Below are positions 1-64,000 of a DNA stretch of 64,000 nt, piece by piece. Within the stretch, counting starts at the first letter, position 1; the number at the start of each line of letters is the position of its first letter. The DNA lies in assembly GCA_951804945.1 (NCBI GenBank), contig OX638153.1, positions 26,784,001 to 26,848,000 on the forward strand, written 5' to 3'. Both the position numbers and the translations under genes were made by a program. The notes below the pieces were generated by a model that worked only from the letters and a program-made list of their open reading frames with translations, was not told where the DNA came from and did not search any database. The DNA is from Podarcis cretensis (taxonomy: Eukaryota).

Positions 1-529
1 TCCAATGCTGTGAATGAAAGTGAATTTCCATGCTCTTGTAGAACTGGCTCATGCTAAATTAAATTTGTTTTGTTCGTCGCATAAAATCCATGCGGTTAAT
101 GTGTGGAAGCAGCAAACACACACACACACACACGCTTTATCAGTGACTTGAAAATTCCTGTTGATTTTTTCCCCCATTTCCTTGAGTTTCTCTCTAGAAT
201 ACTGGCAGTAAAAGCGTACACAGTCTTGAGACAGAAGGGAGAGGGGGTGAGGAAAGAAGAAGAAAAAAACAGTACCAATATCAGAAATCTACCTTTCAAA
301 AGCACCTAATATTTCAGTCCTAAAGATTCCTTTGGCATAAGCAATAATGACATAATCTTTGCAATAGCTGCTTAAGTGTATGTTTTTGTGGTGCTGGCCT
401 GCACAGGCCACCCTAAGCATGTCTTTGTTTAGAAAGGGGCGTGCTGGTGCAACATTTGATAACTTGGCATAATCACATTAAAGTTATGGTACCTGAAAGA
501 TCGTCACACTCCTTTTATTCAGAAATTAT

Positions 530-725
530 CACTATGCTCTGCAAGAGAGGGCCTCCTTCAGGTACCATCTGATCAAAAGTTCTGTTCCATACAATACAGG
601 AATCAGACCATTACTGTGGTGGCACCTACCCTTTTGGTACTCCCACAATTTAAAAGATAGGCCACCATTTCTAGTGTATTTCCGTTGGCTAGCAAATACT
701 TTCCTTTTTCAGCAAGCCTTTTAAG
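530..725 (+). mobile_element. Degenerate L2 LINE 3' fragment
   Basis: Reads roughly SAREGLLQVP...TITVVAPTL, followed by an L2-like 'cagcaagccttttaa' end. Recognised by eye; boundaries approximate. Confidence 0.4.
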
Positions 726-889
726 TAGAGATTTTTGTCCCAGTCTGTGCCTGTATTGAATCTGAAACTCTCTTAACATATGCCATTGTTGCTGGCGTGC
801 CTCTTTATTGCTTCCTAAGACTCCATTTTTGCTCAGAGTATTAAGAGTAGAATGTCTGTGTAGCAAACTGACCATTTGCTGTTTGTATG

Positions 890-958
890 TTATGAATACG
901 TCGTCTTCTCCACATGCCGGACTTCCTTCTTCGTCTTCATCTTATAACCTTCTCCCTG
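890..958 (-). CDS. ANK3: ANK3 last coding exon (QGEGYKMKTKKEVRHVEKTTYS*); exon extends to donor at 873
   Basis: Acceptor ccattaaag|CAG at 959-960, TAA at 890-892, donor AATG|gtcagt at 872-871. Matches the ankyrin-G C-terminus. Confidence 0.93.
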   Translation of the reverse strand, partial: QGEGYKMKTKKEVRHVEKTTYS

Positions 959-3182
959 CTTTAATGGAAAGGTACACATTCAGAAATCAGATGCCGAGGT
1001 TTCTATCAAACTGATTTCTAGCACGTCCCATGCAGCTGGAATGGGACATGTAAGAAGCTATTGAATCTGAGCACTTCAGAGACACACAAACCACAGCTCT
1101 GTAGCCAGTCTACTAAGCTGCAAAAAACACAAGCTTTCAGTACCATCAGGAAACATAGGAAACATAGCCTTACAATGTTATTAATTGTATGCTAGACTGG
1201 GATACTGCCGCAGTTCAGTGATGATCAGGAAATATCACAGGTCTACTTCCCTTAATGCAATTTTGAATGTTTCACCCCTCTTGAAAAGCCAGATTCCCCT
1301 TTCTGGACATCCCAAGTTAGCAGATCCTTTGGAAACAAAGCTCACTGCTCTTAACAGAGTTCATAACAGCTCAGCTTCAACTGAAGTAAATTAGTAATGG
1401 AGAAAATGTAATGAAAGGGGGGAAGAGGAAAGTCAGTAAAAGTATTTGCTAAAGCGAAACGCATCTGCAACAAAATCTAAAAGCTGACACACAGTGCAGA
1501 TCTCCTGTCTTTTGCCACTGAAAGACAATAACCAAAGATGCATAGTACTGTTGAAGGAATGAAAGCTCATTGGTATTAATGAAAAAATGTGGTCTCTAAA
1601 AAGCATAGGTCTAATACAGAAGAACCAGAATTTTCACAAGTTGCTTTTTCTGAAAATTGTGAGATGCAAGTGATGGTCTCAGCCTACTCTCCTGTCTAAC
1701 TACATAATGGTGTTCCATGATGCTGAACCTGGTACTCAGTTGGACAATCCCATTTCCTCCTCATTAATGCCTGTCATTCTCCCTGTTTTTTTAAAAAATT
1801 AATTCATTGAGAGTATTCCATTCTCCTGATGTAGAAATACATTTTTCTCACATTTTTTCCTTTTAAATTGGCAAACCAACTTTTGCCTGCAGATGGAACA
1901 TAGCTCTACTGGCAAAGGATTGGCAGCATCAAAACATTTTGTTAGAAGAAAGTTGTGCTTTTGACAGGGTAACCAAGTAAACCGTTAGGTTAGGTCATTA
2001 ACTTGTGCTGGCCAGTTTTAATGGGGGGGGGCAGTCTGTGAATTAAGGGCATACTTGTTTATTTTTTGATGCTGTTTTGCTTCTGGGGTGTTGCTGTATT
2101 TGAGAATGGCTTTAGCCTTTCTTTTTTAAAAAGAAAGCAACCTTCCCTTTTTACGATAAGCAATACCTTTTGTTTCTTAAATAACATGGTATCTTCTTTC
2201 AACTTCTCAAAAAGGACAAGTGCTTAAGTCTGGGTATTGTGCAAACTTACCTTAAATGTAATTCATTAATTGGTTAAAAAAACAGGTGATTAATCAAGAC
2301 TTTCCCTAGGGCCTTTTTTAAAAATAGGAATTCAAAGATCATTAGAAAAGCTGACTTCAATTTGGACCTTAATAGGGGAAAATTTAGAAGAAGAATAATC
2401 GCTTGGTGCTAAAAAGTAAAAAACCAAAACAAAATCCCTCCACAAATCTGGCATTGTTTTAGTCTATAATCCAAACGTCAAGGATAAGAAACCTCCCTGA
2501 TAGCTTTTGATTCCCATCAGTATTGGGCATTGTGGATAGTGGTCAGGATTGAGGGCAGCTATAGTCCAGAAACTAGAGGGCTTCAGGAACCCCATCACTG
2601 GTTCTTGTTTCATGCTTGCACCCTCAGCTACCTGCAGTGCAATCCTAGCATAACGTTTCCTGGGAAATCACTCCCTACTATGTCCACTGGAGGGGGGGAC
2701 TACTCCCAGGTAGGTTTCCACAGGATTCCAGCCTGTGCCACAGAAAGCTCTTTTACAGCAAAAGACCACAAAGTTAGCCCCTCCCCTCCAGTTTGCTCTG
2801 TGTCCTCTGTCAAGCTAGTAAAAGAAACTGGAGGAGGTAGTAGGAGATGGGAATGGCAAAGTGTGTTCAGGCTCAGACTCTGCCATTTCAAATGGCTGTA
2901 TTAAAAATCACTCCTAATGCTAACGTTTCCTACTAGAATATCAAAATGAAATACATTTCTCTCAAGAATCTGAAGGCACTGAATGAAAAACCGAAGAACC
3001 CTGCCAGCACACAACACACTATTTGTGAGACCTTGCCTTTTCTGAGTTCAAAATGCACAGCTTGTCAAAAGCACAGGCACTCTTGCTTTGCATTGCTTTA
3101 ATGTTAAACTGCAAGCAGTCTTTAGCATTTAGAGAACCAACACAGCCCTTATTTGCTATTCCTGCACACACACACTGGTTAC

Positions 3183-3242
3183 CATGTCACCAGGTTTTTT
3201 CTCATGTGGGATAACAACACGCCTTAACACTTTCCGGGTAAC
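3183..3242 (-). CDS. ANK3: ANK3 muscle-type alternative exon ([20 protein letters not shown])
   Basis: 60 nt, phase 0/0, ctacag|GTT ... ATG|gtaacc. TRKVLRR obscurin-binding-type motif. Confidence 0.88.
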
Positions 3243-3376
3243 CTGTAGGGAAGCAATATGAAAAAAACAAAAATCGATACTTTTTCCACCCGACTCTGAA
3301 TGGACAAAGCTAATGTAGAAAGCGTCAACAGAGAGAGGCAGAGGGAGAAAAGAATGAAAATGCAAGGTGGGATTAC

Positions 3377-3460
3377 TTTTCGGGTGACGAGGTTGCCTTC
3401 TTCATCAGTAAACTGTTCTTCTGTAACAGATTCACCAGGAATGTTTTTTGCCTCCTCACC
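3377..3460 (-). CDS. ANK3: ANK3 muscle-type alternative exon ([28 protein letters not shown])
   Basis: 84 nt, phase 0/0, ctttag|GGT ... AAA|gtaatc. [12 protein letters not shown] is the conserved obscurin/titin-binding-related motif of ANK1/2/3. Confidence 0.93.
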
Positions 3461-5683
3461 CTAAAGAATGTGTTACAATATTAGCCAGTTACCCATATTC
3501 CCAAATATTGGCTATTCAACACCACTCCGAGCAATAAAAACATGCCATGTTGGATTTTACTTGTCAGAAACAGCAGCTACTGATGTTCATATGGTAGTGT
3601 CACATTTAAAAAGTCTTCTTAAACTTAGAAGCCATCTGTGATGGGCTGTCATTGGAAGTTGCCTGTAGTGGATGTACTCTGTGTACATGCACAGGCCTAT
3701 CTTGATCCTTGCCATGCTATGAAGGAACACCAAAAAATGGGTGGGATTTACCTAACAAACCCCATCAGTGGAAGCCTTGTGCAACAGGGCTTTCGGTCCT
3801 TCCCCCAGCACCCCACAAAATTTGCTTGCGGGAGTCAGAAGGACCCCCAGAACAATATGTAGGGGTGTTTCGTTCTGTTTGGCAAGCTGAAATGCTTGCG
3901 CTGATAGAATATTTGTAGTAGCCTGGTGTTTACTTCTACTCAGAGGATATCCCCCCTGAAATAATGGTTTTCCTTTCTTGCTGACTATTCCAGCAGACAA
4001 AGACTAAGGTTCCATCTACCCACATGATTCTTTTTAACTTCATATTTTGAATAGTCCTTCCCTTACACTATAGGGGTTTTTTTATAAGTCATACCAGAAA
4101 TGCTGATTAGTCATTGATGGCCAGGTAATAAATCACAGAAGCAAACAAATTAGTGTGTTTAAAAAGTCAATTCTGACATGCAGAAATAGTTCATCTTGGA
4201 CTATATCGCTTAATACTGCAGTTGCTGTTATCATGCTTGACTACTCTTTGTGTTTGAATCTTAACTGTTATGAAAAGCTGGAACAAAAAATTGGGAAAGC
4301 AGCTTAGGGTAAAACAATTTTCTCTGATATGCTAACTTTAAACATTCAGAAAGGTTTTTTTTAAACAACAACAACAAAAACAAACCAACCAACCATGAGA
4401 TAACAGTCCAACACATGCTTTCTGAAGTGGAACAGCCCCTAGGAAGCAGACCACATGCTCAGAAGCTGAATCTCTGCATCCTAGGGAGCTGCTCTTTGAA
4501 GAAGAAAGCGAAAAAGCCCTGCAACACATGTAGGTCTTTCTGACTGACTCTTGTTGTGTCTTCCTCCCTTTTAGATGAACTAATTTCTCACGGCATGAAC
4601 TTTCTCAGGCAACTGCCTCCACCAGTAGTGTAGCTAGGTAATCTCAGGCTCTGGGCTTCATGGTCTTACCCTACACTTTCCTCTTTAGATGGCTATGTGT
4701 ATTGGCTAAGTTGTGAACCACACAACTAACATTCCTCACCCTCCCCACAACAATGCTTATTTATGAATAAGCACAATTTTGCTGTAGAAAATGATAATAT
4801 ATTTTACAGTAAACAGAATAAAGTGAGCATCTTTTTTAAAAAATAGAAAGATGTTGCGGTGACCTGGCATGCCTGTGCTGGCCCAGCTGCTGACACCAGG
4901 CCTATTAGCCTGTCATTTTGGACTCTATAGGGTGGGTGGGTGGGTGCTGTGCTGCAGTGCCTTTGATTTTGGCCCTGAGGTCTAGCCCTCTGCATCACTG
5001 CCAAGTGCCTGGTAGGAGCAGACAGACACTCTACAGTGTCTGCTTTCGGATAGATATTTAAGTGTTAGTCAAGAATGTGCATGAATTGCATAAATTACTG
5101 AGGAGCAAAGAGAAGAGGAGAAAGATGTTGGGGGGGGGCCATGAATATTTTTCTGCCTCCCTCCAAGAACCCATAAATTTTGCCAGTGGTGGCAAAATGG
5201 GGGAATAAACCTAAGCTAGACATATTATGTAATTAAAGTAGGTATCAGCCCATCAGATGGATAGTAATGCAAAGAACTCCCTAGCTAGTCATCTATTTAT
5301 TATTCACATTTATAACCTACTCTTCTCCGCAAGGGAGCCCAGGATTGCTCAAAATAATAAAAATTACATAAAAGGTTTTTTTAAAAAACAAAACTATAAC
5401 TTATTGCAGACAGCAGCTAAAACCAGCCAATTGATCATCAGTTGAGGGAGTAGGGATAACCTTTCCCCCACAGCTGATTGTATGGATCAGCTCATGGAGG
5501 GGGGCTGTGGGTCTTGTACATGTGTGTGGTTTGTGGATGTGCAAGAGTGTGGGGTCACACCTGCCACTAGCATACAGCCCCCAGAGTGTTTCTTGGCCAA
5601 CGGGGAATGCCATCCTTGGGTTGAAAAAGGCTAACCACCCCTGATTCAGACTGTTCAGAAGAATGCTATTAAAAACAAAAACT

Positions 5684-6031
5684 GCAAGAACATAGGATCC
5701 TGCTAGATCAGGCCAACAGCCCAGAGTCTTGTTCTTACAGTAACCAACCAGATCCCTGTAGGAAACCCACAAGTGGGAACAGAGCACAAGAGCGCTCTCC
5801 CTGTGCTTCCCAGCAAGTGTTATTCATAAGCAGTACTACCTCAAACCGTGGAGGCAGAGAATACCCATCATGACTAGTAGCCATCAATAGCTTTGTCCTC
5901 TATGAATTTGTTCAATCCTCTTTTAAAGCCATCCAACTTGGTGGCCACCGCTACCTCCTGTGGGAGGAGTTCCATAGCTGTGTGAAGTACTTTCTTTTAT
6001 CTGTCCCAAATCTTCCAACATTCAGCTTCAA
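5684..6031 (-). mobile_element. CR1 LINE 3' fragment
   Basis: Minus strand reads KLNVGRFGTDKRKYFTQLWNS (CR1 ORF2 C-terminus), followed by a CR1-type 3'UTR ending near 'ctatgttctt'. Confidence 0.75.
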
Positions 6032-6379
6032 AATCAGAATTAATATGTCTTTCACAGTTGTTACTAGCCAAGCTATAATGGTCATAGTTGCAAAACTGCT
6101 GTTGATCCAGGTTATAATTTCACTATACTGAGTGGCATTTGTATATATTTCGTCAAAGTGCACCTATAGAGGCAAAGTCATGCTGCACACAGTGGGATTA
6201 CCAAAGGAAACCCATCGTGCAATTTGGTTGTTTTCCACCACAAGTCTTAAGATTATACAAGGGGCAGCCATCAGTTATGAAATACATAGCACACCAAGAG
6301 AAGGAGTATAATGTGAACACTATTAGTACTGCAGTCCAAGACCAACTCCATGCCAGTGGGAACTACAGTCATGCGATAC

Positions 6380-6490
6380 CTTCAGAATCAAACGTCGCCG
6401 ATAAACCCTTGTAGTGATTCTCTGTTCTTCATCTGAGCTTGAATCACTCTGAATCTCAATGTCACTGTCACTGTCACTCTCACTATACTC
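6380..6490 (-). CDS. ANK3: ANK3 muscle-type alternative exon (EYSESDSDSDIEIQSDSSSDEEQRITTRVYRRRLILK)
   Basis: 111 nt, phase 0/0, ttatcag|GAG ... AAG|gtatcg. TTRVYRRRLILK resembles the ankyrin obscurin-binding motif. Confidence 0.88.
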
Positions 6491-7964
6491 CTGATAAATG
6501 CAGTTTTTAGTACATTTTACCAGCTCATTTAAAAGACAAACATGAATCTGAGCAGGAACAGAGGGGGAAAATGGTTATACCCAACATTAGTTCATCCTGA
6601 AAAACACCATAGGGGGGATGTCTGCAATCTTGCTTTCAGGGTAGGTAATATTTCAGTTAGGAGCATTTTGCCATGTCCACAAGTGAGGTAGGCATTCTGC
6701 ATTCAGAGCTGCCTTAAAAATATTTCAAAATACACCACAGTTTTGTACAGGTATAGCCTGGCATAGCCATAAATGCGTGGCAGGCTACATGCAAACCATA
6801 GTTTACTGACAGGGAGGCACACCCCTGGGGACATGTACTCCCTTCCCACTTCCGGTGCACATTTCCCCCCTCTTGTCCCTTGTTGATCTCAAGTGTGGTT
6901 TTATATTACATCAGCAAACCATTGATTGTATATCAGGGGTTGGGCACAAGACCAGGGTTTCAAATTCTGGTTAAGTGGAGACTCTTGTTTAGGAATGTTC
7001 AGGGCTACAGGGAAGGAGGAAGGGCATGGGAAGGCTCTTGTGGTTGGCTCCTCATTTGCAAACCACGGTTTGCAGAAGCGATACAAAAAGCCAAAAGACT
7101 GAAGAATATTAGCAGAAATAATTCTATGATTCTAAGTAGAAGCCCACAAGGAACTTTCGACAGAGGGTAGAGAAGAGAGTAAAGAGCATTTTAATTTTTT
7201 TGCCTTCCATCTGCTCCTGTGGCTCTCTCAACTGACTGGCGAGAGGATCCTGGAGAGCTTGGCACCACAACCCTAGTCCTTTATGTAGGCTTCCTCAGAG
7301 TCCTCTCTTATGCTGAGTCTATGGACCTGGGTGGCCAGCAGGACTCATGGGGTGCTGGCTTCATGTCTAGAGGGTTCTCCTGATGGGGCACTAGACCTTT
7401 GAGGTCCCTTGACCAGTCTCCAAAATAGGTTTGGGGCTGAGCAAGAGCCTTGATTCCATCACAGTTTCCTTCATTGACCTAACTTTCAGTAGCTGCATGC
7501 TGCTCTCCACTGCCAACAGTGAGCAGCATGCACACACATTGGTTCAGAAAGATTTATTGAGAGTTGGGGTTTTTTAACCCATTTGGGGGCAAGTGCCAGA
7601 TTCTCAGAAGGGACCCTTTGCAGTTTTTTGAGCAGGCTCAAAATCACCCCCATCATTTCTTCCTGCTCCCTCACCACAATCCTGCTTCTCTGCTTTCATT
7701 TCAAGGAAAGCTTAAACCTGGGTTTAAGCGAGGCTTTTTAAGTGGCTGATGAGAGGGATGGAGTTTGCGTAAGAGAGGGGAGATCACTAAACTTTGTCAC
7801 TCTAAACTGAAGTTTCAGCACTGCATGGTTGGCCCTAGCTGGGAAGTTTTTGGGGAGAAATATAAAAGGGAAGCCACAGAGGGAAGTTCATTCTATATTC
7901 ACAATGCTTTAGCTGAATTAAGAATGAAAACTCCCACACAAAGTAAGGCGGATGGCATTTATAC

Positions 7965-8343
7965 CTTTTGTTCGGACGATGTTGCTCCTTCCTCTTCCTG
8001 GGCTTTTGGTCTCAGCTTGCTGTCATCGGAAGTATTCCAGCTCGTCTTTTTCATGCTGACAGGCACAGAGGTTTTAGGTGTATCGACTGCTGGCTTGCTT
8101 GCCTCTTGCAAAGATTTCTGATGCGACGTTAATGAGATGGTTTGCTGCTCAGTTCGGAGAGAACTTTGCGTTTTTGGTTTCACAGTTTCCTTGTCGCTCT
8201 GTTTTCCTAGGCTCTTTGCAGACTCCTGAACGAAAGGCTTAGTCTTTGCTTCTGTTGTAGATTCTGAGTAGCTTCCATTGGTTTCCAACTTTCCTGCTTC
8301 TCCTTTGAGATATGAGGTAATAGAATCTCTACACTGGTCAGGG
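7965..8343 (-). CDS. ANK3: ANK3 C-terminal regulatory exon (SPDQCRDSITSYLKGE...SEQK)
   Basis: 379 nt, phase 2/0, ttgtag|C ... AAG|gtataa. Lies within ORF 7959..8435. Confidence 0.95.
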
Positions 8344-8434
8344 CTACAAGAGACAAAGCAAACATGATCAAGCACTGGAAAATAGATAAGTGTTAATTTA
8401 TGTGTTGTACTTCTGTCCCACCCTTCCTCCTCCA

Positions 8435-8593
8435 AGGAGTTCAGGGTGACATATATGGCTAAATATTTTCTTCACAAAAAACCTGTGAGGCTGGTTATGC
8501 TGAGAATGAGAATGAGGAGTTCAGGGTGACATATATGGCTAAGTATTTTCTTCACAAAAAACCTGTGAGGCTGGTTACGCTGAGAATGAGAAT
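8435..8593. repeat. Tandem duplication, two 80-bp units
   Basis: aggagttcagggtgacatatatggctaa...gctgagaatgagaat starts at 8435 and again at 8515, with about two substitutions. Confidence 0.9.
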
Positions 8594-8769
8594 ATGCACC
8601 AAAGGCTCAATATCTACCAATGAGCTTCTATGGCTCAGAGAAAATTTGATGATGATCTGAAGGCAAAGGAAGCTCTGCTGTTTTGGTTTCTCAAACAAAG
8701 AGCAGAATAAAGTTTGTGTGTGTGTTTAACACACAATTCAGACTAGAGCTTTCCATTAAGTACAGTGGG

Positions 8770-8948
8770 AGGGAGTATAGCTCTGCAATAAATTTGGCAT
8801 GCAAAATGTCCCAGGTTTAGTCACTTACAATTCCTCTTAAAAGGATTTCAGTAAGCAGGTGTAGGAAAAGCATTTGCCCCCAAGACCTTGGATGGTAGCT
8901 GCCAACAGTGTGCTTGATTGTTAATAGCATAAGGAAGATTCATATATC
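8770..8948 (+). mobile_element. Degenerate Squam3-like tRNA-derived SINE
   Basis: tatagctc...gcatgcaaaatgtcccaggttt head and a body resembling the copies at 13050 and 59039. Confidence 0.45.
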
Positions 8949-9550
8949 CACATGCCAGTATGGCTAATTAGCATTTTACCAGTGCTGGTTTTGATCTTTT
9001 AGCCCTAGCTTATTTCAGGAAGCATATCCCCTTACATAATTTCCCTCCGTACCCAGAGTATTGAGATCAGCTAACAAGACCCTCCTAAAAGTATAATCAC
9101 CTTTGGATTTTGCTTTAGCATCCAGTGCAAATGCAAAAAGAGCAGCGTCGGGGGTTTTTTGTCACTGCTCTGGGACTTCAGTATACCCATCCTCTCTCCA
9201 GGAGGCCTGTGCAACTTTTACTTTACTTTTTTTGAAATTGGAAAAGTGGTCAAATATTCTTCTGTTGCTTTGGGAACTAAGCTTATGTATTTCCTGCTGC
9301 CCATTCTGTTCTGAGCCTGATTTTATTGTGCACCCCCCCCCCCATCTTAACAGTGTTTGGGATTTCACTGTTTTAAATGCCATATTGTAAATCTGCCTTG
9401 ATAATATCAGTGCCTTATAATCTGGATTGCTGCTTCCTTACATAAGCATTATATAGGTACTTCATCTAGAAATACAATGACCATGGGTTTGGGGGGAAAA
9501 GTCATGTGTTTTCAAAATGAGAACACTTGGTTAGTTGAGCACTTTCATAC

Positions 9551-10208
9551 CTGTCATCTAGTCGATCCAGCAGTTCACCGCTTATTCTGCGTCCTGGTGT
9601 TGGCGGCTCCACATTGACGCTGGAGGCCTCACTCTGCCAACCTGTAATTGAAGACAGTTCCTGTTCTGCCTGCTGCACATACTTAAGAATAGACAAGACT
9701 TTTTCTTCTGTCATCTCCTCAGACTCAACTACTTCGTCAAGGTGAATGTCTTCAAACAGAGATTTAAGCTTTTCTTCCGTCATCTCATCAGTACCAGACT
9801 TTTCTCTCTCCTGCTGCTCAGTTCTCACTAAAGTTGGACTAGTCTCTTGGCTTAGCTTTTGTTTTGGTACCTCGGCACAACTACCAAGATAGCGTGGGTA
9901 ATCATTAAAGTCCATTTCATCCAATTGGATCTGGCCTACATCTTTAGATGCTCCTTCTCTAGGCACTGAGAAATCGTGTTTGCCGTCTTCCAGTGAAGTG
10001 TCTTCTTCAGTCACCACTGGAGGTTCTGCTGCTGTATCATCTATGTTTCCCTGTGGAGTTACTAACACGTCACTCAGTCTACTGGGAGTTCTAAGGGGTG
10101 ACTCTATGCTAGAGAAATCGCTAAAGAAATCATCTTGCTGGGAAGGGGTGGGTGGCACGAAGCGCAACCCAGTGGGAGTTTCCAGTTCCACTTGGATGGT
10201 GGGATAAC
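9551..10208 (-). CDS. ANK3: ANK3 post-death-domain exon, long form with acidic insert (GYPTIQVELETP...LLDRLDD); short form 9551..9641
   Basis: 658 nt, phase 1/2, ccatag|GT ... AG|gtatga. Internal acceptor attacag|GTTGG gives the 91-nt short exon (WQSEASS...). Confidence 0.93.
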
Positions 10209-10887
10209 CTATGGAAGACAGCACATTTGGACTGATTGCAATGAAGTATGGAGTGACATATAATCAAGCATGCAGAGTGGCCAGTTAATTATGTAAAATG
10301 TGGAAAATGTATGAAATGGTAACAACACTTTAATTAGGAATGTAATAATGAATGTAATATCCTTAAAGAATGCAACAAAACCAAAGTAGATGAAATGGCT
10401 AATACAGCACAGCTTATTACTATTGGCCTACAGCACACATGGTTGCAATTTTTCAATTACTGGTTTTCCAGTTATTTCAGTAGTATTATATTTCTCTTCT
10501 CAATAGCAAATGGACTGAATCTGGATTGCTGCTTGCTGTCTTTTTATATCAAGAGTGGTATTTTGTGGCAAAATAACTTTTCTGCTTGTATTTGGATTTA
10601 CTCAAAAAGTTTAAATGTAATGAATTATGTTATAAAGCAAGACAGCCAGGTTTTCTTAAAAATTGGTGTACATTTTTATCATCCAATTTCCAAAAGATAA
10701 AACTACTTGGCTTTATACCATTACAAATGTGAAATATCATCTGTAGATACTTCAACTTTAATCACTGCATCATGATAACGCAGTTGTTAGAAATATGGAA
10801 ATGAACCTTAAAGAGGATAGAAAAGTATAGCATATTCTCAGAGACTGTAGTCAAAATCTAAAACAAAAACTACAGGGTAGGGAGGAT

Positions 10888-11006
10888 CTAGATATAAATT
10901 TCGGGAACGGTAAAACTACAGAGATGAGAGGATTGTGATGAATAAGGAGATCTTGGTGATCTTGGAGACTGAGGCGATCTTGGTGACATGGGTACAATCA
11001 GAAACA
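10888..11006 (-). CDS. Candidate ANK3 alternative terminal exon (VFLIVPMSPRSPQSPRSPRSPYSSQSSHLCSFTVPEIYI*)
   Basis: Strong polypyrimidine tract and AG at 11007-11008. In frame with the upstream phase-1 donor at 12498; SP-repeat peptide. No transcript evidence. Confidence 0.45.
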
Positions 11007-11073
11007 CTGATTGAATAAAGAGAGAAAAGAAAAACATAAGCAACAAAAAAGAGAGAACAATAATTATCTAGAA

Positions 11074-11473
11074 CAGGGATGGCCCGCTGGAGACCTGTGA
11101 GCCTGATCAGCCCTGAAGTACCTCCCCAATTTTAATAAATGTGTGGTACAAACACCTGTCCAAAGAATATTGCATGTAGAATTTAGTGTATAGCTATATT
11201 AAGAGCATCCTGAAAAGGCAAAAGCAAGCTACCAATCAGCCTCATGACAGCATCTTTCCGGAAGGACATTACTTCCTCCACCCAGCAATTAATGATCTTT
11301 TGCCACCCGAACGTGAATGCTCCATACCTATAGAGCCCTTACTGCTAGCTTTGCTATGAAGCCTCATCATCCATAATGAGGTCTGCTTGCTTCTGTGAAA
11401 AGTGCTCTCAAAGCCCAGACTAGCAGCTGGTGAATGGAGCAGCCCCCAGGAATACAGAGGTTGACCATCCCTG
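11074..11473. mobile_element. Degenerate hAT-type MITE
   Basis: Inverted termini cagggatggcc / gaccatccctg. Flanks atctagaa and ctctggca resemble a decayed 8-bp Charlie-type TSD. Confidence 0.4.
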
Positions 11474-12497
11474 CTCTGGCAGTTAGACTTGAACATAGAC
11501 AAATGAAATGACAGTGAACTGTAAACCATATTCTCAGAGGTAAATATTAAGTTGATGAGCTGATGAAAGGCTGGGATGGGGAGAGAGATCAGCATTACAT
11601 TGTGCTGCCTGGAGAGCAATGTGCACTAATGTCTCCATGTTCTGCAACTGAATCAACTGAGAGAAAGTTAAAAGGTAGTCTGGTCTTGGTGAGGACAAGA
11701 AGCTTGAGGAAGGTTCAGAGGAGAGGAAGGATAGACAGCAACACAGAGAAGCACATTCTCTTTGTAGAAAAGATACTTGTCTCTGATTAAAAGGCACAAG
11801 CAACATTTCAAGAGAAAACTTCTTAAAATGTCCACAGAATTTAAATTTCTGCAATGCGGTGATTCAGTGACCAAGAATGTTGCTTGGGGATGAATTAAGC
11901 TCATAAGCGCTGCACACAGCCAGAAAATCCTTGCAGAAGGCAGCAAAAACAGCATGTGTTTGAATAAAATAGAAGAAAAAGGGAGACTTTCATAGTGTTT
12001 AGAAGAACATAGCTTACAAAACAAAACAAAAAAGGAAGTATTTGGAAAGCAGCTTAATGTATCTTCAAAGTCAGAATTAGTTTTTAGCACCTGATCAGTA
12101 GTACAGATTCATTTATATATCTATCTGCGCAATAAAAGCCTTTACAGTTGACGAACAAAAATTGAAGTTAAATCTCAGCATAAATCTGGGCATTGATTAG
12201 AGTACCAGAATTTCATTATCCCATTAGGGTAATTTTAGAATGTAAAGAAACAATAAGCAGTTGTAATTTTACCAAAGGGAACAATTTCACAGTAATTTTA
12301 GACTGAGTTCAAATTAAGTTAATGGAGCCAAACAACTCTGAAGTGTTCATTGATACATACCCTGATTTTTTTAATATTTGAGATAAATAAATATATATTT
12401 TATTTGAAACAGTATCATCTTGCATAGTTTATGTTATTAGATGAAAAGACTTTTCTGTGTGGATAAATATTGGTCAAAATGAAACAAATTCAGTTAC

Positions 12498-12641
12498 CAT
12501 CAACAGGATCATGGAAAACATTATTTTCATCTGCAAAGCTTCTGGTGCCTGAAATGTTTCCATAATCAAATATTGGTCCTTCCAACAAAGTTACAATGTC
12601 AATCCGATTGATTTTTGTCAATATAGAGGTTAAGGCATCAG
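12498..12641 (-). CDS. ANK3: ANK3 death-domain exon 3 (DALTSILTKINRIDIVTLLEGPIFDYGN...HDPVD)
   Basis: 144 nt, phase 1/1, ccacag|CT ... GATG|gtaact. Confidence 0.96.
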
Positions 12642-13049
12642 CTGTGGAAGGAAGAACAAAATAGATGAAAAGTATTTCATAACTGAAATTTGTAACTGTC
12701 TATGAGTATGGCCAGTGGTCGCAACAGTAACATGTATAGCATGGGAATCTTTATGCATGCAGTGGATTCAATCAACCAGTCTCTACTTTCCAGTGCACGT
12801 TCCCAAGTGTTTAGAGACATGTGTCTCACCTTCACACTTCATATGTATCTACCATAGCGAATATTGAGTGCCTATAAAGCACAAATCAGCTCTTCGTCAA
12901 TACTCTGTGTATAAGTGCATGCTACTGTAAAAATTGAATAATTCTATTGCCATGCAGTATCTCCCATAGCCATGCCTTATCACAATCTCTAAAACAGTGG
13001 ACAGCATTCTCCTCACTGCATTGTATGTGCATAGAACTACTTTGGGAAA

Positions 13050-13215
13050 GGGCTATGGCTCAGTAGGGAGAACACATGGTTTGCACACAGAAGGTCCCAG
13101 ATATCTCTACGCAGGGCTAGAAAGACTTCTGGTGAGCTGCTGCCAGTTACAGGTGGCAATGCTGGACTAGAAGGATCAATAGTCTGATTCAATATAAGGC
13201 AGTTTCATCTGTTCT
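13050..13215 (+). mobile_element. Squam3-like tRNA-derived SINE
   Basis: ggctatggctcagt...cagaaggtcccag head, ctgctgccagt body, tataaggcagtttcatctgttc tail. Confidence 0.65.
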
Positions 13216-13519
13216 CACTGTGAGAACTGTGAGATTGTGTTGTTTTAAGCCTATCCAGACAGATCCAGTTCACACACGCATGCAGATTCCTTATTCCTTG
13301 ACTTCTCAAAACTTGATGACCCACAGCTGAATGCATGAATTGAAATGTATGAATGAATGTATGAGTTGAAAATTATATCTATAGTCTCTGATCTGTGGCA
13401 TTTTATTCTCACATACTGGTTGAGGCCACAGTCATTAAGTGATGGGTCTAGTCTGTGTATGAAGTTCAGCAAAATATGGACTTCTACATACTTAAAACAA
13501 TAATAATTATGAAACTTAC

Positions 13520-13651
13520 TTGTAGCATTTTTCCCATCTCTGGTCACCCATTTCTTTAACAACATGAAGCTCTGAGCAATCAAAGAGTTTGGGTTTTCTA
13601 CCCGGATTTGATTAATTTCATCAACAGAAAAATTCAGCTCTCTTGCCAATT
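13520..13651 (-). CDS. ANK3: ANK3 death-domain exon 2 ([44 protein letters not shown])
   Basis: 132 nt, phase 1/1, ttatag|AA ... ACAA|gtaagt. Confidence 0.97.
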
Positions 13652-15021
13652 CTATAATATGGGGGAAATGGAGGGAAGAGAGAGATAACAAAGTTTATTT
13701 TGAAAACTGTTCTAATAGGACTAAGTCAGGCTTCCAGTCAGGTAGACAATCACTGATGACCTCACAATTACTATGTGGCGTAGCAACACATTGGCTTCAA
13801 CTCAAAGAACTGCAGCTGGTGTTTTATGCATGCACCAGGGCTTTCTTGTCTTCACCTCCTCATGTTGTAAGTTACCCTGAAGACTCAGATAAATCTCTGG
13901 AAAGGTATATGATGTAGCAAGAGAACTGCAGTCAGAGAGAGGGAAAATGGCCAAAAGCAAACACACAAAGAGTCTTCAAAGTGCAAACAGGTACCTTCCA
14001 CTCTCATACAGAATACTTTGAATCCAAACTGTCAAATATTGTATACAAAGCTATAAAATATTTCTGACATGCCTGGGGTATGTAGGAGGAAGCAGGAGAA
14101 GGCAGCAATGAGAGCTCCATTCTTTTGTCAACAATGGACAAGAGGGGCACGTCAGGAGATCTGCCTGCTCCTTGAGCAGGACTGGTCAGCTGCCTTACTG
14201 CCAAGGCAACATGGCTGCAACCAATGCCTCTCATGGCCCTTGATGCCCCGTGTGCAGTCAAGATCCTTTCTGGAAGCTACACAATTTTTAGTGCCTATAT
14301 TACAATACTAGTTGGTGAGAATGAAGAGAAGTCTAACTCGCTGGCTTTGCTTTGGAGAGAGGTCTTTATCAAAAGGGCCTTTGTGCTACTTCAAAAGTAT
14401 TTATTTCTTACATTTCTACAGGACAGATGAGGAAGAATAAACCTCGTTAACCTCTGCCCACCCTACCATATCCGAGGCCTGTGAGGAGACAGGACCGATG
14501 CAGTGGATTCTAGAGATAATGAGGTAACAAAATTGTGAACAAAAAACCCATGCAACATGTGATGGTCTCAAGACTAAGTTTCCTGCTTGGCCACCTAATG
14601 CTATGAAGCTCGCTAGGGGTGTCCTGACCAGGTTACTATCATGTTAACTGATTGCACAGGGTGGTTGTGTGGCTGACACATCAGACTTAGCTCCCTGAAG
14701 AAATGATGGGATACAAATGTCACAAATGCTTTATAAACACCAGTTTTATATTCTTCTTCTTTGGTGATCACTCATAGCCAAGTAAGATTGTCTTCCATAA
14801 ACCTTGTTTATGGAAATTTTATAATATAAGGAGTACTACTAAAACACATTTCATAAAGACCTCTTGCAATCTCGCTTGTCCACTGTATCCCTCTTTTTCT
14901 GCAGACAAAAGATGCCCTGAGGACTAAACTGCATTCTAACACACACACACATACACACCCTCAGCTGGGTATCAAAAGGAATTGCTAGTTGCAATATCAT
15001 CACCACAAAATAAAATCTTAC

Positions 15022-15096
15022 CTGTCCAACTAAGTCCCAGGTGATCGGCCACTATTGCCATCCTTATATCTGTCCGTTCACATGGACTCTGTGGAC
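15022..15096 (-). CDS. ANK3: ANK3 death-domain exon 1 (GPQSPCERTDIRMAIVADHLGLSWT)
   Basis: 75 nt, phase 1/1, tcacag|GT ... ACAG|gtaaga. Confidence 0.97.
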
Positions 15097-15747
15097 CTGT
15101 GATTTATAATTTATTGATTAAAAATGTGCTGTGAAAGAATTCTTAGCACTAACAGCATTTTAATACATTGTACTATGTTAACTGGTGCTCAGATCAATTG
15201 CTAAAATGACTGAGTGCCCTAAAACCTACAATAAATAAATTTTTGTCACAGATTTGAAAAAAAATGCCACCTTTATAAGGCCGAGTGTCAAACTACATGA
15301 TGTTAATTGTGTAAATGAAACCAAACATGCCAACAATCTATCTACTCAACTGTTCAACAGTGCTTTAACTACTGGTGGGGTGGTGGAAAACAGTCCACCA
15401 GTACTTAAAGGGGAAAAAAAAAGTTTTCTCTGTTTGACAAAATGAGAGGTGTTTTTTTTTTGCTGTCACAAAATGAAGTCTTCTAAGACCTAAACTATTA
15501 CATGAATGTATTTAGCATGCTTCACTAGCTGTCTATAGTATAGGCTTCACTTAAAGGAAGAAAGAAGAGTATAAAAGACAGCACATACAGATGACAATGA
15601 CAGAATGAGAACTACAGTAAGTCACTTCACAGGCAATCACAACAGTTCATGCACTAGGATCAACAAGTTGAAAGTTTTACAAACTAGGCTTGATCTCCAC
15701 GAGGTGAGCCACGAGAGCTCCAGAAACCTGACTCCCTCCATTCTCAC

Positions 15748-18700
15748 CAGTCCTCTTACTCCTCCTCCTCTCACTGTCGGACTTTTCAATCTTTGATTTT
15801 AAAGATGCTGCCTCTGTTCTCATATCTCTAGCGGGCTTCGATGTAATGGAAGGCTGGAAAACTTGAGTGGCTTCGGACAGGGACGTGTTTCTTGACGTAC
15901 TGTCTTCTTCATCGTCATCGGACACCTCTGACTGCAACTTTTTGTCTTCATCAGACAGGCGGTCCACAAGCTTTAAAGCCTCTCCACTAATTCCCTTAAA
16001 ATATTCAATAGAATGTTTACATACCTCCCTAAGCTGACTCTGCTTTACTTTAACTGTTGCTGCTGCAGCGGTGGTGGTGGTGGTAGATCTTACCTTTAAT
16101 GGTAATTTAGAAGGAAGCGGTTTGGCTTTGCTTCTCTCTAGCTGCTCTTGGTTTTGAACTGCTGGTGTCTTTCTAGCTATGGCTAAGTTATGCCTTTGTG
16201 TATTTTTTACAGGAATCTTAGACCTTACTTCTACATGTGGGAAAGAGCTGTTTTGTTTCCTTTTGTCAAGTTTACTATCTTGTCTGACTTTACTCACTCT
16301 GCAGGCTTGGCTACTGCTATGTGGGATAGCTTCTTTTGCTGAGGTAGCCTTTATGGGAAGTTTTGATCTCGCTCTAGTCCCTACTGGCTCTGATGACTTC
16401 TGCTGTTCTCCATGTACTTTTGGTTTACAGTGTCCTTGTGTTGCACATGTATCATTTCCTGAAGTGCTTTTCAATTGAGTAGCTTTCTGTGTGGGACACT
16501 TAGGCTCAAAATGTTCATTTAGCACTACTTTACAGGTAACGCTATCGTTAGGTAAAGCGGATGGGTCCAAATTGTTGTTGTTATTAAAATTATCTTTTTG
16601 GAAATCATGCTTTTCTGCTTCCCTACTACTTGACTGGCTTGTAACCTCCTCTATGGCTTCATATTCTAACCCCTGAACACCTGGCGTCACAGCCTCTAGC
16701 TTATCTGTCACTTCTCCAGAGACATCTTTCTTCAGCGTCATGGCGGAAGCAGAAATTCCCATTTTAATAGGTGTGCGCAATTTGGGATCAACTTTAGAAG
16801 CATTAACAGCGGTCGATGATTTCTCCAGGGAGTTACTACCGGGTGTTGCTTCCATACAATCTCCACTGGCCTGGGTGATGAGCTTACATTCAACTGTTGG
16901 TGTTTCTACTTCTCCCTCTACGTTTTTTCCTACAGCTTTGTCCCCTGACTGCAGCTGTGTGATGGCAGTGACTTTATTTTTATCCCCTTCCCCCTTGTCC
17001 CCTGACTTCCCTTCAGAAGTATGCTCACCAATCTGAAAAAATTGGAGTCTTTCTTCAACAAAATCCCTCTTGCTCATGTCAATTGCGCCACTGCGAGTCA
17101 TCTCAAACATCTTCCCTTCATGAAACGGGAAGGGATTGGGCTCACTAGTTGGTGTACTTTCATCAGTTGGAGTTCTGGCTGGAGTCGTATCTGGGGTTGT
17201 CGCTTGAGATCTGTCTTCTACAGCAAGGCCAAAAGGCTTAGCCTCGTCATCCCTCGATTTGGACTCAAACACTTCATCATCACCACGGTTATTGGACCAA
17301 GGGTCAAAATCTAGGCTTTTAGTAGCTACTGTCTTAAAAGGGGTTGCAAACTCTTCATCTACTTTGTAACTGAAATATGTATCAGGAAACACAGTCCTGT
17401 CAGGGTGCCTGCCTTCCAAAGTGAAAAACTGTGCCCCTGATTTTTGTTCAGTCTTATCGGCACTTTTTTCAGCTGCTGGACATTTTGATAAAAGTTTGTT
17501 TTCTTCAGTACCAACTTTTTCTTCCTCCTCAATAACTTCCAGCTTACTTTGGCTAAAACACCGATCAGTCTGTTTCAAAATGCCTTCTGTAGCCCATATG
17601 TCTTTTTTGATTTCCACTGCTGGGCCTGCAAGTTTGGAATCACTCTCGGTTAAGCCATCATCTTCATCTTGTAGATCATACCCATCAAGAGAGTCAATTT
17701 CAGTTGCATCTGTATCATGGGAAAATTCTGCAGTGGTTGCTATGGAACACTCAGTGACAGACTGGTCATTGTTCCCATTTTGCGCAATATCATTCTGGGG
17801 AGAATCAAGGCTAAGATCAAAATCATTAGGTTTCCCATTCTCTCTTTTCGCAGGCAATTTATGCTTGGAGCCTTCCTTCTGGCCATCTTCAACGTCATTC
17901 AATTTAAACATGTATCTTTTAATGGGAACAGGCTGATACAGGGATTCATCATCGCTGGAGTCACTAAGATCTTCTCCTGGTGGCCCAGGAGAAGGTGGCT
18001 GTACTCTTATGAGTGGTTCAGCCAGCTGACATTTGTCATGTTCATCCCGTAGGTTTACTTCTATCATCTCCATTTCACTCTCAGAGGAGTGGTGCTGCTT
18101 TTCTGATTCTGTCTGATCGGCATCTAGCGGAGGAGGAGGAGGGAACTCAATGTACGCAACCCGGTTCCCTTTGGGCCTTTTATTAGAATCTCTGTCTAAG
18201 CTACTGGGCAGCACTCTGTCAATTTTTGGTGGCTCAACAATGGCCTGTTTTACAGAGGTTGACTTAGCCTCTGCTTCCTCTTCAGACTCCTCAGAAACCT
18301 CAGGGATAGGACTGGGTTTGCCTGGTATATAAGCAATTAGTGAATCAGGCGTTTTAGATGTAAACTCGTAACTCACTTCCTCTGAGCTAGGAGTTTCAGG
18401 TGTTAATGGACTTTTCCCAGAACTATCTATAAAGGACACCTGCTCTAATGTGTCATCTTCTGGACTGCCTTGTGGAGAAGGAAGCTGTTTCTGCTGCCTT
18501 GTGGTGTAAAAGCCCCCCCTTGTCTCTTGTACCGTCTTACTTTCCTGACTTACAATTTTTTTAATATTTCCTTGTTGCACCTCCCTTTCATATTGCCTCC
18601 CTACTTGAACAAAACTGACATAAACAGGTAAGGTTTTTATCTCTTTTGTGCCCTCAGCTGTTGCTAAAGGGGCTGATTTTGCCAAGTTATCACTATGAAT

Positions 18701-21700
18701 AGAGTCAAAGTCCCTTGAGGGAGACTCCTTTCCTGGGCTATTTTCTAAAGAATCAGGTGATTTACTAAGGGATAGCTCAGCATCCTCCATAGGAGGACTT
18801 AATTTGATGTGCTTACTGCTAAACTGACAAAATTCTGAATACTTATTTTTAACATGCTCTGTATAATCAAAATTCCTCTCAGTTTTTTCCTTTGCCACAC
18901 TAGCATGGGACACTTTAGCTGACAGTTCATGTGCTGCATGTTTTAGCTGTTCATGAACTCCATCGGGAATGCTAGCTGATAACATTCGTTTTTCTTCTGA
19001 AATTCTGACTGGAATGTGGGATGCAGTCAATGGTTCTTTTTTCTTTGAGGTTTTATCCATCACTTCACTGGGGGGCTCTCCTTCTCTGACAAAATATTCT
19101 CTATAAAGGACCTTTTTGGATGGAGATTTTACAGTCACTTCCTTCACCTCCTTTGAATGGGACCCACTCGTTGACACCTTGTGCTCATGCTCTGTCACAG
19201 TGATGAATTCACTGGCTCTGCCCAGATCTTTAGTCTCAGGGTGGTCAATGTGATTGTCTTTTACTGCATCCTGAACAAGCACATGGGACAGTTTTTCTTT
19301 TTGTGTGTTATGGGCAAATGTTCCAGGGCTTTCCCATGTCCTATAGACCTTTTTATCCCAATGCCCCTTGGCTGATGCAGTATCTGAGCTTGTACTGTAC
19401 GCCAAACCTTTCAGCTTCTGCTCTACAAAGCCTTCTGGAACATTCTTACTTGGCATTTCATTTCTGTGTCTGAGTACATCTGAAGCAGCAGCATCTTCCA
19501 TCACTTTGCCTTTACCCTGGGCACCATCTTTTAATTTGCTAGCAGGAGATTCCCTCTGTAATGTTATACTCCCATCTGCAAGGTCTACCTCTTTTGCATG
19601 CTTTTCTCTTGCATAAAACTGATAGACTGGGAGCTTGCTCTCTTGCATTTTTTTCACTGGGATTTTAGATTGAGTGTCCTGCTTCTTATCATCATGATGT
19701 AGGTCCTTATTCTTTGAGCCTATGCTCTGTTCAAACTTCAGCCTAATAGAACTGAGTTTGGATTGCTTCAGCTGGAATCCGGTTGGCGAAGCCTCGGGTG
19801 TCCTACTCTTCTGAGCTGTTCCTTTCTGCTCCATCAGCTGCTTACAGTCCTCAGTCTGTTGTGTAAGGGCCCTTCTTTCGGGACTGCTAGGCAAACTAGC
19901 TGCTTTTCTTTCATCAGCTTTTGGGAAGCTCTTCCCACAATGGCCAAAGGGTCCTCCTCTAGTCCAGTCATCCTTTGAACTCTGCACCTCAGAAATCGTC
20001 ACCTTTTCGGGGCTGCTGCTGGTTGAACTATGGCCAGAGTGTGCTTCTTTCCCATTCCTTTTCTGCTGCTTTTTCTCTGGAGATTGCAGTTCATCATTCA
20101 GTTTCTCTGTTTTGTCCCGGAAGAACTGTGATACTTCTGTCAGTTTTTCTTCTGCCTCCTTAACAGTCCTGTCCACCCTGTCTTCATACATCAACTTTTC
20201 TCTACCTCTGTCTAATCTGTTCTCAGTAAAGCGCATCCACATTGCGTGCTTTGGGCTACTAACATCTCCGGTATAATGTAACACTGTCACTTTATCATAA
20301 TGATCATCTTTAGACATTTTACCTACACCATTTTCTGATATATCTTTAGAGATTTTGGTGAGGATTTCTTTTGGGGGGGCTGTGGCTATTTTTTCTCTGC
20401 ATCGTTTATCATGCCCCTGAAAGTCTGAGCTAAGGGGTAGAACATGGTCAGTAACTGACTCCTCAGTATCAGAGTGAGACACATCTAGCTTTTCTGAGAG
20501 CAGCATTTTCTCAGCAAACCTGTAAGACTCCCCTCTTAGTTCTGACAACTCATCGTCATGGTACTCTACTGAGTGCTGACTCAGAAGCTTCAGTGTTTTG
20601 TACGAGTCATCAGACATAAGTTGGGCAGAACTAGGGCGACTGTCTTCTTCCTGAGACACGGGAGTATTTACTCTAGAAGACTCCAGATAAGAAGGTAGGG
20701 ACTCTTCTGCTGTCAGTTCTTCTTCTTCTTGCTGACCTTGTTCATCTGAACAAGGAAGAGCATCATGTTTTTCCAAATCACCTCGAGGTAAGTCTTTCTG
20801 ATAAACATACATTTCTTTCTCTGGGTGCTTTTTGGTTTCTCTAATAATGACTTCAGTAGGTTCAGCCTCATTACCTTTTTCGATATGGACCTCTATTATA
20901 CGCTCCAGTTTGGGTTTCATTTTGCTGTCCTTCTCTGTATGTTGTGGTGAAATTTCAGTAGACTTGCTAACATCTGGTGTTACCGAAGACTTATGTTCAA
21001 ACAGACCTGCCAACTCTTTGGAAGGATCGCGTCCTGACTGAAAAGCTTTCATTATATCATGAACAGACATGGTTTCTTCAATTCTTTCTGAAGAACTCTC
21101 AGTGCACGGAGGCTTATGGTAAACCATTCTGGTAGTGGTAGTTATATGAGTTTCTTCTTTTACACGGACACCTTTACCAAGAACACATTTGTGGTCTTCA
21201 TCTTCATTACTGGCTTTTATTTGAAAGGCTTTCATTTTTTCTTTGATAGACCCTCCATTTGGCCTGGGTTCCAGTTCCATAAAAGTAGGTGCCGTTTTCG
21301 TTGATGGCGGCTCTTCTGCTTGAGGTTCAGGAACTTCTTCTGATGAAGGTTCATAGCTACGGATCACGTGAACCACCTCAGTTCTTGTCTCTGTAATGAC
21401 CGGAGGGATGGGTACATCATGGAAAAGTGGTTTCGGCCCTGTGCTCTCGGCGCTTTGTGGAGCTGAAGGAGTTTTCTCACTTCTTGTTTCAAAGCCACTG
21501 TCAGACAAAGGACTTTTGTCTTGGTCATGTTGGGAAAAGTCATCGGGAGACTCCAAAATAGTATCAGTTCCAAAAAAGGAATCTGCAATTTTACACAACT
21601 CTTTTTCTGAAGTAGAAGGCCTCATGGAGGCTGGAGGCATTTTAAGTTTGTGTTCTTGCAATGCAATGGCTGGTTTTAAAACTCTCTTTTGTCTCTCTTC

Positions 21701-23445
21701 ACCTTCTCTTTTCCCCTCTTCAAACTTGTACTTCAGACTTGCCAGAGAACTACTACCAATGTCATTTGTCAAATAATCAATGACTTTAGTCAAGTTATAA
21801 TCCTTTTCAGATACAGCCTTCGCTTTAATTTGCACCTTTTCAGGAATAGTTATAGGAGGATATGTCATGCCTTGCCGTCTTGCTTCATCAATCTCATCTG
21901 CACTGAACTCTACCCATTCATCCTCAGAAGAGTGTCCTTTATCATTTTTTGATAGCTTGGTTGATGCTTTCTTTTCTAAACACACATCTTTTTTCAGTAT
22001 CTCACTAACTTTTACTAAGTCCTCTTTTACTTTCTCAACAATTTTAAAAGGTTCTTCATCATCTATTCTACCCTCCTTTGTTAGTTCTGGCTGGAATTCC
22101 TTGTCCTCCATTACATCTGTCTGCAATATCGCTGTCATTCTTATTAGGTCCTCTTTCATCTCAGCCACATCTTTTAACATCTCCTGACTAGAAGATAAAG
22201 AAGATGGTACGGACAACTTAAGAGCAGAGGGTGCTAAAAACAAGGATGATTTTATAGGAGATGAGGTTCGGTTAAAGTGAGGCTGTGTGCGTGTCTCTGT
22301 AGTCAATGTTTTAATAGGCGATAGCAACGCAGCTGCCGATTTGGTAAGGGAAGATGACTCTGGGAGCTTCTTTAGTGCTGGTTCAGACAAAACATTGACT
22401 ACAGAATATACTGGGACTGTGATAGTTGATGAAGTTACTGACGAGGTAGTTGCTGATATTGACCCAAGAGATGTGTACAATACACCTGCAGGAGTAGTTC
22501 TTATTGACTGAAAGGCTGACGGAGTTGAAGACACATGTGACCTGAGTGGAGAAAATGGGGTTGCAGTAGTGGTTGGAAACATTTTCTCAACAGTATCAGT
22601 TGCTGTGTTAACAGCACAACTTGCAGAACTGGTTGCTGCAGTGATCTTGTCTTGAAATGTGGCTGTGGCTTTAGCTCCATTGATTAAATTGGCAGGGGAC
22701 GGATATTTCAAAGGTGACATGGATCCGTTAACCATGGCTACCTCTGTATGCCCGACTGTGTGTTTCACAGGGGAAGTGAGGGATGAAGCCATCGTGACCT
22801 TAGATGGTGAAACAGCATCAACTGCTGACTTAGCAGGAGACACCACTGACTTTAAAGGTGAAGATAAAAGCGGTGATGCTGATGTGATGATTGACTTAAA
22901 TGGCAAACTTGAAGAGTACATGTTAATGTTCGATTTGGGGGATGCTGGAGGCGTCATGGTAATGGATGATCTCTCCAAAAGAGACCCAGCTGTAGTCACT
23001 GGAGATGTCCGAGAGGGGAATGCGGATGCCAGCCCTTTCAAACTAGTGGCTTCTGTTACTGTGGGTGCTCTGACGAAAGAACCAGAAGAGACTTGGATAT
23101 TATATGGAGGCTGTGAGACCACGGTTTTTATTGGAGAGGAGATTGTCCGAAATGATCTAATTGGAGAAGCTACATCGCTAACAGATTTAATTGAAGACGT
23201 AGTGGAGGCTCCTAATGTGGATTTGATTGGTGAAGCAGAAGAAACGGACCATATTGATTTTAATGGAGAAGCTGTTGGAGTGTTAGAGGAAGAGCTTGAT
23301 AGAGAAGTGAAGCCTGATTTGGAATGCCCAGGCACAGTAATTGGTGCTGTTGTCCAAGACTGATACGGTCTTGCTGAAAAGAATGGCTTGTATGAATAGG
23401 TAGCAGGTAGGGATCTTGTTGCTCCTGCACTTCGTTCAACTGTTT
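15748..23445 (-). CDS. ANK3: ANK3 giant neuronal exon (serine-rich domain + tail of 480-kDa ankyrin-G)
   Basis: Uninterrupted ~2565-codon frame (ORF 15677..23335 plus upstream ERSAGATRSLPATYSYKPFF). Exon starts at 23445 or 23439; donor ACTG|gtgaga at 15747-15746; phase 1/1. Confidence 0.97.
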
Positions 23446-26054
23446 CTTAAATTGTTAAACCAAAATAATCAAACGTAAAAATCAACAAAAATGATTGAAA
23501 AACAGAGAGACCAGAGAAGAAAATTGGTCAGTAAACGTTGTAATATTACAAAAAAAGCAAGTACAACTGTTTGTATGAATTAGAATGAAGTAGGTAAAAT
23601 CAACAGCTAAACAGGTAGGGAAAAATAGGAATGAGTCACATAATTATGGATGATCCAAAATTAAAAAAAGAAAGAAAGAAACCAACATGAAATGAAAGAC
23701 AGGAAAGCACAAGGCAACCGAGTCTGCAAACAATGAAAGAACAGAAAACACATAGAAGGAAATCCATTATGGTCCAAAGTAATAGCCACAACCAAAAATT
23801 CTTCTCTTACTTCCTATTGACTTTCTGATGTGCTAAAGTTAAGATATTAAGTATCTCAGCTCCATTTTGCCTGTTATCAGTATGTCTTTGCTTTGTGCAA
23901 GTATCAAAATTGTCCTTTGGAAAATTTCTGTCATTATATCCTTTGCAGTTTCATTAATACATTTTATATTTACTGTATAGCAGTTTCGTTAACACAAAAC
24001 GGTGTAAACTTGTGCAAATGACACTGAGTAGCTAAAGTCTGCTTTGAAAACCACTCCGAACTATTTCATGCAGAACCCAAAATACCTTTAAGGTGACAGG
24101 CAATTGATGTGCAAACTGTGAAGCAACGGGAATAAAGTCAAAACTTTCTCTCTCTCCCATGCACATTTTGTATATGCTTCACTCTCACAAAGCCAATAAG
24201 AGCAAGACCTTTTCTGACTCAAGGATTAAAAGAACCAAAAAGGGGGGAAAAAGCTTTTTGCATTTGTTGGCTTTTTCATGCGATATTCCTTTTACTTGGT
24301 AAAACTTAAAAGATAAAAAGCTTCACATGAAATGACTTTAAGAAGCATTTGTCATACATAAAAATGGGAAATACGATTAATGAAAAAACGTGAGCAAGCA
24401 AAGCAACCAAACTTTAAATTTTATTCATGCATGGTTTATCATGTCAAAAACAAGCACATGGAATAAAACAGTTTGCATGGTGTACTATGCAAAATATACA
24501 AATGTTCAAAAATCTTTCCACAGGAGGCATTTAAAAAGAAGAGTACACTTTTTCTACAAGGTGTAGTGTCTTGGTACCTTTTGAAGACAGTTTTCCTAGC
24601 AGTTCAAGGAAAGCAAGCTCAACCTTCCCTATCACAAAATTAACAGGGGGCTTCCAAAGAGAGGGACTTTTCTGTGGTAGCACCATGGTTACCATACTGC
24701 ACCCCTGCCAGTCAGAGTCATCTGATGATGTCTTCACTGTCTTCAGGTGCCAGTTGAGTCCATCTTGTCTGCCCATAGAAAGTGTCAATACTAATGGAAA
24801 TTGTTAGAATATTGGCTGCTGGTCTTAATGTGCTGTTTACATTTTTGAAGATTTTTTTTTTATTATCTATTTTATAATGTGTTTTTATAATGTGGAACTT
24901 GCAAGCTGCCTGGAGACTATTTTCAAAAAAAGATGGGATATATATTTAAAAATAGCTAAGTAAATACTTAGCTGGGAATGTCAACTCTAGGAAGCTGTAA
25001 TTTGAGATTAACATCACCAGTGTCTCTTAATATAGTAATGACTTTCAGAACTCCAGTCTTTTAGGTTACCAGTGGTGGCCTTCTCAGAGGAATAGCAGAA
25101 GGATTTTCCTTCTCTATCTTCAAAGTCAGCTGCATGTTAAAGCAGCTCCAGGCAGGGTGTACTGAGGCAGCTCTTCCCCCAACACATACACACACACGTA
25201 CGTATTTGTTTGCTTTCCCAGCTGTGGGCTTGCTTTGATGGCAGTAGCTGGCTACATCTGAAAAACCAAATGCCATTTAATTTTCCTAGATGCCCTGGAG
25301 TGACACTACATTGGACGCTCGAGAGCACTGGGGAATGCACAATGGCAGGTGCCTTCCCAGCCAATGCCAGCAGGTAAGCCACCAGCTGGGGAACTTGGCA
25401 GATGCAGGTGAGGCCCTGGAGCTGCTTGAAGATGCTGGGCACTTCAAAGTGTCTTCAGCTAATGCCTTTACACCAACAGCCAGTTGTGCAGTTTTTCTCC
25501 CCTCAACCCTTCCTGTAAGGGACTCCATGCAAATGGGTGTCATTATGGGGAAGCCGGCTCACATAATCTTTGAAGTAAAGAGGGGAGGCAAGGAGAGCGG
25601 CACTTGCCTGCTCCTCTGATTTGCAAGGGCCACCACTGGTAATGTTATGACCCATGGCAGAGTTCTTTTGTCACGAATGCTTAAATGGTAAAACACAGAA
25701 ACACATTAAGGCACAATCTCTTCACTAGGAACTAGCATGGAAACAAAAATACCTTCTCAGCGCAGCTTTGTCTGACATTGATATTATTTCAAACAAACTT
25801 TTGTCAGTTTTTTTTAAGGCAAACAATAATTATGTACAAAATAATCAACTGGTTCTATCCAGTAAAGAGTAAGCATTGGTAGACCAGCTTCTCTAAGAGC
25901 TGTCCATTGTACAGTGGAAAATTATGTATACATTTTTCCACTGTACACTGAGTAGTAGTTTGAAAATTTTGTACATTGGTTCTACTTCATTTGTATTTAC
26001 ATTTACAACACACACATGCTAACTCTGGATCAACATGACAATTTAAAAACCTAC

Positions 26055-26069
26055 CTGTCGGGATGGTGG
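26055..26069 (-). CDS. Candidate 15-nt ANK3 microexon (TTIPT)
   Basis: ttttccatcag|CCACCATCCCGACAG|gtaggt. Frame-preserving phase 1/1, with GCATG on both sides. Confidence 0.45.
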
Positions 26070-26329
26070 CTGATGGAAAACATGCTGAGTCCCAGTCAGG
26101 ATCATATTCCCTATTTGCTCCCAAAGTTGCTATTTACTGCAGACAACATCTTTGCAGGTAAACAGCCACCAAGGGACAATTCTGAGAAGAAAAATCAATG
26201 CTGGGCCCTGATTCTGACTGAGGTTCCACCCAGATGTTTTTGCTTTAAAATAAAGATTCAGCACATTTTTTTAAATGCATTTCTAATGTAAATTGGCTCT
26301 CTGCTACAGCCATGTTAGTGCCCATCTAC

Positions 26330-26475
26330 TAACAAGCCAGGTTCAAGGTCCTTGGATGAATTTACAAAGCCCTGAACAACTTAGGTCCAGGGTTCCTCAG
26401 GGACCACACAACTTGATCACTGAAATCATCTGCAGGAATGTTGCTGGACATTCCCTAAATGTGTGAGGCTCATTT
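26330..26475 (+). mobile_element. L2 LINE ORF2 C-terminal fragment
   Basis: Reads ARFKVLG*IYKALNNLGPGFLRDH, compared with RFKVLVLTFKALHGLGPLYLRD in the large L2 copy. Confidence 0.6.
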
Positions 26476-26972
26476 GGGGGGGGGGGGGCGAAATGCAACA
26501 AACATACATATAAAGAACATTTTAAAAACAGCTCATCTGTTTGGTAGTGCAAACTACTACAGTGAACAGTGAACTCTTAAGTGTGTAATTCTCTTCTACA
26601 TTCTCTTCAAAAGTGTTTTTGATCTGTGTTTTGCTGGTCAATATGTTACCAACTCCATAAAACTTACTATGATTTAACCACCTCATCTTATTAAAGGTAG
26701 AATAGCCTGTCTTCTTTTGCTATAGAAGTACTGATTAGTGAGTCCACCCTAATGATCCTTTTAGTCCATGGATATTTCAAGAGACAAACTATGGTTTATT
26801 AGCCTGAATTTCCCAAGTTATCTGCACTCCAAAGGGTTCTTGGATAAATGGAGACTCTTGCTTGTTAAATCAGGCATTTTCCAATGACACCAAAACATGA
26901 CATTTATAGAAAAAATGTCTCTTCTTGTGAAAGATCAGTTTACAGCATTAGTAGGTTTGTTAAGAAACTCAC

Positions 26973-27054
26973 TCATTCCAGGCTCAGTCAGATAGCTGTA
27001 GCGCTTACGTAAAGCAAGGGACACAAAGTTCTGTCGCCGGTCTGTTTTCTCAGT
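26973..27054 (-). CDS. ANK3: ANK3 exon preceding the giant exon (TEKTDRRQNFVSLALRKRYSYLTEPGM)
   Basis: 82 nt, phase 0/1, ttacag|ACT ... ATGA|gtgagt. Confidence 0.96.
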
Positions 27055-29712
27055 CTGTAACAAAGCATACTTCCGTTTGGTACCTTTAACATACAGTTGC
27101 TGCTGTCTAGAGCAGGTTTCTTTCTTTTAATTAATGAATTAACATTCCACTTTTCAAAATATTGTCCAAAGTGGCAGACAGAATATACCAATAATTCTTG
27201 TTCGTTTTTGTTTAAATGGGAAGATAACACACACATACCCTTACATATTTTTAGATCTTCAGGAGAACTAATTGTACCTTGGAGAAGAATATTTGCAACT
27301 AAAGTGTGCTATGAGCTTATATGGAGAGTGGAGCAGTGACTTGCACTTCTTCAGCATAGCATTTTACCTATCACCCTATAAAGCAGATCAGTCTCAGACA
27401 GGGCAACCAATGCGCTTACATAGCTGAGTATGGATTTCACCCCATTTCTTCCACAGCAAAGTCATGCCATGAAAGTGAATGAGTATATTTTTGTCACACT
27501 TCCCCTACACACACTCCCCTTTCTACGAAGGCCTCATTCATTCATATATAAACTGCTTTGAGGTTTTTATTTACAATCAAGTGGTATAATTTTAAGAATG
27601 AAATAATAAAGTAAGCTAAGTTCAAGTTACAGCCCAATCCACTTCTGTTTTTAAAGTTATCCCTGCTCACAGATTCAAATTCCACCCGCCCCCCCAATCC
27701 CTTATTTCTACCAAGCCTGCACCTGAAATTACATTTTACCAACATTCAAGTCTTGTAACTATGAGATGTGTGTTGTCTTTGAAGAATAGGTTTACAAAGT
27801 TCTCATTTCATTGCTAAAGCTTCTTGAGCTTATTTGGAGAGAACAAACATCTTGAGGCCTAATCAGGTGCTATCCAAATCTAGGATTCAACCTCTTGGAG
27901 CAGGCTTTGGGCACACCCATTTACTCCCTTCTCACAGACTGAAGGGCATGAGGGTTCATGTTTTGTATGATCATGGGATCTACCTGACCTTATAAGACAA
28001 CTGAGTTCTGCCTCACAGGCTCAGAGATCCTTTGTTAGAACAAACATAGGATCTCCCATTCACTAGCTGTTGTCTGTTCACATTGAGGGAAGCTGGGGAA
28101 GGCTGTGGGATGCAGCATGAGCCCAAGGCCTGCTCCTAATATCACCCCAGGTGGAATCCTGGAAAGAAAGAAAAAAACCCAGTACTCTAACAGGCCTTGT
28201 GTCATGAAAGAAATCTATCCATTCTTAAAGTGAAAGACACAGATTTTAAAGACACATGGTATTAAGATGAATGTTGGCAAAATGTAACACGATAAACATT
28301 GTTAGTAATTTAGAGAACATGTAAAACATGGCCAGATATCACACACCTGTTTCTTTAAGGAACCTTTGTGAGTTGCTAAGCCTTAATTTTTGTATTACAA
28401 AGCACCATCATTGTAAATCATCCATATCATATAGCTAGCATTTTAGTAATCATTTTTGGCACACATAAGGCTACAGTTAGACATGTAGAATATCACTACA
28501 GCTGTAACTTAGGCCAGCCAAATAAGTTCTTCAAAAATCAATTTGTTGCAAAAGCACATATATCACAATGTACACCTACTTTAAAGGAACTACATAAAGG
28601 ACAAAGATAAATAAATGAAAAGAGGAATGGACTGGGATTTTTATAAATATGCAGAAATGCAGGGATGCAGATTAGAAAGCAGGTTACAATCACTAACAGA
28701 TTACAACTTGCTTCAAAAATCTCTATACGGGTTGTAGATCTGTTTTTAGTAAAGTTTCTAGATGCTAATAGTGGTGTTTTTAAAGATATATATTTAGTTT
28801 GGTAAGAAAATAGGACAAGTCAAAAAGTACTTTTGGGTTTTTTGTTTAGACGACCAATCCCCATGGGCTGTTATAATATCTAAAGATGCTGTCCTGCTAA
28901 GCTCAATCACATTTTAAGGCCCTATTGATTTCAGTGGGAGAACAGAACACAAGCTTAACTTCCTTAGTGCTTAACTTTGCCTGAATCATGCTTTCATCTT
29001 CCTTTACACTGTGTCTCCCAGTGAACAAGAGAGTCATAAATTTCACAGAGACAACAGTCAGAAACCATGAATCCCATGGTGCTGATCCATCTGCTTCCTC
29101 CAAGGGAGCAAGTGGCTTGCAGCTTCCAGTCAGGAGCCATTCTTCTAAAGGTAATTATTGCAGGACCACTAGGCCTGGGATACCCCAGCAAAGGATTTGC
29201 TGGGTCTCAGTTGCCTATTGGGTATTGGGAGGAGGAATGGACAGGCAAGACAGTGTAGTTTGCTGTATTAAAGAGAATTAAAAATACTGTCTAGCTGGAA
29301 CTAAGGAAGTGGAAGGAAAATAGCTTCTCTGCTGCTGCTCACCTAGATGAATAGCAATGGGTATAATCAAGGGATCTCCTTCAAAACCTCATGCATGCAT
29401 CCAGTGGTCTGTTTCTCTCTGGGTGTACAAGCTATTCCCGCGAAGAGGAGAAGGCAGAATGCTGGGGTCTCTGTGTGAAGCAAGCATGCAAGAGCTCCCC
29501 ACAATTGGTAAACGGTCAGGTGCTTTGCTTTGTGCAAAGCAGAAGACATAGAATATCTAAGTCTAGTGAAGAGTGAGGGCAGAGGGACAGAGGCTAGGCT
29601 CATATTGTTCCAAGCACATGTTATTGGCTTCATTTATTTGGTTTAGTAAATCTTTTTTGTGATACCATATATCTTTAATGGATAAGAATTCTGATTATAA
29701 TAAAAAGTAAAA

Positions 29713-29852
29713 NNNNNNNNNNNNNNNNNNNNNNNNNNNNNNNNNNNNNNNNNNNNNNNNNNNNNNNNNNNNNNNNNNNNNNNNNNNNNNNNNNNNNNNN
29801 NNNNNNNNNNNNNNNNNNNNNNNNNNNNNNNNNNNNNNNNNNNNNNNNNNNN
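29713..29852. other. Assembly gap (140 N)
   Basis: Run of N. Confidence 1.
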
Positions 29853-30208
29853 GAGCACAAAAAATGCAAGCTAATTTATAAAAGGCAAAACAAACCCAAA
29901 ATGTCAACAGAATATAAATTAACAAACAAAACTTTACATCGAATGCAAATCAACACATGACATTACTAAAAGCATAAAGTATATGAACTGTAAGCTGAAG
30001 CATGAATTGTAAACGGAGGACCCGGTAATCAAAAATTGCAGAAATGCAGCACCACAGTAACAAGTCTCAAAAAGCTTTCTGCATACATGAAAACATTAAG
30101 ACATAAAACAGGCTTAATCAGATTGCAAAGCATTCGCATTACTAGTGGTTCATTACAATCAGCAAAAAGAAAAAAAGAAAGAAATTAAACTAGCCTTAGT
30201 GATCGTAC

Positions 30209-30331
30209 CTTTTTGTGTGCTGGCAAGGTGATATTCAAATTGCAAACAGCTGTTTGCGGCAGACCCTTTGTAGTCTTTGGTTCTTTCAGAAATGATAAGC
30301 GACCACAAGGTTCTTGGCTGGTGTCTCTAAT
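30209..30331 (-). CDS. ANK3: ANK3 UPA-domain exon ([41 protein letters not shown])
   Basis: 123 nt, phase 0/0, tatatag|ATT ... AAG|gtacga. Confidence 0.96.
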
Positions 30332-31791
30332 CTATATATATATAAAATGTTCACACACTGGTTTGAAATGTTTACAGTCCTTTGGGTTCCATTAAATTTA
30401 GTTTAGCTATTAGCTCTAATTTAAAAACAAAACACGCAAAGAAACCCCAAAATCTAAGTTCCTTGAACCATACAATGGGAAGGCACCTGATAATTATCAA
30501 ATCAAATGCCTTGTGCTGAAACAGGATCTCCAAACATTAATTCTCATCTGTCCTACACATTAATCCTCCACATTATTTCTACCACAGGGTGTTACAAACA
30601 CAAAGCTAAAGCAATTACAAGGTGTCTGCATTATTCCAAGGACAGTTTAATAAGAATAATAAGAAGCTGGCCAAAGTTTGAGATTGCATTTAATTATCTA
30701 AAGCATTTATAGCCATCCTGCCTTTCCATCATAATAAGACCGGTGACTTAAAATTTTTAAAAAGAAAACTTCTACAATAAAATCCAGTAAAACCACAAAG
30801 TCAAACTGAGCCAATTGATAGTAGCAAAAAGGAAATATATTAAATTAAATAAAAACATAAATAATTGACAGCCCAGACATGCAATATCTTATTCAATTGC
30901 CAACTAATTGCCAAGTGGTAATACGGACCTTTCCCTGGTCACCACCTAATTAAGCTTCATGGGTGGGGGTGGTAAGATCATAATTATGGATGATCATAAT
31001 TATGTGAAAAGGTGGCATATGAACAAACTAAATCCATCCATCCATCAATATGGAAGAAAGTGGTCTTTCTGGCAACCTAGACTTAAGGCCAGAAAGAAAA
31101 AACCTCTCATTTTTGTCTGGAAACAAATTAAAGTGCTTAAACTAAATCAACAAGGTAACAACACAAGCCACTCGGTGGCTGCATTTTCTCCTGTTTTGGA
31201 GATGGCATTCTGAAGGTATAATGTGAACACTGGCAACCTGGCTAACATGGTAACTTTTTTGCACATGGGTGTTGTGGTTATTTAAATGCTTCTTTTAAAG
31301 AACTGCCAACTCCAACCATTTAAGGGGCTTTACAAACACATTTAAAATCCTAACAAAATCACAACTCAGAAGTAAAATTAAAATGCAGTTGAGTAGCAGT
31401 CCATAAAATATATATTTTTGTAAAGAAGCAGATTGGCCTTTTAAACTTTGCTTAATAAGTGGTACAAAGCTTTCTAAATACTAGCAAGGAGGTAAACCGA
31501 AGCCCATCATCTTGAAGTTCATCCCAGAGCCCTGGAGCTCATTTCTGCCAGCAACCTAATTTCCTCAGTGTACCTTAAGCAGGCTTCAAACCTGCCATTC
31601 CCAATTAGTGGGATGGCGGCTCACATCTCGTGGTAGCAATATGCCGTTGCACAGGTGAAGTGGATGGCGCACCTTTTCCAAACACCACAGACAAACAGAG
31701 GCTTTGAAAAACACACACAAACACACAAGGTTTGTCATCACGCAGGAACAGTTTTCTCATTGTGACTGCTCCAGTGCGGTTTTACTTTTAC

Positions 31792-31917
31792 CTTGATAGA
31801 AAATGGCAGTCTATTTTCTTTGAAAGCATAAAAATTAAATACAAGCTGCTGTCCTCCTTTTGTCAAAGGGGCTAGATTCCCGTAGCAATCCACATAAATA
31901 GGCTTTCCTTCCAAAAC
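31792..31917 (-). CDS. ANK3: ANK3 UPA-domain exon ([18 protein letters not shown]...LPFSIK)
   Basis: 126 nt, phase 0/0, caacag|GTT ... AAG|gtaaaa. Confidence 0.97.
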
Positions 31918-32815
31918 CTGTTGGGTCAACAATAAATCTGTTAGATCTATTTCCGTGCCGAACTATTGCAATAAACAGTAAGCATCCCAACTGTTAAATT
32001 ACTATTTAAACCCACAGTTAAAGTTGCCTTTCAACATGGCTTCACTGCAGCATTTTCAACAGGAAGAGATGTGTGGTATGTTCTTTGGTGGGGGGGGGGG
32101 GGAAGGTCAGTCAAGACTACAGATATTTATTTCTAAACTGACCCTTCAACAGCCAGCTGGCAATTTTAGCTATGCAAAGCTCAGTTCTTTACTTCTTTCT
32201 TTCTTTCTCCACCCCGCCCCCCCGATAAAAGGACTCATGGACAATGTGAAAGTAAGTTCACACATTCCACTACTTGTCCGTCATGCCTAGGTGTACCAGG
32301 AAGAAAGGGGGTAAGCAATGCCCCGGGGTTCTGGAAGACATGAACTGAATTACACTAGCATCTTACTCCATTCAAATTAAATAAAACATTTTGAACAGAT
32401 AGATTTGTGTATTGGAAGCATTTGCTTAGCAAGATTGGGCATATTATATCCATCCTTAGGCATCTATGCTCAAGCTTATTGGACTCAGGTGTAGAAAAAT
32501 TAAACTGACAATAGTCATTGTTTTGATGTCTCTTGATACTTTACCGACAATGCAATCTTGAATTTGTTTAGAGACGCAGGAAATTTGTAACTGTCTTGAC
32601 AGCTGTGAATAGACTGGTTTTAAAGTGCCTGAAATATCTGAATTGGCCAGGCTAACTGATAAACACAGTGATGTTTACTGTATTGACAGGTTTATAGACA
32701 CAATTTATTCTTTATTAAAATATGAACTGTAACTTTTAGAAAGGAATATATTTTTAAAAGCCCCTACAAAGCCTGTAGATCTACAATAGGCCTTTACTGT
32801 GGAATGATGGTATAC

Positions 32816-33044
32816 CTCAATATCTTTACTTCTTGCAACTTCTTCAAAGTTTTCTTGCTGCTCCAAAGTTTTGTCGACTTTATCATCTGTCATGCAGAAG
32901 CAGCGCAGATTGGATTCCACCGCATCATTCATTTTGGCAAAAATGACAAACTTGGCCATGTAGGGAACACATATTAATTCCCTATAAAGCTGTGTGGCCA
33001 ACCCGACAGTTTCGTGAACTTGATGGCAGTCTGCTAGCCAAAAT
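32816..33044 (-). CDS. ANK3: ANK3 ZU5/UPA exon ([10 protein letters not shown]...ARSKDIE)
   Basis: 229 nt, phase 2/0, atccag|A ... GAG|gtatac. Confidence 0.97.
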
Positions 33045-33811
33045 CTGGATGCACATACATAGATGTAAAGACCAATCAGTCCATCTTTATACAATGGTAA
33101 TTTCCCACCATAACTTTACCGTGGTTTGAACTACCTCTCCAGCTAACAGAACCAAGTCACATTCCTGGGTTTTCTAACTTACTTTTTATTATATATACTT
33201 ATAAATTACTTCTGGCAAAACTTGGAGATGGCTGATCTGAGAACTGTCAAAGCATGTTATAGACATGTTCAATACAATATTTATTATTTTTTTCTGGTCT
33301 GCTCATAATGTGCTGTGTTGGTTTTCTGTAATCTAGGAAAAGGGAAATCTCCACTGCTGATGGCTGTGCTGCACACCTTGGAGGCCAGATCTGCCACCTC
33401 CTTGGCAAACGAGCACTTCTGCACATTGGTGATGTGTGTGGAAAAACAGATCTCAGTGAGCAGAAGGAACTGAATGTTGTGGAAACTGCTCCTTTGTATA
33501 ATATCTAGATACCAATATTGGAAGAATGACAGATTACTAAGGCACTGGCGCCACTCTGTTAAAAACAACAAGATGTGATTAGGAGCACCAAAATCTGAGG
33601 AGAAATTCAGATGGGAGGATTTTATTTTTTCTGGTAAACATCCCTAGTTATGAATCTATTTTTGCTCCTCTCCTCTCCCATCAGTAAAAAAAGTCCTGCT
33701 ATTGAGCTAGTTATTCCAGTGTGTAGCACTCAAGTTATTCTGATCTTCATAATACAACCTGTATGCCTTAATAAAGTATAATTATTTGTGTTTCATTTGC
33801 TTTTACTGTAC

Positions 33812-33908
33812 CTGGCTGAAACGTTGGTTGTGAAAGAGACACAATCATTTACAAAAGTCAGTGGAGTGGTTCCTGTGATGTCTTCCCACTGAGCTGGTGA
33901 AGTACCTC
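33812..33908 (-). CDS. ANK3: ANK3 ZU5-B exon ([33 protein letters not shown])
   Basis: 97 nt, phase 1/2, tcctag|GA ... AG|gtacag. Confidence 0.97.
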
Positions 33909-34584
33909 CTAGGAAATAAAAGATGAAGTCACACTTGTTTAAAGGGAACTGATTTTTTACATAGATCTGAAATAGTGCTTTAGGTTTGCACTTTATCTTA
34001 GTTTTATTTATACATAATAATTGGTGTGGGAAGTTTCTGAAACACTCATATAATGTGGTGATCATATGGAATGGATTCCTTTTCAGAGGGAAGGACATGA
34101 AAGGTCTGTAATATTTAAGGTGGGCAATATAGTGCTTGGATTGCAGAAGGGCAGGGCAGAACTGGGGAGAGCTGGTCCTCGCCTCTGCAGGATTGCAGAG
34201 GGATGGGCAACCAGTGGCGCTAGGTCAACACCGCAACCCCTGTGCCTAATTACAAAAGCTCCCTGCAAAACCGTCAGTTCTGGACTTTGGCCAAAGCCAT
34301 CTGTCTCCACCCCAGCAGTCCACTGGACAAGAAGGGGGACAGTTAAGGAGAGAGAAAGGGGTGTTGGGTGGGTGTGTGGAGAAAAGGGGGCGTGACAAAA
34401 AGAGAGAAAGGTGATGACCCCACACACTGCTGGCTTTGGCTGATTCCATATGTGATATGCAGTACCAAGGAGACGCTCCTGGGGGAAATACAACTCTTGA
34501 GAGAGGGGAAGAGGAAAAATTTGCCCAATTTAGAAAAGATACGTTGAATAAATGGGGATGCCCTTCCTTATGCCTTTGTCTAAC

Positions 34585-34792
34585 CTGTTATGCTACACAG
34601 TAGCCGAAGGCTGGGTGTCGTGTCTCCTTTGTATCCATTGGTTATCCCTTCCCCTGATGGGGGTGGCACAGGAATTGTCATGGTGATTGGCTTATGGAAT
34701 TTTCTTCTTCTTGGTTCCACAGTGACAATGGGGCTGAATGTTGCTTTGTTACCAAGGATTTTCTTGACTGTTTCATCTGGAACTGGTTGAGC
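34585..34792 (-). CDS. ANK3: ANK3 ZU5-B exon ([37 protein letters not shown]...LLCSIT)
   Basis: 208 nt, phase 0/1, aaatag|GCT ... ACAG|gttaga. Confidence 0.97.
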
Positions 34793-35793
34793 CTATTTTC
34801 AATATAGGAAAAAGAGATTCCAAAATCATGGGATATAAGATTCTCAAACATGCAATTTATAGTTACAGGTAGGTAGCCGTGTTGGTCTGCTGTAGTTGAA
34901 ACAAAATAAAAAAAAATCCTTCCAGTAGTACCATACTTTACCTAGATGTTATTTTTCTGTAAAATTTCTGTTGCTGTTATACAGCATAAATGCTACACAA
35001 ATCCAGGATTTTAGGGTAAAATTCAACAAGCCCCAAACTTCAGGTTGTATTCAACTTTTACTCAGCGAAGACCTATTGAATTAATGAACCTAAATTTGTT
35101 ACAGCCATTGTTTTCAATGAGTCTACTCAAAGTTAGCTGAATGCAACCCCTTCTTCTTTTTGGATTTCTTATCAGTTTCAACAATGTCATCTGGTTCACT
35201 GAAATGGGGGACCTAACTAAAATCCAACAACTGCAAGGTGAAAATATCTGTTGTATGTAGGTGGATTTGCTGTAAAAATATGGATTTCATCCAGAATGCC
35301 GCTGTTCCCTGCTTAGCAGATGCTTATATTACAGATCTGAATAAGGTTCACTGGGATGACCAAACGCTAAGGTGGGCAGGATAGGTAAGCTTTTAACAAG
35401 TTACACAGAAGTGGGCATTTTGGCAGTTACAATTTGCCATGCAGGAGGGAGAAGAGCTGCTCCTTTTATTAAGAGGCCAGACTGAACAGCACACTTCTTA
35501 GGAAGTGGTGTACTGTGTAGAGGGGAGCGTGTGGGCAGGTCCTCTGCTCACTGTCCCACTTCTGCCATTCACACATGCTTCCTACACATGTAAGGTTCAA
35601 TGCATGCAGGTAAGAAATGTGGTTGATTTCCTCATTATATCAGGAATTTGTGTTTGTGGGTGGATGGGTATGTTGAACTATAGGCATATAGGCATAATCC
35701 ATCCTTGTGTCTACATGAAGGAATGGTGGGCAGGCTGAAGCTGCAGGCACTCATTTCCCTCAACCTGTTAGGCCAGATCTAGGTAGGTACATC

Positions 35794-36147
35794 AGGACGT
35801 GGGTGGTGCTGTGGGTTAAACCAGAGCCTAGGACTTGCCAATCAGAAGGTTGGTGGTTTGAATCCCCACAACGGGGTGAGCTCCCGTTGCTCAGTCCCTG
35901 CTCCTGCCAACCTAGCAGTTCGAAAGCACGTCAAAGTGCAAGTAGATAAATAAGTACCGCTCCGGCGGGAAGGTAAACGGTGTTTCCGTGCGCTGCGCTG
36001 GTTCGCCAGAAGCGGCTTAGTCATGCTGGCCACATGACCCGGAAGCTGTACACTGGCTCCCTGGGCCAGTAAAGCGAGATGAGCGCTGCAACCCCAGAGT
36101 CGGTCACGACTAGACCTAATGGTCAGGGGTCCCTTTACCTTTACCTT
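35794..36147 (+). mobile_element. Sauria SINE (Squam1/POM-type), full length
   Basis: tRNA-like head, BovB-related tail with (ACCTTT)n. 14-bp TSD taggtaggtacatc (35780-35793) / tagggaggtacatc (36148-36161). Confidence 0.92.
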
Positions 36148-36229
36148 TAGGGAGGTACATCATCTGATCCGGCCCCGTTAAACCTTACTTCTGGTTTTCA
36201 AAAATGAAAAGAAAGGCTCATCTTATTAC

Positions 36230-36441
36230 CTGCAGGCCCACTCGTATCCGCTTAGTTAATGCTCCTTCAGGGAAGGAAGCCTGGACTCGAGGCACAGTTG
36301 TGCTGCTCAGAATGCCACCCTCTGGACCAATCTGGTTGCTTTCTTGCTTAATTCGTGAAACCACAGCAAAGTACTGAGGAAAGTCCTTCGTGACAATTCT
36401 GCAGATACGCTTCTTCTCAAGTTCCTCTGCGCTGTCCAATT
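36230..36441 (-). CDS. ANK3: ANK3 ZU5 exon ([30 protein letters not shown]...RIRVGLQ)
   Basis: 212 nt, phase 1/0, gcatag|AA ... CAG|gtaata. Confidence 0.97.
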
Positions 36442-37624
36442 CTATGCAAGGGAAAATCAGAAATGTATATAAATATTTATAAATATTACTGCTCAGGTAT
36501 TATGAGTGGGCTTTTTAAGACAGTTTCAGCCTTGTCCAAGAAAGTCTTTGGGTTGCTTTGAATACTAACGCATATGCTGTCCTCAATGTAATGTTTTCTG
36601 GAAGAACCTCTTCCTGTTCCATTTCAAGGCTGAAAAAAATCTGTAACAGCAAGCTGGACTTAACATTAGTTTTGTTGGATTTGAACACCCAGCCTGAATA
36701 GGAATTTGGTGTAACTCAGTAATGCACAGACTGCACTGCGAATACTGATTGGACCACATGAAAGATACTATTTTATTTACTCTTATTTACCCCTTTCTGG
36801 TTTAACGTGGCTATTTCATTTTGATCTGATAAAAGGCTAAGTAATCACCTTTATAATCAACCTCATGACAGAAAGGTGTATTAATGAAAGGAACAAAATG
36901 TGAATCTGCATCCAAACTTTTTTCGTTTGGGGTTTTGGTTTATTGGGAGATAAGAAGTATCTCATAACTCAGTTGGTTAGATTAGCTCATGGTGGTCTGA
37001 TCTGAGGAAATGCCAGATGAATATAAAAAATATTATTTATGCATTTAATAAATGAATATTTCACCATTCAATGTGCAACATTTCTTGGTTATATGTTCCA
37101 CTTTTAAAGGCTGGTTCCATTTTTACAGGTCTACAAATTACGTTTTGGTTCTAATATCTAGCTTTGCCAGTAGATGGTGCTGCTTTCACCAAACCCAGTA
37201 ATTATTCCGTCATAAAAGGGAAAAGATACACTGAATGGATGGTTTAATTTATCTCACCACTGAGTTAGATAACAAATAAGTCAATATACCCAGACCACTC
37301 CTATAGGTCAATCAAGATGGCATCACTTAGGATGCTGCTTCCATACCATACCACACCACATAGGGCTGATTCTTCAAACATTTGTCAGTTTCTCTGCCTT
37401 TCCTACACTCACAATTGCATGGAAGAAGCAATGTCTGACTCAGCATGTTCCTGCTTACTGCCACTGGCAGCAATTCAGGTGAACACAAATTTTCCAACTG
37501 AATACTTGTGAACATTTTCTAACCCTGGCATAAACAGAAATAGCAGCAAGAGGGGAAATAATGGATATTCAAACAAAAACTATAAGTTAGAGAAATTATG
37601 CAGTGGTACCTGCAGTAATAATTT

Positions 37625-37625
<1 letters not shown>

Positions 37626-37669
<44 letters not shown>

Positions 37670-40600
37670 TTTTATTTATACCCCACCCTCCCCAGCCTGG
37701 GCTCAGGGCGGCTAACTACCAATAATAAAAACAAGTTGATTAAAATACAATTTAAAAGATTAAGATACAACATTAAAACAATTAGGGAGCAATCTCTTCA
37801 TAGGAGGAGAAAGGAAAAGGAAAGGGAAAGGGGGGGGAGGGAATCAAACTGATTCTGAGCCAAAGGCCAGGTGGAACAACTCTGTCTTACAGGCCCTGCG
37901 GAAAGAGATCAGATCCCGCAGGGCCCTGGTCTCAAGAGAAGAGACAGAGCATTCCACCAGGCCGGGGCCAGTGTTGAGAAGGCCCTGGCTCTGGTTGAGG
38001 CTAATCTAACTTCCTTAGGGCCCGGGACCTCTAGGGTGTTGCTATATGTGGACCTTAAGGTCCTCCGTGGGGCATACCAGGAGAGGCGGTCCCGTAGGTA
38101 CAAGGGTCCTAGGCCGTGAAGGGCTTTAAAAGTCAAAACCAGCACCTTAAATCTGACCCTGTACTCCACCGGGAGCCAATGCAGCTGGAAAAGCACTGGG
38201 TGAATATGCTCCCATGGCAAAGACCCTGTGAGGAGCCTCACTGCAGCATTCTGCACCCGCTGGAGTTTCTGGGACAGCTTCAAGGGCAGCCCCGTGTAGA
38301 GCGAATTACAGTAGTCAAGCCTGGAGGTGACCATCACATGGATCACTGTGGCCAGGTCGGGGCGGGAAAGGTAAGGGACCAACAGTTTGATGCGGCGTAG
38401 GTGGAAAAATGTCGCCTTGGCTGTTGCTGTAACTTGCGCCTCCATGGAAAGGGAGGCGTCAAGGATTACACCCAAACTCTTAACGGAAGGCAATTGCACT
38501 AATTGGGGCCTCGCAAGAGAAGGGAGTTGGTCCCTTATCCCCATACCATCCCGACCCAGGCAGAGGACCTCTGTCTTTGAAGGATTTAGTTTCAATCGGC
38601 TCCCACGAAACCATCCAGCCACAGCTTCCAAACATCTGGTCAGTGTGTCAGGGATTGAGTTGGTATGGCCATCCATCAGCAGATAGAGCTGAGTGTCATC
38701 AGCATATTAGTGACAACCCAGCCCAAAGCTCTGGATAATCTGGGCAAGGGGGTGCATAAAGATGTTAAAAAGCATCGGGGAGAGGATTGCGCCCTGTGGC
38801 ACTCCACACACCAAGGGGTGGTGCGATGACAACTCCCTCCCTAGTGCCACCCTCTGTCCCCGACCAGAGATAAAGGAGCACAGCCATTTATGGGCTATGC
38901 CCTGTATCCCCACATCGGCGAGGTGGTGGTCCAAAAGATCATGATCGACCATGTCAGCAGTCCCGACCCTCCTCCAGAAACCTACCAAGCTGTTCAGCAA
39001 CTGCTCTCTCAATTACCTTAGCCAGATATGGGAGATTTGAAACTGGGCAGTAATTGGATAGATCTAAAGGATCTAGTGAAGTTTTATTTAAGAGCGGATA
39101 CACCATTGCTCCCCTGGGAATGTCCCTGTGTTAAGGGACAAATTGATAGTTTAAACCAGAGGGGTCCGCGCGATATCTGGGCACGCCCTAATCAGCCAAG
39201 ACGGGCACGGATCGAGGAGGCAGGTGGTTAGCCTACCAGCTTGGAGGAGTCTATCCACATCTGCAGGGAGTATCTGATCGAAATGTTCTAACACTGGACC
39301 CGAAGACAGTCGAGGGCCTCCAGTTCTGTCACTGTATCTAAATTGGCAGGGAGGTCACGGCGGAGCAACAGGACTTTCTCTGCAAAAAAGTTTGCAAGTG
39401 CCTCACAGCTGTGGGTTGAATTTGTGCTTAAATTTGGTTGTCCTCCTAAGGACGTTATTGACCTAATTATTCTAAAAAGTTGTGCTGGGCAAGAGCCAGC
39501 GGATGCAATGGAAGCTGCGAAGTGAGATTTCTTAGCAGCTTTCATAGCCATCTCGTAGGCTTTCATAAGCGTCCTATAAGATGTTCTTGAAGCTCCGTCA
39601 CGAGTCCATCGCCATACTCACTCTAGCTGTCTGAGATCCCGCTTCATTTTCCGGAGCTCCTCGGTAAACCAAGGGGCCCTGTTTCAACGGGGTCGCAGAG
39701 GGCGCTTGGGCGCAATCTCATCGATGGCCGCCAAGAACCGGTTATTTCAGTCCTTGACAAGGTCATCTAATGAGTCACCAGGAGGAGCAGGGTCCCTCAA
39801 AGCCAGACGGAATCTATCAGGATCCACCAGTCTTCGCGGGCGAGCCCAAATAGGCTTGCCACCCAAGCGGGGGGGGGGGAGCGGGAAATCAATCTTGGCT
39901 TTCGGAGCGTAGCGATCAGACCATGGCACTTCCACAGGGGGTAGCATGATCACATCTATGCCAGCACCAAAGATAAAATCCAGCGTGTGGCCTGCTTGAT
40001 GAGTCGGGCCCATAACAAACTGGGAGAGCCCCAGTGTTGCCATAGAAGTCACTAGGTCCAGAGCCTGTGAGGAGGGGGTGGCATCGGCATGGATGTTGAA
40101 GTCTCCCAAAAGCAATAGGTTTGGGAACTCCAAGGCCCAACCTGCCGCCACCTCCAGCAGGTCTGACAGGGTGGCTGCTGGTGCGCTAGGTGGTCGGTAC
40201 ACCAGCCAGACAGCCAAGTTCTCCTTGGTGCCCCACACACCACCAACACATTCAATGCCAGAGATCGCTAGTGGTGGCAGAACCCTGAAAAAGCAATCCT
40301 CCCGGATCAACAACGCTGCTCCTCCCCCCGACCCACAGTCCGCGATTGATGGAGGACAGAGAAACCTGGAGGTGTTATCTCATGTAGGGAGATTACTTCG
40401 CCTTCCCGTACCCAGGTCTCTGTCATGCAAGCCAGGTCAATCCCCTGCGAGACAAAAAAAGTCACGCATGGTGGCGGTTTTATTGCCTATGGACCTGGCA
40501 TTGCACAACACCAATGACGGAGGTGGGTAATCCCTGCTCGCCCTACCCTTGTCCCTTGGGACGGGGCATAGATTGGAGGGGGTTCGAGCATCACTGCATC

Positions 40601-40825
40601 TCAAAACCCTTCTCAGATAGTGATATTTAGCCCCACCGCCATTCTTCCCTAGCCCTTCAATAGTGGGAATCCCAGACCCCATACTAGCCTCCCCAATAGA
40701 GGGGTAAGATCTCCTCAATAACAAGTCATCTCTGGGACAGGACTCTTGGGTCAGAATGTTATGGGGAAGAGGTGAAGGTTTGATAGGGTAATTATCCCTA
40801 GAAGATAAAACCCAACCAACCGCAC
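37626..40825 (-). mobile_element. L2-clade LINE, ORF2 (APE endonuclease + RT) disrupted, with (ATT)n tail
   Basis: Fragments LCNARSIGNK, VYRPP...LLGDFNIH...GHTLD, GVPQGAILSPMLFNIF, LKLNPSKTE, SRLDYCNSL and LHWLPV. Frameshifts and an internal RT deletion near 38960; 3' end AATAAA + (ATT)n. Confidence 0.9.
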
Positions 40826-42242
40826 CGAGCAAAGAAAATGTTCAGTTCCTCTGCCAATGAGGCATCAGTCTTAACCATGTTCCTTGTATTGCTCTTGTAG
40901 TTGGTTAGGTGCTGCAGTCGTTGCCACACTTGTTTCATGATGTTATTGGCTAAATAATTTTCCACCTTAAGCTTATACTGTTGTTTTGCTGCCTTAATGC
41001 CTTTTTTTGAGATTTATTCTCGCCTCTCTGTATATGTCTATATTCCCTGTCTTAAAGGCAGAATCCTGGATTTTCTTACTTCAGCAGTCATCCATGGTTT
41101 ACAGTTCCCATAGAGTCTAATGCATCTCTGCGATGTTACATTATCGATGCACACTTTAATATAGGAGAGTATAGCATCTGTGTATCTATGCAGATCTTGC
41201 TGTTCAAACACACTCCAATCAGTGCTCTCAAAACAATCCTGGAGCTGACTAAGAGCACCCTCTGGCCAAGTTCTAACTGTTTTTATAACTGACTGAATTC
41301 TTCTCCTGAGAGGGATGTATTTCGGACATAGAAAAACTGAAGAATGGTCGGATGAGCCTAAGTGGGGGAAGGGGATTGCCCTGTATGCCTGTTTCAAATT
41401 GGAATACGCGAGATCTAGAACACTCTGTCCTCTAGTGGGAAATTTCACAAACTGTTCAAACTTAGGAAAAACCGTCTTTAGGCAGGCTTGATTGAAGTCC
41501 CCTGCCACAACAAGGGCGCCCTCTGGGGGGATTTGCTGCTGCTCGGAGATGACGTCATATAGCTTAGAAAGTGCCGCATTGACATTAGCATCGGATGGAA
41601 TATAAACAGCTATAATAATTATGACAGTTACTTCTCTAGGCAAATAAAATGGCCGACATGTAACTGCCATCAATTCTAGATCTGGGGAGCAATGCGTGTA
41701 AGCTACTTTGCTGTTAACGCACCAACCATTGTGTATGTAAATACAGACTCCCCCGCCCCTAGCTTTACCAGAATCACTGTTTCTATCAGAGCGATAAATT
41801 ATTCGATTTATCAGCTCAACTGCCGCATCTGGTACTGCTGAATGTAGCCAAGTTTCAGTAATAATTACCACACAGTTCTCACAAAGAAGTTTGTTTGCTG
41901 CCATCAGTAACTGTAATTCGTCAATTTTGTGGGTGAGAGATCTGGTGTTGGTCAAGAAGACGCTTGGCAGTGCTGGTCTCGTGGGTCTTTTTCGAAGCCG
42001 GGTTAACAGACCAGCTCTGCAACCACGTTTTTGCTTTCGCTCTTTTCTCTTTCGCTTCTTTCGGCACTTCCCCCTCCCGTCGACGATCCATAGAGATCCT
42101 GGAGGTTTGGTATACAGTGGGACCTTTGAAACTCTCTAGTTATCTCTCTTTTTCTTGTGAGCCCAATGTTTACCAGTTTTGTGCGTGAGTAGGTGAGGTA
42201 TTGGGGGCTCAGAGCCGCAGCGTATGAACGTGCCGCCATCTT
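40826..42242 (-). mobile_element. Rex1/Babar-clade LINE, 5' half (leader + APE endonuclease; RT absent)
   Basis: Starts AAGATGGCGGC. Basic leader RKQKRGCRAG...LPSVFLTNTRSL, then TETWL, RGGGVCIYI..WC, AGDFNQA, SDH, LQDCF, KPW; ends DASLAEELNIFFAR. Clade call is from remembered motifs. Confidence 0.8.
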
Positions 42243-42522
42243 GGAATGTTAAATGAGCATCATTAATTCACTTCTGTAACAAATAATTGGGATACTGAAA
42301 TATATTTCTTAACTGCAAATAGGTTCTTTGATTGGATGGTTGTGTATCTTTCTGCTGGCAAGCATAACAACATATATAGTATTATATCCATGCCACATGG
42401 CACTGTGGTAATGCTATTTGTATAGTCACCGCCTAATTCACCTTGAATCATTCAAAAACAAACCCAACACATGTTTCTACTTGCTATTTGCCCAGGCCAA
42501 AACAGTAACAGTGCATAGATAC

Positions 42523-42677
42523 CTTCATTCATGCCGTTCAGTATTTCAGTGAGGTTTTCATGCTTGCTGTCATACTGATGTTCCTTCCACGTTTCACCGT
42601 TTTCACTTCGAAGCACAATCAGTTCTCTTTCCTTTCCTCGCATCGATCCAAAATGAGGGATTTCCACTATGACAGGA
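42523..42677 (-). CDS. ANK3: ANK3 ZU5-A exon ([33 protein letters not shown]...GMNE)
   Basis: 155 nt, phase 2/1, gtgtag|T ... GAAG|gtatct. Confidence 0.97.
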
Positions 42678-45252
42678 CTACACCAAATAAAAGAAGAAGA
42701 AGAAGCAATTCATATTGTACATGCATTTTTTCAGTTTACTAAGTGCTGCTTCCTTACTCAAGAGTTGTCTGTCACACAGCTACAAGTGCGCTCATGGGGG
42801 GGAAATGGTTAATAACTGGCAAAGCTGCAAAACCCTTTCCAATTCAAATTGCAAGGTTTTTTGTTTGTTTGTTTTTGTTTTCAATAATCCACTCCAATTA
42901 CACACTTAGATAAGCACGCACAGGAGTGCTGACATACATCAATTTACACAGACAACAAAAACAAGTTACAAAAATGCATATAAGCAAATAAAAAGAAAGG
43001 GTTTCAGCAGGCAAGCTTAGATCCTGCACTTGGCTATGCATACATAATGCTATTTACTCAGGGCTGTGTGTACTCGGCGCTTAACACACATAAACATTTG
43101 GCTGTGTCAAAGTAACCCATGTTCCGTGTCTAGAAAAGCTGAATTCTTTCAACCAGCATTAATATGCAACCTAAGCCAATCTGGACAACTTATTTGAGTC
43201 TGTACAATTTATTCTGCTTCTGCTAGTCACAGGAAGAAGTAAGAAGCAATGCCAGGGCACTGATGCACAGGACCCTGATTGCTGGAAATCTTCTTTATCA
43301 ACACTTTGTTTTGAGACTTCACCTGATGCTCTCCACCCAGTTGCAAACTTACTTTTAAAAATTGTTTCAAAAAAGTGAAACTCAGAGTTTGAATATTGCT
43401 TTTCTTGTGCTTTAACAACTCTGTGCATATGCAATGCTGTTTACTTAGGGCTGGGTGGGAGCTTTGACTTAAAATAAAGAAAATGGGGTGGGGAGAGAAG
43501 AGAACTGACAATTTGCACCAAGTTTTTCAAATATATTGTAAAGAAAAGCTCATTTTCCCAGCCAATATATATTGTGGAAATTCACCAGATTTGCAAGTTT
43601 TGCTCACTTTGCCTGATTTAAATATATTTAAATACGCTAAATAACTTTAAATATGTTTTAATCTTGGGAGGAGTAAGGAGGTACAGATGTAGAAGGATAT
43701 AAAAAAGCACTGAAGTTCCATCCTCTTACCACTGGGCAATCTTAATTACCCATGCAATTTCAAGTCCATTTGCACAATCATAAAGACTAGACATTAAAAA
43801 ACAGCAACCAGGGAGAGCACTGAAAGTCTCGGGAAGTTGAATTTGGCACCCAGTACTACAGTCTCTACTTTTCTGCCCTTGCACAGAATCACAGAATACA
43901 CACAGCCCTTTAATAATTATCAACGGGCGATGCACCAGCATAGGCAAAGACCAACTTGATTCTAAGGTGTAGAAGAGACACAGTCAGATATAAAACAAAA
44001 AACAAGCAAACATAAGTTCCATTTTGCTGGCATGCCATATTTACATTGGCTTTAATGGAAAGTGTACATTTTGATCCAATGAAATCTTTCATACAAAGAA
44101 TTAATGCAACTGAAAATATATACAGTCTAATTTTATAAAATAACGTGCAGCGCAATCCAATGCACGAGGAGTTCAGTGGGGAATAAGCCTGCAGAAGGCC
44201 GGGGTATGAGAACCTGTATTGTGACTCCTCTTTTCCTCCAGCACCATTTGTGTGAGCATGTGTTTCTTTTCAAGCACTACATATACTAAAGCCCCTGGTA
44301 AATACTGATCGTATGGGGACAAAACTGTAGCAGTTTTAGTCACTTATGGGGGCACCTGCATGTCAGAATGGATTGATGTGATCTTCCTCATATGCCAAAG
44401 AAAACTTGCTGGTATTAGTCTATGAATGTAGAAAAGATTGGCTCAACAACTTAACCTGGAGGATTTGAGGAAATATTTTGGTCCTTCTTACTTACAATCA
44501 GTCCAGGGGCTGGGGCTGCCTGTCCACTTCCTTCTCCCTGGCCTAGGTTTGCACTTGTAGAACTTAGCAGGGAGGAGGATGGTTACAAAAGTAGAATTAG
44601 TTTGCTCCATCTGTCACTGGCTCTGGCCTATGTCGGTCTCCCTGTCTTCCACACTTTCACAATGGGCACCAATTCAAACAGCTAACTAATCGGTCGTCTA
44701 GCTCTTGGCTGATGAATTCAGCAGAACAGGCCTGCACAACCTCTGACCTTTTAAAACCAAACACACGTATTTGTGATGAAGGGCTTGCAATCCCTCCTAC
44801 CCGCCTCCATGTTAACAACAGAAAGAGAGATTTATTCAGCCTCTGATGGTCAGCCATACATATCTAGTGAGCTGTGCTCAGCTTGGTGGGTAAAAAGTTG
44901 TGTAGGCCTCTGACAGAACCATGATCTTATGTAGCTGTATTTATCTTGGGTTGCTGGTCGGATCCATTTGCACCCCTGTTTAAATAATACACCTAGTGTT
45001 ACCTGACTGTGTGCCTTCAACCAAAGATTACAAGAGCATAATTAAGTGGCCAGTGTAATAAACGAACAGGTTGTTTTCCGTGCCTTTTTTTCTTTTTTTA
45101 ATAAAATGGAAATCTTTGCTCATGGGCAAGGAAAGCCTTTGAAGTATTCCATCAGAGAAACACGAGCAGTTATGGATTATGCAGCCTTAAGACATTTAAA
45201 CAGACAGTATCATTAATTTCCCACAGAGGTTGTACTTAGCTCTGCTCATATG

Positions 45253-45285
<33 letters not shown>
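45253..45285. repeat. Compound (TA)n(GA)n microsatellite
   Basis: Seen directly. Confidence 0.9.
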
Positions 45286-45286
<1 letters not shown>

Positions 45287-47652
45287 ACACCTCACCATTC
45301 TGCATAAACATCAAAGAGTAGCAGCAGTACTAGCTGAGACTTTCTTCAGCTGTTACACTTTATTCTTTTACAAGGGAGAATCAGAAACGGTAATAGCAGT
45401 ATTTTTTTTAAGGCAATTTAGGGTATGACCCAGCTAATTACTTTTACATCTCATTGATTTCAATGGGTGCATTAAGCCATTGTTTAAATCACCCCAATGG
45501 GATGAAAAAGTGCTCCGTTTCTGACAGATTGTGGATTTATTTTTGTGAAGCGCCAAATATTCTAGTGTTGCATTTGGTTATTGGTTCTATCATCTCAACA
45601 AGAGATGGATGATAGCAGTTCCACTTGTTTACCTAATGTTTGTGCAGGCCTTGCAAAACAGAAAATGTTTAAGCCCATTGAAAACTATCCTATGAATACA
45701 ATCTTTGCAGGCGAATATGTCAGATACTGTCTCTCTTTATAAGACGCACACAGTTTTGTGCATGAACATAAACAATACTCACAGAGAAGGTATTAGACAG
45801 GTATTGAACACAGGACTTGGAACAACATGCTACGTTAGAACCTCACAACCTCTGAAGACAGGCAGTCAAAATAGTCAAATCTTCCCGAGATTTTAAATAT
45901 GAATATCACAGTTTTCTAATAATTGTAAATAGATATATACAAAATTCATACTTTGTTTTCAAACCTGAAATATAATTCAGTTTTAGAAGGGTTAACATTT
46001 TCACCAATCTTATTCAACCAGATCATTTACTGAATTTTATTGAACAAGACAGAACTTTGGTCACAGGGGTGGCCAAACTGTCACTCCTGGGCATTTCAAG
46101 ATGCATACAGAGAGTTAGTGGCATTCTCAGTGCATTGGCACACTCTGAGTACATCATGACTCAAGCAATCAGTCACCCACCTATACATTTGATGGGGAAT
46201 TAGATCAAATTCTAAGTTCTTAGTGTTTAGGCAGACTTTTCATGCTTCTTAAGTGAGTCTCGCAAGTGATGAGCTACAGTTGTCTGAAAACAAAGAGCTA
46301 AACTAGAAGTGATGTTTATTATGCAACTGGGAGTTTGCTCCCATTGCAAATAGCAGCTGTGCAGGAGTAACAATCCTGTTGAGACCACAATGGGGGCAAA
46401 GAGGTAAAAATATTTTCCCCCACTGTGCTGATGATCTGGATCTACCTCCCGCCCATCAGGGTGCTTAAGTATTTATTTTTATATAAAAACAACAATCACC
46501 AGCAACTGCTATTTGCATGATTATGATTGTGTCTAGTTTGGCCCAGAGTTAAAGGTAAAGAATGAGTATCTATTGTGAGTACTCAAGCACATGAAGATTT
46601 TGGTATATATTAATTATACTTATATCTTGCAACCCCCTGGAAACTTTCCCCAGCTTCAATAATGCTATGGCCTCAGATGTTCTCAGGCCATTCATAGGGC
46701 CCTTGGGTATGTGCTGAACACAGAATTCAGAATAACATTCTACATTAAACATCACAGACTTCAGATACAGGTAGAATTTCTAGGAATCTGTTTTTTGAAC
46801 TTCCTTTTGAGTCAGTAGCAGATGGCAAGGGAGATGGACTTCCCACTCTCAAGAAAACATAACTTTATCTGCTATGGAAGCTCAGGATATTAGGGGTGGT
46901 TCTGTGGCACATTGTAAGATCCCCTCTTATATGCTGTAAGTGATATGTTAAGACCTTGTTACTGCCTCACATGAGCTGAGTTTACACATTGGAACATTCC
47001 CACTTGGTTGCACAATGTTGGGGAAGGTCGGTAATAGAGGAAATCGTATTTTTAGGAATGCCTGGCCATCATTACTGATCTTCTTATTGTGATAAAATCC
47101 CAGGGTCCTGCAGGAGACAGTTTGAACACCACTGTCTTAAGCTTATATTTAACCACCCCTGTCTTACAAATACTTCCTTGTTGGTCCAAATTTGGCAAAG
47201 CTGTTTATTTGTGCCATAAGCTGGCTCCAAAACCATGCAAATACCTTCTCTACCAACAGAACTAAAACAGGACCATGTGTGTGGTGTCACTGTAGTGCTT
47301 TTTAAAAGGTGTACTCAATGCAGCTGAAACAGTCAAAATTGGTTAAAACATAGGAAAAAAGCACAAAGTTATGAAAGCAGAAATGCTTGCCGTGAATTCC
47401 ACATGCCTAGAAGCACAAGATCAATTACAGGAGCAGTGCTAGAATAAAATCAAGCCACTATGATTTTTTCTTTCAGTGACGGTTAATCAGCTGAAAGCTT
47501 TTGTTGTTGTTGTGAACCAAAAAATAAAAAATTAAATAATGGGAATGACCAAAACACAAAACAAAAAAAGCAAGTCAGAACAAAAAGGAATTAAATAAAA
47601 AGAAAAGAAAAGAACTGTAGACATTTGATATCTTTTCTTAGAAACATCCTAC

Positions 47653-47751
47653 CCAATAAATTTTGTTCCTTGAGGCCCAAGCTGCAGGATTCGGCTAACC
47701 ATGCTCTCACCCTCATTTAGAGGGGGAGGAGTGGTAGGAAGGTGCAGTTTA
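47653..47751 (-). CDS. ANK3: ANK3 alternative 99-nt ZU5 duplicate exon (KLHLPTTPPPLNEGESMVSRILQLGPQGTKFIG)
   Basis: Phase 2/2, attcag|T ... GG|gtagga. Homologous to the 33-aa KLHLPT insert of ANK2 and to the last 33 aa of the preceding exon. Confidence 0.88.
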
Positions 47752-48434
47752 CTGAATAACATCCATGCAGCAGGAAGAAAAACAAGAGGGGAAATTAGGA
47801 ACAAACTGTCATTCCCGACAGAACTTTCTACTGGGGACCATGTATGGTAATGAACAAAATTTATCATCATATATAAATTTATGTACTCCCATATCATAGT
47901 GGATTGTTTCCCCTAATGTTAGCTTTGGAAAAGAAAAAGTCTGCTGTTGGCATTTGTGTTAGTATACGGCTCAGAGTAGCTGCTACAAAATTCACATTCA
48001 GCTGCACATTCTTCTCTTGGTAAATGTTTGCCGCTCTTGAGGATGAGCGGATAGTTTGTACAGAGTACTCCTTTAGAAATCAATGGCATTCCATAATCAC
48101 TGGGTGCTGGGCATATAATTCAGCAGTGCTCCCAACATCCTGCCTTTGTATATCTGCATGAATCAAGAATAAGAGAGAAGGTTTTGGGTCCCCCCCCTCA
48201 TCCCTTAAACATAATATATTACCATAGGAAAAATTATTCATGATACCATAGAGAATTTGGCCTAAGATAAAATTACAGTCCTGTGCTTACCTAGCAAAAG
48301 GAGTGGAAGCCTACCTCCAATCCTCAAGTTATTTCAATTTTAAAAGACCCAACAACTTAGATCCATATGGTAAAGCAAAGCAAAACTATAGATGCAAAAT
48401 GGCAGCCAATAATACGATTCACAGAACAACTCAC

Positions 48435-48659
48435 CCTAAAAATTGTGCTCCAGAAGGCCCCATTTCTACCAGTCTACTAGCCAATCCTTCTCCTTCAACC
48501 ATTGGTGGAGGGCTGGCCAGTTTGTGCCTCTTTACCAAGCGGCAGGTGATGCGAGTGGGCGCTGTGCATTTACGCGGTGGAATAATAATCCTCATGCCAT
48601 GATGACGGCTGCCCCTCATTGAACCCCCGCGTGCATCAACCATAAAACTAACCAGAAAG
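48435..48659 (-). CDS. ANK3: ANK3 ZU5-A exon with DAR spectrin-binding motif ([12 protein letters not shown]...GAQFLG)
   Basis: 225 nt, phase 2/2, ctgcag|C ... GG|gtgagt. Confidence 0.98.
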
Positions 48660-50297
48660 CTGCAGGAGAAAAAACACAGAAAGAGTCATCAGGTAGTTTA
48701 AAAAAGAAGTATGAGCACAAATGTTGACTAAGATGAAACCAATGAGAAAGAAGATCACATAAAATAAAAAAACAACACAACAACATTCCTATACATGTCA
48801 ACTGATAAATACCCTTGTACCTTGTGCTAAGGAAGTGGACATCAGCAGAATCCTCAGAATATCTACTCAGAAGTAAGGCACACTTTGTTCAATGGGATTT
48901 ATTCTCAAGTAAATGTAGTATATCCACTAACCTGGGAGTAAGTCTCATTGAACTTGATGGCTTAATTTTGAATAGACGCAACATAGGCTTGTGCGAATAT
49001 TCACCTTCCTAGCAGAAGGTATGACAGTAATTCTTAGAATGACCATATGCATGAAGTTCTACTATTTTACTAGCAAGACAAACATTTAGTCAAAACTTCT
49101 TTGTTGAATACAGTGTCAAAGTCCAAACTACTAGGGTTAACTGTGTCTTCATCTACTATTATGAAAATATTAGTGTATTATTCATGCACTAATTGGCTAC
49201 ATGACACCATTAGACAGCCTGCTGCAAACATCCTGTGTTTCTTTCAAAGAACAAGTCAGACATGCACAACAGAACTGCTCAGTATTATGATAGCTACTTA
49301 TTTTGTTTTTGCAAACCCATTGTTCTACTACTGAGATTTTCCAGGTCTTTAAAGCACAGAATTAAACACGAAGGGGCAGATTCACATAGTGGCTTTGGTA
49401 AAAAAAATCTAATTTTCTTTAGCAGCTGGATATCAGCAACAGGATGACACACTCCCTCTTCACCTCTCCCTTTCTCAGTGTTTACATTCTCTTTTAACAG
49501 AACCGCAGTTAGATTGCATGCAAAATAGGGAACCATGCTTTATTTTCACTTTATTAATCAGAATCTTAAACCATCTTCAAGCAGGTGTTTAAGATCCTGC
49601 TTAGTAAATTGGCATTAAAGATGCAATCTTTTACAGACACTGAATTTGATGGGACTTGAATAGATGTGTATAAGATTGCCCTGTAAATCACAGTTCCATG
49701 CTTGGGATATAATGACCTAACAATGGTTCAATTAAATAAGGATGTAAACTATTCATGGTGATTTCATCATAGTGACATGAAAATGCTACTGATGTCACTA
49801 CACATTTTAGGGAATGAGCTGGATCCAGATTAAGTTAGGTGAACTTAATTCCCATTAAAATCAATGGGGCTTAAGTAGTGATTTCAGCAGGAGCTACATT
49901 CAACTAATTGAGTCTGATGCCAAGCCACTGTCTTTTTATTGGGCTCATGCCACAAAATGCTGACAAGTCATGGAGATGCACAGTGCATGGATAAGACCAT
50001 CCTTCCTGGTTTTTTTCAAACAACAGGAGATATGCAAGCCCAACAATGGGGGATATGAGGTGCTACTAAACCTAGATTTTTCTGCCAATTTTACCATCAT
50101 CTGTCCTATATGTGGGAGACATATGAAATGTCAGATATTCTGCTGTCCTGTCCTACAGGTCCAAATACAGACAGGCACAACAAATGTAATTAATTTCCAG
50201 TGCCCTGTCCGGGGCTAGGTGTGACAGTGGGACATGTGTCCTACTTGTTTCAGTAGACAGCTCTGCAGGAGTCACTGATACAATTCACTCTTTAGAC

Positions 50298-50587
50298 CAG
50301 TGTTTTTCAAACTTAATGCCTTCTGGGAATTCTTTTTCCATTGATGTGTCTGCTGAGGAAGCCCTCAGTCATCTGCCATGAATTCCAGAGGGTTCTGGGG
50401 TATATTCAATTCAGCACACACCTAATTAATCTGTTTTCAGTTCATTGCTAACCTGTTTTTAGTTTATTCCTAATTTCATTTTATTTTTGGATGTTTTAAA
50501 AAGTTGTTTTGAACTATTATTTTAACTGATAATTTATTGCTTTGTTCCCTTCATAAACCGCTTTGAGGTTGTTGTTTTTACAATCAA

Positions 50588-50630
<43 letters not shown>

Positions 50631-50755
50631 TAAATAAGTAATATATAATTCGCTCAGGGCATGGGCAAGGCCCATTGGGCATCACCCACTATGAGCAGTG
50701 CATCCTCAAACGGAATTTCTGACAACATCTAGGAACCCAAGGTTGAAGAACACTG
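50298..50755. mobile_element. Degenerate hAT-type MITE with internal LINE-tail/(TG)n insertion
   Basis: Termini cagtgtttttcaaact / aggttgaagaacactg; flanks ctttagac / ctctactc; (TG)n at about 50592-50627. Confidence 0.45.
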
Positions 50756-51307
50756 CTCTACTCGGACCAACAAAATCCAGGATGGCACTATTCTAACATG
50801 AGCAGATTTGATTCAGCAATATTGCTGCCCTGCCACCTGCAGATTCTACAGTTTGCCCACCCTGTAAATACAACTAATGTGCCATGGTACTCTCCTGCAG
50901 TACATCAGTGGCAAATTCAACCAGTGTTTCTTGTCCTTTAAAAATGCTGCTTCTAAATATTTTGTCCAAACTCACCTGTCGATAAAACTCTACTCTTCCC
51001 CCCACACTAGTTTACACATTACTATCCATTATGTTTTTGAGCACATCATGCACAGTCTGTAAGAACACAATTAGTAGTTGATGATCATCTAAATTATTGC
51101 CAGGTAAATGACGTGAGCTACAGGACAACCGCTAAAAACTACACAAACAAACAAACAAAGAAGTGGGATGTCTACAATAAAAGGTAGAAAGGGCTGGGAA
51201 ATCAGATGCACTAAAAACCATCTAGGCACATTTCAACTGTGGAGAAAATAAATAAATAAATAAACATATATAGAAGCAAAACAAGGAGTCACAGACAGTG
51301 TCATCAC

Positions 51308-51340
51308 CTTGAATCATACTGGGGGAGTGGAGAGGAATAG
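51308..51340 (-). CDS. ANK3: ANK3 33-nt alternative exon upstream of ZU5-A (YSSPLPQYDS)
   Basis: ttttgcag|CTATTCCTCTCCACTCCCCCAGTATGATTCAAG|gtgatg; phase 2/2. Matches the known regulated 33-nt ankyrin-G exon. Confidence 0.88.
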
Positions 51341-53615
51341 CTGCAAAATAATTTAGAAAGCAAATTGGAAAAAAATTAATGTGAGATAATTAGAAGCCAG
51401 CAACAGAAAATGTCGATCATAAGCAAAGGCAAAATAATAACAAAAGCAAAGCTTTTCAGTTTGATCAGAGCAGGGAAAACGTGCGTGTTCTGTAATATAA
51501 AATATGCATTTAATTGCATTTTAAATATTTGCCAAAGAGGGCCAACACCACTTAGTATGTATAAAAGCAAGTATTATAATTAGTAATTGTGCCGGCAAAG
51601 GTAATGCACACCTTTTAAGAAAACAGGATGGTGGACGCAGCACCATTAGGATGCACGACTGAGTAACAATATGTAGGCTGCAATGGGGATAACTTGCCAC
51701 CACTTGATTGGCTACAGCAAACAGAGTCTGGTGTGACAGTGAGCAGAATCCTTTCATTGAGCATCCTCATTGCTGGCCAGTGTCACCTTCCCAGCCTGAT
51801 TAGCAGGAACACCTTGACGGGAGTTGCATAACTAGCAGGCCCACCATGGTATAAATGGATAATGTGGCTCCGTCAACCAACCTGAAGCGTAGCAGCCATA
51901 ACAGTCCCGCCTCCCCTCTTCACAATTTGGGGCTAAGCTCTTCTGGTGACACCTCAACACACCTTAAGGGGATCACACACTGGGACAGCAACATATCCAC
52001 CTCTGCTAATGCTTGCTTGGGTCGGGCTCAATTCCTCATGCAGCTGCAATTGTTAGTTGTGACAAATGTCAAAAGAATGGAGCACAAGGAAAGTTGCTGG
52101 GGGGAAGGCAAAAACCCTGCAATGTAATGCAGAGCTGAACTGGGGTGCCTAGGTAAAATCCCTTCCCAGCCACACAGCAAACGGATGCCCAGATTTGAGG
52201 GAGGGCAGGGTGGAAAGTCAGTGATAGTATTGTTGAAGCCATAAGCCAAGCCTCCAATTTATGCCCTGGGAGCAGACCAGAGAGAGAAAGTTCGCTTTCT
52301 GGCCCAGTCCCTGGCCCCTCCCCCTGGGAGCAAGTTGGTGCTGCTGATTGGCTCCTGCAGCAGAGCACTGCACTCATGCTGCTTCCAACATACTATCAGT
52401 GCTGGCTCCATGCCCGAAAGAACAGACTCGGTCTCTCTCCGCCTACCACAAACTGGGGATGTAGACAAGCAGGGACCTGGGACTTATGTTAGCAGGCATG
52501 GGGGAAAGCCACTGTTGTGCCAGAATACGGCAGCTGGTTTTCAGTTAATCAATAAAGCTGGTCTTGATCATGTGTCAGAAGCTCAACATCACATTTCCCA
52601 AATATTGTGGATATTAGAATGTAATGTAATAAAGGAGCAATTGTGTATTGATAATTTTAGACCTAACCTTTCTAATTCTTCTGTCATTACTAGAGCAGTT
52701 AGGTCTACTTTTTAAAAATAGTAAAAAATAATAATTTCAAGAGTACATATTACATGCCGGAAAGCTGAATGTTTCAAGGCATTTGCCTTTTAGTACGAAC
52801 ACTTGTGTGTTGCTACTTTACTTTTCTGTAGGTTGTGAATATCTGGGGCAGAGGGGGAATTAAGCAAAATGGCCCAAGCAGAGTGCCCATGACACATTTT
52901 TGTGAACTGGGTAAATTCAGCATGCAACAAGGAAATGGAATGGCATCTCCTAGTGGAAAGCTCACATGGGGATCTTGTAACCAACTGCTATCTCCCAGCC
53001 TACCCTCTCCTGTATGGCTGTTGGGAGGATAGAAGGGTAGGTTTTTTCTTAGCTCCTTAAAAGAAGACCAAGATAATAATGTAAATCATAATAATGATGA
53101 TGTGAATTGGTAATGATGTAAATTTGTTATTTTTATGCTTAGATTACAGCACACAATTGACCTGCGGAGTAAAGATTGGTCATATCAGATCTACATACTC
53201 AGAACTCAAGGGGGTCAAACAACCTCTAAATATTCTGCCAAGTATGCAGAGGCAAGGGAAATATTCTTTGTTCCCACCACGAAGGGAGGAGCCAAGTTGC
53301 TGCATGCCTGGGTAAAAGATGTAGTCATATATCAGTTGATTCAAGATATGTTCACCTGCACTCTGCATAAATATCCTCATTGAGTAAATCCAATGGGTTG
53401 GATTCAAATTCAGTCATGCTGAGAGTAGACCCACTGAAATCAGTAGGACATGTTAGAACAATTAGGGCCCTTCCATTAGGCAGAATGAGGCAAGTGCCTC
53501 AAGTGGAGGGTCACAAATTGGTGCCCCCCCCCAGAGGCCGGTCTCACTGCCTCCTGCCCACCTGGGAAGCTCTCCACATCATCCCCTGCTGCCTTGTTCT
53601 AGGAAGGACCATACA

Positions 53616-54266
53616 CAGTGGTACCTTGGTTCTCAAACGCCTTGGTACCCAAACGCCGAAAACCTGGAAGTAAGTGTTCCGGTTTTCAAATGTTTTTTGG
53701 AAGTCAAACATCCAATGTGGCTGTCGCCTATTGTTTCCAGTTTCGCCTGCACCAATGAGAAGCTGCGCCTTGGTTTTCAAACATTTTAGAAGTCAAACTG
53801 ACTTCCGGAATGGATTAAGTTTGGTGCTTTTGTTTTTGCTATTTATTTGCATTTTTGATTTTGAGGCTTTTTCAGTTAATTTGTTTTTGTGACTGTGTGG
53901 AACCCAGTTCAGCTATTGATTGATTGACTGTGTGCCTGTGGAAATGGATAAAAGCCCCCCATCCTAACAGTGACTATCAGTGCAGGTAAGGGGGGGAAAA
54001 TATTTTAATTTTTATCATCTACAATACTGCCTTATTTATTTTATAGTACAGTACATTGATTATTGCTTTCATTTTATGGATCATTGGTCTCATTAGATAG
54101 CAAAATTCATGTTAAATTGCTGTTTTAGGGGTTGTTTTTAAAAGCCTGGAACGGATTAATCTGTTTTGCATTACTTTCTATGGCAAAGCATGCCTTGGTT
54201 TTAGAATGCTTTGGTTGTGGAACAGACTTCCGGAACAGATAAAGTTTGAGAACCCAGGTACCACTG
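53616..54266. mobile_element. Tc1/mariner (Tigger/pogo-like) non-autonomous DNA transposon
   Basis: 23-bp TIR CAGTGGTACCT(T/G)GGTTCTCAAAC. TA at the right flank; the left flank is CA. Confidence 0.85.
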
Positions 54267-55113
54267 TATGTGTGTGTGTTTCCTGGCATTCTGGGTAGGG
54301 TGATTGTGAAAGGGCCTGCAATGGCAGCCAAATTTGCTATAGTGGCCTGTGATGTGTCTAGGTAACACAGTAGCTTCAATTTGCAGCAAGGAGATGGGTA
54401 ATTAAGACCTGTTAACAGTTTATCAAAGTTAGAAATTATGACATTATATATAAAGTCTTCCATTGTGAAGAAACAGCAATACCCCTTTCATGAATTTGCT
54501 TATTGCCACATCTCCCCCAATTCCCAATTCCTGTAATTTCCCAGAATCTACATTTTTGAGAATCTGGTGGTGTTTTAACGAATCTGCATGTTTCCTAGTT
54601 AACCCTTAAAGCTTCAAGTAGAAGGAGTCAACACCTCTTTGAAGCATCTCCCTCACTTGCAAGGGGAACATGAGCTGCAGTCATTCAAATGCAATTGCAT
54701 GCGATCTATTTTAATAGGCTACAGGGTGTGTCAGCTAAGAATTTGAATGTCACTCACAATACTGTGATCGTATTTTGAATGTATTTTGTGTTGGGGACCC
54801 TCTCCACTTCCACAAACTTAAATAAAACAGAAGTGTGTTGAGGTTTCGTAGACCAATATATTTTATGCTATTGGAATACACTGATTTAAAGTTTGTCATC
54901 TGGGGTAAAATGAAATGCTGATAATAAAAACAAAGGAAAGTTCACGAAGAAGTATGTACAATTGCTCACTTTGAGTGGTTTTTTCCCCTTCCAGCTATAG
55001 TATTATAAAACACAAATATGCTGTATTTGTATTTTTATCATTTTTTAAAAGGAAATATCCTTTGTGGGCATTTCAGAACTGATCCTTACATTATTTACAT
55101 CCTACCACTGACT

Positions 55114-55492
55114 GGGACGCAGGTGGCGCTGTGGGTTAAAGCCTCAGCGCCTAGGGCTTGCCGATCGAAAGGTCGGCGGTTCGAATCCCTGCGGCGGGGT
55201 GCGCTCCCGCTGCTCGGTCCCAGCACCTGCCAACCTAGCAGTTTGAAAGCACCTCCGGGTGCAAGTAGATAAATAGGGACCGCTTACCAGCGGGAAGGTA
55301 AACGGCGTTTCCGTGTGCGGCTCTGGCTCTGGCTCTGGCTCTGGCCAGAGCAGCGATGTCACGCTGGCCACGTCACCCGGAAGTGTCTCCGGACAGCGCT
55401 GGCCCCTGGCCTCTTAAGTGAAATGGGCGCACAACCCCAGAGTCTGTCAAGACTGGCCCGTATGGGCAGGGGTACCTTTACCTTTACCTTTT
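55114..55492 (+). mobile_element. Sauria SINE (Squam1/POM-type), full length, different subfamily
   Basis: GGGACGC head with B box ggttcgaatccc, internal (CTCTGG)n, (ACCTTT)n tail. TSD taccactga at 55103 and 55493. Confidence 0.92.
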
Positions 55493-56574
55493 TACCACTG
55501 ATGGGCTCCATGAGTTCATACTGTTCGCTTATTCTTATTTGTGCACTATAGAAATGAATTCTAGAGAAAAACAAATGCTAATATAGTACAGAACTTAAGA
55601 CTTAAACATTGCTGTGTAAGCCGCTAAAACAATGACTTGTGCCTCTCTGCTCTCTGTTTTTTGGTTTTTGTTCTACGTTCATTTTTATGTAATGTTTGTT
55701 GTTTATTATTATAACAACTACATTCTTCAATGTTTCTGACTGGAAGGGGAAATGAGACACACTGCAGTTATAATAACTAAATCTAAACATTTACAAATAA
55801 CCTTTTTAAAAGACAGAGAGAGGTTTATTAACATTTGTTAAATTTATTCATGGTTTTGATGTAATGAACTTTGCAACTCTCTGGGCGATTCAAAAGAAGT
55901 TAATTCTGAATTTAAAAGGCTTGACTGAAATCTAGATAATTCGAACATTAACTGGGCACAGTATTTCTCTGGATTGCACCCACTGTCATTCATTACAAGC
56001 ATTTATTTGCCCTGGTATTAAATGCACCTTGCTTTTCATATGTAAATGTGCCACACATATGGTTTGACCAACTGAAAACAGATTAGATGGAATCTGACAA
56101 AATAGTAAGGGCTAAGTTCTACTCTGTTTTCTTAAAGAGAACCGCTCCACAGCCTCCAAATAAATTAGAAATAACCAGCATACATTGGGTGGGACCCAAA
56201 GATGCACTGGGACTTTTCCCAAACCCCTTTCCCACAGCAAGCCCTGCAGAAGAGAACTGCAGTTCAACAAGCCAAATCAGAAATGTTAAAAGAAATGTTT
56301 TTATATTTCCGGAATGGCAAAGTAAGTAACACTATTTTTCCTATTAATTTATCCATGGTATCATAGAGTTTTTTTGCCCAAGTGCAACCCTGTAACTTTA
56401 AAACATAGCATGCATTGGTGTGGTTGGTTGTTGTTCCGATGATGCTTACACTCAAGTCCCTGGCTTTGGCGAAAACAGAAATGGAAGTTTCACCAGGGCT
56501 ATTTCCCGTCCACCCCCCAACTATTGCTTCGTTTCATACATAATGATATCAGAGAAATCCTTCAGGTAACTCAC

Positions 56575-56681
56575 CCAGAATGGATGGGGCTGGAGACAAG
56601 ATTGACATTGTCCAAGGTGTCTGCGGCCCAGCTATAGTGCCTGAGCGAATCAGAGTCAAATTCTCTTGGAAACGTCAGGTG
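56575..56681 (-). CDS. ANK3: ANK3 linker exon (HLTFPREFDSDSLRHYSWAADTLDNVNLVSSPIHSG)
   Basis: 107 nt, phase 0/2, ttgaag|CAC ... GG|gtgagt. Confidence 0.96.
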
Positions 56682-59038
56682 CTTCAAAGAGATGAAAGAG
56701 AAGAAATATTAACTCAGCAGAGAGAAAAAAGTCAAGCAATTCCTGTGGTATATCACAACTGAGAAATAAAATCGACCTTTTATTAGCACTTACAACACCC
56801 GCAATCATTCTCTCTCTCTCTCTCTCATCCACACACACCAATCACTTTAATTACTTTACAAACCTTGATTATGTAGGACATAGCAGCCTAGCTCATGGTA
56901 GTGCCCATTTTTTTTATTTGTTACAGTTATATCCTGCCTTGGTCTATCACCTTATTTTATTCTAGGTCACTTTCGGGGTTGACTGGAGATTTGAACCTGC
57001 ATCTCCCCAGTCCTAGATTGACACTCTTGACCACTATGCAACAAAATGAGCTCAGAGGGAACAGTGATTTGAAAGAACGATAAGCAAGTATGTTATCCAT
57101 GGCATCTCAATGGGGATCCCAGTAACAATCTCTGCACTAAACACAGAATACACATCGACAACTCTAGACAAACTGGGTATATTCAATATTGTGGCTGTGG
57201 TTTCAGGCCCCACCTGCGTCCCATTGAAATGGTACATGCACTTGATAAAGTGTGATCCGATCCTCGTCCCTCAAAACCAGGGGTGGAATGGAGGAGATTG
57301 TGTGCACACCACTAGGGCTATATATTTTGCCCATGGAATATTTATACCTTTCTGTTCCTTAAAGTGGCTTACTTATATCTCGCGCAGGGAAGGGCTTTGG
57401 TAATAGGGCGTCTTGAGCGAGGACAAATTTGGGGCCCCCAATAAAACATTTTTTATTCATTATTATTTTGCGCCACCTCAGCTCAGCATCCTGTGCAGGA
57501 GAACCTAAACACAGTGCTGATCTATGGCTTCCAAGCAGCCTACTGTCCATCATGTACCTTGAGACAGTGCTTGGATCACTCCCTCTATGCATGTATTTCC
57601 TATTTTACATATGTCAAATGTTGAGGGATGGGCAGACAAGCAACTAGAATTCTACTGCCCTGCACCAGACTTGATCCAGACTGGCGAAGGGGCAGGTGGC
57701 CTGCAGAGCGATAACAGAAATGGCTTTGAGCAGTCACCATAAAACAAGCAAGCAAGACAAAAGAGCAATTTTAAAAGGGCAATTTAAATGAGCTGTTTTT
57801 TCCTTCTTTGTGTCATATTGCATGCCAGCTAGAATCTATGAGCTCTTCTTGTTTACTGAGCATTCATCTAGTCCCCCCCCCCCACAAAATTTGCACAGAG
57901 GTCATACGATGTTGCTTTTTATTGAGCATTGGTAACAGAAGTTATATGATATCACCTGGCACCACCGTTATCTCACACTTTCCAGCAAGTTTTCCTTTCA
58001 TTTTCCCTACCCCATAAGTTCCATTTTGGAGAAGGGATGGGGAAGCTGACTTGTCATGCCAGAGTCCCAAATCCACTTTAACTGCATACGCTGAAATTGC
58101 TGGCAAACAATTAAATGGTACCCAAAGCATAGTGAGTTTGGAGACAGTGTAGCTTTCAGAAGGGACCGAATTACAGAGACAACTACATATTGTTTCCATA
58201 TATTCTAATGTTAAACCACCTCAAACCTCAAATAACCTCAATGTCTGTTAGTGCTCAAAAGCAGACAAACCAGCTCAAGAATCCTGAGAAACAAAGTGTC
58301 AGGGTAGCCAAAAAATACCAGTAGCCTCTCTGGCAGTAGCATAATACCCCATTCCAAACTACAGCGAAAATTAAAAATAAATTGTTTTCTGACTATATTT
58401 AAAGCATGAATAAAGATAGCCACTGTAGCCTGACTTACATGAAACCTTCTTGCGTCTATTATTAACCAGCCTCCCAGCTCACAGACTGTTTCAAAAATAA
58501 TTTTCAGGTTCCCATGTCAGGAATAATTTATCAGTTCCATCTCTATGTGCTATGCATGGGGATGAGCAGCCAAGGTGATGAAGCCAGTGGCAGATTAGGA
58601 AAGTGCTCTCTCCCTTCCTTTGCAAAGATGAATTTTCGAGATAAAAAATGAATGCGCCAAATATTCCTGCTTCTGCGTTTCTCCTGCTTTTTAGCGTTTC
58701 ACTTTTAAATAACTATTCTGTTTATCTGAAAAGAATAACAACAACCCACCTTTCAGCCCACACCAAAGGCATCTTCTAATCTTAACAATAAAATGCAATG
58801 CAATAAAATAATCAAAAGTAGTAACAGAAAGCTAAAGCCACTCCAAGGCAGGGGAACTGAAATTCAACCCAGACTAATGGCTTGGCAAAATAAAAATGTT
58901 TTCATAGCTCACCAAAAGCCATTAAAAAAGCTGTAATATATTTCCAAGGAAGGTCTTTATGAAAACAGTTTCTTCAGTCATATGCCGAAGATGGACCCAA
59001 AACTAATTTTAGTACTGTATTCTTACATTGTTGTAGGA

Positions 59039-59345
59039 AGAGCCATAGCTCAGTGTCAGAGGTTGCACACAGAAAGTCCCAGGTTCAATCCCTGACATCT
59101 CGAGGCAGGGCTGGGAAAGCCTGTCTGAAATGCTAGTGAGTCACTGCCAGCCAGTGCCAGGGTTTCCCAAACATTGGTCTCCAGCTGTTTTTGGACTACA
59201 CTTCCCATCATCCCTGACTACTGGTCCTGATGGCTAGCAAGATGGGAGTTCTAGTTGTAGACCAATGTTTGGGAAACCCTGGTAGCTAATGCTGAGCTAG
59301 ATGGACCAATGGTCTGAGTGGAGGGCAGCTTTGTATGTTCCTATC
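59039..59345 (+). mobile_element. Squam3-like SINE interrupted by a MITE
   Basis: gccatagctcagtg...cccaggttcaatccc head. The body resumes (gagctagatggaccaatggtctg...tatgttcctat) after the insert at 59158-59281. Confidence 0.8.
59158..59281. mobile_element. hAT-type MITE (124 bp) nested in SINE
   Basis: Perfect 23-bp inverted repeat cagggtttcccaaacattggtct / agaccaatgtttgggaaaccctg, with an internal ggactaca..cccatcatccc hairpin. Confidence 0.8.
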
Positions 59346-59613
59346 TAGGGCAGTTCATATTTCACATATCTTCCTATAGCATAGGGATTGTAGTTCTATT
59401 GAATTCTAGCTTGCCCAAGTGCCCTCAGTGTGTGTGTGTGTTTATCTAAAACTAAAACTAAAAAAGCACAGTGGGTGTCTGAGTCCAATTAAAGTGGATT
59501 TGAAAAATGAAAAAATGACCTTTCAGTAACTGGGTAAAATCTCTTATTAAATACCTCATTAACAACTGTGTGTTCATGCAGCAGTTTAGGTAAGAAGTGT
59601 TATGTATTCAGTA

Positions 59614-59855
59614 CAGTGGCACCTCTGGTTACGCACTTAATTCGTCCCAGAGGTCTGTTCTTAACCTGAAACTGTTCTTAGCCTGAAGCACCACTTTAGC
59701 TAACGGGGCCTCCCACTGCTGCCGTGCCACTGCCACACGATTTCTGTTCCCATCCTGAAGCAAAGTTCTTAACCCGAGGTACTATTTCTGGGTTAGTGGA
59801 GCCTGTAACCTGATGCATATGTAACCTGAAGCGTATGTAACCCAAGGTTCTACTG
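59614..59855. mobile_element. Tigger/pogo-like MITE (242 bp)
   Basis: TA on both flanks; imperfect TIR CAGTGGCACCTCTGGTTAC / CAGTAGAACCTTGGGTTAC; internal taacctgaa repeats. Confidence 0.8.
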
Positions 59856-59973
59856 TATTTTCTATTTCAAAAAATGAATAAATACTGGAGATTTTTAGCT
59901 GAAGGAGGGAAGCTTTGAGAAATCAACATGGAGGACTATTACAGACCTTCCCTGTATACCTTTAGCTGTAAAC

Positions 59974-60179
59974 TAGAGCTTTCCAAACTGCATGTCACAA
60001 CATGTTAGTGTGTCAGCTGCAGTGTGCAGTTGTGTCACGTGAAAGCTCCCCGGGCTCCTCCCGGGGCTGGAAAGGGGTTAGTTTAACCTCCGGTTTGCTA
60101 GTAAAACTGAATGGCGGTGTCGTAAAATGATGCATGTCTTAAAAGTGTGCCACCAACATGAAAATTTTGGAAAGCTCTG
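59974..60179. mobile_element. hAT MITE (206 bp)
   Basis: TIR (T/C)AGAGCTTTCCAAA; 8-bp TSD ctgtaaac / ccgtaaac. Confidence 0.85.
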
Positions 60180-62573
60180 CCGTAAACAATCCTAAATGCG
60201 TTTTCCTATTTCACATTAAACTGGAACCATTGCCAAACACATCTCTTCTTGTTGTTGTTATTATTGCTGTTGTTTTAAACTAAGGCTTATTTGTGGTTGA
60301 CCTGACCCCCATGTCAGCAGATTACAGGTAATATGATACACTTCACAAGAGGGTTAAAATTAAGATTTGCCACTCCTGCCAAAATCAGGGAAGTCAGGAA
60401 TAGCAATTCAAGCATACTGAAAGCCACTGTGGGCACACAAGCCTGCTAAGCACGACAGGAATACCAAAATATTGCTATCCAGGTCACTGCACAAGAATGC
60501 TACATTTAAACTTTTAATGAATGCCACTTCTCTTAAAGCCCTTTCATTAGGGAATTAAGGACTCTTTCATATTCCCTGTAGAAAACAGCAATCTGTAAAG
60601 ACACACCCTATTCTACAGCATGAGAATTGGATATCCAGCTGCTATATATTCTGACTGTCTGGGTGAAACTTCTTTTAATCAAAAGAATTACACTGGCATA
60701 TTCACGCAGTTGTCCGTAGAATATAGCCTGAAAAAGAATGAACACTCCAAAAATGTTTCATCTGCAGCCTCTCAAAACTAAGCAGCATGCACAGGTGTTT
60801 TGTTTTTTAAATAAAAAGACCAAACTCTGCTAACAATTTAATAGTGGGAGACAATAAGGAAGGAGAGAGAAACAAAAAGAAACCTGGAGGTTGTAAAATT
60901 TGCAGCAGAACAGTAAATGGTAGGTTTATAAAAGGAAGTAAATTGGACTTTGGGTAGGAGACCAAAATAGTTTCCCCAAACCCCATTGTTAAGAATGTTT
61001 GCAATCATTACCATCAGAGGAAGAGGAGCCCCACCCCAGACCTAACACATATGGAGACCAAGAGGACAGGTACAACTCCCAGAGATCACCATCTTAGAAG
61101 ATGTGCCACCGGGGAAGTCTGCAAAACTGGGTGACCTTTTCTGTCTGTTCACCCCCCCCCCAACATACCGAACCTCTTCCCAATCACCCCCCTGAGACAC
61201 CAGCAGCAAAAACAGTCATGAATCCAAACTAAAGCCCAGACTGTAAAATGCCTACCCAACAGCATGTGGCGTTCTATCACTGCACCCTACTCAGAAGAAG
61301 GAACCATGAACTGTTGTGTGCTCCAGATCCCAGCCACTGCTGCAGCAACATCCTTCTCAGTTCCTAATTTGGTGTGACTCTTGAGGTGGGAAGCACCCTG
61401 CATCTTTGACATACTTCCCCCCACGCACAGACTGGACTGCTCTCTGGTCTTTCAGTAATGCTTGGCACTAGGGGCTGGAAAAGGCAACTACATAATCCAA
61501 GCCAATTGGAGATCATCTGGTGAGGTGGTGACATCACAATGCTAGTTATACAATCAGGTTTTGGCAACATGCAGGTGTCACTACTACAGACTCATCTCAG
61601 ACAGAGACAGTTGTTGCCTTCTATCCTATGTTTTTGTCTCTTGTAACAAGAAAAATGTTCCAAGAAAACCAGTTTAAGAAGAACACATAACCTCAGTGGT
61701 ATATCTTGAAGAAGATAATTACCTGGATGGCCATTGTAAAGCAATTTAACACAAATAAGAAGCCTTGTCTATTATTGGACATGCCTTTCTCCCAAAGAGA
61801 AATTGGCTATTCAGTGTAAAATATTCTTATTCTATTGCATGCAAAATCCAGATAATGCCCTACTCTGATAGGTCAAACACATTTACCAATATGTCAGTCA
61901 TCCTTGCTTTGTGGTCTTTTGTGATATAAAGCAAAAGCTAACTCCAACATCCTTTAAAAATACTAACTTATCAGAGAAAGAAACACTGTTATTTATTGAA
62001 ATTCTCCCAAGCGGGCAAACAATTGCAATTATATGTAGCTTGAATAACCATTCTCGAATTTATTGCAGCCACACTGATTTTGCCCTGTAGATTTCAGCAG
62101 TATAAAAGTAGCGTTCAAACACTATTTCTCAAGTTAAATTTATCTCTAACCCTACCATATTCAATTATACCCAATATATGGTTTACAGATTTTGAAAAGA
62201 AACCATCTTCTTTTGCCAATAAACCACATACTCTGTATTAATTCAGAAAAGCTCTTGTGACTTCACATTAATTCTACATTCTTTTCTACAATTCTGAAAC
62301 ACAGGGCAATAATATCAGTATTGATGGAGAAAGTACCATTACCAGGGCTGTAAATTCCAATGGATTACTTGGTACGATTGACCGATTGATGCTTGATTCT
62401 ATGATTAAAATTTCAGCTCTGATTGACCAAAAGAATTGATAAATAAAAAACTTTCAGAACCCCACTACTGTAACATAATGTATGTTCTAACAGGAGAGGC
62501 TAAGCTGCATGGTAAAACATTTATTTATTTCTATAAAATGCTCCAAACCACAGAATCAATTAAAAAACCTCAC

Positions 62574-62676
62574 CGGATCCTTTGAGGGCACCAAGAGTTC
62601 TTCGATCATCATGCTGTCCCGGGCGAAAGAACTTCTATTCAAAGTGTAGGACCTATCCGAACTGAAGGAGCGGAGG
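62574..62676 (-). CDS. ANK3: ANK3 linker exon (SLRSFSSDRSYTLNRSSFARDSMMIEELLVPSKDP)
   Basis: 103 nt, phase 2/0, aaccag|C ... CCG|gtgagg. Confidence 0.95.
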
Positions 62677-64000
62677 CTGGTTGTATTTACAATTTACCAC
62701 AGAGTATGAAGATGACAATGAGATGAACAAAAGAAAAATTAATGCATGCAACTTCCAGGGAACAAGTGAAAGATAATAAAACAGAATATGATTGATGAAA
62801 CAGAATTTTAAAGTATGCTAGGAATTGTACCACGATTTTTAAGAGGTTTTCCTCTAATGTGTTAGATCCAAAATTTCCACCCACTACTTTTGTCATAATA
62901 AAGGAATATTGGTATCCAACCCATTGGCTGCAATTCTGAACACAATTACCTGAAAGTAAGCCCCACTGAACACAGTTGAATTTTCTTATTAGTAGACAGA
63001 CAAGGGATTGCACTGGTTCACTTAAAATCAGGATAACATATAGTTGGATTTTAGATAAATGTAGTAAAAATATATTCAGGAAATGTGGAGTGCAATCCAA
63101 AGCATGTGACTGAGTTCAATGTGACTCCCTAGTAAGTGTGATTAGCATGAACAGAGACTTTCTAAAATGCTGCTGGTTTCTATGAGGGATTTATGATGGT
63201 ATGGCCTAGGACCTCTGACTTTTCTAGCTAGCCCAGTTTCACACAAATGCATATTTGTTATTTCCCTCCCCTCTGTTAATTAAGAGACCTCATTATCAAA
63301 GGGTAGATAAATCTAGTGTGCTGCTGACACTGTTGTCAGTGACTTTTGCTCTCTAAAATTTACATCTGGAGTAGAAGGCTCGTCTTATCCCTAAATTGGC
63401 CTCCTTTAAAGTGTATTACAGCTTAGAACAAAACCAATCCATCTCAGGAACTGACAGCCCCTAGCCTGAAGGGGCTCCTTTGCTTTTGATCACCATGCAC
63501 CTGGGATATCTCTGGAACCTGTGATTTCTACCACTGCAAGGATGCAGTAATAAGAAAAGCTGGGCTTGTTAAATCTCCCTCCAGCAAGGAGCTATATTAC
63601 AGGCACAGAAACTTCTTATAGATGCAGCGATCAGTCTGTACTGATTCTCCACAAAAATGACAGCAGTTTCCAATGGTGCACAAATTATGGTGATCTAGAA
63701 AAAGGAAATCAACACTCTATATGAATGGTTATTATTTGAGAGGTGGGCATTCTGCACAGTTCATTTTGTGGCAGAGAAGAAAGCTCATCCTAGCCCCACA
63801 GTTTTCTTGTGGCTGCCTCTTCTGGCTGACTCACTGTAAGTTAGGTTGGCCATAAAAACATTACACAAAAAGCACAGAAGAAATGCACTGGATTTAGCAC
63901 TGGTCTCTCATGCTTCGTTACAAACGATCTAAATGGCTTTAGTCAAGGCATCATTCTCTCAGCCTTGGGCGTCCCCATCAGCAGTATTGAGATAATGGTA

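Follow-up and report, generated by a model that had tools for sequence, protein, structure and literature searches.

Within the window, the 64,000-nucleotide stretch of DNA analysed here, positions 11006–10888 on the minus strand probably form a genuine alternative last exon of ANK3 that is conserved and protein-coding. The 64-kb window corresponds to the 3′ half of vertebrate ANK3 (ankyrin-G), with the gene on the minus strand. Our preferred reading, to which we assign a probability of about 0.65, is that this segment is a protein-coding last exon, joined to exon 43 by splicing and with its poly(A) site within intron 43. The anatomy of the element and its coding-type conservation are observed directly, and from them we infer its splicing, its 3′ end, its translation and the existence of a partner for the encoded tail.

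According to the preferred reading, exon 43 would at times be spliced to position 11006, and the message would be cleaved after an ATTAAA hexamer. The predicted isoform would retain the ankyrin repeats, the spectrin-binding region and the death domain and would lose exons 44–50, with a 39-residue tail in place of the C-terminal residues that they encode (about 180 by the exon 44′ route and about 370 by that of exon 44). The lost part would include the likely autoinhibitory segment AI-a and the muscle, obscurin-binding exons 46–49. Loss of AI-a would not be unique to the tail isoform, because exon 44′ isoforms already lack this segment. As a neuropsychiatric and cardiac gene ANK3 is under intensive study, and the lists of its isoforms were made with primers placed in the known last exon. 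An isoform ending in a conserved coding exon of intron 43 would have no regular tail, and C-terminal antibodies and 3′-UTR probes would miss it. Should the exon be missing from mammals, or be annotated already, its significance is modest.

The ANK3 locus and the setting of the candidate exon

To place the candidate, ANK3 exons were assigned by comparing their lengths and terminal 5 nt with the mouse exon table in the available part of PMC4449188. The identity of the gene is supported by exon 42, which matched the solved ankyrin-3 chain 4o6x_A with E=1e-22, better than it matched ankyrin-1 and ankyrin-2. Exon 43 (12498–12641, minus strand; 144 nt, mouse numbering of PMC4449188) agrees with the mouse table in length and 5-nt ends and encodes the last part of the death domain. 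The presumed partner of the candidate acceptor is the phase-1 donor of exon 43, ATG|gtaact after 12498 (minus strand). Intron 43 (12497–10209, minus strand), which holds the candidate, separates this exon from the competing exon 44 (9551–10208 in the long form; the short form 44′ starts at 9641; minus strand). Within exon 44, a PPVV segment near 10032–9990 (minus strand) was placed by its PPIV-like motif and is likely the autoinhibitory AI-a, the PPIV-containing segment described in the accessible text of PMC5779224. Exon 50 is located at 958 (minus strand).

Splice and polyadenylation signals

The acceptor AG lies at 11008–11007, the exon starts at 11006 and the stop codon TAG is at 10890–10888, all on the minus strand. 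The coding part (10888–11006) has 119 bases and gives 39 residues followed by TAG; spliced from the phase-1 donor after 12498, the candidate frame reads VFLIVPMSPRSPQSPRSPRSPYSSQSSHLCSFTVPEIYI over its 39 codons. These coordinates had been proposed by a first-pass annotation of the sequence, and acceptor, frame and stop all hold, in phase with the 12498 donor, on re-reading. In the window the frame is closed by a stop near 11070, ahead of the acceptor, and entry into it would therefore be by splicing. The frame is thus continuous with exon 43 and has its own stop, as expected of an alternative last exon, and the same end is shared by all five coding-frame ORFs that we recovered from other genomes.

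The polypyrimidine tract and acceptor CAG occupy 11007–11060 (minus strand), with an AG-free zone of 59 nt, and the AG is kept in the three-frame inference described below. The tract, which had been listed among the strongest in the window, does rank there: 40 of 48 positions are pyrimidines, a count above that of all 19 mapped ANK3 acceptors (21–38) and reached by 5 of the 3469 intronic AGs. A weight matrix built from the mapped ANK3 acceptors gave the site 7.8 bits, the leave-one-out median of the true acceptors, which is the normal strength that a 3′ splice site of an alternative last exon should have. Because 80 of 3469 intronic AGs score at least 7.8 bits, and four others within intron 43 are as high or higher, we regard the candidate acceptor as good but unexceptional.

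The first-pass annotation saw no good donor downstream of the stop, and this is only partly true. Two weak donors, AAG|gttcat after 10807 (5.4 bits) and ATG|gtataa at 10713–10721, after 10719 (5.3 bits; both minus strand), outscore 6 of 18 real donors, and the second would make a stop-carrying cassette. The ATTAAA reported about 125 nt past the stop, a candidate poly(A) signal, is indeed present at 10757–10762 (minus strand), with TGTA upstream at 10920 and 10874 and U/GU-rich sequence downstream. It carries little weight as evidence, since AATAAA or ATTAAA occurs in 1039 of 4982 intronic 150-nt intervals (21%).

Conservation of the frame in other genomes

Protein searches, a complete scan of the representatives of clusters and look-ups of cluster members together returned 23 unnamed proteins (P0002–P0024). 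Five were dropped: P0007 and P0008 are unrelated low-complexity sequences, and P0004, P0013 and P0017 end before the exon. The remaining 18, which cross the exon, are spurious gene calls on orthologous vertebrate intron DNA, apparently with TGA read as Trp. Because these calls were made in alternative frames, a codon-position test was possible without the DNA itself.

None of the 18 exon-crossing ORFs contains an indel (16 span the full length and 2 reach codon 29), and by their upstream sequence they represent about six lineages. These may be birds, to judge by the shorter intron and by the 87 and 34 contigs with JGI sources in one lineage. The five ORFs in the coding frame are identical to the window at 31–33 of 39 residues (79–85%) and all end at residue 39, whereas the 11 ORFs in frame +1 are identical at 21–26 of 39 and the two in frame +2 at 20–24 of 29. 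In a neutral simulation, a gap of at least 7 between the coding and +1 frames appeared in 0.4–1.7% of 20,000 runs per rate. The coding exon that had been postulated in the phase of the death-domain donor keeps its acceptor, frame and stop in other genomes, where substitutions favour silent sites; lack of conservation, which would have spoken against it, is not what we found.

Orthology of the ORFs is backed by their upstream parts, because these match positions 11806–11590, also in intron 43, with E values as low as 5e-10 for a search of 64 kb. This second conserved block of intron 43 (11590–11806, minus strand) contains an AG at 11703 of 7.7 bits, and tblastn of the orthologous ORFs matches it in three different frames. 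Frameshifts between lineages are tolerated in the block, with up to 63% apparent protein identity in spite of the lack of a shared frame, and it is likely non-coding. Indels occur in this neighbouring block and just past the stop, unlike in the candidate exon. An ASFPHQDQT-like phase-1 sequence was also seen in the block in several lineages; the window stops after 11 codons of it, and other lineages are frameshifted. Overall, the block suggests a regulatory element or a decayed exon.

Codon-level evidence for a coding sequence

Three records with identical first 58 residues, which we assumed to come from one lineage, read the exon in all three frames. Together they fix 114 of 114 bases if W stands for TGA, and they provide one pairwise comparison against the window. 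The 16 differences were distributed over the three codon positions as 2/38, 4/38 and 10/38 (p=0.010); 10 were silent and 6 were replacements, and dN/dS was 0.16 (p=0.0009). The inferred DNA is 86.7% identical to the window with no indels, in contrast to the unconserved, intron-like sequence that characterizes cryptic last exons. The dN/dS value reflects the coding-type constraint expected of an alternative last exon, and it differs from the absence of constraint on the encoded peptide that a poison cassette would show, although the signal was weaker in tests confined to the wrong frames. Four control frames gave dN/dS values of 1.65–3.75, and the wobble-sharing antisense frame gave 0.17 but carries four stops in the window. 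An antisense gene was ruled out, because two of the three plus-strand frames contain stops, the wobble-sharing frame among them, and the others have dN/dS above 1.

The wrong-frame-only ORFs, analysed over codons 2–30 and free of coding-frame ascertainment, showed a third-position excess that was not significant (p=0.25 and p=0.053); for frame +1 alone the values were p=0.23, 0.19 and 0.04. The differences are also unevenly placed along the exon, with 1 in the 60 bases of codons 1–20 and 15 in codons 21–39. The low count in codons 1–20 indicates constraint at the DNA or RNA level there. Constraint up to the last residue, as judged from these comparisons, favours a translated last exon over a poison cassette.

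Alternative explanations

One alternative retains a real coding last exon but assigns it mainly to short or tissue-restricted transcripts (for example, those with the exon 25 start or the giant exon) or to a more distal poly(A) site, and the product may already be a minor predicted RefSeq or Ensembl isoform. We consider this unlikely. It is consistent with further candidate poly(A) signals at 10334 (ATTAAA) and 10602 (AGTAAA), and with the many truncated isoforms made by ANK3, which according to the available text of PMC2120834 include AnkG119 with its 5-kD regulatory domain. AnkG119 resembles the predicted isoform in its very short C-terminal domain of 5 kD, but it is without part of the ankyrin repeats, unlike the candidate. 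Four tail peptides, searched as text, had no occurrences in the AnkG119-related papers covered, and no link between the candidate tail and AnkG119 was found there. AnkG119 reportedly truncates before the death domain. Against a known minor isoform, no named protein of 71–2000 aa in one protein collection carries the tail; this blank is weak, since clusters formed at 90% identity may conceal isoforms.

An explanation that we judge quite improbable is a poison cassette, in which use of the candidate acceptor together with the donor after 10807 or that after 10719 would leave the stop about 80 or 170 nt ahead of the following junction, and nonsense-mediated decay (NMD) of the transcript would tune the dose of ankyrin-G. 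The strength of the two downstream donors, the near-invariant DNA of codons 1–20 and the weak poly(A) evidence all agree with such a cassette, but a silent-site excess that continues to the last codon is unexpected for a degraded message. Moreover, nanopore data from human and mouse brain with 17,000–160,000 reads per library (Tables S3/S4 of PMC13646255, in the portion available) show no cassette that follows the 144-nt exon and precedes region 9, a comparison in which NMD was not blocked and which assumes that the element is present in mammals.

It is very unlikely that the segment is a conserved non-coding intronic element (an enhancer or a regulator of splicing) that no spliced transcript includes and whose open frame is incidental: the conserved block 600 nt upstream, with its high apparent protein identity, the 17% of intronic AGs that open at least 38 codons in the candidate's phase, the non-significant wrong-frame-only tests and the invariant first half would fit such an element, but the 18 indel-free ORFs, the common stop and the codon-periodic changes would not, and neither would the fold z of 0.40, which gives the candidate no RNA structure signal, or the lack of any Rfam match. 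Among the 25 listed of 42 inverted pairs, none gave convincing long-range pairing.

Composition and constraint of the predicted tail

In the preferred reading of a translated last exon, the tail is likely a motif platform, in which a constrained hydrophobic end, TVPEI-x-I, would bind a partner and an adjoining P-x-S-P array could be phosphorylated by proline-directed kinases, the array being flanked by two invariant hydrophobic segments. The array consists of five 9-nt units, SPR-SPQ-SPR-SPR-SPY (10942–10986, minus strand), with each serine within P-x-S-P, an ERK-type context. Five S/T-P sites in a stop-terminated tail of 39 aa were found in 2 of 771 non-exonic tails, namely the candidate itself and one tail antisense to the giant exon. 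The repeat does vary at wobble positions (7 of 11 deviations fall at third positions, p=0.04), which the first-pass annotation took as a sign of protein-level constraint, but as an argument this variation is weak alone and partly circular. A simple DNA repeat was ruled out by the low TRF score of 39 (70% matches) and by the conservation.

The proposal of five proline-directed kinase sites was borne out in part. Single-lineage replacements in the repeat comprise P12H (P0006, P0009), P18A (P0006), P15S (P0012) and R19K (P0014), and the first three of these changes lose prolines. The ends of the tail are firmer, with LIVPMSPRS and TVPEI-x-I unchanged across lineages. The C-terminal FTVPEIYI (10891–10914, minus strand), which resembles both the calcineurin composite LxVPxIxIT and a class II PDZ ligand, is the best-constrained segment: T33, V34, P35 and I37 carry silent changes in all three distinct frame +1 segments, Y38F is the sole replacement, and F32 and I39 are also silently changed in two lineages. 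Two further apparent changes, Y38>* and I39L, were artefacts of minimum-change filling in one-frame runs, since the three frames together give Y38F and I39. Judged by these substitutions, constraint is clearest at the end, TVPEI-x-I, and not on the five SP sites.

Possible partners of the tail

The free end of the tail has the hydrophobic, class II PDZ-like character that had been attributed to it, with I-Y-I or I-F-I in the window and in all five coding-frame ORFs. Class II PDZ ligands have the form hydrophobic-x-hydrophobic at a free C-terminus. We take [F/Y]LIV near the junction to be readable as a LIR-like motif as well, which illustrates how easily short motifs match.

The tail also resembles known calcineurin dockers. 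The junction D-V-[F/Y]-L-I-V-P is similar to DQYLAVP of NFATc1 (available text of PMC5156906) but has a valine at the polar −2 position, and the end [F/L]TVPEI[Y/F]I is similar to LDVPDIIIT of calcimembrin (available text of PMC12612047) but the chain ends before the sixth PxIxIT residue; in the candidate, as in such dockers, the two motifs flank serine-proline sites. The leucine of the composite, [F/L]TVPEI, is found only in P0006 and P0009. The loose definition L.[ILV]P, as given in the available part of 10.1101/632547, is matched by the LIVP that is invariant in 5 of 5 coding-frame ORFs, and it is also matched by 53 of 771 null tails. The strict LxVP definition [NQDESRTH]-[YTDFILV]-L-x-V-P, as given in PMC5156906, fails at the valine at −2, and the six-residue PxIxIT definition P[^PG][FILV][^PG][FILV][^PG] fails because PEIYI or PEIFI fills five positions and is followed by the stop. 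The loose composite LxVPxIxI occurs 13 times in 127,996 six-frame codons, and the candidate alone is flush with a stop. Loose LxVP and five-residue PxIxI occur together in 14 of 771 null tails, and 2 of 771, the candidate included, have LxVP and a PxIxI at the terminus. Most matches to calcineurin consensus motifs do not bind, as stated in the accessible part of 10.1101/632547. Since the strict definitions fail, calcineurin docking by the tail is a lead only. A likeness to the PxIxIT motifs of yeast Slm1/Slm2 was not confirmed (0 occurrences) and was dropped.

Calcineurin as the preferred partner of the TVPEI-x-I end is possible but doubtful, and a class II PDZ domain would be about as likely. 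The fullest version of the calcineurin reading, which we consider unlikely, is an overlooked amniote ankyrin-G isoform that lacks AI-a and carries a calcineurin-docking module (LxVP, five SP sites and terminal LxVPxIxI), by which the axon-initial-segment scaffold would be a direct anchor and substrate of a calcium-controlled phosphatase. If the tail does dock calcineurin, it would connect ankyrin-G directly with the calcineurin-dependent remodelling of axon initial segments, which is the topic of PMC4646840, PMC10881073 and PMC7031317. Calcineurin is not mentioned in a 2025 review of ankyrin modifications (PMC12202978; term count 0).

Relation to known isoforms and to database content

Known C-terminal splicing of ANK3, as presented in the available sections of PMC4449188 and PMC13646255, comprises long, short and medial forms of exon 44 and the muscle exons 46–49. 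It shares with the candidate the exon 43 donor, the phase, the choice point and an altered regulatory tail; the known forms in these sections all run on to exons 45 and 50, whereas the candidate alone ends within intron 43. An exon in intron 43 is absent from the human and mouse exon catalogues in the same sections of the two papers, whose primers sit in known exons, and the nanopore study PMC13646255 keeps only reads with the last-exon reverse primer. Both catalogues are therefore blind to an earlier last exon. The "region 8" described in the available part of PMC13646255 was ruled out as the candidate, as the region 8 probe matches the giant exon.

Cryptic last exons, as described in the available text of 10.64898/2026.01.30.702498, resemble the candidate in having an intronic acceptor, their own stop, a poly(A) signal and a truncated protein with a new end. 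However, they are as unconserved as introns, whereas the candidate is conserved, as conventional alternative last exons are. The main text of that paper, in the portion available, does not name ANK3.

Our literature searches found no papers on the candidate exon or its peptide. The protein search at 22–70 aa gave no candidate, a PDB search with the tail returned collagen-like noise only, and the ESM Atlas held no usable match to the tail. An exact degenerate pattern had 9 matches in JGI metagenome contigs, none of them orthologous, a blank that is uninformative because the JGI-sourced proteins P0021 and P0022 carry the exon.

Other features of the window

Elsewhere in the 3′ part of the gene, the muscle-type exons 48 and 49, which form the obscurin-binding insert, are present at 3460–3377 and 3242–3183 (minus strand), and exon 49 has 60 nt. 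A length search of the window found neither exon 46 nor exon 47. Reading through the exon 44 donor at 9550–9502 (minus strand) gives RYESAQLTKCSHFENT and a stop, followed about 180 nt later by an AATAAA at about 9327, an arrangement that may represent a composite last exon. An 80-nt tandem duplication with two copies 97% identical lies at 8435–8593, immediately upstream of the acceptor of exon 45. A strong acceptor-like site at 6547–6430 (minus strand) is followed by a frame that reads ...EYSESDSDSDIEIQSDSSSDE across a TCACTG repeat and is perhaps a transposon fragment.

Five intronic AGs with 10–15 bits, at 34889, 48153, 51236, 28158 and 23723 (minus strand), have no mapped exon, and those at 48153 and 28158 do not correspond to the mouse alternative exons of 99 nt and 27 nt. 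A run of 140 N occupies 29713–29852 in intron 38. The introns around exons 32–33 contain broken reverse-transcriptase/endonuclease ORFs (37909–42135, minus strand), probably of LINE type.
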